Of a stretch of 64,000 nt of DNA, positions 1-64,000 are shown piece by piece. The position numbers were made by a program, and so were the translations under genes. The stretch spans positions 672,001-736,000 of the forward strand of contig CBDDDZ010000005.1 of NCBI GenBank assembly GCA_965226795.1, given 5' to 3'. Origin of the DNA: Candidatus Latescibacterota bacterium. Lineage in GTDB: Bacteria; Latescibacterota; UBA2968; GCA-2709665. The notes under the pieces are model-generated. The model saw nothing but the letters and a program-made list of their open reading frames with translations. It was not told the origin of the DNA and ran no database searches. The stretch's first letter is position 1. Every line of letters starts with the position of its first letter.

Positions 1-1
1 G

Positions 2-370
2 CTTCTCCTCCCACAGCAACTTCTTGTTTTTCGCATCGTAGCAACTGACATCCAGAAAAACCGATATCTGGAACTGATCCTCCTGGCCGCGGTAGGTGAA
101 GGGGTCGTCCCGCACCTCCACAATCGTGCCGCGAAGCACGATATCCGCACGGTCCTCGTCCATCACGCGCAGCGCCGCATCCTGCAGGAACGCCTGGATC
201 AGGCTGTCCGTGAGCGCCTGCTGGATTTCCGGCTCCAGGCTTTCGTTCTCCATCAGCGGAATGGCCACCGAACGAAAACCCGCCCCGCCGGTGGCCGATG
301 TCGAATAGTACGCGCATCCGCCCAGCCAGAGCAGCAACAGTGCCGTGACAGGAAGAAGAGAACGGTTCAA
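2..370 (-). CDS. LptE-family LPS-assembly lipoprotein (runs off the window edge)
   Basis: Not in the ORF track; my translation from TTG at 370, overlapping the upstream stop (TTGA), gives MNRSLLPVTALLLLWLGGCAYYSTSATGGAGFRSVAIPLMENESLEPEIQQALTDSLIQAF...ADIVLRGTI. It has a lipobox LGGC and the LptE-like 'SVAIP..EN.S.EP' pattern. Confidence 0.75.
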   Translation of the reverse strand, partial: MNRSLLPVTALLLLWLGGCAYYSTSATGGAGFRSVAIPLMENESLEPEIQQALTDSLIQAFLQDAALRVMDEDRADIVLRGTIVEVRDDPFTYRGQEDQFQISVFLDVSCYDAKNKKLLWEEK

Positions 371-783
371 TCCGACTCCTCCTTCGACTCCGCGGACGCC
401 TCGTCCTTCGGCGCCTCTGCTTCAGCGGCTTCGGCAGCGTCGCCGCCGTTTTTCTCCGCGGGCGCATCGGCGTCGGCCGTGGGCGCTTCGGCCTCGTCCG
501 GTACTTTGTTAACCTCGTCGATATAATTCATCCTCAATTCGTAAAGCGCGTGTTCCAGGAACTTCTGTTCGTTGTCGCTGAGATTGCCTTTCGTTTTCGC
601 CTGCAGCATTCCAAGTATGTCAATGGTGTTTTTTGCCTGGGCAAGGTCCCGTTCCACCTTGTTGGTCGCAGGGTTCATCACCTTGCCTATGTGCTGCCAG
701 GCCGCCCCCTGAAACATCAGCACAACCTGCATGAACAGAAACTCGTTAATCTGCTCCTGTGTAATCGGCTCGCTCTCACCCAT
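367..783 (-). CDS. DUF1844 domain protein
   Basis: ERDLAQAKNTIDILGMLQAKTKGNLSDNE..FLEHALYELRMNY matches the DUF1844 pattern; acidic C-terminal tail; SD AGGAGG upstream. Confidence 0.85.
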   Translation of the reverse strand: MGESEPITQEQINEFLFMQVVLMFQGAAWQHIGKVMNPATNKVERDLAQAKNTIDILGMLQAKTKGNLSDNEQKFLEHALYELRMNYIDEVNKVPDEAEAPTADADAPAEKNGGDAAEAAEAEAPKDEASAESKEESD

Positions 784-831
784 GTCAACAACCTCCTTGA
801 AATAAAAGATTTAGGGGCATGGACTACCACC

Positions 832-911
832 TTTTGCCTCTTGCTTCTTACGTCTCACCTCTTACATTTAACCGCTTTTTCCGTCTCACGTCTTGCTTCT
901 CACGTCTCGCC
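832..911. repeat. Degenerate heptamer tandem repeats (TCTYRCN)
   Basis: tcttgct tcttacg tctcacc tcttaca (839-866) and tctcacg tcttgct tctcacg tctcgcc (884-911). Confidence 0.6.
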
Positions 912-1532
912 GTGTAACGCGGTTTCAAGCCGCGCTATCGCCGATTCAGCGTTCGCCCATCCGCGAACGATGTCGATCTGCGCGTCGCCCCGCTTCACGA
1001 CCACGCTTGGAAACTCCCGTACGGCCATTGAGCGGCGCAGGTTGAAGCCCTCCTGCAATAGCGCTTCGATCTCAGCCGATCTGATATCCCTCTCAAACCG
1101 ATCCACGTCCAGTGACGGTGACAGCGTCCCGGCGACCGCCGTCAGCGTTTCGATATCCGAGGGGTTCCGCGCCTCCTGGTAATACGCCCGCTGGATGGCG
1201 TCGAACATATCGGGCACGGCGTCTTCACGCTGCGCCCTCGCCGCCAGCACCGCACGGCAGGCGGGGTAGGTCGACCGGCGGGGTTTGCATTTGCGCCAGA
1301 AGTCCCAGTTGAATTCCGCCCGCGTCGTTGCCGTAACGTCCCGCCAGTTCCGCTGCACGTACGCGCGCGTCTCGTCCGGCATCGGATCGTCCGAATCCCT
1401 CGCAAGCCCGCCCATCACGTACATCACCGGAACAGCCTCCGGAAGGGCCGAAACGATCTCCTGCAGCACCGGCCTGAACCCCCAGCACCACGAACACATC
1501 GGGTCTGCCACGTAATAAAGTCGGGAATTCAT
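900..1532 (-). CDS. DsbA/FrnE-like thioredoxin-fold protein
   Basis: YYVADPMCSWCWGF (CxxC) and cis-Pro motif EFPS; start moved to ATG 1532, which has SD GAGG. Confidence 0.9.
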   Translation of the reverse strand: MNSRLYYVADPMCSWCWGFRPVLQEIVSALPEAVPVMYVMGGLARDSDDPMPDETRAYVQRNWRDVTATTRAEFNWDFWRKCKPRRSTYPACRAVLAARAQREDAVPDMFDAIQRAYYQEARNPSDIETLTAVAGTLSPSLDVDRFERDIRSAEIEALLQEGFNLRRSMAVREFPSVVVKRGDAQIDIVRGWANAESAIARLETALHGET

Positions 1533-1876
1533 TTTTCGTTCCTCTCGAGGCTTCGTACCGGAAGGCGAGCCGTGTCGATGGGACCGGCTTGAATCGGCGT
1601 AAACGGAACGGCGCTTGACACCGGCTGCAACATTCCCGGCACGGGTACATGGGTACAATATTAAAGACGCAGGCTGAAAAAGGCAAGCATATCGACCCTG
1701 TCCATGGCTGCGCAATGTCGATCCTGACGGCCATTCCGCCGGCCCGATAAAATCCGCTTGCGCCTGCATATCACTTGTGAGTACGTTTCTCTTGAATTTT
1801 CTTGCCAACCCCGTCCCGTACCGGGGTTCGGTGTCGGAACAGCGAAATCGGAAAACATACAAAAAGGAGGTCGCCC

Positions 1877-2341
1877 GTGAACGTGGAAGTCACAATTAAC
1901 GGCGAGCGACACAGCCACGACGTGGAGCCCAGGCTGCTGCTTGTGCATTATCTGCGCGACGTTGTCGGCCTGACAGGTACCCACGTAGGCTGTGAAACCA
2001 GCCTCTGCGGCGCCTGTACCGTGATGCTCAACGGGCAGGCGGTCAAATCCTGTACCCTGCTAACGGTACAGGCGAACGGCGCCGAAATCACCACCATCGA
2101 AGGTCTGGCCGAAAACGGCGAACTGCATCCGGTCCAGGAGGGCTTCTGGGAGTGCCACGGCCTGCAGTGCGGTTTCTGCACGCCGGGTATGATCATAGCC
2201 GCCCACCAGCTGCTGCAGCGCAACGCGCGGCCCACCGAGGCGCAGATCCGGCGCGGTATCGAGGGCAACCTCTGCCGCTGCACCGGGTACCAGCACATTG
2301 TGGACGCCGTCCAGTACGCAGCCAGAAAAATGAGACCCTAA
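1877..2341 (+). CDS. coxS: CoxS-like [2Fe-2S] small subunit of a xanthine/CO dehydrogenase-family enzyme
   Basis: [35 protein letters not shown] start 1877 after AGGAGG. Confidence 0.92.
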
Positions 2342-2354
2342 AAGGAGGTCTTCC

Positions 2355-4685
2355 ATGCCTGTCAGCAAGTCAGTAGGCGCCAGAATCAAGCGCAGGGAAG
2401 ATCCCCGGTTGATTCAGGGCCTTGCGGAGTACGTAGACGACATCCAACTGCCCGGAACGCTGCACGTCGCCGTCGTCCGCAGCCCGTACGGACACGCGCA
2501 CATCCGGGGCATCGACACCGCCGCCGCCGCAGGCCACCCCGGCGTGGCCGCCGTGGTTACCGGCAACGATCTCAAAGACAATATCGGCACCGTTCCCTGC
2601 GCCACCACCGATCCCGTAGCCTTTCCCGGCATCCAGGTCCCGGAGCATCCGGTTCTGGCCCATGGCAAAGTGCGTTTCGTAGGCGAGCCGGTCGCCGCCG
2701 TCGTGGCCGACTGTCCCTATACCGCCACGGACGCGGCCGAACTCATCGAGGTCGACTACGACCCGCTCGACGCCGTCAATTCTGCCGAGACCGCGCTCAG
2801 GGACGGCGCGCCCCTGCTGCACGAACAGTTCGGCAGCAACCAGGCCTTCACCTGGGCCATTACCGGTGGCGACATCGACGACGCCTTCGCCCAGGCCGAC
2901 CGTGTGGTCAGACAGCGCTTCGACCACCAGCGTCTGGTCCCGAGCCCCCTGGAGACCCGGGGCGTTGTCGCCCGGTTTCAACCCGGCGACGGGAAACTCA
3001 CCGTCTGGTCTTCCACCCAGATCCCGCATCTGCTCAAGACCCAGCTGTCCATCATTCTCAACCGGCCCGAACAACTCGTCCAGGTCATCGCCCCCGAAGT
3101 GGGCGGCGGCTTCGGCTGCAAGCTGAACGTGTACGCCGAGGAAGCCCTGGTGGGGTATCTCGCAATCCAGCTCAAAAAGCCGGTCAAATGGATCGAAAGC
3201 CGGCGGGAGAACTTCCTGCACACGATCCACGGGCGCGACCAGATCGGCGACGTGGAAATCCCTGTCAAGAACGACGGAACCATCCTGGGCCTCAGATACA
3301 CGGTGCAGGCCGACGTGGGCGCCTACTATCAACTACTGACCCCCGCCATCCCGACCCTCACCGGATTGATGCTCTGCGGCTGTTACAGGTTCCAGAACGT
3401 CTCCATGGAACTCACCGCCGCCTTCACCAACAAGATGGCCACCGATGCCTACCGTGGCGCGGGGAGGCCGGAAGCCACCTACCTCGTCGAACGCATGCTG
3501 GACTGCGTGGCCTTCGATCTGGACATGGATCCACTTGAGGTCCGCCGCAAGAACTTTATCGGCAAAGACGAGTTCCCGTTTACGTCCGGTACGGGCGTCG
3601 CGTACGACAGCGGCAACTACGACAACGCGCTGAACAAGGCGCTCAGGAAGATCGACTACGAGGGTTTCCGGAAGGAACAGGAAGAGGCCCGCGAACAGGG
3701 CCGGTACCTGGGCATCGGCTTCTCTACCTACGTGGAAATCTGCGGGATGGGGCCCTCGGCGGCCATGCCGGCAGGCGGCTGGGAAAGCGGCACCGTTCGC
3801 GTGGACCCCACGGGCAAAGTCACCGTTCTCACAGGGGTATCGCCCCACGGCCAGGGCCAGGAAACCACGTTTGCGCAACTCATCGCCGACGGACTGGGGG
3901 TGGACATCGACGATGTCCGCATCATCCATGGCGATACCGAAGCCGTTCAATACGGCATCGGCACGTTCGGCTCCCGCGCGACCGCGGTGGGCGGCACGGC
4001 CATGGTGATGGCCATGGAGAAGATTAAGGAAAAAGCCTTCAATATCGCCGCGCACCTTCTGGAGAGCAATCCTCAGGACATCGTCGTCGAAGACGGAAAA
4101 TACGGCGTCAAGGGTTCGCCCGACCAGGGCGTGACCCTGATGGAAATATCAATGGCCGCCCACGGGGGCGTGAATCTGCCGCCGGATACCGAACCGGGCA
4201 TGGTTGCCACCCACTTCTTCGAACCCTCCAACTTCACCTATCCGTTCGGCACCCACATTGCCATCGTGGAAGTGGACGGAGACACCGGCGAAGTGGCCAT
4301 CCTGCGGTATATCGCGGTTGACGACTGCGGCAAGATCATCAACCCGATGATCGTCGAGGGTCAGATCCATGGGGGCATCGCCCAGGGTCTGGGCCAGGCG
4401 CTTTACGAGGAAGCCATTTACGACGAGAACGGGCAGATGCTCACCGGATCGTTCATGGACTATGCCCTGCCCAAGGCGCACAACCTCCCGCGCTTCGAAC
4501 TGGACAACACGGTCACGCCTTCTCCCGTGAACCCCATGGGCGTCAAGGGCGTGGGAGAGGCGGGCACCATCGGCTCAACGCCGTCCATCGTCAACGCGGT
4601 GGTCGATGCGCTCAAGCCATTCGGCGTCCGCCATATCGACATGCCGCTGCGTCCTGAAAAACTCTGGAAGCTGATGCAGGCGTAG
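2355..4685 (+). CDS. coxL: CoxL-like (form II) molybdopterin-binding large subunit
   Basis: 776 aa; GGGFGCK, AYRGAGR (3447-3467), HGQGQET, GVKGVGEAG; SD AGGAGG. Confidence 0.9.
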   Translation: MPVSKSVGARIKRREDPRLIQGLAEYVDDIQLPGTLHVAVVRSPYGHAHIRGIDTAAAAGHPGVAAVVTGNDLKDNIGTVPCATTDPVAFPGIQVPEHPVLAHGKVRFVGEPVAAVVADCPYTATDAAELIEVDYDPLDAVNSAETALRDGAPLLHEQFGSNQAFTWAITGGDIDDAFAQADRVVRQRFDHQRLVPSPLETRGVVARFQPGDGKLTVWSSTQIPHLLKTQLSIILNRPEQLVQVIAPEVGGGFGCKLNVYAEEALVGYLAIQLKKPVKWIESRRENFLHTIHGRDQIGDVEIPVKNDGTILGLRYTVQADVGAYYQLLTPAIPTLTGLMLCGCYRFQNVSMELTAAFTNKMATDAYRGAGRPEATYLVERMLDCVAFDLDMDPLEVRRKNFIGKDEFPFTSGTGVAYDSGNYDNALNKALRKIDYEGFRKEQEEAREQGRYLGIGFSTYVEICGMGPSAAMPAGGWESGTVRVDPTGKVTVLTGVSPHGQGQETTFAQLIADGLGVDIDDVRIIHGDTEAVQYGIGTFGSRATAVGGTAMVMAMEKIKEKAFNIAAHLLESNPQDIVVEDGKYGVKGSPDQGVTLMEISMAAHGGVNLPPDTEPGMVATHFFEPSNFTYPFGTHIAIVEVDGDTGEVAILRYIAVDDCGKIINPMIVEGQIHGGIAQGLGQALYEEAIYDENGQMLTGSFMDYALPKAHNLPRFELDNTVTPSPVNPMGVKGVGEAGTIGSTPSIVNAVVDALKPFGVRHIDMPLRPEKLWKLMQA

Positions 4686-4784
4686 GCTGTCTGCCCGGCC
4701 CATCGGGGGCAACGAAAACCGGGTGACGACCGGTTGAATGCGCTCGCGTGGAAGTTCAAATTTTCGATACCTGGAGAGATTACA

Positions 4785-5651
4785 ATGATACCCAGCCCAT
4801 TCGACTATTATGCGCCGAAGACACTCAGAAAGGCGCTCAGCCTGCTTCAGGAACACGGAGACGACGCGAAGATCCTGGCAGGCGGCCACAGCCTCATCCC
4901 GCTGATGAAACTGCGGTTCGCCTCGCCGGCAACCCTCATCGACCTGGGCGGTATCACGGGTCTGCGGAAGGTCGTCGCCGGAAACGAAACCATCTCCATC
5001 GGCGCCCTGGCGACGCACTACGCGGTTGAGAGCCACCGGCTGCTGAAGTCCAGGTGCGGCCTGCTCCCGGAAACCGCCTCGGCAATTGGAGACGTCCAGG
5101 TGCGCAATCGCGGTACGGTCGGCGGCAGCCTGGTCCACGCGGACCCGGCGGCGGACTGGCCCGCCACGATGCTGGCGTTGAACGCCGAACTCGACATCTC
5201 CGGCCCCGGGGGCGAGCGGAGCGTTGCCATCGGCGATTTCTTCGAAGATCTGCTCACCACCGTCATCGGCGACGACGAAATCCTCACCCGGATCCGCATC
5301 GCCACGCCGTCGGCCAACTCCGGCGGCGCGTACGTCAAGATGCACCAGTCCGCCTCGGGATTCGCCATTTGCGGTGTTGCCGCGCAGGTAACGCGGGACA
5401 ACGGCAGCTGCGCCTCGGTCGGCATCGGCATCACTGGCGTATCGCCGGTGGCCTACAGGGCTTCGGCCGTTGAAGCCGCGCTCCAGGGGGGGCCGCTGAC
5501 CAGCGAGACCATTTCGGCGGTAGCGGAAAAGGCCGCTGAAGGCGTCGAAGAGTTCCAGGAAGACCATCACGCATCGGGCGACTATCGCGCCCATCTGGCG
5601 CGGGTCTTTACCCGCCAGGCGCTTACCCTGGCCGCGGAACGGGCGGCCTGA
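4785..5651 (+). CDS. coxM: CoxM-like FAD-binding medium subunit
   Basis: LAGGHSLIPLMKLR, QVRNRGTVGGS, HADPAAD; start at ATG 4785. Confidence 0.92.
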   Translation: MIPSPFDYYAPKTLRKALSLLQEHGDDAKILAGGHSLIPLMKLRFASPATLIDLGGITGLRKVVAGNETISIGALATHYAVESHRLLKSRCGLLPETASAIGDVQVRNRGTVGGSLVHADPAADWPATMLALNAELDISGPGGERSVAIGDFFEDLLTTVIGDDEILTRIRIATPSANSGGAYVKMHQSASGFAICGVAAQVTRDNGSCASVGIGITGVSPVAYRASAVEAALQGGPLTSETISAVAEKAAEGVEEFQEDHHASGDYRAHLARVFTRQALTLAAERAA

Positions 5652-5756
5652 CAAGCCCGGGTCCATCGATTCGATGCAAGCGCGCCGTCGACGCAACCGC
5701 ACGTCTGGCGCGCGCTTGCGCGTACACACCCCACGGAGCGCGCGGAGGAGGCGCAT

Positions 5757-6266
5757 GTGAAAATCCAGGGCACCCATACGATCAATGCGCCGCGGGAACG
5801 GGTCTTCGAAATGCTCACCGATCCTGATGCTCTCGCCAGGTGTATACCCGGCGCCAGGGAACTGAAACGGGTCGATGAGAACATGTACGAATTGGAGATC
5901 AATGCGGGCGTCGGTCCAATCAGAGGCAGTTACAGCGGCACGGTTCGTCTGGAAGACCTGAACCCGCCCGTACACTATCGGATGATCGTCGATGCGAAGG
6001 GTAAGACCGGGTTTGTCAAGGGCGAAGGCAGCATCGATCTCGGCTCCGAGGGCGACGGAACGCAGGTTTCATACAGCGGCAACGTGCAACTGGGCGGCCC
6101 CGTTGCGGCGGTAGGCCAGCGCTTGCACCTGAGCGTTTCGAAGATGATGACACGACAGCTCTTCGGCGCCATCGAGGCCGAGGCCAATGCCGCTCCTGGC
6201 GAAACCGTGAAGCACGGCATCCTGCGGGACTATCTACGCGGCAAAAAGCCTGACGCCGGATTGTAG
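5757..6266 (+). CDS. coxG: CoxG/SRPBCC-family accessory protein
   Basis: APRERVFEMLTDPDALARCIPG and GGPVAAVGQRL; follows coxM; SD GGAGG. Confidence 0.85.
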   Translation: MKIQGTHTINAPRERVFEMLTDPDALARCIPGARELKRVDENMYELEINAGVGPIRGSYSGTVRLEDLNPPVHYRMIVDAKGKTGFVKGEGSIDLGSEGDGTQVSYSGNVQLGGPVAAVGQRLHLSVSKMMTRQLFGAIEAEANAAPGETVKHGILRDYLRGKKPDAGL

Positions 6267-6373
6267 CGTTTCGCGCCCGGAAAGGCTCCGGCGATGACCG
6301 GCTGCCGCGCCGGAAAGACCCATATAAACGATGTACTTCATCTCACTTGCAATTTGCAGATCTGAGTTTCCGC

Positions 6374-6739
6374 ATGCCTCACATCGACTGGAAAGATATC
6401 CCTGTCAACGAACTGGCGCCGGGCGTGCGCATTCGGGCGCCCTATGGCGAGAATCTCATGATCTCGCTGCTGGAAATGGACGAGGGCGCGGTTGTACCGC
6501 TGCATCATCACCCGCATGAGCAGGGCGGCATTATGCTGGAGGGACGGGTCGAACTCACCATTGGCGACGTCACCCGTACGGTTGAGAAGGACGCCGCCTA
6601 TCTCATTCCGCCCAATGTCCCGCATCGGGCGGTCGCCGTGGACGGCCCCGCCGTGGTGCTGGACATCTTCAGTCCCGTCCGGGAAGACTACGTGGAACTG
6701 GGCAACCGCTACATCCCGCCGGACGACTCGCCCGGATAA
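6374..6739 (+). CDS. Cupin domain protein
   Basis: VPLHHHPHEQ, IPPNVPH and DIFSPVRED cupin motifs. Confidence 0.88.
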   Translation: MPHIDWKDIPVNELAPGVRIRAPYGENLMISLLEMDEGAVVPLHHHPHEQGGIMLEGRVELTIGDVTRTVEKDAAYLIPPNVPHRAVAVDGPAVVLDIFSPVREDYVELGNRYIPPDDSPG

Positions 6740-6778
6740 ACGCGCAGGCCGCCGTGTCGCAGAGCCTGATTCGAAAAC

Positions 6779-6813
6779 AAGAGAGGGTCGGGATTTAATC
6801 CCGACCCTCTCTT
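6779..6813. terminator. Perfect hairpin between the convergent cupin and RND genes
   Basis: aagagagggtcgggatt-t-aatcccgaccctctctt inverted repeat. Confidence 0.6.
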
Positions 6814-7050
6814 CATGCATGATCAGGAAAATACACAAAATCCACATCTCTACAAATTCCCTGCCTTCGGCGGGTTTCTTAAAACCGCGAGAAGTAAGAC
6901 GGAAGAAGCAAGAAGACCACTCCGCAACCCACCGCTTTCGCGCCATCCTTCGTGATACACTCCTACTTTCCAGTTAGCGAGACTCCGGTTACGAAGGTGT
7001 CATATGACAAAGTTACCAGCCCCTCTCCCCTCTAGCCTCTCGCTGATTCA

Positions 7051-10000
7051 CTACCTCCAACCCCGTGTCTCTTCAACTTCTGGCGAAGAGAGAATAGTAC
7101 CTGCAAACCCCCTCAGGAACCCCCGCAGGTCATCCAGGTACGTATAAAACAGAGGCACCACGAATAGCGTCAATATCGTCGACGATAACAGGCCGCCGAT
7201 CATCGTGATGCCCAGCGGGGCGTAAGGTGTTCCGAGCATGGTCGCCGATCCGGCGGCCATCGGGAACAATCCGAAGATGGTCGTGAAGGTTGTCATCAGA
7301 ATGGGCCGAAACCGGTTGTACCCGGCCTCCTCGATCGCCTCCGCACGGCTCATGCCACGCACCCGCAACCGGTTAATCATATCCACAAGCACGATCGCGT
7401 TGTTAACCACCACGCCGATCAGCAGAATGATGCCCATCCGTGCCATTTCTCCCATCACCGTATCGGTCAGGAACAGAATCCAGTACACCCCCAGAAAAGC
7501 GAACGGAATGGACAGCAACACGGAAAATGGCAGGACGAACGACTCGAACAGCACGCCCATCAGCAGAAAAACACAGGTAATCGCCATGGTGATCGCAAAC
7601 GCCATCGTATCTTCCTGTTCCCGGAACCGGGAATAGGTCTCTCCCTTGTTCCAGGAATAACCCCGCGGCATGGCGAATCCGTCCATTGCCCGATCGATCT
7701 GGGCGTATAACCCCTTCATATCCTCCTTGGTGGTGTGCGCCCTCACCCACATCCGCATTTTGCCGCCCTCCCTTCGAATGGAGCCGCTGCCTTTCGTTAC
7801 ATTGAACGTGGCGAATGCCGAAAGGGGAACCTGGGTGCCGGTTTTCGACGGGAACGGAAAACTCTTCAGTTGCGCCAGCGTCTGCCGGTCGTTCTCATCC
7901 ATAAACAGGCGGACCGAAATCTCCCGATCTTTATCGTAATAGGGCGCCAGGTTGACCCCGCGCAGCTGATAGGAAATACTGCGCCCCACGGCCTGGGGTG
8001 AGATTCCGTAGGATCGCGCCTGTTCCTTGTTGATGAGCACCTGCACTTCGTTGTCCGCAAACTCCAGATTGCTGTCCACGCTCACGACGTCCGGAATGCC
8101 CTCCAACCGTTGCCGTACCGCCTCCGACAGCCCGCCCAGGACGTCGACGTCCTCGCCATAGAGAAAGACCGAAACGCCCGGGTCGCTGCGCCAACTGGTC
8201 TGTACCGACACCCGGACGCCCACAAAGCGGGGAATAAGCTTCTTGACATCCTCGATCACCTCTGCCCTCGTCATCCGCCCCTTTACGGGGAAACCGACCT
8301 TCTTTCGAACGCTCCTGTAGAACTGTTGCCACCATGTCCGGTTCGGCTCTTCTTGCAGATAGACCCGGATAAAACCGCGTTGTCGCCAGTAACCCAGCCG
8401 CACCGTTTCAATATGGTACGGTTCACGTTTCCTATCCAAAAACGCCTCGATCTGGCCTGCAACGCGTTCCATCTCGGCTTTCCTGAAATGTGGAGGTGCA
8501 GCGAACCGGATATAAAACTCATTATTCACCCGCGCCCTTCCGGTGGTTTCTTTAATATTCGCCGCCGGATAGAAAACCGAAGCAAACAGGATGATGAATA
8601 TCAAGGTTGCGTCCCGGCGGTGGCCAAGTATCCACCGCAACCCGACATGATATTGCCTTCGCAGCCCGCGGATCGACCTGGGGTCTTCCTTTATCGTATG
8701 CCTGCCGAGCGACTTCGCCGCCAGAGGAATGAATATCAGCGCCACAAAAAGAGAACCCAGGAGCGATACGACCACCGGAATGCCGATCCGCGTGAGTCTG
8801 AACGTTAACCACATGTCTCCCGTCATAGCCATCAGAGGCAGAAAGACGACCACCGTGGTCAAGGTCGCCATCGAAATGGCCATGCCCACTTCGCTCGCAC
8901 CCGCAACCGATGCCTCGCGTGCATCCATCCCCTTTGCCCGCATTCGGTAGATGTTCTCTACAATGACAATCGCGTTGTCCACCACCATGCCCATCCCCAC
9001 CATAAGGCCCATCATCGTCAGCAGATTCAACGACCAATCCAGGAAATAAAGCACGGAAATCGTCATCATAATGCACAGTGGAATCGAGAGCGTGATCAGT
9101 GCAGTCATCCTGATTGCACGCAGAAAAAACAGCAGGACCAGGGCCGCGAACAGGGCACCCCATATCCCGGTGTTGCGAATATTGGAAATCGAATCGCGTA
9201 CCGCCTTCCCCTGATCCCACATGATGTTGAACTTCGTCCCGGTATCCGCGTCGATCCGTTTCAGTTCTTCTTTCACGCGACCGGAAACACCCACCAGATT
9301 TGCGCTCGATTCCTTGTATACATCCAGTCCCACTGCTTCTTTGCCATTGATTCGCCACGATCCCGGATCCGGCGGTCTTCCATACAGCACGTCCGCGACA
9401 TCCTTCACCATGACCGGACCGAGACCGTCTGATCGTCTGATCGGAATCCTCCGGATCTCGTCCATGTGCCGGTACCGCGCCAGTGAGCGAACGAAATACT
9501 TTTTATCCCCTTCCTGTACGTACCCACCGGCAAGCGCGAAATTCTCCCCCCGTAACGACTCCACCGCGTCCCCGGGCCGGATGCCCAGCGAACGCATCCG
9601 TTGCTGGTCCATCACCACCATGATCTCTTTCCTGAATCGCCCCCAGAAAGAAACCTTGGCCACCCCGTCGATTCGCTCCAGACGCTTTTGAACCTGGCTT
9701 TCAATAAACGCCTGGACATCCTCCACGCCCGCCGGTGGCGCAACCCCCATCCAGATGATCTCCTGATCCGTCTCCTCGTTATACTTCCAAACGCCCATTC
9801 GATCGCGTAACTCAGGCGGTAACTCCAGCTTCAGGCGGTCCAGGCGGTCCATCACCTGGTTATAGGCCAGGGACATATCGGTTTCCGGACGAAACCGAAG
9901 ACCGGCCTGCGTCCAGTCTCTGCCCGCCCAGGTGCGCAATTCACGGAGGTTTTTCACCGTTCCGAAGTACCTCTCGAACAGCCGGCAGATTTCCTGGTCG

Positions 10001-10194
10001 TTCTCTTTTGGCGACGTATCCCGGCTCTCCACCCACACCCACAGCTGCTTCCGTTCCCATCCGGAAGGGAAGGCCTGCATGCGTATTTTCATGTAGGATA
10101 CGCTACCAATCACCAGCAGCGCCACCAGACACATCGTGACCGTTACCGGCCGCGATATGGAAAGCCGCGGCAATAGCGCATGTCGGTCCTTCAC
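7051..10194 (-). CDS. AcrB/AcrD/AcrF-family RND permease
   Basis: 1047 aa; RPVTV, GMVVDNAIVIVENIYR, GVVVNNAIVLVD, RFRPILMTT; 12-TM RND layout. Confidence 0.93.
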   Translation of the reverse strand: MKDRHALLPRLSISRPVTVTMCLVALLVIGSVSYMKIRMQAFPSGWERKQLWVWVESRDTSPKENDQEICRLFERYFGTVKNLRELRTWAGRDWTQAGLRFRPETDMSLAYNQVMDRLDRLKLELPPELRDRMGVWKYNEETDQEIIWMGVAPPAGVEDVQAFIESQVQKRLERIDGVAKVSFWGRFRKEIMVVMDQQRMRSLGIRPGDAVESLRGENFALAGGYVQEGDKKYFVRSLARYRHMDEIRRIPIRRSDGLGPVMVKDVADVLYGRPPDPGSWRINGKEAVGLDVYKESSANLVGVSGRVKEELKRIDADTGTKFNIMWDQGKAVRDSISNIRNTGIWGALFAALVLLFFLRAIRMTALITLSIPLCIMMTISVLYFLDWSLNLLTMMGLMVGMGMVVDNAIVIVENIYRMRAKGMDAREASVAGASEVGMAISMATLTTVVVFLPLMAMTGDMWLTFRLTRIGIPVVVSLLGSLFVALIFIPLAAKSLGRHTIKEDPRSIRGLRRQYHVGLRWILGHRRDATLIFIILFASVFYPAANIKETTGRARVNNEFYIRFAAPPHFRKAEMERVAGQIEAFLDRKREPYHIETVRLGYWRQRGFIRVYLQEEPNRTWWQQFYRSVRKKVGFPVKGRMTRAEVIEDVKKLIPRFVGVRVSVQTSWRSDPGVSVFLYGEDVDVLGGLSEAVRQRLEGIPDVVSVDSNLEFADNEVQVLINKEQARSYGISPQAVGRSISYQLRGVNLAPYYDKDREISVRLFMDENDRQTLAQLKSFPFPSKTGTQVPLSAFATFNVTKGSGSIRREGGKMRMWVRAHTTKEDMKGLYAQIDRAMDGFAMPRGYSWNKGETYSRFREQEDTMAFAITMAITCVFLLMGVLFESFVLPFSVLLSIPFAFLGVYWILFLTDTVMGEMARMGIILLIGVVVNNAIVLVDMINRLRVRGMSRAEAIEEAGYNRFRPILMTTFTTIFGLFPMAAGSATMLGTPYAPLGITMIGGLLSSTILTLFVVPLFYTYLDDLRGFLRGFAGTILSSPEVEETRGWR

Positions 10195-10448
10195 AGAAGG
10201 CTCCTGCAGGAATCGGATTCGAACAACCCGTTTATCCGCATTGGTTCTGACAGAAGATATACATCCGGTGTATCTAAAAGCAAATCTTCAGTTCGCGCTG
10301 AGGATGTGGTCGTCTCCAAATTCGTTGGGACAACCCACTGAATTTCCCCGTAATGGCCCAGGCACGGGCAATTGATATCGCCAGGCCAAATCGCCAACCG
10401 GTTTCAGCCGTCCGCTGATTGCAATTTTCTGTTTTTCTTCCTTTACAC

Positions 10449-10477
10449 TTGACAGATTGCGTCCGAAATCCTATTTT
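10449..10477 (+). promoter_or_regulatory. Sigma70-type promoter for the T-box-pheST transcript
   Basis: TTGACA (10449-10454), 17 nt spacer, TATTTT (10472-10477). Confidence 0.65.
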
Positions 10478-10484
10478 TTCACCC

Positions 10485-10810
10485 AAAGCAATGACGGAGG
10501 AAAGTAAGCCGTCCCCGACCGGAAAGGGAGGGGGCGCCCCGGACTGAAAGCGCCCTTGCGGCATGAACGGCCGAAGTTCCCTCTCGAGCTGCAACGTTGA
10601 ATGCGATTGCCGGATTCAGTCTCCGATCTGGAAGAAGGTGTGGCTGATCTCGCGGCAACCGTTACTAGGCGGCGCCGGTGACTCTCGCCGATAACAGAGA
10701 GGGGCGGTTGTGGCCGCCCGCTAAGCGGCGCCTATCCGGCGCAAATAGGGTGGTACCGCGGAAGGCATCACGTCCTTTCGTCCCTGCGGGGATGAAAGGT
10801 TTTTCTTTTT
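10485..10810 (+). promoter_or_regulatory. T-box riboswitch, Phe specifier (UUC), transcription-termination type
   Basis: Stem I has the AUGA/GA motif, AGUA..GAA S-turn, GGGAG bulge, CUGAAA loop and specifier TTC at 10577-10579. CCGTTA box about 10659; T-box AGGGTGGTACCGCG 10747-10760; antiterminator closes with TCGTCCCT. Directly upstream of pheS. Confidence 0.92.
10774..10810 (+). terminator. Intrinsic terminator of the T-box leader
   Basis: cctttcgtccc-tgcg-gggatgaaagg followed by tttttcttttt; overlaps the antiterminator. Confidence 0.9.
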
Positions 10811-10885
10811 GTCGCCGGGGGTCGAAAACCCGGGGCCGTATCACCTTCCGCCTATCGCAGACCCCCGATTCATGGGAGCATTCAC

Positions 10886-12472
10886 GTGAAACAACCGATC
10901 GACCTGTCGTCTCTTCACGCCCTCGAAATCAAGACGTTGCGCGCCTTCGAATGTCGCGAGGACCATCAGATCACCGATGCCGGCCTTCCGGAAGCCGCAG
11001 GCATCGGCCCCGGCCAGATCCGGCGCGCCGTGGAATGGCTGCGTTCCAAGGCGCTCCTCGAGGTCGTCGGCGAAGCCACGGTCTCGACCGTCAGCCTCAC
11101 CTTATCGGGCGTCGCCCAGGCCGCCATCGGCGCCACTCCGGAAGGCGCGCTATTGATTCGGGCCGGAGAAGACCCCGCACCCACGCTCAAGGACATCCAG
11201 ACAGACACCCGCTTCGACCGGGGAGAATGGGGCAGCGCTTTCGGCGGCCTGAAGGCCGAAGGCACGATCCGGCAGGAGGGCGCCGCCATCCGCATCGCCA
11301 ATCCCGACAGCGCCGCGTTCTATACCGAAAGGCTTGTGCCGGGGCTTTTCGGGCGCTTTCAGGGCGCCGGCGACGAGGCGGTCTTGAGTCTCGGCGACTT
11401 TACGGACGAAATCCAGTCCTATATCCGGGAAAGAACGAGCAAACGCGGCAAGGGCAAGGCAGCCATCCGCGTGGACGAACGCCTGGAACGCACGTACAGC
11501 CTGACGCCGCCGGGCGTCCAGACGCTTCGCAGCATTCTGGAAACCAATCTGACCGGCGAAGAGGTCTCACGCCTCACGCAGGAAATGCTCCAGTCAGGCG
11601 ATTGGAAGAACGTCTCCTTCCGCCGTTACGACATCAGCATCAAACCCCCGCGAATTCTCATCGGCCGTCTCCACCCCTACCGCGCCTATCTCGACGGCGT
11701 TCGGCGCAAACTGCTCTCGCTCGGGTTCGAAGAAATGAAGGGTCCCCTGGTGGAAACCGAATTCTGGAACATGGATGCCCTGTTCATGCCGCAGTTCCAC
11801 GCCGCGCGAAATATCCACGACGCCTATTATGTCAGGGAACCCACCCATTCGAAGGAGAACGAAGAGCCTTTCCTATCGAACGTGGCTGAGGCCCACGCGA
11901 ACGGCGGAGCCACGGGCTCCCGCGGCTGGCGTTACGAATTCAGCCCGAAACGCGCACGTCGCCTGATCCTGCGAAGCCAGGGTACCGCGCTGTCGGCCCG
12001 TACGCTTGCTTCCGGCCCGAATATCCCTGGGAAATATTTCGCCGTCGCGCGCTGTTTCCGTTACGACGACGTCGACGCCACCCATGCCGCGGATTTCTTT
12101 CAGGTGGAGGGTATCGTACTGGGTGAGAGCATTAACTTCCGGAGTCTGCTCGGCCTGCTCAAACTCTTTGCGCTGGAAATCGCCCAGTCGGAGGACTGTC
12201 GGTTTGTGCCGGACTATTTTCCGTTCACGGAGCCCTCGGTTGAACTTCAGGCCAGGCACCCCTCGCTGGGCTGGATCGAATTCGGCGGCGCAGGCCTTTT
12301 CCGGCCCGAACTCACGCGTCCCCTCGGCGTCGAGGTTCCCGTAATTGCATGGGGTCTGGGCATTGACCGTATGGCGATGGTGGCCCTGGGTATTGATGAT
12401 ATCCGCGACCTCTTCAGCACGGACCTGGACCTGATCCGAAACGAAAGAGAAAACAGGCCGACGGCAACGTAA
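10886..12472 (+). CDS. pheS: Phenylalanine--tRNA ligase alpha subunit, archaeal/spirochaete type
   Basis: 528 aa with a long N-terminal extension; GRLHPY, EFWNMDALFMPQFHAAR, RCFRYDDVDATH, YFPFTEPS, AWGLGIDR. Confidence 0.95.
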   Translation: MKQPIDLSSLHALEIKTLRAFECREDHQITDAGLPEAAGIGPGQIRRAVEWLRSKALLEVVGEATVSTVSLTLSGVAQAAIGATPEGALLIRAGEDPAPTLKDIQTDTRFDRGEWGSAFGGLKAEGTIRQEGAAIRIANPDSAAFYTERLVPGLFGRFQGAGDEAVLSLGDFTDEIQSYIRERTSKRGKGKAAIRVDERLERTYSLTPPGVQTLRSILETNLTGEEVSRLTQEMLQSGDWKNVSFRRYDISIKPPRILIGRLHPYRAYLDGVRRKLLSLGFEEMKGPLVETEFWNMDALFMPQFHAARNIHDAYYVREPTHSKENEEPFLSNVAEAHANGGATGSRGWRYEFSPKRARRLILRSQGTALSARTLASGPNIPGKYFAVARCFRYDDVDATHAADFFQVEGIVLGESINFRSLLGLLKLFALEIAQSEDCRFVPDYFPFTEPSVELQARHPSLGWIEFGGAGLFRPELTRPLGVEVPVIAWGLGIDRMAMVALGIDDIRDLFSTDLDLIRNERENRPTAT

Positions 12473-12527
12473 CAACGTCGGAACTGGTATTCGCACGAAC
12501 GCAGTGCGCACGGATGAAGGAGCACGT

Positions 12528-14213
12528 ATGCCCACCATCACCGTCATCAGGAAAGACCTCGAGCGACTCGCCGGTCATACCTACGACCTGCCCGAACTCG
12601 AACGCGCCCTCGAGGCCGTTAAAGCCGAGGTCAAGGTCGAAGACGAATCCCGCTTGAGGATCCAGCTGAAGGATACCAACCGCCCGGACCTCTGGTCGTC
12701 CGAGGGGGTTGCCCGGCTGCTCAAGGGCCATCGGACCGGCCGGCACGACACCTATCCCTTTTTCGATGAACCCCCCGCAGAACTCGAACTCCGCGTCGAC
12801 CCGGCACTGGAACACATCCGACCCTTTATCGCAGCCTTCGCCTGTGAAGGGATTGCGGTGGACGAAGCGGCTCTGGAGCAACTCATCGAAGCCCAGGAAA
12901 AACTGGCCGACGGGTACGGACGCGGCCGAAGCGCGGTGGCAATCGGCATCTACAACGCCGCCGGTATGACTTTCCCCGTACACTATACCGCCGCCGACCC
13001 GGAGGCCGCCCGCTTTGTCCCGCTCGGGATGGAAACCGAAATGAACCTGCGTCAGATTTTGAGGATGCACCCCACCGGCGAGACATACGCACATCTTCTC
13101 GAAGGCTTCGACAAATATCCGCTCATCAGCGACAGCAGGGGAAAAGTCCTGTCTATGCCGCCCGTCATCAACAGCCGGAACCCGGGCGCCGTGGAGGTGG
13201 GGGACACCTTTCTCTTCTGTGAGGCCACCGGCACCGAACTCGACGCCGTGCTGCTCACCGTCGCCATTATGGCCGCCAACATGGCCGATCGGGGCGGCCG
13301 CATCCTCCCCGTTGACACGATCTATCCGTACGACACGCCGCGCGGACGGGAAGTCCGATGTCCTCTGGATATGACCGAACCGGTGGCGGTTGCCCTCGAC
13401 GACTTGAGAAACGTCATCGGCGGCGAAATCGACTCCGGGAAAGTCGAAGCCGCACTGGCCGGCATGGGGTACCGCAACATCACGCTCGACGGCAAACGCG
13501 TACAGGCGCGCCCCGCTCCGTATCGTGATGATATCCTCCATCCGGTGGACATCATCGAAGACGTCATCGTGAGCGTGGGCTTCGACAACTTCGAACCCGA
13601 AATGCCGCACGATTTCACCGTGGGAAAATCCGCGCCCGAGGAAGACCTCGCCGACCGCATCCGCGGCCTGATGGTCGGATGCGGATTCCAGGAACTCTTC
13701 CTCCCCATCCTTTCTTCGCGCGCGGATCTCACGGAACGCATGCACAACGTGGACGCCGCGATTGTCGAGATCTCCAACCCCATGACCGAAAATTACAGCG
13801 CGGTCCGCAACGCCCTGCTGCCCGGGCTGCTCCGGGTGGAGGGGACAAGCCGAAAGGCCGTGTATCCCCACCACATCTTCGAAGTGGGCGAGGTCTCCGT
13901 CATCGCCCCGGACGACGTCTATGGCACCCGTACCGAAATTCGACTCTCCGCGTTGGAAGCCCACGCTGAAGCCAATCTCTCGGGGATTCAGAGCCACCTC
14001 GAAGCGCTGGCCTACTACCTCGGATTTGATTACAGCCTCACGCCATGTGAGCATCCCACCTTCCTGCCAGGGAGGGCGGGCGAGATCCGGGTGGACGGAA
14101 AGATCTATGGCATTATCGGAGAAATCCATCCGGAAGTTCTGGAGAGCTGGGGCATATCCGTGCCCGCAAGCGCGTTCGAGGTCAACATCGATATCGCCCG
14201 GATACAACCCTGA
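12528..14213 (+). CDS. pheT: Phenylalanine--tRNA ligase beta subunit, archaeal/spirochaete type
   Basis: 561 aa from ATG 12528; MPTI, DTNRPDL, LSMPPVINS, YRDDILHPVDIIEDV, GEIHPEVL. Too short to hold the bacterial OB-fold and anticodon-binding domains. Confidence 0.95.
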   Translation: MPTITVIRKDLERLAGHTYDLPELERALEAVKAEVKVEDESRLRIQLKDTNRPDLWSSEGVARLLKGHRTGRHDTYPFFDEPPAELELRVDPALEHIRPFIAAFACEGIAVDEAALEQLIEAQEKLADGYGRGRSAVAIGIYNAAGMTFPVHYTAADPEAARFVPLGMETEMNLRQILRMHPTGETYAHLLEGFDKYPLISDSRGKVLSMPPVINSRNPGAVEVGDTFLFCEATGTELDAVLLTVAIMAANMADRGGRILPVDTIYPYDTPRGREVRCPLDMTEPVAVALDDLRNVIGGEIDSGKVEAALAGMGYRNITLDGKRVQARPAPYRDDILHPVDIIEDVIVSVGFDNFEPEMPHDFTVGKSAPEEDLADRIRGLMVGCGFQELFLPILSSRADLTERMHNVDAAIVEISNPMTENYSAVRNALLPGLLRVEGTSRKAVYPHHIFEVGEVSVIAPDDVYGTRTEIRLSALEAHAEANLSGIQSHLEALAYYLGFDYSLTPCEHPTFLPGRAGEIRVDGKIYGIIGEIHPEVLESWGISVPASAFEVNIDIARIQP

Positions 14214-14254
14214 TCGATTGCGGATGCCCCGGTTGCCCGGTTATGGCAGATAAC

Positions 14255-15613
14255 TCAACTTGTGTCCCCCACGATATCGTAGACCCTCGCGGGATGACGG
14301 TGGTCCCGGACTTTGCTGAACAGCGCTTTGGCTTTCCGCGCCATCCCGGCGCGGCCGTAGAAGTAGATAAGGTTGCCGGCTTCGTTCGGTCTGCCGGTGA
14401 GATCCCACACCTTTTCCTGCATGCCCACGGCCCGTTCCCAATCTCCCAGGTGAAATGCCAGATATGAACCCATCTGTCTGAGTGCGACGTACGCCCAGAT
14501 GGTCTTTATGTCCAGTCCGTACATCGTCTCATAGACAGGATAGGCCTGGTCCCATCGGTTTTGCCGGGCAAGCGACAATGCGAGGTAGTTCAGACACTTC
14601 TGGTCTCTCGGAGCCAGCTCGACCGCGCGCCGGGAAACCACTTCCATGGCCTTGAAATCCCGCTTCCACAGGAACATCTGCGCTTTCGCGGTAAGCGCGA
14701 CGATGTCATCGGAGATCTGCGCAAGCCGGGTATCGCACAACGCCATGCAGTCGTCAACCGCCCTGGCCTGCTCTTGCGGGTCGTCCCGCCGCGCGGTGGC
14801 GAGCGCCAACGCGACCTCTATTGAATTGGGCAGCGCCTTTGCGGCTCGTTTCAGGGTAGCCGTCTCTTCCTCGGACAGGACCCTGATCGGGTCGCCGGTC
14901 GTTCCCAGTTCCATAATCGCGTCGGGATGGTCGGGACATACTTCAAGAGCTTCACTGAATCGTGCCCGCGCCGCGTCTGTCCTCATGTACAATCGATCCG
15001 TCCTTCCCTGTTCAAGGAGACGGGCAATGGTCTCCTCAACGAACCCGTCGGGCAGGTCGTTCCTGCTACTTTCGTCTCGTGCCATGCGGATGACCTCCTC
15101 CTGAAGTTGCTTGCGCGCCCTGTAGAGGCGCTGCTTTACGGCGCCGTGAGTCGATCCGACCAGAGAGGCTATGTCCTGGATGGAATACCCGTCCAGATAG
15201 AGCAGCGTGAACGCCTGTACGCTCTTCCGCGGGAGTCGCGAAAGCAGTTCCTGCAACGCCGCGTTGCGAATGATCGGTGCGTCACCGTGTTGATCCCGAT
15301 CCGTCGCCCCGCCAACCGACTCTATCGTGGCCAGACGCCGGCGATTCTGTCTCAGCCTGTTCAGGCAGATGTTGCGAAGTATCCGGCTGACCCATGACAG
15401 AAAACGGGAAGGATCCTCCAGCGCTTCGAGCCGGATGAACGACGTCAGGAATGCTTCCTGGAGCGCGTCTCTCGCGTCCTCGTCGGCGTGCAGGTATCCC
15501 AGCGCCTGGCGGAAGAGGCGGTTCCCGTGGCGTGTCACCAGGGTCTCGAACGCGGCGAGATTGCCGGAACGTGCGGCGCCGGCCAACCGGGCGTCTGTGG
15601 GCGGTCTATCCAT
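14255..15613 (-). CDS. ECF sigma factor with C-terminal TPR-like extension
   Basis: DARDALQEAF, FLSWVSRILRN (region 2), GYSIQDIASLVG..GAVKQRLYRAR (region 4), then about 270 aa of helical TPR-like repeats. Confidence 0.85.
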   Translation of the reverse strand: MDRPPTDARLAGAARSGNLAAFETLVTRHGNRLFRQALGYLHADEDARDALQEAFLTSFIRLEALEDPSRFLSWVSRILRNICLNRLRQNRRRLATIESVGGATDRDQHGDAPIIRNAALQELLSRLPRKSVQAFTLLYLDGYSIQDIASLVGSTHGAVKQRLYRARKQLQEEVIRMARDESSRNDLPDGFVEETIARLLEQGRTDRLYMRTDAARARFSEALEVCPDHPDAIMELGTTGDPIRVLSEEETATLKRAAKALPNSIEVALALATARRDDPQEQARAVDDCMALCDTRLAQISDDIVALTAKAQMFLWKRDFKAMEVVSRRAVELAPRDQKCLNYLALSLARQNRWDQAYPVYETMYGLDIKTIWAYVALRQMGSYLAFHLGDWERAVGMQEKVWDLTGRPNEAGNLIYFYGRAGMARKAKALFSKVRDHRHPARVYDIVGDTS

Positions 15614-15767
15614 GGTTCAACTAAAAAGACACCGCAGGATGGCGGAAGGTAACACCGGAGGAGAACTTTGGCGAAAGTTGCACACGTTGAAGACGTAAGG
15701 GTGGTGGATTACCCTCGCTACCAAAAGAACCGTCGCGCATCGAAATCCACGTTAACCGCATCGCAGA

Positions 15768-15798
15768 AACGGGTTACGCCAAAACGACGTAACCCGTT
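15768..15798. terminator. Hairpin immediately 3' of tRNA-Leu
   Basis: aacgggttacg-N9-cgtaacccgtt perfect 11-bp stem. Confidence 0.6.
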
Positions 15799-15804
15799 GT
15801 TTTT

Positions 15805-15892
15805 TGGTGCCGAAGGGGGGACTCGAACCCCCACGAGCACAAGGCTCACTGCGCCCTGAACGCAGCGCGTCTACCAATTCCACCACTTCGGC
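15805..15892 (-). tRNA. tRNA-Leu(CAG)
   Basis: GCCGAAGTGGTGGAATTGGTAGACGCGCTGCGTTCAGGGCGCAGTGAGCCTTGTGCTCGTGGGGGTTCGAGTCCCCCCTTCGGCACCA: cloverleaf, long variable arm, anticodon CAG, encoded CCA. Confidence 0.97.
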
Positions 15893-15964
15893 ATTTGATC
15901 CTGAGGCCTGCGGGTAGGAGCCACGCAGACGGGAAATCAAATATATAAAATCGCTATATGGTTG

Positions 15965-16399
15965 TCAAGATTTGTCAGGTGCAAACAGGGACCGGAATCT
16001 CTTGGGCATCCGCTTCGGTCTCCGTGTCGCGTAGTCCAGAAAGGCGATGCCGGTTTTTGCGCGGGCGATTTCCATCCCCGTATCTTTGTCCGAAATTCGG
16101 TAGTAGATGTCGCATCCGATGCGGCTGAGGCCGTCGACCGCGACCTGAAAGGTCAGGGTCTGGCCGTAAAAGGCTTCGGATTTGTACTGGATGACGGCAT
16201 CGACCATAATGATGCCGACCCCTTCCACGTCCAATTCGCTGAAGCCGTGGCTTTCCAGGAAACGCACCCGCGCCTCGTGGACGAGCGACAGGACGGCGTT
16301 GTTGTCCATGTGCCCGCCGTAGTTGATGTCGGAGACACGAAGCCGGATATCGGTTGAGAACACAAAGCTTTGCGGGAGACCGAGCTTGATCCGAGGCAT
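15965..16399 (-). CDS. Hot-dog-fold acyl-CoA thioesterase (4HBT/YbgC-like)
   Basis: RVSDINYGGHMDNNAVLSLVHEAR motif. Confidence 0.88.
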   Translation of the reverse strand: MPRIKLGLPQSFVFSTDIRLRVSDINYGGHMDNNAVLSLVHEARVRFLESHGFSELDVEGVGIIMVDAVIQYKSEAFYGQTLTFQVAVDGLSRIGCDIYYRISDKDTGMEIARAKTGIAFLDYATRRPKRMPKRFRSLFAPDKS

Positions 16400-16540
16400 G
16401 AGGGTGTTGATCGCTATCCTTTTTTGTAATTCCTGCGACGATGAAGCGTGATGCGGCGTCAGGTCAGCCCGGAAAGGAGGCCGGTCGGCGCGGCATCGGA
16501 TCGGCAGTGCGTCATATGGGAGGGTGCGGGGCAGAGATCC

Positions 16541-17230
16541 CTACACCGGTTCCGGGCGGGCGACCAGGAGACCGTCTTCCGGCGTCACGTTGATGGCAAA
16601 AGGGACGCTGTCGATCCTGAGCGCCAGGTCCCGGTCGCCGGGGTGAAAGTGGGGCTGGTCGGGGTCGTCGAATTTTTGGGATTCCGCGGCGGAGCGCACC
16701 AGGCTGCAGACGGCATCCGGATCCGGTGTGCAGCCAAGCAGGAGGTTGCGGAGGTAAAGCGCACAGAGTTCGTCCTCGTCGGTCCGCCCCCGCCCTTCCC
16801 AGCCCATGGCCACGAGGGTAACGGTATCGGGGTTTCGCTTCAATATCGCGCGCGCGGTGGCGGCGGCCACGGTCAGCGAGGCGGCGTAGATTCGCTCGGC
16901 CCTCCCCGCGGCTTCGACGCCCGTGGTCCCGGCGCGGGTGGAGAGGCAGAGGGTTTTGCCCGCCACGTCCGCGCCGCTGAGTTGAAAGGGGGAGTTGCCG
17001 AAGTCGAAGCCATTGGGCCGGATGCCGCCCACCTCACCGGCGCAGAGGTCGCACACACCTCGGCGTCGAAGGGCCAGGGCGTCTTCGATCCGGGCGACGA
17101 AGATGATTTTTTTCGCGTCTCGCTGGAACGCGACCGCAGCGGTCGTGAAAGCGCGGTAAACGTCGATGATAACGACCGTGCCGGACGCTTCTCGGGCGCC
17201 CTGAAGCAGGCTTTTGAGGTGTATTTCCAC
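16541..17230 (-). CDS. comB: 2-phosphosulfolactate phosphatase family protein
   Basis: VVIIDVYRAFTT, AGEVGG, FDFGNSP, STRAGT, EDELCA. Confidence 0.88.
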   Translation of the reverse strand: MEIHLKSLLQGAREASGTVVIIDVYRAFTTAAVAFQRDAKKIIFVARIEDALALRRRGVCDLCAGEVGGIRPNGFDFGNSPFQLSGADVAGKTLCLSTRAGTTGVEAAGRAERIYAASLTVAAATARAILKRNPDTVTLVAMGWEGRGRTDEDELCALYLRNLLLGCTPDPDAVCSLVRSAAESQKFDDPDQPHFHPGDRDLALRIDSVPFAINVTPEDGLLVARPEPV

Positions 17231-17293
17231 GGTTGGGTCCTGCCTCGTCGGGAGAGGCCCTTCTCAAAGACGTGGCGACAGCGAGGTACCGCC

Positions 17294-20200
17294 TCAGGGC
17301 AACGTTAACCGCCAGACGTCGTTTACGACCGGCCACGTGTTCCCCGCGACAACCCAGAGGCTGTTCCGGAAAACGTAGCACGTGGATTCGTGGCGGGGTG
17401 AAAAGCGGGTGTCGGGTTTGAATTCGTGCCACTCCCTGCCATCTTCGGTATACCAGACGTCCCCCAGGTTGACGGAGTTGGCGTTGTCGTACCCTCCGAT
17501 GATCCAGAGTCTGCCCGCGTAGACTTTCGAAATAAACCACATCCGTGGCGACCAGGGCGCGTGTTCGAGTACGCGGGTCCAGTTGACGCCGTCCTCCGAA
17601 CACCAGACGTCGTTCAGGGTCGTGTAGTCCGGGTAGCCCTTTTCGGGCGGGTCGTTGCGTTGGACGATGCGGCCCCCCATCACCCAGAGCCTGTCGTCGT
17701 ACACGGCCACGGAAGCCGCGGACCGCTCCCCGTAGGTAGCGTCGCGCACGGCGGGGACCCAGTCGAGCCCGTCTCCCGTATGCCAGACGTCACTGCCGCT
17801 GCCAAGCTGCCACATCCGGTCGCGGTGGACGACCAGTTCGCCGTAACCTCGCGCCCGGAAGGGGGTTTCTTCCAGTACCCGTGTCCATTCAATGCCGTTT
17901 CGGGAGTTCCAGACGCTCCCTTTGACGGCCCAGATTCTGTCCTTGTAGGCCGCCATTTCGCTGTAGCCGTCGTAGGGCGTGGCTTCGCTCACCAGATACC
18001 AGCTGATGCCGTCGGATGAATTCCAGAGATCCCGGGTGAGGATACCAGAGTGGTAGTAGGCGTTGCTGATCCAGAGTTTGTCCTGAAACACCACGTCTTC
18101 GGACGTGTCGCGCGGCGTGAACGGGGCGTTGTAAACCAGGTTGATCCAGTCGCCGGTTCTGGTGGCGTTGACGTCGGACGTGTTGATACGCAGGCTGGTC
18201 ACGGTGGGGATTTCGACGGTCGCCGGTCCGGTCCATGAGCGCCCGGGAAAGAATAGGAGGCGGCCGCCTTCCGCCGTGATTTCATAACCGGGGTCATCCT
18301 CCAGTTCCAGCTGGGTACCGCCTTCTTCGAGGTGTTGTATGGCTTTGATTTTGTGGCCGTAGGTAAATCCGTCGCCGTCCGTGACAATGGCGGTGAGGCC
18401 CACGAGATCCACGCCGGTTGGTAGATCGGTATCGATGAGGAGCCCGTCGACGTCGTCGCCCGCGGCCTTGCGCATGGTTTTGAGCACGGCGCCGGTACGG
18501 GTGCCCCGGCCGCCGAGCTTTCGGTTGCCCTTCTTGAGAAGCGTGCCCCCGATGAGGATCATCTGTTCGACTTCGCCGTTTCGCTCTCTGACAAAGCCGA
18601 CCCGGCCGCGGAAGCTGAGGTCTCCGGTCTTGAGCGTCCGGTCGGCGTCTGTCGCGGACAGGACGTGGTCGGTAACGTCGCCGGAGACGATTCTGAGCGC
18701 GGTATCCGTGTCGGTGCCGCCATCCAGGTCCGGACGATCCACGCTGCTGATGGCGGGAATGTCGCCGTGGGGTTCCAGGACGGTGCTGAAGAGGGTGGAG
18801 AGGTTCTCGCCGGTCCGGCGATGAACGAGCAACGGCATGGTGATCTCGTCGAGACGGGTGTCATCCTCGTCGGCATTGCGGACGGAGGGCGCCCGGGCGG
18901 TGAAGAGGTCTCCGTCGGGGCGGGTCAGGCTGTGCACGCGGACCGAACCCGCGGGCTTGGCCATGCTGGTGAATGTCGCGCTCCACGGCCGGGTGGCTTC
19001 GGCGCGCCGCACGTCGCGGATGAACGCATATCCCAGGTTGTGGCCCCCGGCGTCGCCCCTGACGCTCTCCCCTGTGGGAAGGGTGGCGGTCACGCCCGCG
19101 GGGAGCAGCGTGTTGCCATGGGGCTCGGCGGGAAGGTCGATTTCGACGGCGCCGTCGTGGTCCGCGTCGCCTGCGAGGATGTATTCGTGGCGATGGCCGC
19201 CGGCAACCCTGAACAGATCGACCACGTAGGTCTGTTCGGACGACAGGCCGATCTGGAGAAGCAGCCTCCGGTAGGTGGACGTGATGCCCGGATAGGCGCG
19301 GTCGCCTGAGGCTTCGATGGCCTGGAACGTGTCGCTGTGCGGGACGAAAAGCAGGAGGTTGCCGTCCGAGGGCGCGTTTTCGGAGCCGAATGCCTGGTCT
19401 TCGCCGTCCACGGCAACCGTATTGTGCGACAGTGTGCTGATCGTCCAGCACCGGTGGCGCGTGTGGGTGTAGCCGATGTCGCTCAGGCGCTCCTGGCCGC
19501 GTGCGTAGAGGGTGAGGCTCAACAGATCGGCATGCTGGTGGCCGTACCCGCCGGAGAAATGGAGGTACGTCTGGGTCTGGTCGTCGCCGCTTCCCATATT
19601 CAGGCGGGCGTGGCCCATACCCGGAAGGAGCATTGGACCGGACGTTTCAGGGGCGTCCCTCCGTTCTCTGGCCCAGGTGTCATGGGTGGGGACCACACGA
19701 CCGTTGGGATAGCGGAGAAGTTCCGGGATGCCCTTTGCCTTTTTCAGAATGGGAAAACGGGCGTTCAGGTCCAGATTGTCGTAGCGTTCGCCGTCAACGG
19801 GATGGACGTATCCGTCCGGGTCGCTGTAACCGTTCAGTCTCGCCATCACCTGCTGCAGCCCGCCGATGGTCTGATTGTGATAGGACACCGCGCCCTCTCG
19901 CCATGTGCCGTCCACGAGAAAGTTTGCGGCGACGAGTTTTTCGACGCGGTCCACGGCGTCGTGGATATAGTCAGGTTCCGCCAGGACCCGCCCGGCGGCA
20001 ACAAGGCCGCGCAGCAGCGTGGGATCCATGTTGCCGAGCGCCGGCGGAAAACCCCGTATAAAGGCCACGCTGGCGTGGAAGAATTCGTCTTCGATGCGCC
20101 GGACCGTCTTCTCGTCCAGTTCCCCGCTGTCCCGGATGAGGTCGTAGGCGTAGATCAGGTTTTCAGGAATGTCCATGTATGCCCACCAGTCCCACTTGGA

Positions 20201-20839
20201 GGCGCGGTAGTCCTGAACCGGATAGGGAAACCCCTGGTCGCCCGGGAAGATGATTTTCTGGCGGAAGGGCAGGTCGTGGTGGGCACAGTACCCCGGATAG
20301 ACTTCGGCGAAGCGGTTCAGAATGAGGGCCGCCCGACGGGCGAAGGATCGGTCTCCGGTCGCGGAATAGAGCGCGGCAAGGTCGTGGGCGGCGCTGGCGA
20401 AATAGGCCCGCGCCCGGTACCAGCCCTTGGCCTGAAAGAAATGTCTGTACCCGGATTCGTCCTCCCAGTAGGGATATTCCTGGGTCTCACCCACGGGGTT
20501 GACGACGCTCAGGATCCGGGTGTCCGGGAATTTCTCGTTAGGATATTCAAGGCCGCAGAATTTGCAGAAGACACGGTCCGGGTCTTCGATTGCCCAGTCG
20601 ATCTGGCCCTCCTGGGCCCCGCCGTCGCAGTTGGGACAGTCCACAAAGTAGATGCCCGCGCGGTCAGGAATGAGGCGCAGAATTTCACTTTCCGATAGTG
20701 AAAGAACCGGTCGGAGATTTCGACGCAGCCGTTCCGCGTCGGAATCGTCCAGGGCCGGTGGAAAGACCGGGCCGGCGCTGGCGGCGTTAGCCCGGAGCGA
20801 CAGGAGGGTCAGCACGAGGATAGCAGATAGTATGAGCAT
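17294..20839 (-). CDS. Secreted heparinase II/III-like protein with a C-terminal kelch/Asp-box beta-propeller
   Basis: Signal peptide MLILSAILVLTLLSLRANA; DGTWREGAVSYH, GHQHADLLSL, SDIGY, TLSHNTVAVDG (Hepar_II_III-like); C-terminal W.S.DG..W repeats. Confidence 0.75.
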   Translation of the reverse strand: MLILSAILVLTLLSLRANAASAGPVFPPALDDSDAERLRRNLRPVLSLSESEILRLIPDRAGIYFVDCPNCDGGAQEGQIDWAIEDPDRVFCKFCGLEYPNEKFPDTRILSVVNPVGETQEYPYWEDESGYRHFFQAKGWYRARAYFASAAHDLAALYSATGDRSFARRAALILNRFAEVYPGYCAHHDLPFRQKIIFPGDQGFPYPVQDYRASKWDWWAYMDIPENLIYAYDLIRDSGELDEKTVRRIEDEFFHASVAFIRGFPPALGNMDPTLLRGLVAAGRVLAEPDYIHDAVDRVEKLVAANFLVDGTWREGAVSYHNQTIGGLQQVMARLNGYSDPDGYVHPVDGERYDNLDLNARFPILKKAKGIPELLRYPNGRVVPTHDTWARERRDAPETSGPMLLPGMGHARLNMGSGDDQTQTYLHFSGGYGHQHADLLSLTLYARGQERLSDIGYTHTRHRCWTISTLSHNTVAVDGEDQAFGSENAPSDGNLLLFVPHSDTFQAIEASGDRAYPGITSTYRRLLLQIGLSSEQTYVVDLFRVAGGHRHEYILAGDADHDGAVEIDLPAEPHGNTLLPAGVTATLPTGESVRGDAGGHNLGYAFIRDVRRAEATRPWSATFTSMAKPAGSVRVHSLTRPDGDLFTARAPSVRNADEDDTRLDEITMPLLVHRRTGENLSTLFSTVLEPHGDIPAISSVDRPDLDGGTDTDTALRIVSGDVTDHVLSATDADRTLKTGDLSFRGRVGFVRERNGEVEQMILIGGTLLKKGNRKLGGRGTRTGAVLKTMRKAAGDDVDGLLIDTDLPTGVDLVGLTAIVTDGDGFTYGHKIKAIQHLEEGGTQLELEDDPGYEITAEGGRLLFFPGRSWTGPATVEIPTVTSLRINTSDVNATRTGDWINLVYNAPFTPRDTSEDVVFQDKLWISNAYYHSGILTRDLWNSSDGISWYLVSEATPYDGYSEMAAYKDRIWAVKGSVWNSRNGIEWTRVLEETPFRARGYGELVVHRDRMWQLGSGSDVWHTGDGLDWVPAVRDATYGERSAASVAVYDDRLWVMGGRIVQRNDPPEKGYPDYTTLNDVWCSEDGVNWTRVLEHAPWSPRMWFISKVYAGRLWIIGGYDNANSVNLGDVWYTEDGREWHEFKPDTRFSPRHESTCYVFRNSLWVVAGNTWPVVNDVWRLTLP

Positions 20840-20959
20840 GGCGGGGCGTCCTTTCGAATCGGAAGGTTCCACAAAGGCTGCGACGCACATAGCGATAACG
20901 ACCGGCGGACCGAGGGCTTTGCCGGCAATCTATTTCAGGGTCAGAACACTGGGCTCGTA

Positions 20960-22519
20960 TCAGCCCGTCGACGATGCGTTGCGACGCAGTACACGGCCCG
21001 GGAGCGCGCCGGTTGGGGCGCCGTCCTCCACCACCGGCTTTCCGTTGACCAGTACACATTGGATACCCACGGGGCCCCCTCTGGGGTTCTCGAACGTGGC
21101 AGTCGCGTTTATGGTCTGTGGATCGAAGATCACGATGTCGGCGGCTTTACCGGCGGCGATTTCGCCCCGATCGGAAAGGCCGAATCGCCGGGCGGGAAAA
21201 CCGCTCATTTTATGGATGGCTGCAGCGAGAGAGATCCATTTCTTCTCGCGGGCGAATACGCCGGGTACTCGTGCGAAACAGCCGAAGCCCCGGGGGTGGG
21301 GATGGCGCACGTTGTAGATGCCGTCGCTCGCGAGCATCATTCGTGGGTGCGTGACGGTGTTTTTTATGGTGTTTTCGATAATTTCGGGCGTGTCCTGCCA
21401 CGGGAAGATGTAGGTGGACAGGCCTTCTTCCTCCAGGATCAGATCGTAGGCGAAATCCTCCGGATAGACGCCTGCCCTGGCGGCCAGGTCCGAGAGGGTG
21501 GCGCCAACGTAGCAACCGGAGCGGGTGTGGCCGACCACCTGATTGCAGGCGCCCAGCCAACCCCGGAGATGGGGAAGTATCCGCTGCTTCACCGCGGGGT
21601 CGGACAGGTGGTCCAGAACGTCTGACGGAGCGCCGACCTGGTCTTCGACAGGCAGCATGATGGTCATGTGCGACATACCGGCAGGATAGAGGTAGGACTC
21701 GAAGCTGAGGTCGATGTCCTCCCTTTCGGCAAGCTCGAGAAGCTCGGCGCCTTCCCGGTCGGCCCGTTCGTGGGAAATGTGAACGGGAATGCCGGATCGC
21801 CGAAAGATCTCGAATGTTTCCTTCCAGGCCTCCGGCCGGCCGAGAATGTGGTTGCGGATGTGCGCCGCGTAGATGCCCCCGTAGGACGCCGCCACTTTGC
21901 CCAGTTCGACGAGTTCGCGCAGGTCTGAATTGGCGCTGGGCTGATAGTCCAGGCCCAGGCAGAGGCAGCCGGCGCCCGCTTCCATCCATTGCCGCACGAG
22001 GTCGGCCATGGCGTCAATCTGCGAATCGGTGGCCGGACCCGCCGACCAGCCGCAGACGTTGAGGCGCACGGCGCAGTGGGGCACCTGCGGGTAGACGTTG
22101 CAGGGGCTGTTCCCGGGATAGAGCTTCAGGTAGTCCTCGATGGTCTCCCAGGTGAGTTCGATATCCGCCGAGCCGGCTGCGAACCTGGTGTACTCCCACA
22201 TCTGGCTGCGCAGATCGAGAGGCAGCGGGGCCCATCCGAATCCGTCCGGCGCAAGAAGCTGCGTGGTGATGCCCTGTACGACGCCCGCAAACCGGTCGCT
22301 TCCGGTCAGCAGAGCGGGTTCGCAATGCACGTGGACGTCGACGAACCCGGGGCAGACCACGTGGCCAAGGGCATCGATCTCCCGTTCCGCGCGGGTATCC
22401 GCCAGATCGCCCACGGCGGCGATTCGGTCGCCCTGGACGGCGATATCCGCGGAGAAGGGTTCCCGACTACCTGTCCCGTCGACCACGAGGCCGTTGCGAA
22501 TAAGGATGTCGAAAGACAT
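20960..22519 (-). CDS. N-acyl-D-amino-acid deacylase (D-aminoacylase) family amidohydrolase
   Basis: FDILIRNGLVVDGTG, PGFVDVHVH, HPHPRGFG, GKAADIVIFD; start at ATG 22519. Confidence 0.9.
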   Translation of the reverse strand: MSFDILIRNGLVVDGTGSREPFSADIAVQGDRIAAVGDLADTRAEREIDALGHVVCPGFVDVHVHCEPALLTGSDRFAGVVQGITTQLLAPDGFGWAPLPLDLRSQMWEYTRFAAGSADIELTWETIEDYLKLYPGNSPCNVYPQVPHCAVRLNVCGWSAGPATDSQIDAMADLVRQWMEAGAGCLCLGLDYQPSANSDLRELVELGKVAASYGGIYAAHIRNHILGRPEAWKETFEIFRRSGIPVHISHERADREGAELLELAEREDIDLSFESYLYPAGMSHMTIMLPVEDQVGAPSDVLDHLSDPAVKQRILPHLRGWLGACNQVVGHTRSGCYVGATLSDLAARAGVYPEDFAYDLILEEEGLSTYIFPWQDTPEIIENTIKNTVTHPRMMLASDGIYNVRHPHPRGFGCFARVPGVFAREKKWISLAAAIHKMSGFPARRFGLSDRGEIAAGKAADIVIFDPQTINATATFENPRGGPVGIQCVLVNGKPVVEDGAPTGALPGRVLRRNASSTG

Positions 22520-22634
22520 AGGATTCACCGTCCCGTTCTTGGGATGCCGGTAGTACCACTTTGCCGGGGTGATTGAGGTTGCGGACAAAAGATAAGCACG
22601 TTTTTCTTCCGACGCATCGGAATTGTGGCGGTGG

Positions 22635-24611
22635 TTACCAGTCGTTCAGTTTGTGCCCGTCTCCGTTGAACCAGATGACGTCAGCGACGACCCCCAGACC
22701 CACGCCCACGAGATATCCCATGAACATACCCAGGAAAAGGGGAGTCATTCGCCTGTAGCTGTTGAGGCCGCCGAACTTCAGTATAAGGGCTTTGATGAGC
22801 CACGCGATGAAAATGGAGGTGACGCTGCTTCTAAGCACGTTGGATGCGGAAATGGTGAAGCCGATGGGATGGATGGGGAATCCCGGGAAGCGGTATCGCA
22901 GGAAAACGAGGAGGCCGGTGAAGGCGGCGCCGATGCCGAAGAATCCGACGCGGTCCCAGCTTGTGCCGGCGGTTCCCTGCTGGATGCGGGCGGCGGTATA
23001 TCGCCAGATTCCCACGGCGCCGTCACCGGAGCCGTTGAAGCTGACCACGCCGAAGTTGTAGCTGCCCACACCGTAATAACCGTGGTAGAGAATGAAGGCG
23101 ATCACGGAAAGGGCGCCGCCCAGGGCTCCCAGGAGAACGCCGGGCGCCAGCAGGCGACGTCGTTCGGGCCGCATGGCCATTCCCAGCCGGGGGATGTGTG
23201 CGAGGGCGGTGATCCCCCAGGTCTTGGCGTCGCAGAAAAACGTGTACGTCAGGCCCAGGGCAACCGCGCTGTGCGCGCCCATCCCGGAAATGCCGAAGAG
23301 GTGCCACGTGAATGCCTGGGCCGTGATCGGGCCGCGCAGATACACGAGGCCGCTCTCGACGATGATGCGCGCCAGACCCAGGTAGAGAACGAGGGTGGCG
23401 AACCAGAAGGCGAGCAGAGGGCCGGCGGCCATTCCGGCGCGGAAGAGCCACACCAGAAGGTACGCGCAACCGGCCAGGAGCAGGTACACGGCCGTACGGT
23501 ATGAGATGAGTTCGTTTGAGTCGTCGATGAGGGGGTCCGCGCCCCCGCGTTTGACACGCGCCGTACCCGCAAAGGCTTTCCTGAATACGGCGGCCAGATG
23601 GCTTCGGGCAACCCAGAGGCCCCAGCCCGTAAAAACAGTGAGACCGCCGAAACTCTGCCAGCCGATGGTGGGATCGAAGGAGCACCACATATCCGAACTG
23701 CCGATGCTGAATCCCGTGCGATTGAAGACGCCGACCTGCAGAATGGCCAGCAGGTGGAAGAGCCAGATGCTGAGCAGGACGTTGGATTCGGTGAAGTACG
23801 CGAACGCGATCGTCATCGGATGAACGGAAAAGGCAAAGTAGGGGAAGCCCTGGCCGATGCGGATAACTTTGCGGCTCAGGACGGTCATGGGCACATCCAG
23901 GACGGGTATGGCTCTTACGAACCAGGTCGCGATGTTCCAGCAGAAGATGGCGACGATCAGCCAGAAACCGAATCGGAACAGGCGCGACCGGATCAGGGTC
24001 GCCAGGCTGCTTTCCGTGCCGGCAACCCCCGTAAGTTCCAGGACGGCGGTGGCGATCGGGAACGTCAGGCGTTCGTTGTCCATCCACTGTTTCCGCAGGA
24101 TGACGACCAGGCAGAAGCTGACGGTAAGCACGGATCCCAGAAATCCGGCCCACCAGAAAAACGGCGCCGCCCAGGCGGCCCAGGGAAATTTCTGGCCCTT
24201 GAAAAGACTCTCATAGAAGCCGGTGGTGGCCGCCGGATCCGAGACAATAGCCCAGGATGGGACCCTGGCGAGCAGGTGGTCTGCCCATTGATTCTCGGGG
24301 GTTACGAAGTAGGTGGGTGCTGTAATCACACCAAGGAGATATCCCGAGAGCCATTCGCCCTGCATGGTTGCGGAAACCATTCCGATACAGCAGATGGCGA
24401 GCAATTCCGAGGCTGAAAGGCCACGACCGCGCCGATACAGCGGGAGATTGAGTCCCAGCAGGCAAATGAAGGGAATGAGCAGGGCCACCGACAGGTGCGC
24501 GTAGTCGGCCCGCGAAGAATGGGCGATCAGGCTGGTGTAGGTGGGCCAGAGGTTGACCCACACGGCCATGACCAGGCCAACGAGGAGTGCGCGCAGCGTC
24601 ATGATTTCCAC
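22635..24611 (-). CDS. Polytopic membrane protein, DUF6785/DUF6784 (OPT-like peptide transporter) family
   Basis: 658 aa, many TM helices; LRKQWMDNERLTFPIA, ARIIVESG, FPIHPIGF, YRRMTPLFLG. Confidence 0.7.
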   Translation of the reverse strand: MEIMTLRALLVGLVMAVWVNLWPTYTSLIAHSSRADYAHLSVALLIPFICLLGLNLPLYRRGRGLSASELLAICCIGMVSATMQGEWLSGYLLGVITAPTYFVTPENQWADHLLARVPSWAIVSDPAATTGFYESLFKGQKFPWAAWAAPFFWWAGFLGSVLTVSFCLVVILRKQWMDNERLTFPIATAVLELTGVAGTESSLATLIRSRLFRFGFWLIVAIFCWNIATWFVRAIPVLDVPMTVLSRKVIRIGQGFPYFAFSVHPMTIAFAYFTESNVLLSIWLFHLLAILQVGVFNRTGFSIGSSDMWCSFDPTIGWQSFGGLTVFTGWGLWVARSHLAAVFRKAFAGTARVKRGGADPLIDDSNELISYRTAVYLLLAGCAYLLVWLFRAGMAAGPLLAFWFATLVLYLGLARIIVESGLVYLRGPITAQAFTWHLFGISGMGAHSAVALGLTYTFFCDAKTWGITALAHIPRLGMAMRPERRRLLAPGVLLGALGGALSVIAFILYHGYYGVGSYNFGVVSFNGSGDGAVGIWRYTAARIQQGTAGTSWDRVGFFGIGAAFTGLLVFLRYRFPGFPIHPIGFTISASNVLRSSVTSIFIAWLIKALILKFGGLNSYRRMTPLFLGMFMGYLVGVGLGVVADVIWFNGDGHKLNDW

Positions 24612-24695
24612 CGTCGGATTTCAGGAACGGTACACGTCCGGCCCTGGAGACGCGGTCTACGCGTATCTAAAAGGTGTATATGCGCGGGAACGGTT

Positions 24696-25748
24696 CTACA
24701 GGCTTCCCGATACGGCGATTTTTACCGCATCCTTGCCGTCCAGACGGTAGCCGCCCGCAAGGGCGTTGAATCCTTCGGGCACTCGGTCCAGCGGGATCGT
24801 GTGACTGACCATATCGGCAAACGGAAATTCGTTTTTCTCCAGGATGGGCAGGCCGCGCACGAAGTGTTCGGGTGAACTCGCCCAGACGGCTTCGAAGCGC
24901 AGGTTCTTTCGCATGAACATGCGATTCGGGTTGCATTCGAATGACCCGACGTCGACGAAATGCCCCATTTCGACGTAGGTGCCGTCCTGTCGAAGATAGT
25001 CCAGACCCTCCGGTATGGCGGGCAAAAAACCCGCGCACTCAAAGACGACGTCGGCTCCAGTGCCCCTGGGGGTGCCTTCTCTAACCATTCGCTTGCGTTC
25101 TTCGGGATCCGGGACTTCGGCGATGTCGACGGTGACGTCCGCTCCCATTTCGCGCGCGAGATCGAGGCGACCGGGTGGGCCCCCGACCATGATGAGGCGC
25201 CCGGCGCCGCTGACTTTCGCGCAGATGAGTGTGACGAGGCCGATGGCGCCGGAGCCCTGAACGACGACGGTGTCTCCGAATTGAATCCTGGCACGCATGA
25301 CGCCGTGTACGCCGATCGTGAAGGGCTCGAGCATTACGGCGACCTCTGCCGGCAGATCGGTTCTGAAGAAAACGGTTTCCGGGTTCCAGAGATAGATGTA
25401 TTCGGCAAAGCCGCCGCGAAGATAGGGCTGTTCTCCTGCAGGTATGAAACCGTAGGCGCCCTGAGACGTACCGGGCACAAGGGCGATCCGGTCACCGGCT
25501 CTGACCGGGCGCCCCAGGTGGTCATGGGTCACGCCCTCGCCCAGTCTGTCGATAATCCCAACGTTCTCGTGCCCCAGAATGATTTCGTCTTCCATTCTCT
25601 GGTACTCCCAATTGTGCAGGTCGGTGCCGCAGATGCCGGCCAGTTCCTGTTTCAACAGGACCGTTCCAGGGGCCGGTTCCGGGACCGGGTACTCGCGGAT
25701 TTCAAATCGTTCGCCGACCATGACCGAGGCGCGGCCGGTTCGGGACAT
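24696..25748 (-). CDS. Zinc-binding (MDR) alcohol dehydrogenase
   Basis: GICGTD, LGHE, VQGSGAIG, DVVFECAG; start at ATG 25748 after GGAGG. Confidence 0.9.
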   Translation of the reverse strand: MSRTGRASVMVGERFEIREYPVPEPAPGTVLLKQELAGICGTDLHNWEYQRMEDEIILGHENVGIIDRLGEGVTHDHLGRPVRAGDRIALVPGTSQGAYGFIPAGEQPYLRGGFAEYIYLWNPETVFFRTDLPAEVAVMLEPFTIGVHGVMRARIQFGDTVVVQGSGAIGLVTLICAKVSGAGRLIMVGGPPGRLDLAREMGADVTVDIAEVPDPEERKRMVREGTPRGTGADVVFECAGFLPAIPEGLDYLRQDGTYVEMGHFVDVGSFECNPNRMFMRKNLRFEAVWASSPEHFVRGLPILEKNEFPFADMVSHTIPLDRVPEGFNALAGGYRLDGKDAVKIAVSGSL

Positions 25749-25976
25749 AAGGCAGTTCCTCCCTCCGGAACTTACGGAAGTTGTTATAAAATCCCGGGTG
25801 CGTTCTCGAGCGCGAGCGAAAGGGTGTCGGTTATGAGGCGCGAGGGGCGCGCTGTGCCGACGCGCAAGTCTGCCCATATCTAAAGATCGGGGTGGACTTG
25901 ACCCAACGCAGACCGACGTTTTTGCAGCCGCTCGAAGACGGCCGGGGGTTTTGAGACAGCTTCTCAGGTGTATGCG

Positions 25977-26777
25977 TCAGGAATGGGCATAGAAACGAAG
26001 TTCCGGGACGTTTCCGATGCAGCCCATTTCCACGGCGTACCTGTAAAAAAGGTTCAATCCCTCCTGTTCGGCACCGCCAAAGTCGTAACGGATCTTGTTG
26101 CCGAGGTAGTCGGCATAGAACCCGGCCGAACAGGGATGTGAAGCCGCATAGGCCTCCGCAATAAGCGGGATCTCCCGGACGCCCAGGGCCTTGGCCCGGA
26201 TCAATTGTCGGGTCTGATCGGGATTCAGCGCGTCCGACCGCCCCGTCCAGCAGGCGTAGACAAACGGAAGGCCGGTAAGCACGGTCCAGGCTTCACCCAG
26301 GTCCACGACACGATAGGGTGCCGTATCCAGGGCGAGCGCCGCGTCCCCGATGATGACTGCGGCGTCGGCGTGATCGAGCATGCGCCCGGCGTCCGGGGGA
26401 TGGTGGAAGATCTCGGGTTTGCATCGGAATTGTTTTCGCAACACGAGACGGCTGAGGACGGTGGACGTTCGGGAGTTGACGTCCAGGGCGAGCGTCCGGA
26501 TATCGGCCGGATCTTTTCGGTGCAGAAGCAGTACGCTTCGGACCGGGCCCCGGGAAGAGATACTGACGTCGGGTACGACGCTGTATGGATCGGGGCCGCG
26601 GGCGATTTCGATGGATGGGATGAGGGCCACGTCGGTTTCGCGGCTGTGAAGGTGTTCCGCGCAGCGGGAGGGCACGTCGTAGGTGAAATCGAAGCAGTGT
26701 TCGATGCGACCGGTTTCCAGAGCGTGCACCAGCGGATGGGTGTTCAGGAAAGAGACGACACCGAGGCGGGTTGCCAT
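25977..26777 (-). CDS. mqnA: Chorismate dehydratase (futalosine pathway)
   Basis: GVVSFLNTHPL, GPVRSV, SRTS, IIGDAAL, DLGEAWTVLTGLPFVYACW. Confidence 0.9.
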   Translation of the reverse strand: MATRLGVVSFLNTHPLVHALETGRIEHCFDFTYDVPSRCAEHLHSRETDVALIPSIEIARGPDPYSVVPDVSISSRGPVRSVLLLHRKDPADIRTLALDVNSRTSTVLSRLVLRKQFRCKPEIFHHPPDAGRMLDHADAAVIIGDAALALDTAPYRVVDLGEAWTVLTGLPFVYACWTGRSDALNPDQTRQLIRAKALGVREIPLIAEAYAASHPCSAGFYADYLGNKIRYDFGGAEQEGLNLFYRYAVEMGCIGNVPELRFYAHS

Positions 26778-26788
26778 TCGCGCGGCTT

Positions 26789-27889
26789 TCAGTTCACGAT
26801 TTCGTACCGGGTGTTGCGTCTCGCCGGCCTGTAGCCGGCGCCCCGGATGAGGCGCAACATGGCCGGAAGGCTCATGTCGTCGGTGTGGCTGGTACCGGCG
26901 GCGGAGACGACGTTCTCCTCCATCATGGTGCTTCCGAAGTCGTTGACGCCGTATTTAAGGCCGACCTGGGCAATTTTGGGACCCTGGGTCACCCAAGAGG
27001 CCTGAAAACTTGGGATATTGTCCAGGAAAAGGCGGGAGACGGAAATGGTGCGCAGGTAGTCGTAGCCGGTGGCTTTCTTCCCGTTCCAGCGGGTATTGTC
27101 TGCAGCCAGATCGGTGTCGTCCGGCTGAAAACTCCACGCAATGAAAGCGGTCAGGCCGCCGGTGTCGTCCTGGAGATCCCGGATGTATTTCAGGTGTTCA
27201 AGGCGCTGGTCGACGGATTCGACGTGGCCGTACATCATGGTGGCGGTGGTGTGCATGCCCAGTTCGTGCGCGGCGCGATGCACCTCCAGCCATTCGTGTA
27301 CCCGGTCTTTGCGGAAGCCGATGATGTCGCGAACCTCGTCCGACAGAATCTCGGCCCCGGCGCCCGGAATGGAATCCAGGCCGGCGTCCTGCAGGCGGCG
27401 AATACAGTCCGAAATGGACAGACGCGAGATGTGCGCGATATAGATGATCTCGGTGGCCGAGAGGCAGTGCTGGTGCACGGACGGATAGCGCTCGCGGATA
27501 CTGGAGAAGAGATCTTCATAGTAGTCGATGCGCAGCCTGGGATTCAGGCCGCCCTGCATCAGGATTTCGTTCGATTTTGGGGTTTTTCCGCCCGCGGCGA
27601 CCAATTCGTCGATTTTCCGGAAGATCTGGTCCCGGGGCAGGACGTATCCTTCCGAGGACCCGGGAGGGCGGTAGAACGCACAAAAATCGCAGCGCACCCA
27701 GCAGACGTTGGTGTAATTGATGTTGCGGCCGATATTGTAGGTCACCACGTCTTTCGGCCATTTTCGCATGCGCACGGTGTCCGCAAGCAGGCCCAGTTCC
27801 GTGACGTTGGGATGAGCCATCAGCCGCCGGGCATCGTCTACCGAGATACGCTGTTCAGCGTCGATCTTTTCGGCGATATCATCTATCAT
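26789..27889 (-). CDS. mqnC: Cyclic dehypoxanthine futalosine synthase (radical SAM)
   Basis: RNINYTNVCWVRCDFCAF, ILMQGG, IPGAGAEIL, QASWVTQG, NDFGSTMMEENVV; start at ATG 27889. Confidence 0.9.
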   Translation of the reverse strand: MIDDIAEKIDAEQRISVDDARRLMAHPNVTELGLLADTVRMRKWPKDVVTYNIGRNINYTNVCWVRCDFCAFYRPPGSSEGYVLPRDQIFRKIDELVAAGGKTPKSNEILMQGGLNPRLRIDYYEDLFSSIRERYPSVHQHCLSATEIIYIAHISRLSISDCIRRLQDAGLDSIPGAGAEILSDEVRDIIGFRKDRVHEWLEVHRAAHELGMHTTATMMYGHVESVDQRLEHLKYIRDLQDDTGGLTAFIAWSFQPDDTDLAADNTRWNGKKATGYDYLRTISVSRLFLDNIPSFQASWVTQGPKIAQVGLKYGVNDFGSTMMEENVVSAAGTSHTDDMSLPAMLRLIRGAGYRPARRNTRYEIVN

Positions 27890-27986
27890 CGATCCGTTCT
27901 CCAATCCGTATGTCTCTTCACCGCTTATTCGAATTGGCGATTCTACGAAATGGGCGCAGGGAAGATCCAACGGCTCTGAGCCTGCT

Positions 27987-29138
27987 TCACGGAAGCACGG
28001 GCAACTCGCCGGGAATGGTAACGGTGTCCTCGTCTTCCGGGACTTCCTGTTCCGTGCGGAGTTTGTTGTAGAGATTATCGCGTTCCGCGGGTTCCCGTCC
28101 GGTTTCAATAATGCGTTCCACCAGCTGTTTGCGGGTGAGCACCTGGCGGGTTTCCTCGTACGTGCGCCTCGTGATTTCGTACTCCTGGATGGTGCCGTCG
28201 ATGTCGTCCGCGCCGTACCAGAGTGCGACCTGCGAGATTTCGATGGTGTTCATAATCCAGAACGATTTGATATGCTGGAAATTGTCCAGCATGAGTCGAG
28301 CGACGGCGATTTCGCGCAGGTCGGCTTCGCCGGTGGGAGCGGGCAGGTGTTCCAGTTCGGTGCGTTCGGGGTGGAAGGAAAGCGGGATGTAGGCCAGGAA
28401 ACCGCGGGTCTCGTCCTGGAGTTCCCGGAGACTGACCAGATGCTGAACCCGTTCATCCGGATTTTCGATGTGGCCGTAGAGCATCGTGGCGTTGGTGGGC
28501 AGGCCCTCTTCGTGTGCGGTACGGGCGACCCGCATCCATTCGTCGGAGTCGGCCTTGGTCCAGAACATCTCCGCATGGACCCGATCGCTGAAGACTTCGG
28601 CGCCGCCGCCCGGGATCGACGACACGCCCGCTGTTTTGAGTTCCTGCATGACTTCCCGGAGCGGTTTTTTGGCGGCCCTGGCGATCTGAACCCATTCGAT
28701 CGCCGTAAAGGCCTTTATGGCGACCTCCGGTCGGATTTCTTTCACGGCGTGTACGATGTCGATATAGTAGGAATAGGGCAGTTTGGGGTTGATTCCCGCC
28801 ACCATGTGGATTTCGGAGATGGGAACGTGCAGATATTGTCTCACGCGGTCCCGGATGTCTTCCGGCGAGAGGACATATCCCCTGCGGTCTTTCGGCGGCA
28901 CGTAGAAGGAACAGAATCTGCAGAGCTTGTTGCAGATGTTGGTATAGTTAATGTGCTGGTTCCGCACGTACCAGGCCACGTTGCCGCATAGACGCTCGCG
29001 TACGATATTGGCCATGTGCCCCACCGCGTTGAGATTCGACGTACTGTAAAGCCGTATACCGTCGGCGGCGGAGAGGCGTTCGCTGGCGATGACTTTCTCG
29101 AAGATGTCGTTGAGTTCGCTCGGAATTTTCGGTTTCAC
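27987..29138 (-). CDS. mqnE: Aminofutalosine synthase (radical SAM)
   Basis: HINYTNICNKLCRFCSF, EIHMVAG, IKAFTAIE, PGGGAEVF, HIKSFWIM, GADDIDGT. Confidence 0.88.
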   Translation of the reverse strand: MKPKIPSELNDIFEKVIASERLSAADGIRLYSTSNLNAVGHMANIVRERLCGNVAWYVRNQHINYTNICNKLCRFCSFYVPPKDRRGYVLSPEDIRDRVRQYLHVPISEIHMVAGINPKLPYSYYIDIVHAVKEIRPEVAIKAFTAIEWVQIARAAKKPLREVMQELKTAGVSSIPGGGAEVFSDRVHAEMFWTKADSDEWMRVARTAHEEGLPTNATMLYGHIENPDERVQHLVSLRELQDETRGFLAYIPLSFHPERTELEHLPAPTGEADLREIAVARLMLDNFQHIKSFWIMNTIEISQVALWYGADDIDGTIQEYEITRRTYEETRQVLTRKQLVERIIETGREPAERDNLYNKLRTEQEVPEDEDTVTIPGELPVLP

Positions 29139-29204
29139 CGGGGAATCCTTCTCGTTGGGGCGGACGGAAACAACCCGCCTGGGGCGGGTCCTGCCGACGC
29201 AACT

Positions 29205-30905
29205 TCAATTCTGACTCAGCATTTCTCTCGCGTGTTCCATGGTAAGGGCCGATATTTTTTCCCCGCCCAGAAGTTTCGCAAGTTCCCGCGCGCGCTCATC
29301 TTCCTCCAGCTCGATTACCCGGGTGACGGTGCGGCCATTAGATACGGTCTTATGCACGGCCAGATGGGTATCCGCCATTCTGGCGATTTGAGGGAGATGG
29401 GTTATGCAGATGGTCTGGCGCGCACGCGACAGGCTCTTGAGCTTCCTGCCCACCACGTCGGCGATGCGGCCGGAGATGCCGATGTCGATCTCGTCGAAGA
29501 TGAGGACCTGTACCGGATCGGATTGGGAGAGCACGGATTTCAGGGCAAGCATGATCCGGGACACCTCGCCGCCGGAAGCCACCTTGACCAGCGGCCTGAG
29601 GGCTTCGCCAGGGTTCGTGGAAATGTGGAACTCGACGCGCTCGATGCCCTTCGGGCCCACGCGAAATCGCCGGTTGTCCAGGCTTACCCAACCGTCGGGC
29701 GACTCGTCCCGGATGAGTTCAACGCGAAAATCGGCCCGGGGAATCCCCAGGTCGCCGAGCGCCTCCGTTGTCTCGCGGGAGAGGTCGTGCGCGGCGGCTT
29801 CACGCGCTTTGGAAAGCCCGGCGCACACTTGCGAAAGTCTGGCGCGGGCCGAATCGATTTCCCCTTCGACCTCCTCCAGCGAACGGTCCAACCGCTCCGA
29901 TTGCGCCAGTTCCTCTTCCGCGTTCTCACGGTGCTCAAGCACCGTCTCAAGGCTGCCGCCGTATTTCTTCTTCAGGTGCGCCAGGAGATCCAGACGTCCG
30001 GCGACCTCCGCAAGGCGTTCCGGGTTGTGCTCGACGCTGCGTGCATAGTCCGAAAAAAAACGGGCCAGTTCTTCAATTGCATAACGCTGGGCGGCCAGTT
30101 CATCGGCCCGAAAGCGGAGCGATTCGTCCATCTGTACGGCGTCTTTCAGGAGATGCTCTGCGGCGCCCAGACGATCCAAAATGGAGTCGTCCCCCTGGTA
30201 GAGCATCGTTTCCAGGTGCATGGCGGTTTCGATCAGCCGCTCTGCGTGCGTAAGCATCGACCGTTCCTGCAGGAGGCGCTCGTCCTCGTCAGGTTCCGGA
30301 TCGGCCGAAACGATTTCCTCCACCTGAAATTCGAGAAGGTCTCGCCGGTCGCGCATCCGTTGCGCTTCGGCATCGGCGTTTTTCCGCTTTGCAAGGAGGT
30401 CGGACAGACGACTGTGCGCAATACCGACCGATTCGCGGAGTTTTCCCAGTCTGGCGAACCCGTCCAGAAAGTCGATATGACGTTCCGTGTAAAGAAGAGA
30501 CTGGTGATCGTGTTGTCCATGAAGGTCAACCAGGGCTCTGGCCAGGTCGAGCAGGCTGCGCAGGGGTACGGTGAGACCGTTGACGAAACAGCGGTTTCGG
30601 CCATTCGCGACGACCTCGCGGCGGATGATGAGTTCGCCCTGCTCGGCCTCGATGCCCATGGCGTCCAGGAGCGGCAGACACCGGTGATCGGGTTGTAACT
30701 GGAAAATGGCCTCGACGAGACACCTCTTTTCTCTGGTTCGGATCACTTCCGGGCTCGCCCGCATTCCGAGAACCAGACCCAGGGCGCCGATGAGAATGGA
30801 TTTGCCCGCGCCGGTTTCGCCGGTAATGATGTTCAACCCGGGACCGAGTTCGATTTCAACTCTGTCGATCAACGCGTAGTTGACGACAAGCAGTCGGCAG
30901 AGCAC
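29205..30905 (-). CDS. recN: DNA repair protein RecN
   Basis: TGETGAGKS Walker A, LHGQHDHQ, ASGGEVSR, FDEIDIG, ITHLPQIA; GTG start 30905. Confidence 0.96.
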   Translation of the reverse strand: MLCRLLVVNYALIDRVEIELGPGLNIITGETGAGKSILIGALGLVLGMRASPEVIRTREKRCLVEAIFQLQPDHRCLPLLDAMGIEAEQGELIIRREVVANGRNRCFVNGLTVPLRSLLDLARALVDLHGQHDHQSLLYTERHIDFLDGFARLGKLRESVGIAHSRLSDLLAKRKNADAEAQRMRDRRDLLEFQVEEIVSADPEPDEDERLLQERSMLTHAERLIETAMHLETMLYQGDDSILDRLGAAEHLLKDAVQMDESLRFRADELAAQRYAIEELARFFSDYARSVEHNPERLAEVAGRLDLLAHLKKKYGGSLETVLEHRENAEEELAQSERLDRSLEEVEGEIDSARARLSQVCAGLSKAREAAAHDLSRETTEALGDLGIPRADFRVELIRDESPDGWVSLDNRRFRVGPKGIERVEFHISTNPGEALRPLVKVASGGEVSRIMLALKSVLSQSDPVQVLIFDEIDIGISGRIADVVGRKLKSLSRARQTICITHLPQIARMADTHLAVHKTVSNGRTVTRVIELEEDERARELAKLLGGEKISALTMEHAREMLSQN

Positions 30906-30907
30906 GG

Positions 30908-31774
30908 TCAGGACTCCTGAGGTTCGCGCCGGTCCAGGCTCCAATCCAATTTGCGCCTGAGCAACTGATAGAAGGAAAGCCCCTGGAGGTTGATCAGACG
31001 GGTCGTATGAGCGGCCTGTCGGATGTGAACGCGTTCTTCGGGCTGTATGGGTGAGACGATCTTGCCGTCGGCGGTTACCATGATATCGCTGTGTTCGGCG
31101 ATCACCTGGACAGTGATCGACTGATTGCCCGGGATGACCGCGGGACGTAGCGAGAGCGAATGCGCGCAGATGGGCGTGATAATGAATGCCCTCAGATCCG
31201 GATGGAGGATGGGACCTCCCGCAGAGAGGCTGTAGCTGGTTGATCCGGTCGGGGTGGATACGATAATGCCATTCCCGAAAAAGGAACTGAACGGCGTGTC
31301 GGAAACCCAGGACTTCACCTGGACGAGGCGGGCGAGCACCCCTTTTTCGATGACAATTTCGTTGAGCGCAAAGAAGGGTTTGTTTCCGATTTCCGCTTCG
31401 AGGGCCATGCGTTCTTCAAGCTGATATTCACCCCGCTTCAATCTTCCCAGACTCTCGCGCAACTCGTCGGGCGCGGCTCCCGCCAGAAATCCCAGTCGGC
31501 CCAGGTTGACGCCCAGAATGGGTTTTTGAGCGGAATCGACCAGTTTGGCCGCCCGGAGAATGGTGCCGTCTCCACCCAGGGCAACGACAATATCCGAGTG
31601 CGCGGCGAGGTCGGCGGCCGGGCGGAAAGTGACATCGTTGGAGAGACAGATTTCCCTTAACGGTTCCTCCAGAATGAGCTCGATGCCCTGGTCGTGCGCA
31701 AGCTGCACGAAATTCTGGATAATGGGACCGATGCCGTCCCGTTTGATATATGCAAGTATGCCAATGCGTTTCAT
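30908..31774 (-). CDS. nadK: NAD kinase
   Basis: LGGDGT, GVNLGRLGFL, ALNE, STPTGSTSYSLSAGG. Confidence 0.95.
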   Translation of the reverse strand: MKRIGILAYIKRDGIGPIIQNFVQLAHDQGIELILEEPLREICLSNDVTFRPAADLAAHSDIVVALGGDGTILRAAKLVDSAQKPILGVNLGRLGFLAGAAPDELRESLGRLKRGEYQLEERMALEAEIGNKPFFALNEIVIEKGVLARLVQVKSWVSDTPFSSFFGNGIIVSTPTGSTSYSLSAGGPILHPDLRAFIITPICAHSLSLRPAVIPGNQSITVQVIAEHSDIMVTADGKIVSPIQPEERVHIRQAAHTTRLINLQGLSFYQLLRRKLDWSLDRREPQES

Positions 31775-31870
31775 GGGGACCGGGAGCCAGCGGGGCGATT
31801 GTTCAGTTGAGCTGTATGAATGTAGCCTGAATTTGAAGATCTCGCAATCGGTGTTGCACGGGACAGGACA

Positions 31871-32116
31871 TCAGTCCTCGGCTTCCTCTGCGGCGTCCAG
31901 TTCCGTGAGCTGAAAGTCATTTCCGCTCTCGGCGGCCAGGACTTCGACACGCTGCTTGGCCTCTTCCAGCCGCGCACGACAAAGGTTTGACGCTTTCAGT
32001 CCCTCTTCAAAAAGGCGTAGCGCTTCTGCCAAGGGCAGGTTTCCGGCCTCCAGGGTTTCAACCGCGGCTTCCAGCTGCTTGAGCGCCTCTTCGAATGTGG
32101 GTTCTACTTCTTCCAT
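31871..32116 (-). CDS. xseB: Exodeoxyribonuclease VII small subunit
   Basis: TFEEALKQLEAAVETLEAGNLPLAEALRLFEEG; ATG 32116 with SD AGGAG. Confidence 0.93.
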   Translation of the reverse strand: MEEVEPTFEEALKQLEAAVETLEAGNLPLAEALRLFEEGLKASNLCRARLEEAKQRVEVLAAESGNDFQLTELDAAEEAED

Positions 32117-32367
32117 TGGACTCCTCATAGAGTTGAAGGGCTCATTTTTTACCCAATTTCGACTGGATCCGGGAAAGATCCGCACCGTGGCGAACCCGCG
32201 GTGCGCGCAGCGGTCGGCACACCGCGTGCCCTATGGCATCTAAAGACAGGTTTGGACCGACGGGCATCTGCATCCAGGAATACCCTGCGTCCGGGGGATT
32301 TTGAGTGCGTCTTTCAAGCAATGTCCGGTAACGCGGTCTGCGGATGGTCGCGAAATTCCGTTTCCAC

Positions 32368-33579
<1,212 letters not shown>

Positions 33580-33581
33580 AC

Positions 33582-34370
33582 TCAAGACTCCTGCCAGTCG
33601 ATTCGCAACCGTTCGATGCGGGTAGCTTTTCCGGATTCGTTTTCGACTTCCACGACGACACCGCAAAGCTTGATGTCGTTTTCAGCCGGTTCAAAACGGA
33701 CCGGAGTACGCTCCAGAAACCGATGGATCACGGCCTCCTTCCGGGCGCCGATGACGGAGTCGTGAGGGCCGGTCATGCCGGCATCCGACATAAAGGCTGT
33801 GCCGCCCGGCAGAATGCGCTCATCGGCGGTCTGTACGTGCGTGTGCGTGCCGAGGACGGCGCTGGCGCGGCCGTCCATAAACCATCCGTATGCGATCTTT
33901 TCGGAACTTGCTTCCGCGTGAAAGTCGATGGCGATCACCGGGGTCTGCCGGCGGAGGCGGTCCACAATATCTCTCCCGACGCGGAATGGACAGTCCAGGT
34001 CGAGCATATGCACGCGGCCCTGTATGCAGACAACACCGATCCGGACGCCGTTTGAGGCGGTGAAAATACCGTAGCCGGCGCCGCCGACGCTCTCCGGGAA
34101 ATTCGCGGGACGCAGAACGCGATCGGAACCCTGTATGAACGGGATGGCGTCTTTGCGATCCCAGACGTGGTTTCCCGTGGTGATTACATCGACACCGTAC
34201 GCGAAGAGCTTCTTTGCGATATTCCCGGTGATGCCGAATCCCCCGGCGGCATTTTCTCCATTGGCTATACAGAAATCGATCCGGTGGCTCTCCTTGAGCC
34301 GTGGAATCAGATCCGCGGCCGCCTTTCTGCCCGGCCTACCGTAGATATCGCCGACAAACAGAATATTCAA
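33582..34370 (-). CDS. ymdB: YmdB/TIGR00282 metallophosphoesterase
   Basis: GDIYGRPG, NGENAAGGFG, TGNH, DFHAEASSEK, GTHTHVQTAD; follows rny. Confidence 0.93.
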   Translation of the reverse strand: MNILFVGDIYGRPGRKAAADLIPRLKESHRIDFCIANGENAAGGFGITGNIAKKLFAYGVDVITTGNHVWDRKDAIPFIQGSDRVLRPANFPESVGGAGYGIFTASNGVRIGVVCIQGRVHMLDLDCPFRVGRDIVDRLRRQTPVIAIDFHAEASSEKIAYGWFMDGRASAVLGTHTHVQTADERILPGGTAFMSDAGMTGPHDSVIGARKEAVIHRFLERTPVRFEPAENDIKLCGVVVEVENESGKATRIERLRIDWQES

Positions 34371-34539
34371 ATGGACACCTGTGAAAAACAGTCAACGATT
34401 GACGTTGCGTAACCCTCGGGAAGGCGGATTGTTCGCCTCCGGAAGGAAAAAAACCGGTAACGGACAGCGGGGCAATACGGTCGTTTGGGATACGGATGCA
34501 GCGGCAAGCATGGAAGTGGCCGGATTTGAGCCGGGCGCG

Positions 34540-36126
34540 TTAACGTGCAAAATCCACCGATCGCGTTTCTCTAATGACGGTTACCTTTACGGGCCCCGGG
34601 CAGGTGGCGTCTTCGGTAAGCCGCGAGACGATTTGCGTGGCCAGCCGTTCCGTGTCTGCGTCGCTCATCATATCGGAGTCCGCTACCACGCGGACTTCCT
34701 GTCCGGCCTTGATGGCGAAGACCGATTCCACGCCGTGTACCATCTTGGCGATGGACTCCAAGCGTTCCAGCCGTCTTACGTAATTCTCAATCTGTTCACG
34801 CTGCGCGCCCGGTCGCGACCGGGATATGCAATCGGCTGCGTCGACAAGCACGGCAACGGGCGAAACGGGATCCGCGTCTCCGTGATGGGACTCGATCGCG
34901 TTTATAACGATCGCGTCTTCACCATATTTGCGCGCAAGGTCCGCGCCATTCTCTCCGTATGTGCCCTCGGCTTCGTGCGCCAGCCCTTTGCCAATGTCGT
35001 GAAGCAAACCCGCGCGTTTGGCCAGCTGGGCGTTGAGACCGAGCGATGTGGCTATCATGCCCGAAAGAAAGGCCACTTCCTTACTGTGATTCAGCACATT
35101 CTGACCGTAGCTCGTACGGTATTTGAGACGGCCCAGGCAGGCGATGAGACGATCGTGCAGGCCCGGCACGCCAACGTCGAACGCCGCTTGAACGCCGGCG
35201 TCGTACATGACCTCCTGAATAGACTCTCTCGACTTTTGTACTAGTTCTTCGATCCGGCCCGGGTGGATGCGTCCGTCCAGAATCAGTTGTTCCATGGCAA
35301 TCTGGGCAATGGCCCGGCGTATGGGGTCGAACCCCGACAGTATAACAGCTTCCGGCGTGTCGTCGATCGTGACATCCACACCCGTAGCCATCTCAAAGGC
35401 GCGAATGTTCCGCCCTTCACGCCCGATGATTCGCCCCTTCATCTCGTCGGAAGGCAGGCGCACTACCGCAACGGTGGATTCGATCGTATGGTCTGCGGCC
35501 AATCTCTGAATCGCTGCGGCTATGATTTCCCGGGCTTCATCGTCGGCGCGGACGAGGGCGTCGTCGCGGATTTCCTTTAGCCGCCATTCCGCATCGCGTT
35601 CAGCCTCTTCTTCCATGTTGGCCATCAGGACACGTTTTGCCTCTTCCTTTGTGAGTCCTGCGATTTGTTCCAGGCGCCTGTTCTGCCTCAGCCGGCTTTG
35701 TTCCAGTTCCCGTTCCTGGCCGGCGAGTTGCTCCTCCAGCAACCGGAGTTGCTCATTTTTATCGGTAGCCAGCTTTTCCTTGTCGTTCAACAGGTCCGCG
35801 CGTTTGTCAAGCTGCCGTCTCAGGCTGCTCAGCTTCATGTCTTCCCTGGCGGATCGTTCGCGCTTTTCCTCCAGTTCCTGTTCAAACCGGAGCCGCTCCT
35901 GCTGTATCCTGTCCTTGGCTTCCAGGACCGCCGTCCGCTTCATTGCATCCGCTTCGGTCTGGGCATCTTCAAGGATTTTTTCCGCGGAGAGTTCGGCGCG
36001 ATGGATCTTGCTCTGCGCAATCTTGCCGCTGATCAGCCATCCCAGGATATACCCCAAAATAAGCAGGCCGGCCGACAGCATCATAACTGTCACGACTTCC
36101 AGGGTCGTATCTATCGGCAGGTTCAT
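34540..36126 (-). CDS. rny: Ribonuclease Y
   Basis: N-terminal TM helix, coiled coil, KH domain (MKGRIIGREGRNIR), HD domain (LLHDIGK), C-terminal VTVIRETR. Confidence 0.96.
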   Translation of the reverse strand: MNLPIDTTLEVVTVMMLSAGLLILGYILGWLISGKIAQSKIHRAELSAEKILEDAQTEADAMKRTAVLEAKDRIQQERLRFEQELEEKRERSAREDMKLSSLRRQLDKRADLLNDKEKLATDKNEQLRLLEEQLAGQERELEQSRLRQNRRLEQIAGLTKEEAKRVLMANMEEEAERDAEWRLKEIRDDALVRADDEAREIIAAAIQRLAADHTIESTVAVVRLPSDEMKGRIIGREGRNIRAFEMATGVDVTIDDTPEAVILSGFDPIRRAIAQIAMEQLILDGRIHPGRIEELVQKSRESIQEVMYDAGVQAAFDVGVPGLHDRLIACLGRLKYRTSYGQNVLNHSKEVAFLSGMIATSLGLNAQLAKRAGLLHDIGKGLAHEAEGTYGENGADLARKYGEDAIVINAIESHHGDADPVSPVAVLVDAADCISRSRPGAQREQIENYVRRLERLESIAKMVHGVESVFAIKAGQEVRVVADSDMMSDADTERLATQIVSRLTEDATCPGPVKVTVIRETRSVDFAR

Positions 36127-36158
36127 TTTGGTTTCACCGTCCTATTAAATCCATGCAC

Positions 36159-36247
36159 AAAAAAACCCGCTTGCATTCATCCGGTTCCGTACATCCCGTC
36201 CGGTTTACAATGATCGCTCCGGATGGTTACAGATGAACGCAGCAGGC
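36159..36247 (-). ncRNA. Short 6S-like RNA candidate in the zapA-rny gap
   Basis: Rod-shaped hairpin: CCUGCUGCGUUCAUCUG pairs with CGGAUGAAUGCAAGCGGG, with an asymmetric bubble, inner stem CCAUCCGG/CCGGACGG and a U7 tail. It sits at the position usual for ssrS. Confidence 0.5.
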
Positions 36248-36317
36248 AACACCGAAATCGTCGATCCGGCAGGCGTGCCGGGAATCGTTGGCACGCCCTT
36301 ACTGTTTGAGGTTGTCT

Positions 36318-36602
36318 CTACGCAATCCGGTTTGTGAAGGACGCCAGATTGTGGGTCTGTTCCGTCAGGGTCTTTCCCAACTTCCGACTGGCTTCTTCCT
36401 CTTTAAGCAGTTCGTGGGCGAGATTGACGGCCGCAACGACTGCAATTTTGGCAACCGAACGAAGCGAAATATAGTTCGCGACATCACGCATTTTCCGGTC
36501 GACGTTCCGGGCTACGGCCCGGGCATGGTCCGGGTCACCTTCCGTGTAGATGCTGTATTCGGTGCCGAAGATCTGGACGCGTATTACCGGTTGTTCAGAC
36601 AT
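36318..36602 (-). CDS. zapA: Cell division protein ZapA
   Basis: IRVQIFGTEYSI, VDRKM, KIAVVAAVNLAHEL. Confidence 0.9.
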   Translation of the reverse strand: MSEQPVIRVQIFGTEYSIYTEGDPDHARAVARNVDRKMRDVANYISLRSVAKIAVVAAVNLAHELLKEEEASRKLGKTLTEQTHNLASFTNRIA

Positions 36603-36668
36603 GAAACCTCGGGACATCCGGAGGCAATGTGAAACTCTGGGGTTCGGTGTTGATGTAGGCTGTGCCGT

Positions 36669-37130
36669 TTACGCTGTATTCACTGAATCCAGACGCGAGA
36701 TCATAGTTTCGATTTTGCGTTGGATTTCCTCCTTGTTCTCAATCAGGGAAGCGTTATCGTCGTAAATGGACCGGAGGCGTTCCCTTTCGGTCTGCAATTC
36801 GGAGATAGCCTGGTCCTGGTTTTCCAGCCGTTCCTGAAGCTCATGTTTGCTCTGCTGTAGTTCGGCGATTTCCCGTCGTAACTGTTGGATAATATCCACA
36901 GCGCGATCGATTTCACCAATAAGGAGATCAAGTTGTTCGGAAACGCGATTTTCCGACTCCAGCCGGTCCTCCTCCCGGTCGTCGGTTTCGGGCTGTCCGT
37001 CTGCCTTGACGGGCGTTTCTGCTGCATCATCCGACATCGACTGTACGTCCGTCTGTTCGACAGATTCGAACGGATTGTCGTTTCGAATGCCGGAATCCAG
37101 CTGTTCGTTTACCCGGTCTTGCGCTTCCAT
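36669..37130 (-). CDS. ZapB-like coiled-coil protein with an acidic N-terminal extension
   Basis: Heptad-rich C-terminal half ending KIETMISRLD; lies directly upstream of zapA. Confidence 0.65.
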   Translation of the reverse strand: MEAQDRVNEQLDSGIRNDNPFESVEQTDVQSMSDDAAETPVKADGQPETDDREEDRLESENRVSEQLDLLIGEIDRAVDIIQQLRREIAELQQSKHELQERLENQDQAISELQTERERLRSIYDDNASLIENKEEIQRKIETMISRLDSVNTA

Positions 37131-37219
37131 GTATTCACCCTTTCATCGCTGTCGGTTTTTCCCGATCGGTTTTTTTCAGTGAGGGGAAAAATATACGTTT
37201 GCGTAACCCTACACTACGC

Positions 37220-37248
37220 AATGTAATGCCTCCATGGCCTAAAGTCAA
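37220..37248 (-). promoter_or_regulatory. Sigma70-type promoter for the zapB-like/zapA/rny run
   Basis: TTGACT (37248-37243), 17 nt spacer, TACATT (37225-37220). Confidence 0.6.
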
Positions 37249-37340
37249 GGGTGGGATACCATACTTGACGCACGGGGAGCGAAAACGGAATCGATGCGAG
37301 GGGACGCTTTTCTGATGGATTCCGCGACTTGGAGGGCAAT

Positions 37341-37694
37341 TTACAGGTGTTGTCGGGCCTGTTCAGCCAGCGCTGTGAATGCCGCTGCATCCGTGATTGC
37401 GAGGTTGGCCAGAACTTTCCGGTCGACGGAAATATCGGCTTTTTTCAGGCCGCTGATCAGGCTGCTGTAGGACAGCCCGTTAAGCCGGGCGGCGGCGTTG
37501 ACCCGAACGATCCACAGAGAGCGGAAATTTCTCTTTTTTTGACGACGGTCCCTATACGCATAGGAAAGCGCATGGTTGACGGCGTCGTCCGCGGTGCGGT
37601 ACAGCTTGCTTCGCCCGCCCCGGTATCCGCGCGCGGCTTTCAGTACTTTTTTCCGTCGGCGTCGCGAAGCGACGCTATTCGTTGATCTCGACAT
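37341..37694 (-). CDS. rplT: 50S ribosomal protein L20
   Basis: [43 protein letters not shown] 37694. Confidence 0.97.
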
Positions 37695-37823
37695 GTCGAT
37701 GGTCTCCTTGTAGCGCCTGGCAGTGTCAAGGGCAGGTGTTGCCGCGCCCGCCATGGCCTTCTAATGATGAACCCCTGTCTGCTCGCGGGAAGGGAACTTC
37801 CGAAATAAAGGGGTAACAGCCCG

Positions 37824-38018
37824 TCAGTTCGGAAGCAGGCGCCTTACGCGGTTCTGGTCGGATTTGTGGACCGCGGTGGATTTGCGCAGATGCATCTTTC
37901 GTTTGCTGCTCTTGCTTGCCAGGTTATGGGTAACCGTTGATTTCCCGCGGCCGATCACGCCGGATTTCCGGCGTTTGAAGCGTTTCGCGGCCCCACGGTG
38001 TGTTTTCATTTTGGGCAC
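37824..38018 (-). CDS. rpmI: 50S ribosomal protein L35
   Basis: (M)PKMKTHRGAAKRFK; GTG 38018 after GAGGAG. Confidence 0.96.
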   Translation of the reverse strand: MPKMKTHRGAAKRFKRRKSGVIGRGKSTVTHNLASKSSKRKMHLRKSTAVHKSDQNRVRRLLPN

Positions 38019-38152
38019 GTTTAACTCCTCGGAAAAACCCGTTTTCGCCATCCGCAATGGACACGGAAAATGGGCAACCTGGAGCGAGGGAAAAGGCGAG
38101 ATCCGAATTATACTGCCTCCTGTGTTCCCGCTCCGGGCGCTATCGGTGGATG

Positions 38153-38689
38153 TTATTTCGGCGCGATGATGATAAGGATGTTTCGGCCTTCGTCTTTGAT
38201 GGGCAATTCGGCCACGCCGGTTTCCCGAAGGTCGTCCACCGCGCGTTCGAGAAGCACCCTGCCCTGTGGGCGGTACATATTCTGACGACCTCGAAATTCC
38301 ACGGAAATCCTGACTTTGTGGCGGTGCTTCAAAAAATTCTCGGCATGGCGGATCTTGAATTCGTAATCGTGATCGCTGATTCTGGGACCCAGTCGAATCT
38401 CTTTCAGTTGCGACCCGCTTTTTTTGCCCTTTTTCTGTTTTTTGCTCTGTTCATATCGGTACTTGCCGTAATTCATGATTCGGCACACCGGAGGTCGGGC
38501 GTTAGGAGCAACTTCGACCAGGTCGAGGTCGGCCTCCAATGCCATTTCGATTGCCTTCCGGGTTTCAACGATCCCGACCTGTTCGCCCTCGTTGTCGACC
38601 AGGCGAATCTGCGGAATGCGGATCTGCTCGTTGACACGAGGTGCTTTTTCCTGCTTTCGATCTCGAAAACCTCTTGGACCTCTGTTGAT
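38153..38689 (-). CDS. infC: Translation initiation factor IF-3 (non-canonical ATC start)
   Basis: RVNEQIRIPQIRLVD, DLDLVEVAPNARPPVCRIMNYGKY, FRGRQ; in-frame ATC at 38689 lies 7 nt after GGAGGT. Confidence 0.95.
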   Translation of the reverse strand: MNRGPRGFRDRKQEKAPRVNEQIRIPQIRLVDNEGEQVGIVETRKAIEMALEADLDLVEVAPNARPPVCRIMNYGKYRYEQSKKQKKGKKSGSQLKEIRLGPRISDHDYEFKIRHAENFLKHRHKVRISVEFRGRQNMYRPQGRVLLERAVDDLRETGVAELPIKDEGRNILIIIAPK

Positions 38690-38747
38690 ACCGATTACCT
38701 CCGAATTTGATCCGGCCCGTTGTCGGCCAAATTGGATAATAGAGGGG

Positions 38748-40697
38748 CTACGCGGCGCTTTTCGTCTCTACTTCCTTCTGCATCCTGGCAATCAGGTCGA
38801 TTGTGGACATGCTTCCCAGGTCACCGGCGCCATGCCTGCGAACCGAGATGGATTGCGCGTCGAGTTCCTGTTTGCCTACGATGATCATGTATGGAATCTT
38901 CTGAACTTCCGCCTCGCGAATCTTGAAACCGAGTTTGGCGTCCTGGGGGTCGATTTCGGCGCGGAGCCCCGCGCTGGTGAGATGGCAGGCAACCTGTCTG
39001 GCATAGTCGGCGAAGGGATCGGAAACCGGAAGCACGACAACCTGCACCGGCGCCAGCCAGAGCGGGAAGTTTCCCGCGTAGTGTTCGATCAGGAGGCCGA
39101 AGAACCGCTCCACGGCGCCCAGGAGGGCGCGATGCACCATGTAGGGCCGATGGAATTTTCCGTCGGGACCGACAAAGCTCAGGTCGAAGCGTTCCGGCAG
39201 ATTGAAATCGAACTGAATGGTGGTGCACTGCCATTCCCTGTTTAAGGCATCGTTGATGGTCACGTCGATCTTGGGCCCGTAAAAAGCGCCGGCGCCCTCG
39301 TCGATCCGGTAGGGCAACTTCTGCCTGTCGACTGCCCGTTTGAGAGCGTCGGTGGCTCTTTCCCAGTCGGCCGGATCTCCAACCGACTTCCCGGGCCGGG
39401 TTGAGATGTAAACGTTGAAGTCTTCAAACCCGAAAGACTTGAGGATGAACAGCGTGAAGTCGATAACCCGGGCGACTTCGTCCTCCACCTGTTCGGGACG
39501 ACAGAAGATATGGGCGTCGTCCTGGGTGAATCCGCGCACCCGCAACAACCCGTGCAGCGTGCCGACCATTTCGTAGCGATAGACGGTACCCAGTTCGGCC
39601 CAGCGAAAGGGGAGCTCCCGATAGCTTCGCCTCCGGGATTTGTAAATGAGGCTGTGGAAGGGGCAATTCATCGGTTTGGCGAAATACGCCTGGCCGTCGA
39701 TATCCATTGGTGGGTACATGTTCTCGTGAAAGAAATCCAGGTGTCCACTGGTTTCCCAGAGTTGGGACCGGCCAATATGGGGCGAACCGACCAGTTCGTA
39801 CCCGCCGCCGTAATGCGCTTCGCGCCAGAAATCTTCAATTTGATTCCTGATTCGCGCGCCCTTGGGGTGCCAGAGGACGAGACCCGGGCCGGCGGTATCG
39901 TTGATCGAGAAGAGATCGAGACGCCCACCCAGGGTGCGGTGGTCCCGATTCCTGGCTTCTTCAAGGTACTCGAGATAGGCGTTGAGGTCTTTCTGGCCCG
40001 GAAAGGAGATGCCGTAGATGCGCTGGAGCATCACGTTGTTTTCGTCTCCCCGCCAGTATGCGCCCGAAGAACTCAGCAACTTGACCGCCTTGATGCGGCC
40101 GGTGTCCGGAACATGCGGCCCCCGGCACAGGTCCAGCCATTTTTCAGTATTTTTATAGATGCTGATGGTTTCGCCGGGTTCTATTTCCTCCAGGATTTCC
40201 AGTTTGTAGGTTTCACCGCGCTCTTCGAAGTGATCGATCGCGGCTTCCCTGGTGATTTCCTGGCGCTCAAAGGGCTGGGCCTCCGCAATGAGTTCCCGCA
40301 TGCGAATTTCGATCCGGTGCAATTCGTCCGGCGTGAACGGCTTTTTCCGGTCGAAGTCGTAGTAGAAGCCATTCTCGATGGGCGGGCCCAGCGTGACTTT
40401 GACGTCTGGAAACAGATCCTGCACCGCCTGCGCCATAATGTGAGCGGTGCTGTGCCAGTACACTTCTTTGCCGGCATCGCTGGAGAAGGTGAGGATTTCC
40501 AGCTCGACGCTGTCGTCCAGCGCACATGTGAGATCCATAGCGCGGCCGTTGACCTTTCCGGCCAGTGCCGCGCGGGCAAGTCCCGAGCCGATGGATTCGG
40601 CCACCTGCAGGATTGTGACACCCGCGCGAAAGTTTTTTCGGGAGCCATCGGGCAGGTTGACCGTTATATTGCCGGTTTCAGGCATCGTATTTGACAC
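38748..40697 (-). CDS. thrS: Threonine--tRNA ligase
   Basis: TGS domain, WHSTAH, DLCRGPH, KPMNCP, GLLRVRGFTQDDAH, AFYGPKID, HRALLG. Confidence 0.98.
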   Translation of the reverse strand: MSNTMPETGNITVNLPDGSRKNFRAGVTILQVAESIGSGLARAALAGKVNGRAMDLTCALDDSVELEILTFSSDAGKEVYWHSTAHIMAQAVQDLFPDVKVTLGPPIENGFYYDFDRKKPFTPDELHRIEIRMRELIAEAQPFERQEITREAAIDHFEERGETYKLEILEEIEPGETISIYKNTEKWLDLCRGPHVPDTGRIKAVKLLSSSGAYWRGDENNVMLQRIYGISFPGQKDLNAYLEYLEEARNRDHRTLGGRLDLFSINDTAGPGLVLWHPKGARIRNQIEDFWREAHYGGGYELVGSPHIGRSQLWETSGHLDFFHENMYPPMDIDGQAYFAKPMNCPFHSLIYKSRRRSYRELPFRWAELGTVYRYEMVGTLHGLLRVRGFTQDDAHIFCRPEQVEDEVARVIDFTLFILKSFGFEDFNVYISTRPGKSVGDPADWERATDALKRAVDRQKLPYRIDEGAGAFYGPKIDVTINDALNREWQCTTIQFDFNLPERFDLSFVGPDGKFHRPYMVHRALLGAVERFFGLLIEHYAGNFPLWLAPVQVVVLPVSDPFADYARQVACHLTSAGLRAEIDPQDAKLGFKIREAEVQKIPYMIIVGKQELDAQSISVRRHGAGDLGSMSTIDLIARMQKEVETKSAA

Positions 40698-40834
40698 GTT
40701 CAGGATTAACGGGACGAATCGGCTGAAACGTCATTAACTATCAATCTAATGAATATTCTTTAGAATAACGAGTGGGACCACCGCTCTGACAGAACCGGCG
40801 CGACCTTCGGCGTCCGGCCTCTCTTTCGCATAAT

Positions 40835-40926
40835 AAAAAAACGCGCGAACTGTCTACTTGCGCGTCGTATTCAGCAAAGCACCAGGTGACAAACGATCCT
40901 TTCCGTTGACACTCCTCCGCAAGTAG
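40835..40926 (-). promoter_or_regulatory. Attenuator-like structured leader upstream of thrS
   Basis: Terminator acgcgcaag-tagacag-ttcgcgcgt plus a U run (40865-40835). Its 5' arm overlaps a perfect 9-bp helix, CUACUUGCG (40926-40918) with CGCAAGUAG (40862-40854). Confidence 0.6.
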
Positions 40927-40957
40927 GTTGGTGGGCATATACTTATGCCATTCAATA

Positions 40958-40986
40958 AATTTAAATTATCAGGATCGGGTTGTCAA
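40958..40986 (-). promoter_or_regulatory. Sigma70-type promoter of the thrS operon
   Basis: TTGACA (40986-40981), 17 nt spacer, TAAATT (40963-40958). Confidence 0.65.
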
Positions 40987-41117
40987 GGGAAAACTCCGGT
41001 TCCGGCAGTGTAATTCAACGCAGATTCGTCCCGCGAGGAAGGCCTGCGGCGACCGACGTTTCGAGTCCCGCGTTGTGTATCCGGACAACGCTCTTTTCAG
41101 GAATGCTCACCATGTCG

Positions 41118-41771
41118 TTACGGGAGGTCGAGCATCTTGTGGACCCGACAGGATAGCCGCCATGCGGGGTGGCGTTTGAGGATTTCGAGGGTTTTGCCGA
41201 GGTATTCCGGTTTGCTTGACTCGGGTTGGAGGTAGACATACTCGGCGCGGTCCTCTTCGACGATGTCCTCGTGAAAGTTTTTTCCGACCACGTACTTGAG
41301 TTCGTTGATGAACCTGAGACCGCCCGCGATGGTTTTTCTCTTGGGGGAGACGGTCCAGTGCTCGATAAGGTCGTAGAGGTCGGGATCCGGATCGATGGCG
41401 CCGTTGGTTTCGATGTGGATGAAGTAATTCCCCGCTCGGAGTTCCCGGCAGAGCGGGCCGATGTTCTGGCCGAGGGGTTCGCCGCCGGTAAGGCAGACCC
41501 ATGAGGCGGTGTGGCGGCCGACTTCGGCCAGGATTTCGCCGATATCGAGTTCGGTGTACGTATCGAATTCGGTGTCGCAGAAGAAGCAGCGCAGGTTGCA
41601 TCTGGCGAGGCGTACGAAAGTGGTGGGCTGGCCGACGCGCAGACCCTCGCCTTCAATGGAGTAGAAGATCTCGTTAATCTGCAGCGTCCGGCCATCTTTG
41701 CGCCAGAGCGGCATCCGGTCGGCTGGCGCGTGAGGGATGCCTTCCAGCATGTCGGGGTCTCTAGGGGACAA
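41118..41771 (-). CDS. queE: 7-carboxy-7-deazaguanine synthase (radical SAM)
   Basis: NEIFYSIEGEG, FVRLARCNLRCFFCDT, LTGGEP, IETNG, TVSPK, YLQPE; start uncertain (TTG 41771 or ATG 41750). Confidence 0.9.
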   Translation of the reverse strand: MSPRDPDMLEGIPHAPADRMPLWRKDGRTLQINEIFYSIEGEGLRVGQPTTFVRLARCNLRCFFCDTEFDTYTELDIGEILAEVGRHTASWVCLTGGEPLGQNIGPLCRELRAGNYFIHIETNGAIDPDPDLYDLIEHWTVSPKRKTIAGGLRFINELKYVVGKNFHEDIVEEDRAEYVYLQPESSKPEYLGKTLEILKRHPAWRLSCRVHKMLDLP

Positions 41772-42024
41772 GACAGGCTCCGGTCGGTCGGCGTTATGTG
41801 GTTGTGTGCCGCAGAAGAGAAATAATGGAAAACCGGGACCTTAAACAAGGAAAATCCTTGACATCGTCCACCGCGATTTTAATATTCCTGACCGTTCTGG
41901 GCATCCACAGGGGAACACTCCTTTTTTTGTGACGATATCGTCGGGTGACCGGCGTTCCCGCAGGCGCGTCGATAGGATTCTTTCAAGCGGGTTGCGGTCC
42001 GCGGCGTTATTGAAGGGCGATCGT

Positions 42025-42705
42025 GTGGCAGACCGGACGTATGAAGCGGTGATATTCGATGTGGACGGTGTGATCGTGGATTCCGAAACGGTGTATTGCG
42101 AGACGTTCAACAGGACATTGGCGGATTACGGTGCAGGGATAAGCCCGGACGATTATGCGGTTTGCGTGGGGCATCCGGTGGAAGAAAACAGCGCGTACGC
42201 CGTCGAACGATACGGATTGGATGTGACGCCCGCCCTGTTCCGCGAGATCTGGATGGTTCGATTCGAGGAAGCGATCTCAGATCCCGAGCGGGTGTTGTTG
42301 ATGCCGGGAATCCAGGAACTGCTGGCGCATGTCCGGTCCCGTGGCTACCTGCTCGCCCTGGCTTCGTCTACGCAACGTTGCCGGATGATGAAGACGCTGG
42401 GCAGCGGTCTGCTATCCAGAATGGATGCCGTACATGACCTGGCCGATGTGTTTGACGTCATGCTGTCCGGCAGCGACGTCGAACGGCTGAAACCGGCGCC
42501 GGATATCTATTTGATGGCGGCCGAGAAACTGGCGGTCGAACCGGAGCGATGCGCGGTAATCGAAGATAGCGAGGCGGGCGTCAAAGCCGGCAGGGCCGCC
42601 GGGATGACCGTGTTCGCGGTGCCGAATTTCTTCACAACGCGTCAGTACCACGGCGACGCCGATTTCGTCCTTGGCGGACTGACGGACGCGTTACGGTATT
42701 TTTGA
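42025..42705 (+). CDS. HAD-superfamily phosphatase (beta-PGM/CbbY-like)
   Basis: FDVDGVIVDSE, ALASS, KPAPDIY, IEDSEAG; GTG 42025. Confidence 0.9.
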   Translation: MADRTYEAVIFDVDGVIVDSETVYCETFNRTLADYGAGISPDDYAVCVGHPVEENSAYAVERYGLDVTPALFREIWMVRFEEAISDPERVLLMPGIQELLAHVRSRGYLLALASSTQRCRMMKTLGSGLLSRMDAVHDLADVFDVMLSGSDVERLKPAPDIYLMAAEKLAVEPERCAVIEDSEAGVKAGRAAGMTVFAVPNFFTTRQYHGDADFVLGGLTDALRYF

Positions 42706-42752
42706 AATCGGCAGCGACCCGGTGCTGGAAACGGCCGCTTCCCCGCCGGGCG

Positions 42753-43475
42753 TCAGGCGTACGTCTCGGCGTCGTCTTCGGGGGCGTAGCCGAGTTCCTC
42801 GCGGGCGTTTCGGAGGTCCCAGTATGCGCGGGTATTGTTCGATATGCCGTAGTAAATGCCGAAGTGAACTTCGGTTTCGATGCTGCATCTCACGAGTTGA
42901 ACGGTATCGCGGTGGCTGAGCCAGGACGCGAGGATCCGGTCGCTCGCGCGATTGATGACGGATTCAGCGGGCTGGAAGGAACCGATGCGCAGGCAGATAA
43001 CCGATAGTCCGAAGGCGTCCGCGTAGTAACGGCCCAGGTCTTCTCCGTAGGCTTTGCTGGCGCCGTAGAAACTGTCCGGCCGCGCGTTCACCTCGGTCGT
43101 CGTTCCGATGCCGTTTTTTTCGTAGTATCCGGTCACGTGGTTGCTGCTGGCGAACACGACGCGTTCGACGCCCGTCCGCCGGGTCGCTTCGTAGACGGTG
43201 TACGTGCCGCGGATGTTAGCCTCGAGGATGTCTTCGAAGGAGGCGTTCCCGTTCGGATTCCCGGCCATGTGTACAACGGCGTCCACGCCGTCCACCGCTT
43301 CCACCACTTTGTCCATATCCGTAATACTAGAAATATGCACCTCTTCATCGGGTCGGGCCGGCAGGATGGCGTTGTGGTAAAGCAGCCTGAGGCGGTAGTC
43401 GTCCCTTAATCCTTCTCGCAGAACGCGGCTGATCCTGCCGGCAGCGCCTGTGATGAGGATTTTCTTTTTTTCCAC
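42753..43475 (-). CDS. NAD-dependent epimerase/dehydratase, uronate dehydrogenase-like
   Basis: ITGAAGRI, FASSNH, RPDSFYGASK, CLRIGSF, YGISNN; true start GTG 43475. Confidence 0.85.
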   Translation of the reverse strand: MEKKKILITGAAGRISRVLREGLRDDYRLRLLYHNAILPARPDEEVHISSITDMDKVVEAVDGVDAVVHMAGNPNGNASFEDILEANIRGTYTVYEATRRTGVERVVFASSNHVTGYYEKNGIGTTTEVNARPDSFYGASKAYGEDLGRYYADAFGLSVICLRIGSFQPAESVINRASDRILASWLSHRDTVQLVRCSIETEVHFGIYYGISNNTRAYWDLRNAREELGYAPEDDAETYA

Positions 43476-43753
43476 GCGTAGCCTCTCAAATAGGCCGTGA
43501 GTGCAGATCGGCTGGCCCCGCGACCCGGATCGATAATACGTAGATATGACGCTCTGCCGGCGGGGAACGTGTGTCGTCTTCCGGACATTGTCCTGCACAA
43601 TATGTACTCCGGACGGCTCTCGGTCAAATCTGCCGTAAAGCGAAGGGTCGTCCGGGACCCGGTTCCGCCGCGGCATTCCCGGAAGGGCACACTGGGGCGT
43701 CCATGCCTGCAGGATGTTGTCGGTGAGGGATGGTCTGCTCGTCCGGTCGGGCC

Positions 43754-44590
43754 TTACAATGGCTTGACATCGGCCCATTCGGGAAGGAGCCTGGCGGCAT
43801 TGTTCCAGAGAATGTCTCTCATGGTCTTTTCGGAAAGATCGGCGCCCAGGGTCTTTCCAAGGCATTGGCCGAACAGGCGGACCGGCAGGTCCGACGCGAA
43901 GACGACGCGTCCGCCTCCCAGGGCGTCCACGGCGGTTTCTACAATGCCGGTCTCGGGATCCCCGCCGCCGGTGTCCACCACCAGGTTGGGGCAGTCCACG
44001 ACGTGCTCGATGCCCCTGAGCCCGCATCCATTGAGGTGGGCCATGATGATTTTCGCGCAGGGGTGTCGGCGAGCCAGGTCGGCCACGTCCTGAGGAAAGG
44101 ATTCGCCTGGCAGGTTGCCGGTGGTTTTGTCCCACGCATGCTGCAGAACGGGGACGCCGAGTTCGGCGGCGCGTTGCATAATCGGATCCAGGCCGGGGTC
44201 GGTGGCTCGGCGTGCCACCCAGAGCTTGATGCCGCACATGCGCTCTTTTATGATACAGCGGTCTATTTCGTCGACGGAATGGTCGGGATAGGCCGGATTC
44301 ACGTAGCAGAAGGGCAGGAAGGCCTCGGGCGCGAGATCGCGCATCCGCAGGTTGTAGTCGTTGCCGTCGCGGCAGTGTTGCATTGCGGGTTCATGGAGGC
44401 GGCTGCCTGCCCCCGATGCGGGATGCAGCAGAAAGATGCACATTTTCGTAATCCCGGCGCGTCTGGCGGCTTCCAGGATTTTGTGAGCGTCGGTTTGCAC
44501 GGAGGGCGCGCCGGGTCCGAGAGGGTGAACGTGCACGTCCAGGACGTCACAGGGCGGCTTCAGTTTGTCTCTCAACGTCGAAAGGTTCAC
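43754..44590 (-). CDS. Amidohydrolase_2 family metallo-hydrolase (paralogue A')
   Basis: DVHVH, YVNP, GIKLW, LQHAW, MAHL, DTGGG, FASD. Confidence 0.85.
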   Translation of the reverse strand: MNLSTLRDKLKPPCDVLDVHVHPLGPGAPSVQTDAHKILEAARRAGITKMCIFLLHPASGAGSRLHEPAMQHCRDGNDYNLRMRDLAPEAFLPFCYVNPAYPDHSVDEIDRCIIKERMCGIKLWVARRATDPGLDPIMQRAAELGVPVLQHAWDKTTGNLPGESFPQDVADLARRHPCAKIIMAHLNGCGLRGIEHVVDCPNLVVDTGGGDPETGIVETAVDALGGGRVVFASDLPVRLFGQCLGKTLGADLSEKTMRDILWNNAARLLPEWADVKPL

Positions 44591-44603
44591 GCCTACCCCC
44601 TTT

Positions 44604-45356
44604 TTACCAGTTGACGATTCGCTCGGCATTCCCGCCGAGGATGGCTGCGGCATCGACGTCGGAGAGGTCGGTGACCACACGCGAAAGGGCTGAGTAGGGG
44701 ATGAAAAGGGGAGCGTGTGAGCCGAACAGCAATCTGTCTCTCAGGCCGTCTTCGACCAGAACTTTTACCGCATCCATGCCGTCCGACTGGGAAACGTCGG
44801 CGTAGAGGTTGGGCAGGTCAAGAAGTCTGTCTTTAAGCGCCCTGATCTCACCCGTGCGAGGGCCGCCGATGATGACGAGAAGATCGGAGTGGCGTTCCGC
44901 GGCGTCCGCGATTTCGGCGGCTGGGACGTCGGGTACCTGGGCGAGCGGATGCTGCCGCCGGGGATCCTCGAGACGGGTCTGGACGATGACACCCAGCCCG
45001 GCGCCGGCGAGGGACGCGAACAGGTCGGACGCGAAGTCCATATCGTACCCGGAATAGGCGGGCAGGAGTTTGACCAGCCTGACCCGGGGCTGCGCTTTCG
45101 CCCGTTCGAGTTCGTCGCGCCACGTGGCGATGGTCGGATCCAGGACGGGTACGGGAAAGACGTCGTTGGTGGCGCCCGACGCGGCGTAGAGGTCGTCGTT
45201 GTACCGATGGGGGTTGCGGCACCACGCGGCGTCGAGGGGTGACACGCAGATGCGTTCCACGCCGTAGTCCGTGAGGGACGCGCGCACGCGGTCCAGGGCG
45301 CCGACAACGGGATGGGAGGGCCAGTGTCCGGTGTAGGCGTTGATGTCGATGATCAT
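44604..45356 (-). CDS. Amidohydrolase-fold protein with degenerate metal ligands
   Basis: IIDINAYTG in place of DxHxH; KLLPAYSGY, PNLYADVS, LLFGSHAP, LGGNA. Confidence 0.75.
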   Translation of the reverse strand: MIIDINAYTGHWPSHPVVGALDRVRASLTDYGVERICVSPLDAAWCRNPHRYNDDLYAASGATNDVFPVPVLDPTIATWRDELERAKAQPRVRLVKLLPAYSGYDMDFASDLFASLAGAGLGVIVQTRLEDPRRQHPLAQVPDVPAAEIADAAERHSDLLVIIGGPRTGEIRALKDRLLDLPNLYADVSQSDGMDAVKVLVEDGLRDRLLFGSHAPLFIPYSALSRVVTDLSDVDAAAILGGNAERIVNW

Positions 45357-45428
45357 AGAGTTCTCCGTACGTAAATTGTATTCATTTCAGGCGAGAAGGA
45401 CCCGCCGCTCCGGGGCCGCAACGATCGG

Positions 45429-46262
45429 TCAGAGGGTTTCGACGCCGACCCACGCCGGCAGAAGGCGGGCGGTGTTATTCCACAGGATCTCTTTTTTCAC
45501 GGTGTCCGGGAGATCGGTGCCGAGCGTCTTGCCGAGTTGTACCCCGAAGTGGCGGATCGGGGCGTCGGAGCCGTAGACGATGCGCTCAGGCCCGATGGTT
45601 GATGCGGCCGCTTCGACGATTCCGCTGTCCGGGTCACCTCCCGAGGTGTCTACGTAAATGTTGGGACAGCCCGCCACGTCTTCCATGCCGGCAAGCCCGC
45701 AGCCATTCATGTGAGCCATGATGATGTTCGCCTTCGGGTGGCGCCGCGCCAGGTGAACCACGTCGGCGGGAAAGGACTCGCCCACAAGATTGCCGTCTGT
45801 TTTGATCCACGCGTGTTGCAGCACCGGAACACCGAATTGTACGGCGCGTTCCAGGATGGGATCCAGGCCCGGATCGGTGGCGCGGCGGGCGACCCACAAC
45901 TTGATGCCCCCCATGCGCTCGCTTTCGATACAGCGGTCGATTTCGGCAACGGATTCTGCGGGGTACATCGGATTGACATAACAGAAGGGGATGAAGGTAT
46001 CCGGTGCGAGATCACGCATGGCGAGGGCGTAGTCGTTGGCCCGCCTGCACTGCTCAACCGTCGGTTCTCTAGGGCAGGTGGTGTACAGCGAAAAAAGGCA
46101 CATCTTTTCCACCCCGGCGCGCGTGGCGGATTCGATAATGTGCCGCGCGTCTTCTCTGGCGTCGGCTATCCTGTAAAGACCGAAGCAATCCAGAGGATGA
46201 ACGTGGACGTCGAATGCCGGACATGGCGGTTTCAGGCGGTTCGTCAGTTGGGACGGCGTCAT
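45429..46262 (-). CDS. Amidohydrolase_2 family metallo-hydrolase (paralogue A)
   Basis: DVHVH, YVNP, GIKLW, LQHAW, MAHM, DTSGG, YGSD. Confidence 0.85.
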   Translation of the reverse strand: MTPSQLTNRLKPPCPAFDVHVHPLDCFGLYRIADAREDARHIIESATRAGVEKMCLFSLYTTCPREPTVEQCRRANDYALAMRDLAPDTFIPFCYVNPMYPAESVAEIDRCIESERMGGIKLWVARRATDPGLDPILERAVQFGVPVLQHAWIKTDGNLVGESFPADVVHLARRHPKANIIMAHMNGCGLAGMEDVAGCPNIYVDTSGGDPDSGIVEAAASTIGPERIVYGSDAPIRHFGVQLGKTLGTDLPDTVKKEILWNNTARLLPAWVGVETL

Positions 46263-46335
46263 CGCTTTTTCTCCGGGATAAAGCGTTCTTTACGTACTGA
46301 CACGGTTGCCGCGGTTGTTTTTTCCTATATTTCCC

Positions 46336-46364
46336 TTGCCCCTGCAATTGGTCCCATATATAAT
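46336..46364 (+). promoter_or_regulatory. Sigma70-type promoter for the nucleotidyltransferase gene
   Basis: TTGCCC, 17 nt spacer, TATAAT (46359-46364). Confidence 0.55.
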
Positions 46365-46561
46365 TAACCTACGGTGAATTGTCAGCAGATTTCGACCCTG
46401 CCAGCGCAGATACGGGATGTCGATCCCGTGTTATCACCGAACCCGAACTGCCTCGCTATTCGGAAGGCAAAAATGGATTCCTTCAACAAGCGGTCCTGAA
46501 GCGATACCGCACAGTCAGGGGCCCGTGCGCCGAGTGGTCGGACTCGGGCCCGTGGAAGAAG

Positions 46562-47371
46562 ATGAAAGCAATCGTTATCGCGGCGGGATACGCCACCCGA
46601 CTGTACCCGCTGACGGAAAATTTCCCGAAGGGGCTCCTCAAGGTAGGCGGGCGCGCGATCGTGGATTATCTGATGGATCAGATCGAGTCCGTTCCCGGTC
46701 TGGATGGGATCTATCTGATAACCAACAGGCGGTTCGCCGGCCATTTCGAGCGGTGGTCGGCCGCGCGGAACGGCCGCCTCGGCATTGACGTGATCGACGA
46801 CGGTACCACGTCCAACGAGAATCGGATGGGCGCGGTTGGGGACATCCGGTTCGCCATTCGGGCGCGGGCCATTTCGGATGACGTACTCGTATGCGGTTCG
46901 GACAATCTGTTCCGGTTTCGTCTGAAGGATCTGGTGGCGGACTTCCGTGCGAATCCGGTGGCGCACATCTGCGTGTGTCACGTGGACGATCCGGAGGACC
47001 GCAGGAGGCATGGGATAGCAATACTGGATGCCGGGAACCGGGTGGTGAAGTTTGCCGAAAAACCCGATGAACCGGAGTCGTCCTGGGGCTCCGCGGCCTT
47101 TTACGTATATCCGGCATCGACGCTGAAGCGGTTCGACGAGTATATCGACAGCGGGCGGACGCCGGATGCGCCGGGGCACTTCGTCGAGTGGCTTTGTCAG
47201 GTGGAGCCCGTGTATGCGCACAGGATACAGGGCTCGGCGATCGATATCGGGAGTCCCGAGGCGCTGGATCGTGCCCGGCGTGAATATGGCAGTACGGGCG
47301 GCTCGTGTTCTGACCCGGAAATAGATCCCCGAAATTCGGCCGACGTGTCGCCCGGCTCGAAAGGCGCCTGA
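46562..47371 (+). CDS. Sugar-phosphate nucleotidyltransferase family protein
   Basis: AIVIAAGYATRLYPLT..FPKGLL, GSDNLF, FAEKP, DIGSPE. Confidence 0.88.
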   Translation: MKAIVIAAGYATRLYPLTENFPKGLLKVGGRAIVDYLMDQIESVPGLDGIYLITNRRFAGHFERWSAARNGRLGIDVIDDGTTSNENRMGAVGDIRFAIRARAISDDVLVCGSDNLFRFRLKDLVADFRANPVAHICVCHVDDPEDRRRHGIAILDAGNRVVKFAEKPDEPESSWGSAAFYVYPASTLKRFDEYIDSGRTPDAPGHFVEWLCQVEPVYAHRIQGSAIDIGSPEALDRARREYGSTGGSCSDPEIDPRNSADVSPGSKGA

Positions 47372-47403
47372 GCGAGGCGACCCGCGGAAGGCCGGCGGGC
47401 GCG

Positions 47404-47602
47404 TTTCGATAGGCTCAACGCACGCAACTCCCGCAACGCCCACAGTTAACGACATTGGGCCAGCACCTTGAGCCGCTCCTTGAGCCTGTCGAAGGTTAGC
47501 GAAACGTGGGCATTTCGACAAGCTCAATGCCCACGTTTCGACAAGCCGTTTCGACACGCTTGCTTCGACAGGCTAAGTACCGGCAACGCACGCAACGCAC
47601 AC
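47404..47602. repeat. Cluster of REP-like TTCGACARGCTCA / TGAGCYTGTCGAA repeats
   Basis: tttcgataggctcaa, ttgagcctgtcgaagg, tttcgacaagctcaa, tttcgacaagcc, tttcgacacgct, cttcgacaggctaa, plus aacgcacgcaac twice; another copy near 50294 (cgagcttgtcgaag). Confidence 0.7.
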
Positions 47603-47617
47603 GATTGGGGTGGGTAT

Positions 47618-49075
47618 ATGGGCCGCCGCGTTTTCAAAGGCGCGATATTTCTCCTGCTGATTCCAGTTGCGGTGTCTGCACATAGTCTGGGCGCGGATTT
47701 CGACGGAGACCGAGAGGTGGGGTTTTCCGATTTCCTGCTGTTTGCCAAATCGTACGGATCAACAAATGCCCGATTCGACCTGAATGACGACGGCCGGGTG
47801 GACTTCGACGATTTTCTATTGTTCTCCAAGGATTACGGTAAGGTCGCGCACGAGGAGGGAGAGACGGAGGTGGGGGGTGTCCGCTCGACGTTCGAGGCGA
47901 TACAGGACCACATATTCAACGAAAGTTGCATCAGCAGTTCCTGCCACAGTTCGGCATGGGCAGCCGCCGGGCTATCGCTCGAACCGGACGTGGCATACGA
48001 TCAACTGGTGGGGCGGATACCACAGAACGCGGCGGCGCGGGAAGACGGAATGCTGCTGATCAAGGCGGGGGATCCCAAACAGAGTTTTCTAATGACAAAG
48101 CTGACCGGGTCCGGGGTAGGCTACGGCGATCCGATGCCCAGGTCGTATTCCAGTCTGAGCGGTGTCGCGATCGACGCGATTCGGGCCTGGATCGCGGCGG
48201 GGGCTCACCGGGATAGCGTGGTGGCGAATGCGCCGGACCTGGACCGGGTGCTGCACAGGACGGAGTTTTATTTTGAACCGCCAGCGCCGCCCCCGCGGGG
48301 TGTACAGCTACACCTGAGGCCATTTGCGATCGCGCCACGGTCGGAGCGGGAGATTTTTTCGACGATACGGCTGGGTGCGGCCGAAGACCTGATGGTGAAC
48401 AAGATCGAAGTGGTGCAGCCGCAGGGCAGCCATCATTTCATCATCTATCGGGCAACGGACGAGAACCCGCCGCCGCCTGGCATTCGAGACCTGGATCCGA
48501 TCGATCCCTTGCAGGCTCTCGGGATCTTCAACAAACGGTTTATCGTGGGCAGCCAGTCGTCGAAGGCCGTGTTCGAGTTTCCACGCGGCATTGCCATTCC
48601 GATGCCCGCGGATGCAGTCTACGAACTGAACTCCCATTTCGTGAATACGTCGGGTGAGAGTACCCTCATCGGCGAGGTGTACGTCAATCTGCATACGATA
48701 CCCGCCGACAGCGTCAAAACGGTGACAAGACCCATCTTTGTCAGTAATTTCGGCATTCGGGTTCCGTCGGGTCAAACGGTGACCACCGGTAACGACTGGA
48801 CGCTGCAGCAAGACGTCAACGTGATCATGCTGTCCTCGCACATGCATCGCCATGGCCGGCGGTTCGATATTTTCCTGGGTGACGAACGGATCTACCGGAG
48901 CGAGGAATGGGACGAGCCAGTGACACTCGTGTTCAATCCTGCACTTGAGGTTAAAGCGGGAGAAAGGGTGAGATTCGAGTGTACCCACGAAAATGACGAC
49001 AAGGATTTCACCATTCGATTCGGATTTACGGCTGAAAACGACGAAATGTGCATCATGCTGGGGTATTACTATTGA
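47618..49075 (+). CDS. Secreted fusion: dockerin/EF-hand-like, cytochrome c-like (CX4CH) and PHM/DBH-type copper monooxygenase domains
   Basis: Signal peptide; DFDGDREVGFSDF...DLNDDGRVDFDDF; CISSSCH...PMP...IRAWIAAGA; SHH, NSH, HMH, EMC. Confidence 0.75.
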   Translation: MGRRVFKGAIFLLLIPVAVSAHSLGADFDGDREVGFSDFLLFAKSYGSTNARFDLNDDGRVDFDDFLLFSKDYGKVAHEEGETEVGGVRSTFEAIQDHIFNESCISSSCHSSAWAAAGLSLEPDVAYDQLVGRIPQNAAAREDGMLLIKAGDPKQSFLMTKLTGSGVGYGDPMPRSYSSLSGVAIDAIRAWIAAGAHRDSVVANAPDLDRVLHRTEFYFEPPAPPPRGVQLHLRPFAIAPRSEREIFSTIRLGAAEDLMVNKIEVVQPQGSHHFIIYRATDENPPPPGIRDLDPIDPLQALGIFNKRFIVGSQSSKAVFEFPRGIAIPMPADAVYELNSHFVNTSGESTLIGEVYVNLHTIPADSVKTVTRPIFVSNFGIRVPSGQTVTTGNDWTLQQDVNVIMLSSHMHRHGRRFDIFLGDERIYRSEEWDEPVTLVFNPALEVKAGERVRFECTHENDDKDFTIRFGFTAENDEMCIMLGYYY

Positions 49076-49146
49076 GAAACCCGGGATCGGGTTACCACGA
49101 AGGGATGCGCTCCAGGCGCAATCTCGGACAGGTGGCGCGGGATCTC

Positions 49147-49917
49147 TCAGGCGACGTTCCGCAGGACCTCTTCAAGCAAGACCCCGTTGGTGGAAATGGC
49201 TTCTCCGCCCCGAATGGTCGCGTTTCCGCTCCAGTCCGTAAACGTGCCGCCCGCTTCCTCCAGAATGGGCTGCAATGCGGCGCAGTCCCACACCGCCATA
49301 ACGGGGTCCAGCATGATTTCCGCACGGCCGGTGGCGACCAGGATGTGACCGTAACAATCGCCCCATCCCCGGCAGTAGGCGACCTTTCCTGCGAGGTTTC
49401 GGTACGCGCCATCCTTGCCGTATTCGGCAAACGATTCGAAGTCGGTCGCACACAACAGGGCGTCTTCCAGACGTGAGACCCCGGATACGCTTGCCGGCCG
49501 GCCGTTCCACATGCAGCCCGAACCTCTGGCGGCGCAGACCATCTCGTTCATGGCAGGGAGATTGACCACGCCCACGGACGGGACGCCGCCGATTTCCACG
49601 CAGATCATCACGCCGTAGAGTGGAACGCCGTGCACGAAGGACCTGGTGCCGTCGATCGGGTCGATGATCCAGCGACGGCCGGTCCGGCCGGTCCGGTCGC
49701 CGAATTCCTCTCCGACGATGGCATCGTCCGGGAAGCTGTCCTTTATCAACTCGGCGATCCGTCTTTCCGCGGCGCGGTCGGCTTCTGTAACGGGGCTATT
49801 GTCGGACTTTCTGTCAACGTGCACACCTGTCTGGAAGTGCCGAAGGGTAATGCGGCCCGCCTGCCAGGCCGCATGGGTGCTGAAAGCCAGGAGATCCTGG
49901 AGAGAAGGCTCTGCCAT
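49147..49917 (-). CDS. hisN: Histidinol-phosphate phosphatase (inositol monophosphatase family)
   Basis: KSDNSPVTEAD, GEEFG, WIIDPIDGTRSF, RGWGDCYG, WDCAA. Confidence 0.85.
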   Translation of the reverse strand: MAEPSLQDLLAFSTHAAWQAGRITLRHFQTGVHVDRKSDNSPVTEADRAAERRIAELIKDSFPDDAIVGEEFGDRTGRTGRRWIIDPIDGTRSFVHGVPLYGVMICVEIGGVPSVGVVNLPAMNEMVCAARGSGCMWNGRPASVSGVSRLEDALLCATDFESFAEYGKDGAYRNLAGKVAYCRGWGDCYGHILVATGRAEIMLDPVMAVWDCAALQPILEEAGGTFTDWSGNATIRGGEAISTNGVLLEEVLRNVA

Positions 49918-50073
49918 GGGCGTCCCTTTCGCTGTTTTTCGAGGTGCAATGCCTCTATCCGGCTGTCCGCCTCCGCACGGCGGAATTGAGCCGGGGTTGA
50001 TCCGTTCGTGGCTGGAATGTATGCAGGTGTCGGAAAGATGTCAAGTCCGCGCCGGCAATGCGCAGAGTTCTGC

Positions 50074-50102
50074 TTGCGTTTTCGGCACGGAATAGTTATA
50101 TT
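50074..50102 (+). promoter_or_regulatory. Sigma70-type promoter
   Basis: TTGCGT (50074-50079), 17 nt spacer, TATATT (50097-50102). Confidence 0.6.
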
Positions 50103-50108
50103 TTTCTG

Positions 50109-50246
50109 TGGTGGCTGAATCTTTAGGATTCAACCTCTAAAAGTGCCTTGAATCTACGTAAGGGTGACCCAACCGGAAGTTATTCCACAGGTTACTGTGG
50201 AACTTCGTCAATAATTTTCGGCGCCTGGTAGGTTAGGCGCTTTTTT
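50109..50246 (+). ncRNA. Unidentified structured RNA candidate (sRNA or leader), about 140 nt
   Basis: Lies between a promoter and an intrinsic terminator (ggcgcctgg-tagg-ttaggcgc-T6, 50220-50246); internal hairpins include ttccacag-gtta-ctgtggaa; no sizeable ORF on this strand. Confidence 0.5.
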
Positions 50247-50366
50247 ATTCCTAATAGCGTCGCCGTTCTGCGAGGGGAATGTGCCGTGCGTTTCGAGCTT
50301 GTCGAAGCCTGTGTAGAGGGTGTACAGCAGGCGCGCCCGCGCGTGCGGACTAAGCGGGAGGTCCCC

Positions 50367-51140
50367 ATGCTGGACGTCGAGATTGTAGAGCCTGTGCAAG
50401 TGGAGAAAGCGGCCCGGATCTTTCACCGGGACGGATTTGTCGTGATGCGAAATGCATTAACGGCTGAGCAACTGGCATATGCAAGGTCGGGTGCGGAGCG
50501 CGTGATCGCACAGCAGACGGCGGCCATTCCACTGGAGGATGCGAACCGCGGGTATGCACGCTACTCTTTCGGCCCTCAACTCCACCATCCGGAGTGGGTG
50601 CAACTGATCGATTTGAAAACGGTTTTGCCGGTTCTGGAAGCAATCTGGCAGAGCAGTGGCTTCTATTGCTGGGGCGGTGGGGGAGACTACTCGCTGCCGG
50701 GAGCGGAGATTCAGAAATTGCACGCGGATACCGGGGACATGCTCCGTGATCCGCAGGGACGTGTGACCGTTATGGATCTGCCCACGCCGATAATCGTGGT
50801 TAATTTCCCGATGGTGGATTTTTCAGAAGTCAATGGCGCCACCCGGTTTGTGCCCGGTACGCACCGTTGCCGGCATCCGGTGCCCCCCCTGGAAGAGGAA
50901 CCTGAATGGATGAAACGGTCTATCGTCTGTGGACCGGCCGGAGGGGCGGTGATTCGCGACATACGCTGCTGGCACGGAGGCACGGCCAACCGGTCGGATG
51001 AGATCCGCCCGATGACCAGCGTGGGTTATGCGGCGCCCTGGTTTCTGCGGTTCAGAAAGGACAATCTTCTGCCCCGGGCCGTGTACGATGCCCTGTCGGA
51101 GCGGGCCATGCAACTGACGCGATTCATCGTGGAAGTCTGA
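50367..51140 (+). CDS. Phytanoyl-CoA dioxygenase (PhyH)-family Fe(II)/2OG dioxygenase
   Basis: FHRDGFVV, QKLHAD, NGATRFVPGTH, WHGGTANRS..RP; ATG 50367 after GGAGG. Confidence 0.9.
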   Translation: MLDVEIVEPVQVEKAARIFHRDGFVVMRNALTAEQLAYARSGAERVIAQQTAAIPLEDANRGYARYSFGPQLHHPEWVQLIDLKTVLPVLEAIWQSSGFYCWGGGGDYSLPGAEIQKLHADTGDMLRDPQGRVTVMDLPTPIIVVNFPMVDFSEVNGATRFVPGTHRCRHPVPPLEEEPEWMKRSIVCGPAGGAVIRDIRCWHGGTANRSDEIRPMTSVGYAAPWFLRFRKDNLLPRAVYDALSERAMQLTRFIVEV

Positions 51141-51257
51141 GTAGGGACAATAGCGACATGGCATGGGGATGAATGGGGCGGCAGGGCGCTGAAAAACAGT
51201 TGTTTCCGGATTGCGGCTGGATCCGGATCAAGTCAATTCGGAGTGAGCCGTCGTAGT

Positions 51258-51289
51258 GGGGCGCAACCTGTGGTTGCGCCCTTTTTTTT
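51258..51289 (+). terminator. Intrinsic terminator
   Basis: gggcgcaacc-tgt-ggttgcgccc followed by T8. Confidence 0.8.
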
Positions 51290-51292
51290 GCA

Positions 51293-52312
51293 TCAGAGTT
51301 CAAATCCGATTTCTTGCAGTGTCACCTGTTCTCCGGCATTGTGCGCTTTGCAGGCTGCGGTGGAAACCGCGACGCTTTCCAGGATTTCAGGGTAGGGAAT
51401 CGGAGGCTGGCGGGTTTCCACCAGCTTCCTGATCAGTTTGATGTTCTCGTAGGCGCCGCAGGGAAAGACATAGTCGCCGAGCGGCGCCGAATGTATATCG
51501 CCCACGTTGCCAAAGGCGCTGGCGTAGAAGGCGCAGTGGTAGGTTTCTCCCGTGTCGCAGCTGAGCAATGCGCCGCATCGGGGAAAGCGGGGTCCGTCCG
51601 GGTAGATGAGGTGCATGAAGCCGCCCGTGTTTTTCCCCATGGATTCTACGGCCCGCACCCCGGGACCAAACAGGTTCTGAGCCAGGCAGATGGCGTGGAT
51701 CTGACCGGCCATGGAGGGACCTCCCCCACGGATGGAGACGAATTCCAGGTTGCCCACTTCCGGAAAGCGGGCGGCGAATTGCCTGGCCTGGGGGAGGGTG
51801 TTCAGGATGGACCGCGATAGCAACGGGGCGTTGTGTTTTTGCGCCAGGCTGACGATAGCGTTCGCATTTTCCAGGCTGTTCGCGAGCGGTTTGTCGATAA
51901 AGGTGGGTACGCCTTTTTCGAGGCCTGGCCTGGCCAGTTCGAGATGGTCGGCCCCATCGTAATTGCAGTCTGCCACAAGAACAAGGTCCACGTCGTCCGA
52001 GACTTCGTGAAAATGGTCGCATACCCGCGGCCTGGAGGTGAAGACCTGCGCGAAGATATCGCCGACACCGGGATGTTCGTCCCACACGCGAGCGATTTCG
52101 AATTCGTGCAGGCAGGGAACGGTCATGCGGGTGGGGTCGCTGTAGAACGTATAAAAATAGAAGTGGGCCCCGCCGCTCATCCATGTGTACGGTGCGCCAG
52201 CGCTGTTTACCATGGGTTTCTGCAGGCGCAGGGGTGCGTGTTCGGCCATCAGTGCGCCATAATACATACCGTGCATGTCACAGCGGATCAGACCGACTCG
52301 GATTTTCTTCAT
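51293..52312 (-). CDS. Gfo/Idh/MocA-family oxidoreductase
   Basis: IRVGLI, DVDLVLVAD, H.ELARPGLEKGVPTFIDKPLA; ATG 52312 after AGGAG. Confidence 0.8.
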   Translation of the reverse strand: MKKIRVGLIRCDMHGMYYGALMAEHAPLRLQKPMVNSAGAPYTWMSGGAHFYFYTFYSDPTRMTVPCLHEFEIARVWDEHPGVGDIFAQVFTSRPRVCDHFHEVSDDVDLVLVADCNYDGADHLELARPGLEKGVPTFIDKPLANSLENANAIVSLAQKHNAPLLSRSILNTLPQARQFAARFPEVGNLEFVSIRGGGPSMAGQIHAICLAQNLFGPGVRAVESMGKNTGGFMHLIYPDGPRFPRCGALLSCDTGETYHCAFYASAFGNVGDIHSAPLGDYVFPCGAYENIKLIRKLVETRQPPIPYPEILESVAVSTAACKAHNAGEQVTLQEIGFEL

Positions 52313-52421
52313 GGTATGTCTCCTCAAAACATCTGCACGATTACGCTCGACGATGAATGCAGGCACCTTCCCGCGGCTGCGAAAAGTACGAAAAAAATAG
52401 ACCAAAACAAGAAGTTTCTTC

Positions 52422-52450
52422 TTGAATACTGAACAAATGTTCAGTATATT
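52422..52450 (+). promoter_or_regulatory. Promoter with an embedded 22-bp palindromic operator (LexA/SOS-box-like)
   Basis: TTGAAT, 17 nt spacer, TATATT; ATACTGAACA-AA-TGTTCAGTAT at 52426-52447. Confidence 0.7.
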
Positions 52451-52537
52451 GTGGAGTACTGGAGAACACTACATTTTTCCATGGCGTGTCATTTTTTCGC
52501 AAAAGGTCGGGTTACTTCAGTTCACGGAGGTTAGTTC

Positions 52538-53392
52538 ATGTCTGCTGAAACGTCTGGAGGTCGTCCCACGGTTGAAGACAGGTCGCTGGAATATTATTAC
52601 AGAGAGGTCGATCGACACCCACGGATCGATTCGGACGAAGAAAGGGTTCTTGCAGCAAGAATTGAAGCGGGGGACGGCGAGGCGCTCGAGGCGCTTGTAA
52701 ATGCCAACCTTCGTTTTGTCATTCATATTGCCAGGGGGTTCCGAAATCAGGGTCTGCCGATGGGAGATCTCGTCAACGAGGGCAATTGCGGGTTGTTGAC
52801 CGCTGCTTGCAAGTTTGATCGGCGCAAGGGTTGCAGGTTCATTACGTACGCAGTCTGGTGGATCCGGCAGCACATACTCAAGGCGCTTGACGTTCAAACC
52901 CGTACTGTCCGCTTGCCCGCCAGTGTCATAAACGATCTCGGCCGCCTGCGCAAGACTGAAGACCGTCTTGTGCAACACCTGGCACGCAATCCCGTGCAGG
53001 AGGAAATCGTCGCGCAGTCCGGTTTGCCGGTGAAGAGGCTGAAACGGTGCCTGGATGCGGGCGCAAACGCCATTTCGCTGGACACGATCGGTGCCGAAGG
53101 CAGCCTCAGTCTTGCGGAAACACTGCCAGACCGGCACGCCCCACCGCCGGACGAGATTTTCGATGACCGGTGCAGAAACCGCGCCGTAAAGGAATCGCTG
53201 GACGGGCTTTCCGAACGGCACCGTAAGATCCTTGCGCTTTATTTCGGGATGCACGGAGACGAACCGGCGACGTACCAGGAGATTGGCCGCCGGCTGGGTA
53301 TCAGCCGGGAACGGGTGAGGCAGTTGAAAGAGGATGCATTCGGTAGGTTGCGGCAGCCTTCGGTACGGAAACGTCTGGAGGCGTATCTATAG
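52538..53392 (+). CDS. RpoD/SigA-family sigma-70 factor, short form without region 1.1
   Basis: LVNANLRFV, DLVNEGNCGL, FITYAVWWIRQ, RTVRLP, EIGRRLGISRERVRQ. Confidence 0.93.
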   Translation: MSAETSGGRPTVEDRSLEYYYREVDRHPRIDSDEERVLAARIEAGDGEALEALVNANLRFVIHIARGFRNQGLPMGDLVNEGNCGLLTAACKFDRRKGCRFITYAVWWIRQHILKALDVQTRTVRLPASVINDLGRLRKTEDRLVQHLARNPVQEEIVAQSGLPVKRLKRCLDAGANAISLDTIGAEGSLSLAETLPDRHAPPPDEIFDDRCRNRAVKESLDGLSERHRKILALYFGMHGDEPATYQEIGRRLGISRERVRQLKEDAFGRLRQPSVRKRLEAYL

Positions 53393-53443
53393 AGCGGTAT
53401 CGAGGGTGGTCTCGGGTCAGGAATAGCGGATCGACGTCCATAT

Positions 53444-53482
53444 GACCGGGTCGCGGAAGCGTTGCGGCCCGGTCTTTTTTTT
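53444..53482 (+). terminator. Intrinsic terminator after the sigma factor
   Basis: gaccgggtcgc...gcggcccggtc followed by T8. Confidence 0.8.
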
Positions 53483-53542
53483 GACGTATGAATTCACGGA
53501 AAAACCCACCGGTTCCGTACGTCAGCGCTGGTTTCCGGACGT

Positions 53543-54409
53543 TTGCTCTTGACGAATCTCGGGAAATGCTTCAACTTATATTCATTCGCACCGCTTTTCA
53601 CATTTTCACGAGGCCGTCTGCCTGTGTTGGTCATTGTTTTTGCGATTCTCGGCGCCCTGGTCTTGATATGGGGTGGGATTCTTGCGCTGATTCATTGGGT
53701 GAAACCATTGTCGCAAAAGCACCTGCTGGGCTTTGGCGGTTATGTGAGCGTCGTGTCATGCGTGATGGTTTTCCTGGTGATTCAGACGGCACTCCAGCAG
53801 CAGGACGTCGCGATGAAAGATACCCGCGAGCGTTTGGACAAGACGGTCGAGACGTTCCGTGAGAAGCTGAATGAGCAGGGCGCGAAGCTGCTGGACCGAA
53901 CCATGGAAAAGGTGGATCTGACCAAGTCGGAATGGGAAGTGCGGGCAGACTTGCAGGAGGAGCAGTCGCGCCATGCGCGCACAAAAGCGGACTTCCGGGA
54001 CATGCGGATTCGGCTTCGGGACACGCAGGCGGAACTCACAAGAGAAACGAATGCTCACAGCGCCTATGCGGACAGCTTGAATACGGAACGTGCACTGAGG
54101 CGGGATTCTCAGACGCGTCTGGCCCGGGAAGAGGCGGGCCATATGACGACCCTCAAGAATCTCTCCAGTGCGCGCGAAAGCCTCTCGGGCGCCGAGGCGC
54201 GCGCGGATCGGCAGAAAAACGAACTGGCCCTGCTACGCACATCCCTGCAACGCGCGGAGCAGCGGGTTCGGGAATCGCTGAGGAATGCATCTGCGGCACA
54301 GAATGAACTCAGCACGATGCTGGTCCGGCAGCTTGAGGATGTGAACACCCTGCAGGCTGCCGTGGACTCCATCTACGTTAAGGTGATGAAGCGCCCGCGG
54401 AATCCGTAA
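53543..54409 (+). CDS. Hypothetical membrane-anchored coiled-coil protein
   Basis: Two N-terminal hydrophobic helices then about 200 aa of heptad-rich sequence; start uncertain. Confidence 0.65.
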   Translation: MLLTNLGKCFNLYSFAPLFTFSRGRLPVLVIVFAILGALVLIWGGILALIHWVKPLSQKHLLGFGGYVSVVSCVMVFLVIQTALQQQDVAMKDTRERLDKTVETFREKLNEQGAKLLDRTMEKVDLTKSEWEVRADLQEEQSRHARTKADFRDMRIRLRDTQAELTRETNAHSAYADSLNTERALRRDSQTRLAREEAGHMTTLKNLSSARESLSGAEARADRQKNELALLRTSLQRAEQRVRESLRNASAAQNELSTMLVRQLEDVNTLQAAVDSIYVKVMKRPRNP

Positions 54410-54505
54410 CCTGAAACGGGACGGAAAGTTACGCCGCTCCGGGTATCAGCCACACACACCATCGCGGTTCACCCGGCGTGAATCCGCGCACTTCGGAGGC
54501 TGCTC

Positions 54506-55372
54506 GTGAACAAAGAACCCGATTCATCCGGCGAAAAGAAGCGCATCGTTATTGTTGTCGGCTTTCTGGCGGCAATTCTGGTTGTTCTCCTGTTGACGAT
54601 CTGGAAGCCCGGGACGGTTCCGGAAGTCGATCCGCAGGTTGTGCAACTGGAAAGCGATATCGCGCTCTATACGGGCCAGATCGATTCGCTGAATGCGTTG
54701 GTGGATGAAATGGATTCCCGTATCAATGGGATGCGCGCCCATGTCGATAGCGCAAAAGTGTCCAACCGGAAGCTCCTGACTTCGCTTCACAGAGTCACGA
54801 GCGAAATGAGGGAGTATCAGGCGCTATACAGGAAACAAAGGGCGATGAACGAAAAGCTGGTTGCGGAGCTCGTACAGTTGAAGGGTGAGAAGGATGTGGC
54901 AACCGCTGCGGTCCGGGAGTTGAAGATGGAGGTCGACACGCTGAACAAATTGCTGCACGACAAGACGACCCGCCTGATCAGGCTGGAATCCAGTTTCAAG
55001 GAGGCTGTCGAGCAGGTGCAGACCATGCAGGAAGCCGCAACTTCCGTGCTGGTCTATATCGGTACGGAAGATGACCTGAAAAAGGCAGGGTTCCTGAAGA
55101 CGTCGCGGGGGCTTACAATCAGGAAGAATTACAAACTGGTCGGCTTTCCCGACGTTACCGACGAGCAGGGCCTGGATATGATCAAGAGGGTGCCTGTTGG
55201 AGAAACGATCTCGGTTCCGGGCGAACTGGCGGTTCTTTGCGACAGGCACGGCAAACTGAGCAAACGGAATGAATACCGCGCCAGTAAGGGGCCCGAGGGG
55301 CAGACCATGGTCACATTCTGGGATTCAACGTTGATGGGCCAGCGCGTGCTTGCGGTGATCAAGGAGAAATAA
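54506..55372 (+). CDS. Hypothetical single-TM coiled-coil protein with a C-terminal globular domain
   Basis: KKRIVIVVGFLAAILVVLLLTIW anchor, long coiled coil, then VYIGTEDDLKKAG; SD GGAGG. Confidence 0.75.
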   Translation: MNKEPDSSGEKKRIVIVVGFLAAILVVLLLTIWKPGTVPEVDPQVVQLESDIALYTGQIDSLNALVDEMDSRINGMRAHVDSAKVSNRKLLTSLHRVTSEMREYQALYRKQRAMNEKLVAELVQLKGEKDVATAAVRELKMEVDTLNKLLHDKTTRLIRLESSFKEAVEQVQTMQEAATSVLVYIGTEDDLKKAGFLKTSRGLTIRKNYKLVGFPDVTDEQGLDMIKRVPVGETISVPGELAVLCDRHGKLSKRNEYRASKGPEGQTMVTFWDSTLMGQRVLAVIKEK

Positions 55373-55395
55373 GCGAGGGATCCGCAGCATCTTCC

Positions 55396-55430
55396 AATCC
55401 GGCCGTCCAGTGCGATGGCCGGATTTTTTT
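55396..55430 (+). terminator. Intrinsic terminator
   Basis: aatccggccgtc-cagtgc-gatggccggatt followed by a T run. Confidence 0.75.
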
Positions 55431-55465
55431 GTGTGCGCCCGTGGTCACGTCTGCGAGGCAGCTGA

Positions 55466-55888
55466 CTACCACATATGTACGAACACCGCGGGCCGGATTT
55501 TTCTGCCCGTCGGGGACGTGGAGAGCAGCGAGTCGGCGTAGGCCGCGTGGCTGACCATATAGTCCCGGCTGCCGCCGCGGAGGAAGAGGTGGAGGTTACG
55601 TTCGGGGTGTGCGATTAGCCCGGCGGTGAGGCGCTCAAACTCCCCCGGCCGGAGCAGGCGTTCGACGGATTTTCCGTCGCTGGAGAGCCCGGGGCCCTTT
55701 GCCGTGTAGATAAGGACCAGGTCTGCGGACCTTGGGTCGTGGTGGTGTACCCGCCAGACCGGTTGCGCGACGTTGAGGATCATAATGCCCAGGGTAAGCA
55801 TGAGCATCATGATTCCCAGGAACAGTTCCTTGCTGACGTCGTGTTCTTCCGCCTGCGTGGCGGCGCGCTGTAAAAATCGGCCCCTCAC
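55466..55888 (-). CDS. Small single-TM protein, possible ExbD/TolR-like partner
   Basis: GTGA overlap with the upstream gene; EEHDVSKELFLGIMMLMLTLGIMILNV TM helix then a short alpha/beta domain. Confidence 0.55.
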   Translation of the reverse strand: MRGRFLQRAATQAEEHDVSKELFLGIMMLMLTLGIMILNVAQPVWRVHHHDPRSADLVLIYTAKGPGLSSDGKSVERLLRPGEFERLTAGLIAHPERNLHLFLRGGSRDYMVSHAAYADSLLSTSPTGRKIRPAVFVHMW

Positions 55889-56718
55889 CGGATTTCACTC
55901 CCCTGGTCATCTCTCAGAGCCAGCCACGCCCGCTCCAACGCGCCGACCCTCCCGAGTAGAATGTCAATGCACTTTCTTAACGGCAGGTAGGCCAGCAACG
56001 CAACGAGCGTGGTCTTGAACGCAAGGGTCAACCCGTTGGCCATGTCGCGGAGGACCTTGAACGTCTCGGTGGCTTCGTCCAGCCGAGCGAGCTCCTGCGC
56101 CATAAGCAGGATACCGCAAACCGTGCCCAGATAGCCATAAAAGGGAATACGGCTCAGGGCGCGATGGCCGAGGAGCAGTCGTTCACCAATAACGCCGATC
56201 AGGTCTGCGATCAGTTCGTCGTCCCGAACTTTCAGATCCGTGTACGTGTCGGTCGTTTGCTTCAGGTCATTCAGGGCGGCATTGCGCCGTGAAAGCAGGG
56301 TGCCCTGCTGGTGGTGCGCGGGGGAACTCAGGGCTCTTTCTTCGGCCCGGATATGCACCCACATATGGGTGATAAGAGAAAGATGCGCCGCGGATGCCGC
56401 CACGATCAGCGCATACGAAGACCGCCCCACCCACTCAATCCAGCTCTGAGGCGGAGGGACGAAAATGTAGTAGTAAATTCCAAGTGCGGCGATACCGAGG
56501 CCGGCCAGGCCGCCCAGCACGCCGCTCTTCAGATTCGCGTTGTTTGAAGGTAGTCCGTATCGGTTTTCGTCCCGGCAAATTGAAACGATCTCCTGGATCA
56601 GTGTGAGCGCGCCTGCCATTGCGCATGCTGATACGAAAACAGCCGCTATCAGGATTTCAAACCAGGTTAAGTTCTCCACGACCCGCGCTCCCTTCGATAC
56701 ATCAAAGACGTAAACCAT
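55885..56718 (-). CDS. MotA/TolQ/ExbB proton-channel family protein
   Basis: IPFYGYLGTVCGIL and GLTLAFKTTLVAL match the P..G.LGTV.G and G...A..TT..GL helices; start uncertain. Confidence 0.75.
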   Translation of the reverse strand: MVYVFDVSKGARVVENLTWFEILIAAVFVSACAMAGALTLIQEIVSICRDENRYGLPSNNANLKSGVLGGLAGLGIAALGIYYYIFVPPPQSWIEWVGRSSYALIVAASAAHLSLITHMWVHIRAEERALSSPAHHQQGTLLSRRNAALNDLKQTTDTYTDLKVRDDELIADLIGVIGERLLLGHRALSRIPFYGYLGTVCGILLMAQELARLDEATETFKVLRDMANGLTLAFKTTLVALLAYLPLRKCIDILLGRVGALERAWLALRDDQGSEIR

Positions 56719-57949
56719 CCGTACCTTTCGAAACAACGTACCCGATATATGCGGCAATAATGACGGTGGGAACCAGCAACCCCGCGCGCGACCCGCGTCC
56801 GCTGCTCCCCCCGCTTCCTCCTCGTCCACCAGATTCGGTTGCGGCGGATTCTCCTTCTCTGCCACTCTTTCCGGAAACCGATTGTTCACCGGGAGACCGT
56901 TCCTCGGGCGGGCGATAGGCGTCCAGACGGTCGCCGCTTTCCGCGCCGGACGCTGCCGTTCCCGCCGCCGCAATGGCGGCGCCTTCACCCTTCAGGGCGC
57001 GTTTTCTGGGGTAAAGGAGGCGTTTTTCAGTCTCGGCCAGTTTCTCCGCCCACAATTCGACTTCCTTGGCGAAGGTGAGTGACGTCTCTTCATTGAGTGG
57101 TCCCGCCTTGCCCAGCGTGAAGCTGATTTCCGGATTCCGATGTCCTTTGTAAGCGGACCGAAGGACCGGATCCGCGGACTCCCGAAGCTGACGTTCGAGT
57201 CCGGCGCGTGTTTCCTGGAGGGAAATCAGACTCTGCAGAAAGCTGTGGTAGTCCATTCGTTTCTGCCTGGTGCTCGGTGCGCGTGTCCGCGGCGCTTTTG
57301 ACAGGGCCCGCTCGATCTCCCGGCGACTGAAGCGTTTCACGAATTCCGCCTGCCCGTATAACCGGGTGTGCCAGATGACCCTGGCCGTGGGAATGTCCGG
57401 CACGGGATGCGCATAGGTGATCTCGTGGGCCGGACCGTCTGTTGTCTGCCAGGTATCGTCGGAGACCAGAATCGGGTGCATTGCGCCGTTTGCGTACTTC
57501 AGATAGAGACCGAAGAGAAATCCGCTTTCTACGTGGTCCGTGTCCCAGCATCGGGCGCGGATCCGATTTCTGCTTTTCAAATAGACGTGCGGGATTTCGA
57601 TCTCCACCGGTGTGAGGCGGGTTTCGCCGACGAGGAAGTCGTTGAGCCACACCCGGGCCTCGTCATCGGCCCAGAAGATGCAGACAACGGAGGTCCCTTT
57701 CGGAAGACGCAGGACGTCGGCGGATTCGGGAAGGCGTCTGTCGTCGACGGCGCCGGGGTCTGCTGCTCTCATCACGCGAACCAGGCTGTCGATCCGTGCC
57801 GAGACCGCGTTATATTCCTGGCGAATGGAAATCAGGCTGCGATCCGCCGAGGAGGACCCGGCTGCCTCGGCGCCGGGGACTTCGGATAACGCCCAAGGCA
57901 ATACGGCCAGCGCGAGCGCGGTCAGCCATCGGTTTCGCGACGGGTGCAT
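56702..57949 (-). CDS. Exported hypothetical protein with a beta-sandwich-like domain and C-terminal TM anchor
   Basis: Signal peptide, WADDEARVWLND, ILVSDDTW, Gly/Ser linker, LLVPTVIIAAYIGYVVSK. Confidence 0.65.
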   Translation of the reverse strand: MHPSRNRWLTALALAVLPWALSEVPGAEAAGSSSADRSLISIRQEYNAVSARIDSLVRVMRAADPGAVDDRRLPESADVLRLPKGTSVVCIFWADDEARVWLNDFLVGETRLTPVEIEIPHVYLKSRNRIRARCWDTDHVESGFLFGLYLKYANGAMHPILVSDDTWQTTDGPAHEITYAHPVPDIPTARVIWHTRLYGQAEFVKRFSRREIERALSKAPRTRAPSTRQKRMDYHSFLQSLISLQETRAGLERQLRESADPVLRSAYKGHRNPEISFTLGKAGPLNEETSLTFAKEVELWAEKLAETEKRLLYPRKRALKGEGAAIAAAGTAASGAESGDRLDAYRPPEERSPGEQSVSGKSGREGESAATESGGRGGSGGSSGRGSRAGLLVPTVIIAAYIGYVVSKGTDGLRL

Positions 57950-58000
57950 GGGGGATGTCTCCAGCGTGTCGGGAGCCCAGTCACGAGCGGCCACCCGATC

Positions 58001-59125
58001 CTAGTAATCAACGAAAGATCCATCTTCTTCGGAGCGCCACATACCGCGGAAGCGAAAGCGTTCGTCTCGCATCGCATCGAGGGCGTCGTCGTCAATGTCG
58101 AATCCGAGGCCGGGCCCGGTAGGCAGGTCGATGAAGCCGTCTTTGAAGGTGAGAGGCGGCAGAAGAAGACCGTCGCCGCGGACAGTGCCGCCTTCGCAGA
58201 TCAGGAAATTCGGGACCGTGGCCATGGTATGGATCGACGCGACAACGCCAATGGGTCCGGCAGCGTTGTGCGGCGCCAGGGCAATATCCCGGATTTCAGC
58301 CAGTGTGGCGATTTTTTTCATTTCCGAGATGCCTCCCACGTGCCGGATATCCGGCTGCAGAATGGCGCAGGCCTGTTTTTCCACAATCGCCCAGAAACTC
58401 CAGCGGGTGAGGTGGCGTTCACCGGTTGCGATGGGCGTGGGGGTTGAACGGGAAAGGGTGAGCAGGGCGTCGTTGTTTTCGGGATGGCAGGGCTCTTCCG
58501 CAAAAAGCAGATTGTAGGGTTCAAGCGCTTTGACGGTAATGATGGCCATCCGGGGGCTGAGGCGGCGGTGCAGATCCACTGCAATGTCGACGCCGTCACC
58601 CACGGCTTCCCGGACAGCGGCCACACGGGAAACCATTTCGTCTACCGTTTTTGCCGTATCCACAAATCGGACGGGTTTGACGGATACGCCCATCTTGATG
58701 GCCGTGAACCCGTCGGCGACCCGCTCTCGGGCCTGTTCCGCACAGGATTCCGGCGTATTCCCTCCGGCGTGGGCGTAGACACGCACCCGGTCTCGAACCG
58801 AGCCCCCCAGAAGTCGCCAGACGGGCACGTTCAGAACTTTGCCCATGATGTCCCACATGGCCATGTCCACTCCGCTGAGCGCGCCAATAATGATGGGCAT
58901 GCTGCGACTGTAAGTGGAGCGGAAAAAGGTCTGCCAGTGGTCTTCGATCTGGAGCGGGTCCTTGCCGATGAGGTATTCGGCCAGGTCGTCTATGGCGCGC
59001 GCGACGATCCGCCAGTGCGTATAGTCCAGGGGCTCGCCATAGCCTACGATGCCCTCGTCGGTGTGCATTTTCAGCACGAGGAACCGCTGCCCGACGGGGA
59101 TGGTTTCGAGGCGGGTGATCTTCAT
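58001..59125 (-). CDS. dgoD: Galactonate dehydratase-like enolase-superfamily enzyme
   Basis: TDEGIVGYGE, MAMWDIMGK, VDLHRR, AEEP, ATGER, QPD, APHN, PTGPGLG; substrate not certain. Confidence 0.75.
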   Translation of the reverse strand: MKITRLETIPVGQRFLVLKMHTDEGIVGYGEPLDYTHWRIVARAIDDLAEYLIGKDPLQIEDHWQTFFRSTYSRSMPIIIGALSGVDMAMWDIMGKVLNVPVWRLLGGSVRDRVRVYAHAGGNTPESCAEQARERVADGFTAIKMGVSVKPVRFVDTAKTVDEMVSRVAAVREAVGDGVDIAVDLHRRLSPRMAIITVKALEPYNLLFAEEPCHPENNDALLTLSRSTPTPIATGERHLTRWSFWAIVEKQACAILQPDIRHVGGISEMKKIATLAEIRDIALAPHNAAGPIGVVASIHTMATVPNFLICEGGTVRGDGLLLPPLTFKDGFIDLPTGPGLGFDIDDDALDAMRDERFRFRGMWRSEEDGSFVDY

Positions 59126-59252
59126 CGGGGTTGACCCTCAACGGAAAATCCGACGACCCGGTGTTCACGGATTGTCGGGCGTGTGCGTCCGTTATCGAGC
59201 CCTGGGCAAGCGATTCTCCCAACCGCGGGTGCCGCGCGGGGACCCGCGGTGG

Positions 59253-60122
59253 TCAGCGGCCGGCCCTTCCACCCTGGTAGTTTTCCCGGTTTGCGGCGGC
59301 GATAACGGGCGCAATTTTGTCCGCGAACCGGATCTGGCTGTTGTCTTCCGGATCGTAGCCGATGATCTTCCGGGCGTTGGCGATACTCCAGAAATTGTGG
59401 CTGTTTCCGCTGATGCCGTAGAAAATCTGAAACGGGATGCCGTTCTCGTCTTCGATATTCTCCGTTTCGATGCTCTTAATCAGGAGTTGGGTCTGGTCCC
59501 GCGCGCTCAGGTAGGCCCCCAGGCCGCGGTGCATGCCCTTCGGGTTTTCCGGTCTGAGGTTGTCGGCAACGCTGTCGCGCGGCGCGCCGATGCGCAGCTG
59601 GATATTCTGAAGCTTCCTTCCGTTGCCGATCCTGCCCGCGGCAAAGGCGAACCCCAGCAGTTCGTAAGCGGCCTTGGCCCAGCCGTAGAAGTTGTCGGAA
59701 AGCGGGCGCATGTCCGGCGTGACGAATTCCATTGCCCCGGACCAGATGAGCGTCTCATAGAAGTCGGCGGCGTGGTTGGAACTGATGACGACCATTCGGC
59801 GGACGTTTTCTTCCAGACAGGTCTGGTAAACGTTATACGCTATGGCGATGTTGTCGGATTCGGCCCAGTATTGATCCTCCGGTTCTTTCGCACGGGTGAA
59901 GCCGCAATGTATCACGGCGTCTGTGTCCCTGAAATGCTCCCTGTACCCATCTCTGTCCCGGTTGAGGAGATCGGCCTGGATGATGCCCTCCACTTTATTG
60001 CCGGATCTGTCGGTTTTTCGGACGTCCAGCAGACCGAGGTTATATCGCTCCCTGAGGACAGGCAGGCTCCGTCCCGCTATGTATCCGGCTGCGCCCGTAA
60101 CGACTACCCTGCGTTTCGCCAT
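59253..60122 (-). CDS. NAD-dependent epimerase/dehydratase (uronate dehydrogenase-like SDR)
   Basis: VTGAAGYIA, SSNHAAD, NFYGWAK, LRIGAP, FYGISGN; true start ATG 60122. Confidence 0.85.
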   Translation of the reverse strand: MAKRRVVVTGAAGYIAGRSLPVLRERYNLGLLDVRKTDRSGNKVEGIIQADLLNRDRDGYREHFRDTDAVIHCGFTRAKEPEDQYWAESDNIAIAYNVYQTCLEENVRRMVVISSNHAADFYETLIWSGAMEFVTPDMRPLSDNFYGWAKAAYELLGFAFAAGRIGNGRKLQNIQLRIGAPRDSVADNLRPENPKGMHRGLGAYLSARDQTQLLIKSIETENIEDENGIPFQIFYGISGNSHNFWSIANARKIIGYDPEDNSQIRFADKIAPVIAAANRENYQGGRAGR

Positions 60123-60133
60123 CGGAGTTTCCT

Positions 60134-60895
60134 TTACGGTAGTGAAAAGGGCATGGGGATTCCGGGGTGGTGCGTGTACCGGTTCTCGCCCCTGAGCAGG
60201 ATGGGCCGCCAGTCCCGGCCGATCGAGTTGGATTCGATCTGTCTGGCTTCCGGCGGGATAAAACGGACGGTAAGGCCGCAACGCCGGCGGGTCGAGGTAT
60301 TGGGCATGCTGGCGTGGAAAAGTTGGCCGTGATGGACTGACATCTGGCCTGCGCTGAGTTCCAGGTCTATCGCACGGCTGGTGTCGACGAGTTCGTCCGG
60401 AATTTCCTGGTTGATGCTCAATAGATTCCCCTCTCGTTCCGAAGCGCCGTGGGTAACGATGCCGCTCCTGTGGGAACCCGGGATAACCCGCATGCAGCCG
60501 TTCTCCGCGTCGCTGTCGTCTATGGCGATCCAGGCCGTATGCGCCAGCGGCGGCTTCAGACCCCAGTAAGTGACATCCTGGTGCCACGCCACGAAATGTT
60601 TCTCCGCTCTGTCGGGGTACTTGCAAAAAAAGTGCGTGGCCAGAAGCAGGATATCTCCACCCATGGCCTGTTCCATAACGTCGAGGATACGGTCGTCGGT
60701 GGAGAGCCTCCAGATGAATTCTTCTTCGAAATGGCGGGACTGGAGGCCGATCTGACAGATTTCTCTGCCCTCTCTGGCTTCGAGTTCGTCGAACTGCGCC
60801 CTGAATGCGTTGATCTCGTTTTCGGAGAAGACGTCGATTCGAGGCAGCACGCCATTGGCTTCGTAGTATTCGCCCAGGTTCTCGACGGCGGGCAT
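60134..60895 (-). CDS. PhyH-family Fe(II)/2OG dioxygenase
   Basis: VAWHQDVTYW, WIAIDD..ENGCMRVIPGSH, FHASMPNTS.RRR. Confidence 0.92.
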   Translation of the reverse strand: MPAVENLGEYYEANGVLPRIDVFSENEINAFRAQFDELEAREGREICQIGLQSRHFEEEFIWRLSTDDRILDVMEQAMGGDILLLATHFFCKYPDRAEKHFVAWHQDVTYWGLKPPLAHTAWIAIDDSDAENGCMRVIPGSHRSGIVTHGASEREGNLLSINQEIPDELVDTSRAIDLELSAGQMSVHHGQLFHASMPNTSTRRRCGLTVRFIPPEARQIESNSIGRDWRPILLRGENRYTHHPGIPMPFSLP

Positions 60896-61002
60896 AGCGG
60901 AATCCCCCGTTCAGTGATAAAACAGGTGGCGGATAATCTACGGTGAATGGCGCAAGGGTGCAACCCGTTTTTGGTGCCGGCGGCCGATCCCGCGCCTGAG
61001 GA

Positions 61003-61031
61003 TTGACAGACCGGACGCGGGTGGGTATCAT
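61003..61031 (+). promoter_or_regulatory. Sigma70-type promoter
   Basis: TTGACA (61003-61008), 17 nt spacer, TATCAT (61026-61031). Confidence 0.65.
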
Positions 61032-61115
61032 GCGAAACCGGGAACCACTGTCCTCGTGCGATTGCGCCCGGTCTCGATGCAGGAGCCAACTGTTTTCAAT
61101 GATCGGAGGCTGGAA

Positions 61116-62228
61116 ATGAAAATCACCCGTGTAACCGCAATGGTGTTGCGGCTGCCCCATGTCACTGATGCCTGCGACGGTACGCAGGATACCTGTCTGA
61201 TCAGGGTCGAAACCGACGCCGGTCTCACGGGTTGGGGCGAGGTGGATTCCTGTCCGATGGCCGTCAAGGCAATTGTGGACGCGCCGCTGTCACACCAGAT
61301 CTGCAACGGTCTGGCGAACGCGCTTCGCAACGAGAATCCGCTCGAGGTGGAAGTGTGTATGCATCGTATGATGGTCGCGACAAACTACTACGGCGGAGGG
61401 GGCGTGGCGCTGCACGCCATGGCAGGCGTCAATCTTGCGCTCTGGGATATTGCGGGCAAAGCATGTGAACGGCCGGTATACCGGCTTCTGGGGGGACCCT
61501 TCCGGAAGCGTTTTCGGGCGTATTGTTCGATTCTGTTCGGAGATACGCCGGCTCAGACCGGAGAACTGGGGCGGAGGTTTGCGGGTGAGGGTTTTACGGC
61601 GGTCAAGTTCGGCTGGGGGCCGATGGGAAGGGACGAGGAGACCGATATCGCCCTGGTAAAGGAAGCGCGGCGGGGCGTGGGAGACGGGGTGGATGTGCTG
61701 ATCGACGCGGGGCAGGTATGGGACTGGAAGACGGCACTGAAACGAGCGCGTCAGTTCGCGGAGTTTCGCCCGTTCTGGCTCGAGGAGCCCCTGCAACCGG
61801 ACGACCTGCGTGGTTACTCCCGGCTGGCGGCGGAGAGCCCCCTGCCCATTGCCGCGGGTGAAGCGGAAGCACGTCTCGACGCTTTCGAGCGCCTGGTGTC
61901 GGATGGCGGACTGGATTGGGTGCAGCCCGATCCGGGGCGGTGCGGCATTTCGACCATGGTGGAGGTGGGAAGGATGGCGCACCGCCACCATACAGGGGTG
62001 GTGAATCACAGCTTCAAGAGCGGGATAACGATCGCGGCGTCGCTTCACGCGCTCGCCGCGGTACCGGGCGGGGAGATGTTCGAGTATTGTATGTCGGATT
62101 CTCCACTGCGCCACGAACTGACCCACCAGCGCTTCGAACTTGTCGACGGGTACGTCACGGTGCCCGAAGGACCGGGGCTGGGCGTGACGATCAACGAGGA
62201 CACCGTGGCGAAGTACCGGGTGGCATAA
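61116..62228 (+). CDS. Mandelate racemase/muconate lactonizing enzyme family protein
   Basis: TDAGLTGWGE, ALWDIAGK, AVKFGW, LIDAG, WLEEP, AAGE, QPD, GPGLG; ATG 61116 after GGAGG. Confidence 0.9.
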   Translation: MKITRVTAMVLRLPHVTDACDGTQDTCLIRVETDAGLTGWGEVDSCPMAVKAIVDAPLSHQICNGLANALRNENPLEVEVCMHRMMVATNYYGGGGVALHAMAGVNLALWDIAGKACERPVYRLLGGPFRKRFRAYCSILFGDTPAQTGELGRRFAGEGFTAVKFGWGPMGRDEETDIALVKEARRGVGDGVDVLIDAGQVWDWKTALKRARQFAEFRPFWLEEPLQPDDLRGYSRLAAESPLPIAAGEAEARLDAFERLVSDGGLDWVQPDPGRCGISTMVEVGRMAHRHHTGVVNHSFKSGITIAASLHALAAVPGGEMFEYCMSDSPLRHELTHQRFELVDGYVTVPEGPGLGVTINEDTVAKYRVA

Positions 62229-62239
62229 TAGACATCCGT

Positions 62240-63136
62240 TCACCCACCGGAAGAACCCCGGTTTTTGTCCTGAAGTTCACGGATGAACGCCGGGCTCAGG
62301 GCGCCCTGAGCGACCTCCGCGACGGGACCCTCCATGGTAAGGCGGAACTCGGAGTTAACGGCGACGTGGAGAGCGCCGCCCGGAGCGTTCACGGTTACCG
62401 GCGATTCCACCAGCCCCAGGCGAACGGCGGCGCAGGCCGCCGCGCAGGACGACGATCCGGATGCCTGTGTTTCTCCTGCCCCTCGCTCCCAGATGAGAAT
62501 GAAGATTTCCATCGGACCCGTGGGTACGGCCAATTGCACGTTGATGCGATTGGGGAAGAGTTCGTGATTCTCCAGGGCGGGACCCAGGCAGAGCAGTTCA
62601 TCGCGCGTCCAGGCATGGTTCGAGGGTTTGAAGATAACGCAGTGCGGGTTTCCCACGCTGACGCCTGTGAATCTCAGGTCGCGTCCTGCGGCGGTTATCG
62701 GACAATCGATGAGTTCACCGCCGGCCAGCGTGCATGGGAGCGCGTCGGGATTGAAGTTGGCACGTCCCATCTCCACGGTTGCCAGGCTCGCTTCTCCGTA
62801 ACGGTCGATGTGAATCTGGATCTCCACAAGTCCGCCCAGGGTGTCTACGGTAAAGTTACTCCTACGCGTCCGCCGGGTGGCGTGGAGAAACCGGGCAAAA
62901 ATGCGAAGGCCGTTCCCCGACTTTTCTGCTTCGCTGCCATCGGGGTTGAAAATGCGCAGGCTGAAGTCGGCTCCTGCTGCGGGTTCCAGGGTGAGGATGC
63001 CGTCACCGCCGATACCCCGGTTGCGATCGCAAATATAACGGATATTCCCGGGAGTGAGTTCAAAGTCGAGTTCGGACGGATCCATAACGATGTAGTCGTT
63101 ACCCAGACCGTGGCCTTTAAAAAAACCGTTTCTCAC
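62240..63136 (-). CDS. dapF: Diaminopimelate epimerase, Ser/Ser active-site variant
   Basis: FFKGHGLGNDY, RGIGGDG, FNPDGSEAEKSGNG, GNPH, INVQ, WERGAGETQASGSS; GTG 63136 after GGAGG. Confidence 0.88.
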   Translation of the reverse strand: MRNGFFKGHGLGNDYIVMDPSELDFELTPGNIRYICDRNRGIGGDGILTLEPAAGADFSLRIFNPDGSEAEKSGNGLRIFARFLHATRRTRRSNFTVDTLGGLVEIQIHIDRYGEASLATVEMGRANFNPDALPCTLAGGELIDCPITAAGRDLRFTGVSVGNPHCVIFKPSNHAWTRDELLCLGPALENHELFPNRINVQLAVPTGPMEIFILIWERGAGETQASGSSSCAAACAAVRLGLVESPVTVNAPGGALHVAVNSEFRLTMEGPVAEVAQGALSPAFIRELQDKNRGSSGG

Positions 63137-63217
63137 GAATCCTCCGTCAAACGTGATTCGGGCGTCGGCGTTTGGGGGCATGAATCCGGCAAACCCCAAT
63201 ACCGACGCCCGTATCCC

Positions 63218-64000
63218 TTACTTCCACACCAGTACCACACCCATCGTCTCACCCAGCCGCGTGTAAAGCAAGTCAAAAGCTTCAGCAGCTTCCTGGAAGG
63301 GAAAGCGGTGGGTAATCATCTCTTCGGCGCGAATCTCTTTGTGGGCAAGCAGCTGGAGCGCACGGTCCGACCCCAGGGAGCGTTTGCCGCCGTCCGAATA
63401 ACCGCCGACAATGCGCCGGCCCTGGATCTTCCCGGAGTCGAGGGGAAGCGGCTCTTCCTCATATAAGCCGATGACCTGGATAAGTCCCCGGCGTTTCACC
63501 ATATCCTGCGCCTGTGCGAAGGCGGCCGCGCCCGCGCGCCCGCCCACCGCCTCAACCACGACGTCGACGCCGGCGCCCTCCGTCAGCCGCCCGATCGCCC
63601 GCACCGGATCTTCCCGGGATGCGTCCACCACGTGGTCGGCGCCGAGGCGCCCTGCCAGGTCGCATCTGAGGGGCAGCGCATCCACCGCGATAACCCTGGC
63701 GTCCATGTCTGCCTTAAGCGCCTGCATGCAGATGGAGCCCACCAGACCCTGTCCGAGAATGGCGACCGTGTTTTCTTTGCGGGCGTCGATTTCCCACATC
63801 CACAGGACGGAACTCGTGCTCAGCGGCCAGAAGGTGGCGGCTTCGGAGGAGACCGCATCCGGAAGATGCACTACAGGATCTGTGTGGCGGGAACCCACGA
63901 TTTCGACGGCAACGTACTCCGCGTGTGGCGCAATCGCGGCCACACGGTCTCCCATAGAGAAGCCGTCAACGCGCGCACCGACCTCGACGATGTCCCCCAC
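63218..64000 (-). CDS. MDR-family (zinc-binding-like) dehydrogenase, 5' end outside the window
   Basis: GDRVA..APHAEY, ILGQGLVG, DVVVEAVG, MITHRFP. Confidence 0.85.
   Translation of the reverse strand: MGDIVEVGARVDGFSMGDRVAAIAPHAEYVAVEIVGSRHTDPVVHLPDAVSSEAATFWPLSTSSVLWMWEIDARKENTVAILGQGLVGSICMQALKADMDARVIAVDALPLRCDLAGRLGADHVVDASREDPVRAIGRLTEGAGVDVVVEAVGGRAGAAAFAQAQDMVKRRGLIQVIGLYEEEPLPLDSGKIQGRRIVGGYSDGGKRSLGSDRALQLLAHKEIRAEEMITHRFPFQEAAEAFDLLYTRLGETMGVVLVWK

Follow-up and report, generated by a model that had tools for sequence, protein, structure and literature searches.

An entire order of the phylum Latescibacterota has lost its own pheST genes and carries archaeal-type versions of phenylalanyl-tRNA synthetase (PheRS) instead. 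We found these genes in the stretch of 64,000 nucleotides analyzed here (the window), downstream of a predicted tRNA-sensing leader (Table 1). We consider it probable that this pheST, the only one in the genome, replaced the native genes in the ancestor of the order, that it likely came from a bacterium, and that it is under the control of a Phe T-box, as predicted from the leader.

Table 1. Features of the pheST locus and of the vacated native site in the window
Feature	Position	Strand	Remarks
Predicted sigma70-like promoter, TTGACA-17-TATTTT	10449..10477	+	10/12 matches; 0.3 expected in shuffles
Putative Phe T-box leader (Stem I, Stem II, further stems, antiterminator)	10482..10780	+	RF00230, E 7e-15, 69.2 bits
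Predicted specifier codon UUC (Phe)	10577..10579	+	GAAG-TTC invariant in 16/16 aligned leaders
Predicted T-box bulge UGGU, complement of the tRNA-Phe ACCA end (A73)	10751..10754	+	From sequence; antiterminator fold, -13.8 kcal/mol
Predicted intrinsic terminator (hairpin and U-run), overlapping the antiterminator	10774..10809	+	-19.3 kcal/mol; 9 core pairs kept in 16/16 leaders
pheS, archaeal/eukaryal-type alpha, 528 aa	10886..12472	+	GTG start; N-terminal winged-helix-like extension, then class II catalytic core
pheT, archaeal/eukaryal-type beta, 561 aa	12528..14213	+	ATG start; bacterial OB (B2) and FDX-ACB (B8) domains absent
Vacated native pheST site, 210 bp	37131..37340	-	Between rplT (37341-37697) and zapB-like gene (36669-37130)

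The original prediction of an archaeal/spirochaete-type PheRS relied on the sizes of the subunits and on three motifs. The sizes were borne out by the open reading frames, although the listed pheT frame is longer (569 aa, from a GTG at 12504) than the protein starting at the ATG, and the motifs LRSQGT, DATHAADFFQVEG, and DTNRPDL are all present in the translations. A canonical bacterial enzyme would have an alpha subunit of about 340 aa and a beta subunit of about 800 aa that passes the pheT_bact model, none of which applies to the window proteins. Archaeal/eukaryal-type subunits measure about 500 aa (alpha) and about 550 to 590 aa (beta). PheT scored 475.7 bits against the archaeal model TIGR00471 (cut-off, 282.65) and failed the bacterial model TIGR00472 with 106.5 bits (cut-off, 402.65), while PheS scored 521 against the long-alpha model PRK04172 (cut-off, 350) over residues 9 to 521. 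The Pfam scan detected B5 and CLM domains in PheT and neither of the domains expected to be absent, the OB-fold and FDX-ACB; PheT proteins of genomes outside the order match YtpR/OB models and the full pheT_bact model. Residues 1 to 352 of PheT have as top sequence match the archaeal beta fragment 2cxi, which we take to be from Pyrococcus (E 2e-64). Its alignment to 2cxi is colinear from the first residue onward, and a CLM domain closes the protein, as in 3l4g_B. The PheS model gave human cytoplasmic PheRS (3l4g_C) as its top fold match (545 columns, E 7e-34); its N-terminal alpha/beta domains are folded, with a TM of 0.46 and an unsure domain orientation. No winged-helix Pfam match was found in the window PheS itself, and among 65 homologues such matches were to DUF2582 (18/65) and MarR_2 (15/65). 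Model scores, trees, and fold match agree that the window PheRS, which is intact, is of the archaeal/eukaryal type. From the intact motifs and the sole-copy status, it would be expected to assemble as alpha2beta2, to synthesize Phe-tRNA, and to edit Tyr.

The genome contains one copy each of pheS and pheT, both archaeal in type, and a search of it revealed no second, bacterial pheST. A further match to TIGR00472 was rejected as a bacterial pheT; it is weak and covers only model positions 43 to 123, in a 634-aa frame. The site between rplT and the zapB-like and zapA genes is devoid of pheST in the window genome and in 30/30 order loci that we read, and is occupied by a bacterial pheST in 4/4 genomes outside the order. 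The zapB-like gene encodes a coiled-coil protein and is followed by zapA, rny, and ymdB. With a single pheS and pheT and an empty native site, the archaeal-type genes replaced the native ones and were not added to them, as the original prediction had it. Their GC3 of 0.75 to 0.76, against 0.67 to 0.73 in five other window genes, does not indicate a recent arrival. Across the phylum, archaeal-type PheRS exceeded the archaeal cut-off in 50 of the 53 genomes of the order and in none of the 108 others.

A bacterial tRNA-sensing riboswitch had also been proposed ahead of pheST, and RF00230 indeed matches there, although a default Rfam scan misses it because its 69.2 bits fall short of the gathering score (93). 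Sixteen homologous leaders from the order pass this threshold, the best with 111 bits. Across 16 relatives, changes on both sides were seen for 20 of the 33 base pairs, a value equaled in 0/500 shuffles, and the antiterminator and terminator folds use one common strand. The match is a genuine T-box, and it is predicted to switch pheST on when uncharged tRNA-Phe accumulates. The genome has no other T-box. In two studies, RNA-library contigs start at 10499 and 10498 and leave 9900 to 10382 uncovered, a weak hint for the promoter from contigs in which levels and ends are not readable. T-boxes are present in 42/50 genomes of the order and in 1/90 genomes outside it, there on leuS.

By profile comparison, the leader resembles Bacillota pheS leaders. 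Three of five of these scored 17.4 to 26.4 bits with the Stem I profile, above all 51 non-Phe T-boxes (maximum, 10.1), and the margin was smaller once the specifier columns were removed (20.0, 7.8, and 7.6 versus 7.4); the remaining two scored low with or without these columns. Nitrospirota have T-boxes in 37 of 150 genomes. All 20 that were read carry a Leu CUC specifier, and 17 precede a gene presumed to be leuA-like from a sequence motif. Inheritance of the leader from Nitrospirota along with the genes was rejected on the basis of this specifier; with Stem I profile scores of at most 4.6 bits for these leaders, a switch from CUC to UUC is unlikely. A motif search recovered no Phe T-box on archaeal-type pheST in 57 Nitrospirota and 57 metagenome loci, nor did Rfam outside the order (0/7 and 0/10). 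Because no Phe T-box was thus recovered on the archaeal-type pheST of the other lineages sampled, a joint donor of genes and leader is not observed. This result, the likeness to Bacillota leaders, and the lack of archaeal-type pheS among the plasmid matches (below) would fit a two-step origin, in which either a Bacillota-like T-box-pheST cassette came first and had its coding part exchanged for archaeal-type genes, or the genes arrived without a leader and acquired it subsequently. However, leader and genes share an identical, order-wide boundary, no T-box on a bacterial pheST, the expected intermediate, was found among the 90 outside genomes of the phylum, and two rare events would be required on a single branch. 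We therefore regard separate arrivals as rather unlikely.

In the PheS tree, the order branches among archaeal sequences, away from canonical bacterial PheS, and joins the enzymes of spirochaetes, Nitrospirota, and Eisenbacteria with a support of 99/98. This clade comprises 35 rows, 15 of them without taxon name. Among named archaea, Woesearchaeota and Nanoarchaeota are the closest, in trees that contain no named Thermococcales sequence. The PheT tree is concordant as far as it is labelled (support, 99). The nearest named relatives of PheS, from Nitrospirota and Eisenbacteria, are 50 to 54% identical to it, spirochaete enzymes 42 to 45%, and the bacterial PheS of other Latescibacterota about 30%. 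The sister of the order differs by tree: its support is 80/10 in the PheS tree, while FastTree gives Fermentibacterales (94) and PheT an Eisenbacteria-like lineage (90).

The original prediction further proposed transfer through a bacterial intermediate, arguing from the riboswitch. The T-box by itself identifies no route, since no sampled outside carrier has a Phe T-box, but the gene trees support the proposal. Grouping the order with the Woesearchaeota clade was rejected by an AU test (p=0.0045; 32-row set, LG+G4, with the tested group chosen after the trees were seen). This makes a bacterial intermediate likely, and the enzyme thus likely reached the order via another bacterium. The converse, a direct archaeal gift to the order or to an FCB-side relative (Eisenbacteria, Fermentibacterota) that then served as source for other bacteria, draws on weak inner nodes and on trees that give no direction of transfer inside the bacterial clade. 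Besides the AU result, it is contradicted by the position of the spirochaetes and P0010 outside the 28-row group containing the order (97/94) and by the nesting of the order among lineages with bacterial pheST, and we judge it very improbable. A viral vector was also rejected: no relative was found in viral contigs. In the plasmid collection, 0/58 pheS matches were archaeal in type.

Archaeal-type PheRS also occurs in several FCB-side lineages (P0340 Eisenbacteria, P0095 Fermentibacterales), as would be expected if both types had been present in the ancestor of several phyla and were then differentially lost, with no late transfer. However, none of the 161 genomes of the phylum has both types, spirochaetes and Nitrospirota lie in the same clade, and many independent losses would be required, which leaves this scenario hardly credible. 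An assembly or binning artefact involving an archaeal or foreign contig, conceivable for a metagenome-assembled genome of Latescibacterota type (96% complete, 3.5% contamination), is practically negligible, as pheST has the GC of the host and lies on a 3.1-Mb contig, 23 kb from the host thrS-infC-rpmI-rplT genes, and its recurrence in 50 genomes already refutes it.

The host has a single tRNA-Phe, with U20, U45, U59, and A73. Table 1 of PMC9976931 lists G20 as a tRNA-Phe determinant in archaea and eukaryotes; it was not found in the host tRNA-Phe and characterizes the tRNA rather than the enzyme family. Co-adaptation of the tRNA to G20 was not found, the bacterial U20 being present in the window genome and in 48/50 genomes of the order. 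Nitrospirota tRNA-Phe had U20 in 29/29 cases read (14 archaeal-type, 14 bacterial, and 1 untyped genomes), a count that is biased because the tRNAs were best matches to a U20 query.

Under replacement via a bacterium, the enzyme would be of archaeal origin (closest named group, Woesearchaeota/Nanoarchaeota) and would have spread among phyla after its entry into bacteria. A cassette, probably already with a Phe-type T-box that originated in an unsampled bacterium using T-boxes, would have been inserted at a new site in the inferred ancestor of the order, after which the native pheST was presumably deleted from the rplT-zap operon; some descendants may have lost the leader later. From family knowledge and the model, the alpha subunit would activate Phe, its N-terminal winged-helix-like domains standing in for the absent bacterial anticodon-binding B8, and the beta subunit would retain editing (B3/4-like), B5, and CLM domains. 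The enzyme would have to charge the one host tRNA-Phe, with bacterial U20 and not archaeal G20. In line with T-box anatomy, the UUC specifier should pair with the anticodon GAA, and the UGGU bulge with the free ACCA end of uncharged tRNA, stabilizing the antiterminator and allowing read-through; otherwise the terminator would halt transcription.

More tentatively, and with somewhat less than even confidence, we suggest that bacteria acquired this PheRS once, in ancient times, with a DPANN archaeon (Woesearchaeota/Nanoarchaeota-like) and not Thermococcales as the source, and that the textbook spirochaete transfer is one offshoot of this event. The enzyme would then have swept through at least five phyla (spirochaetes, most Nitrospirota, this Latescibacterota order, Eisenbacteria, and Fermentibacterota) while the tRNA did not change to G20, and in this order it would have travelled as a self-regulating T-box module. 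If so, the T-box introduced tRNA-sensing regulation to a phylum previously without it.

While the enzymology and the switch mechanism as such are ordinary, this order-level marker with a visible scar is an unusually clean cross-domain swap of an essential translation enzyme. The range of archaeal-type PheRS is now far wider than spirochaetes, with 155/251 Nitrospirota genomes passing the archaeal cut-off. Since an archaeal-type synthetase is combined with a bacterial T-box and a tRNA of bacterial identity, G20 relaxation and co-travel of the regulator become testable. PheRS alpha and beta are named as single-copy phylogenetic markers in PMC5569505, and trees that include them can therefore misplace carrier lineages.

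The archaeal-type PheRS of spirochaetes has long been known, and it is well supported that the Latescibacterota order represents a new variant. Andam and Gogarten (2011, PMC3191353) describe subunits of 513 to 528 and 514 to 573 aa for Spirochaetaceae (Borrelia, Treponema, Spirochaeta). In both cases, the two subunits are archaeal in type and size, the bacterial enzyme has been replaced, and the replacement marks a clade; both also share the common PheS clade. However, the order belongs to another phylum, its locus has a Phe T-box leader and a visible empty native site, and its nearest named archaea are not the Thermococcales given in that paper for the spirochaetes, a group without named sequences in our trees. 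The leader is similar to the transcriptional Bacillota pheST T-boxes (RF00230) in its Stem I with UUC, the specifier given for 99% of Phe T-boxes in TBDB (PMC7778990, Table 1), in its UGGN bulge and antiterminator/terminator, and in its place ahead of pheST. Unlike them, it precedes an archaeal-type enzyme, has a Stem II region enlarged by a long insertion, scores below the gathering threshold, and resides in a Gram-negative uncultured phylum otherwise nearly free of T-boxes. Finally, the window PheS model has its best fold match in human cytoplasmic PheRS (3l4g), but, in contrast to the 3l4g and 2cxi enzymes, the window enzyme would work on a bacterial tRNA-Phe lacking G20.

We found that the PheRS of the window is of the archaeal type, as in the original prediction, whose gene coordinates and subunit sizes were confirmed and whose motifs (LRSQGT, DATH..DF.Q.EG and DTNRPDL) are present in the translations. 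The beta subunit passed the pheT_arch model (475.7 bits; cut-off, 282.65) and failed pheT_bact (106.5 bits; cut-off, 402.65), and a Pfam scan of beta detected no OB or FDX-ACB domain, as had been anticipated. Alpha passed PRK04172 (residues 9-521 matched). Its best PDB sequence matches were eukaryotic cytoplasmic alpha chains (E values of 1e-61 to 1e-64), compared to only about 1e-33 for bacterial chains, and the best match of beta was the archaeal beta fragment 2cxi. Furthermore, when alpha was modelled with AlphaFold (pLDDT 89.7, pTM 0.56), the top fold match was human cytoplasmic PheRS alpha, over 545 columns. The PheS tree described below agrees with this assignment. Judging from its sequence, the enzyme would be active.

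Features of the pheST locus, its neighbors and the native site in the window
Feature	Position	Strand	Remark
AcrB-family RND transporter gene	7051-10194	-	divergent from T-box promoter
promoter-like site	10449-10477	+	
specifier UUC	10577-10579	+	
bulge UGGU	10751-10754	+	
terminator with U-run	10774-10799	+	strand shared with antiterminator
pheS	10886-12472	+	528 aa
pheT	12528-14213	+	561 aa
ECF-type sigma factor gene	14255-15613	-	fused to TPR-like C-terminal region; convergent with pheT
tRNA-Leu(CAG)	15808-15892	-	near pheST
native site		-	thrS-infC-rpmI-rplT, 210-bp gap, zapB-like, zapA-like, rny, ymdB-like, xseA

The archaeal-type genes have replaced the bacterial ones rather than been added to them, as proposed originally. 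The host genome (5.41 Mb, 5 contigs, 95.9% complete) gave a single PF01409 match and no bacterial pheT, and bacterial PheS and PheT from genomes outside the order, used as queries, matched the window pheST locus only. In a survey of 161 genomes of the phylum, each at least 70% complete, archaeal-type pheT was found in 50 of the 53 order genomes (48 above the archaeal cut-off, one split over two contigs and one fragment), the remaining three being fragmented assemblies without a match. No order genome had a second, bacterial-type match. The archaeal cut-off was passed by none of the 108 genomes outside the order; 107 of them gave weak matches only, the matching frames being mostly about 800 aa long, and two of these proteins were typed as pheT_bact. 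The native site, between rplT and a zapB-like gene (named from its position and coiled-coil look, with no model match), is empty. Outside the order, this gap holds pheS (336 to 386 aa) and pheT (787 to 799 aa) in 4/4 genomes. Within the order, the zapA-like gene lies 349 to 993 nt after rplT, with no pheS, in all 30 loci read (30 of 50 genomes). Since the order infC-rplT-pheST-zapA-ymdB-xseAB has likewise been reported from other FCB phyla (PMC9727166), it is likely the ancestral state. In several Nitrospirota loci (L057, L026 and L044, about 4000-9500), archaeal-type pheST lies downstream of fmt-rsmB-rpe, with its end facing rplT-rpmI-infC-thrS head-to-head, near the native site and inverted. 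In L215 (790-6371), a locus of another bacterium, it stands immediately 5' of zapB-like and zapA-like genes, 6S RNA and rny, apparently in native position.

The 22 closest loci (64 to 88% identity) are labelled Candidatus Latescibacterota (17), Gemmatimonadota (3) or unclassified (2), with Nitrospirota next at 50 to 54%. As expected, the PheS tree placed the order outside canonical bacterial PheRS, in an archaeal-type clade with spirochaetes. In the PheS tree (64 rows picked by similarity to the query; IQ-TREE, LG+C20), the order forms one clade (100/99) within a 28-row group (97/94) that also contains Nitrospirota (Leptospirillum among them), a protein from Eisenbacteria and unnamed sequences. 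Together with spirochaetes, this group makes up a 35-row clade (99/98) with no named archaeon and 15 unnamed rows. Outward from it come three unnamed rows, a clade (100/95) that includes a Woesearchaeota protein and then Nanoarchaeota-labelled proteins; a constraint joining the order to the Woesearchaeota clade was rejected (p-AU 0.0045; 32 rows, LG+G4). The PheT tree (44 rows, without spirochaetes or named archaea) agreed, with support of 100 for the order and 99 for the wider clade; the sister (97) was L230, a locus whose neighbors resemble archaeal ribosomal genes. The immediate sister of the order differed, or was weakly supported, among the trees. Of 251 genomes sampled from the phylum that includes Nitrospira moscoviensis, 155 passed the archaeal cut-off. 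Three further loci (L210, L218 and L226), which we take to be Chloroflexota-like, carry members of a separate subclade of this PheRS 3' of aroA-, aroE-, tyrA- and tyrS-like genes (by eye), and no T-box was found in them. One spirochaete-like PheS (P0014, 690 aa) carries about 170 inserted residues in its N-terminal region. Overall, we infer a bacterial donor for the order, with DPANN as a possible ultimate source. The Thermococcales donor proposed for archaeal-type PheRS by Andam and Gogarten (PMC3191353) is questioned rather than refuted, because our rows were picked by query similarity and include no named Thermococcales.

The single host tRNA-Phe matches the bacterial identity set, with U20, U45, U59 and A73. 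Archaeal and eukaryal enzymes rely on G20 (Table 1 of PMC9976931). U20 is present in 48/50 order genomes and in 130/140 across the phylum. Given this bacterial U20, the enzyme likely works without the G20 contact.

The Phe T-box 5' of pheS (RF00230 match at 10482-10780; E value of 7e-15, 69.2 bits, below the gathering score) is the only T-box in the host genome. Its specifier is invariant across 16 order leaders, in whose alignment (RNAalifold structure) 20 of 33 pairs had both partners substituted and pairing was kept in 97% of cells. The observed covariation was reached by 0/500 shuffles, a control inflated by the relatedness of the sequences. T-boxes occur in 42/50 order genomes versus 1/90 other genomes of the phylum, this last one standing before a leuS-like gene, and pheS lies directly 3' of the T-box in 28 of 29 order T-box loci, the other stopping at a contig edge. 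T-box anatomy is accompanied by co-distribution with archaeal-type pheST, and the leader would operate as a T-box switch. Five near-complete order genomes of one genus contain no T-box, and in 4/22 named loci the DNA 5' of pheS is unrelated to the leader; both probably reflect later leader loss. RNA-library contigs (two studies, four libraries) extend piecewise over the leader, pheS and pheT; one spans the terminator and two start at 10498-10499, a weak hint. Stray T-boxes in the phylum are this Leu T-box 5' of the leuS-like gene (L115/L309, genome G100) and a Trp-type one 5' of a trpE-like gene on a 2-kb, possibly foreign or misbinned contig (L310, genome G058).

The leader core motif was found in 0/57 Nitrospirota archaeal-type pheST loci (at least 390 nt upstream each) and 0/57 metagenome loci (700 nt each), and Rfam detected no T-box in 7 and 10 such loci, respectively. 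Of the suggested transfer through a bacterial intermediate, the grouping of the genes with bacterial carriers held, and the leader was not found on the other carriers sampled. One T-box each is present in 37/150 Nitrospirota genomes; the 20 read (L282-L301, including L291) all have a Leu CUC specifier, 17 of them before a leuA-like gene. A Stem I profile of the leader scored five Bacillota pheS leaders at 26.4, 23.8, 17.4, 5.1 and -0.3 bits, with maxima of 10.1 bits among 31 other Bacillota T-boxes and 4.6 bits among the 20 Nitrospirota ones. Once the specifier columns were removed, the pheS leaders scored 20.0, 7.8, 7.6, 4.5 and 0.9 bits versus at most 7.4 for the others. This lends modest support to descent from a Phe-type leader. 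Leader and genes may have arrived jointly; separate arrival is the less likely alternative.

A full-text literature search, covering few subscription journals, returned no report of archaeal-type PheRS in Latescibacterota or Nitrospirota, or of this T-box. The observation is real; the transfers could already be visible in large marker-gene or synthetase surveys. Among bacteria, spirochaetes were already known to have archaeal-type PheRS, and Phe T-boxes are known from Bacillota (TBDB; PMC7778990).
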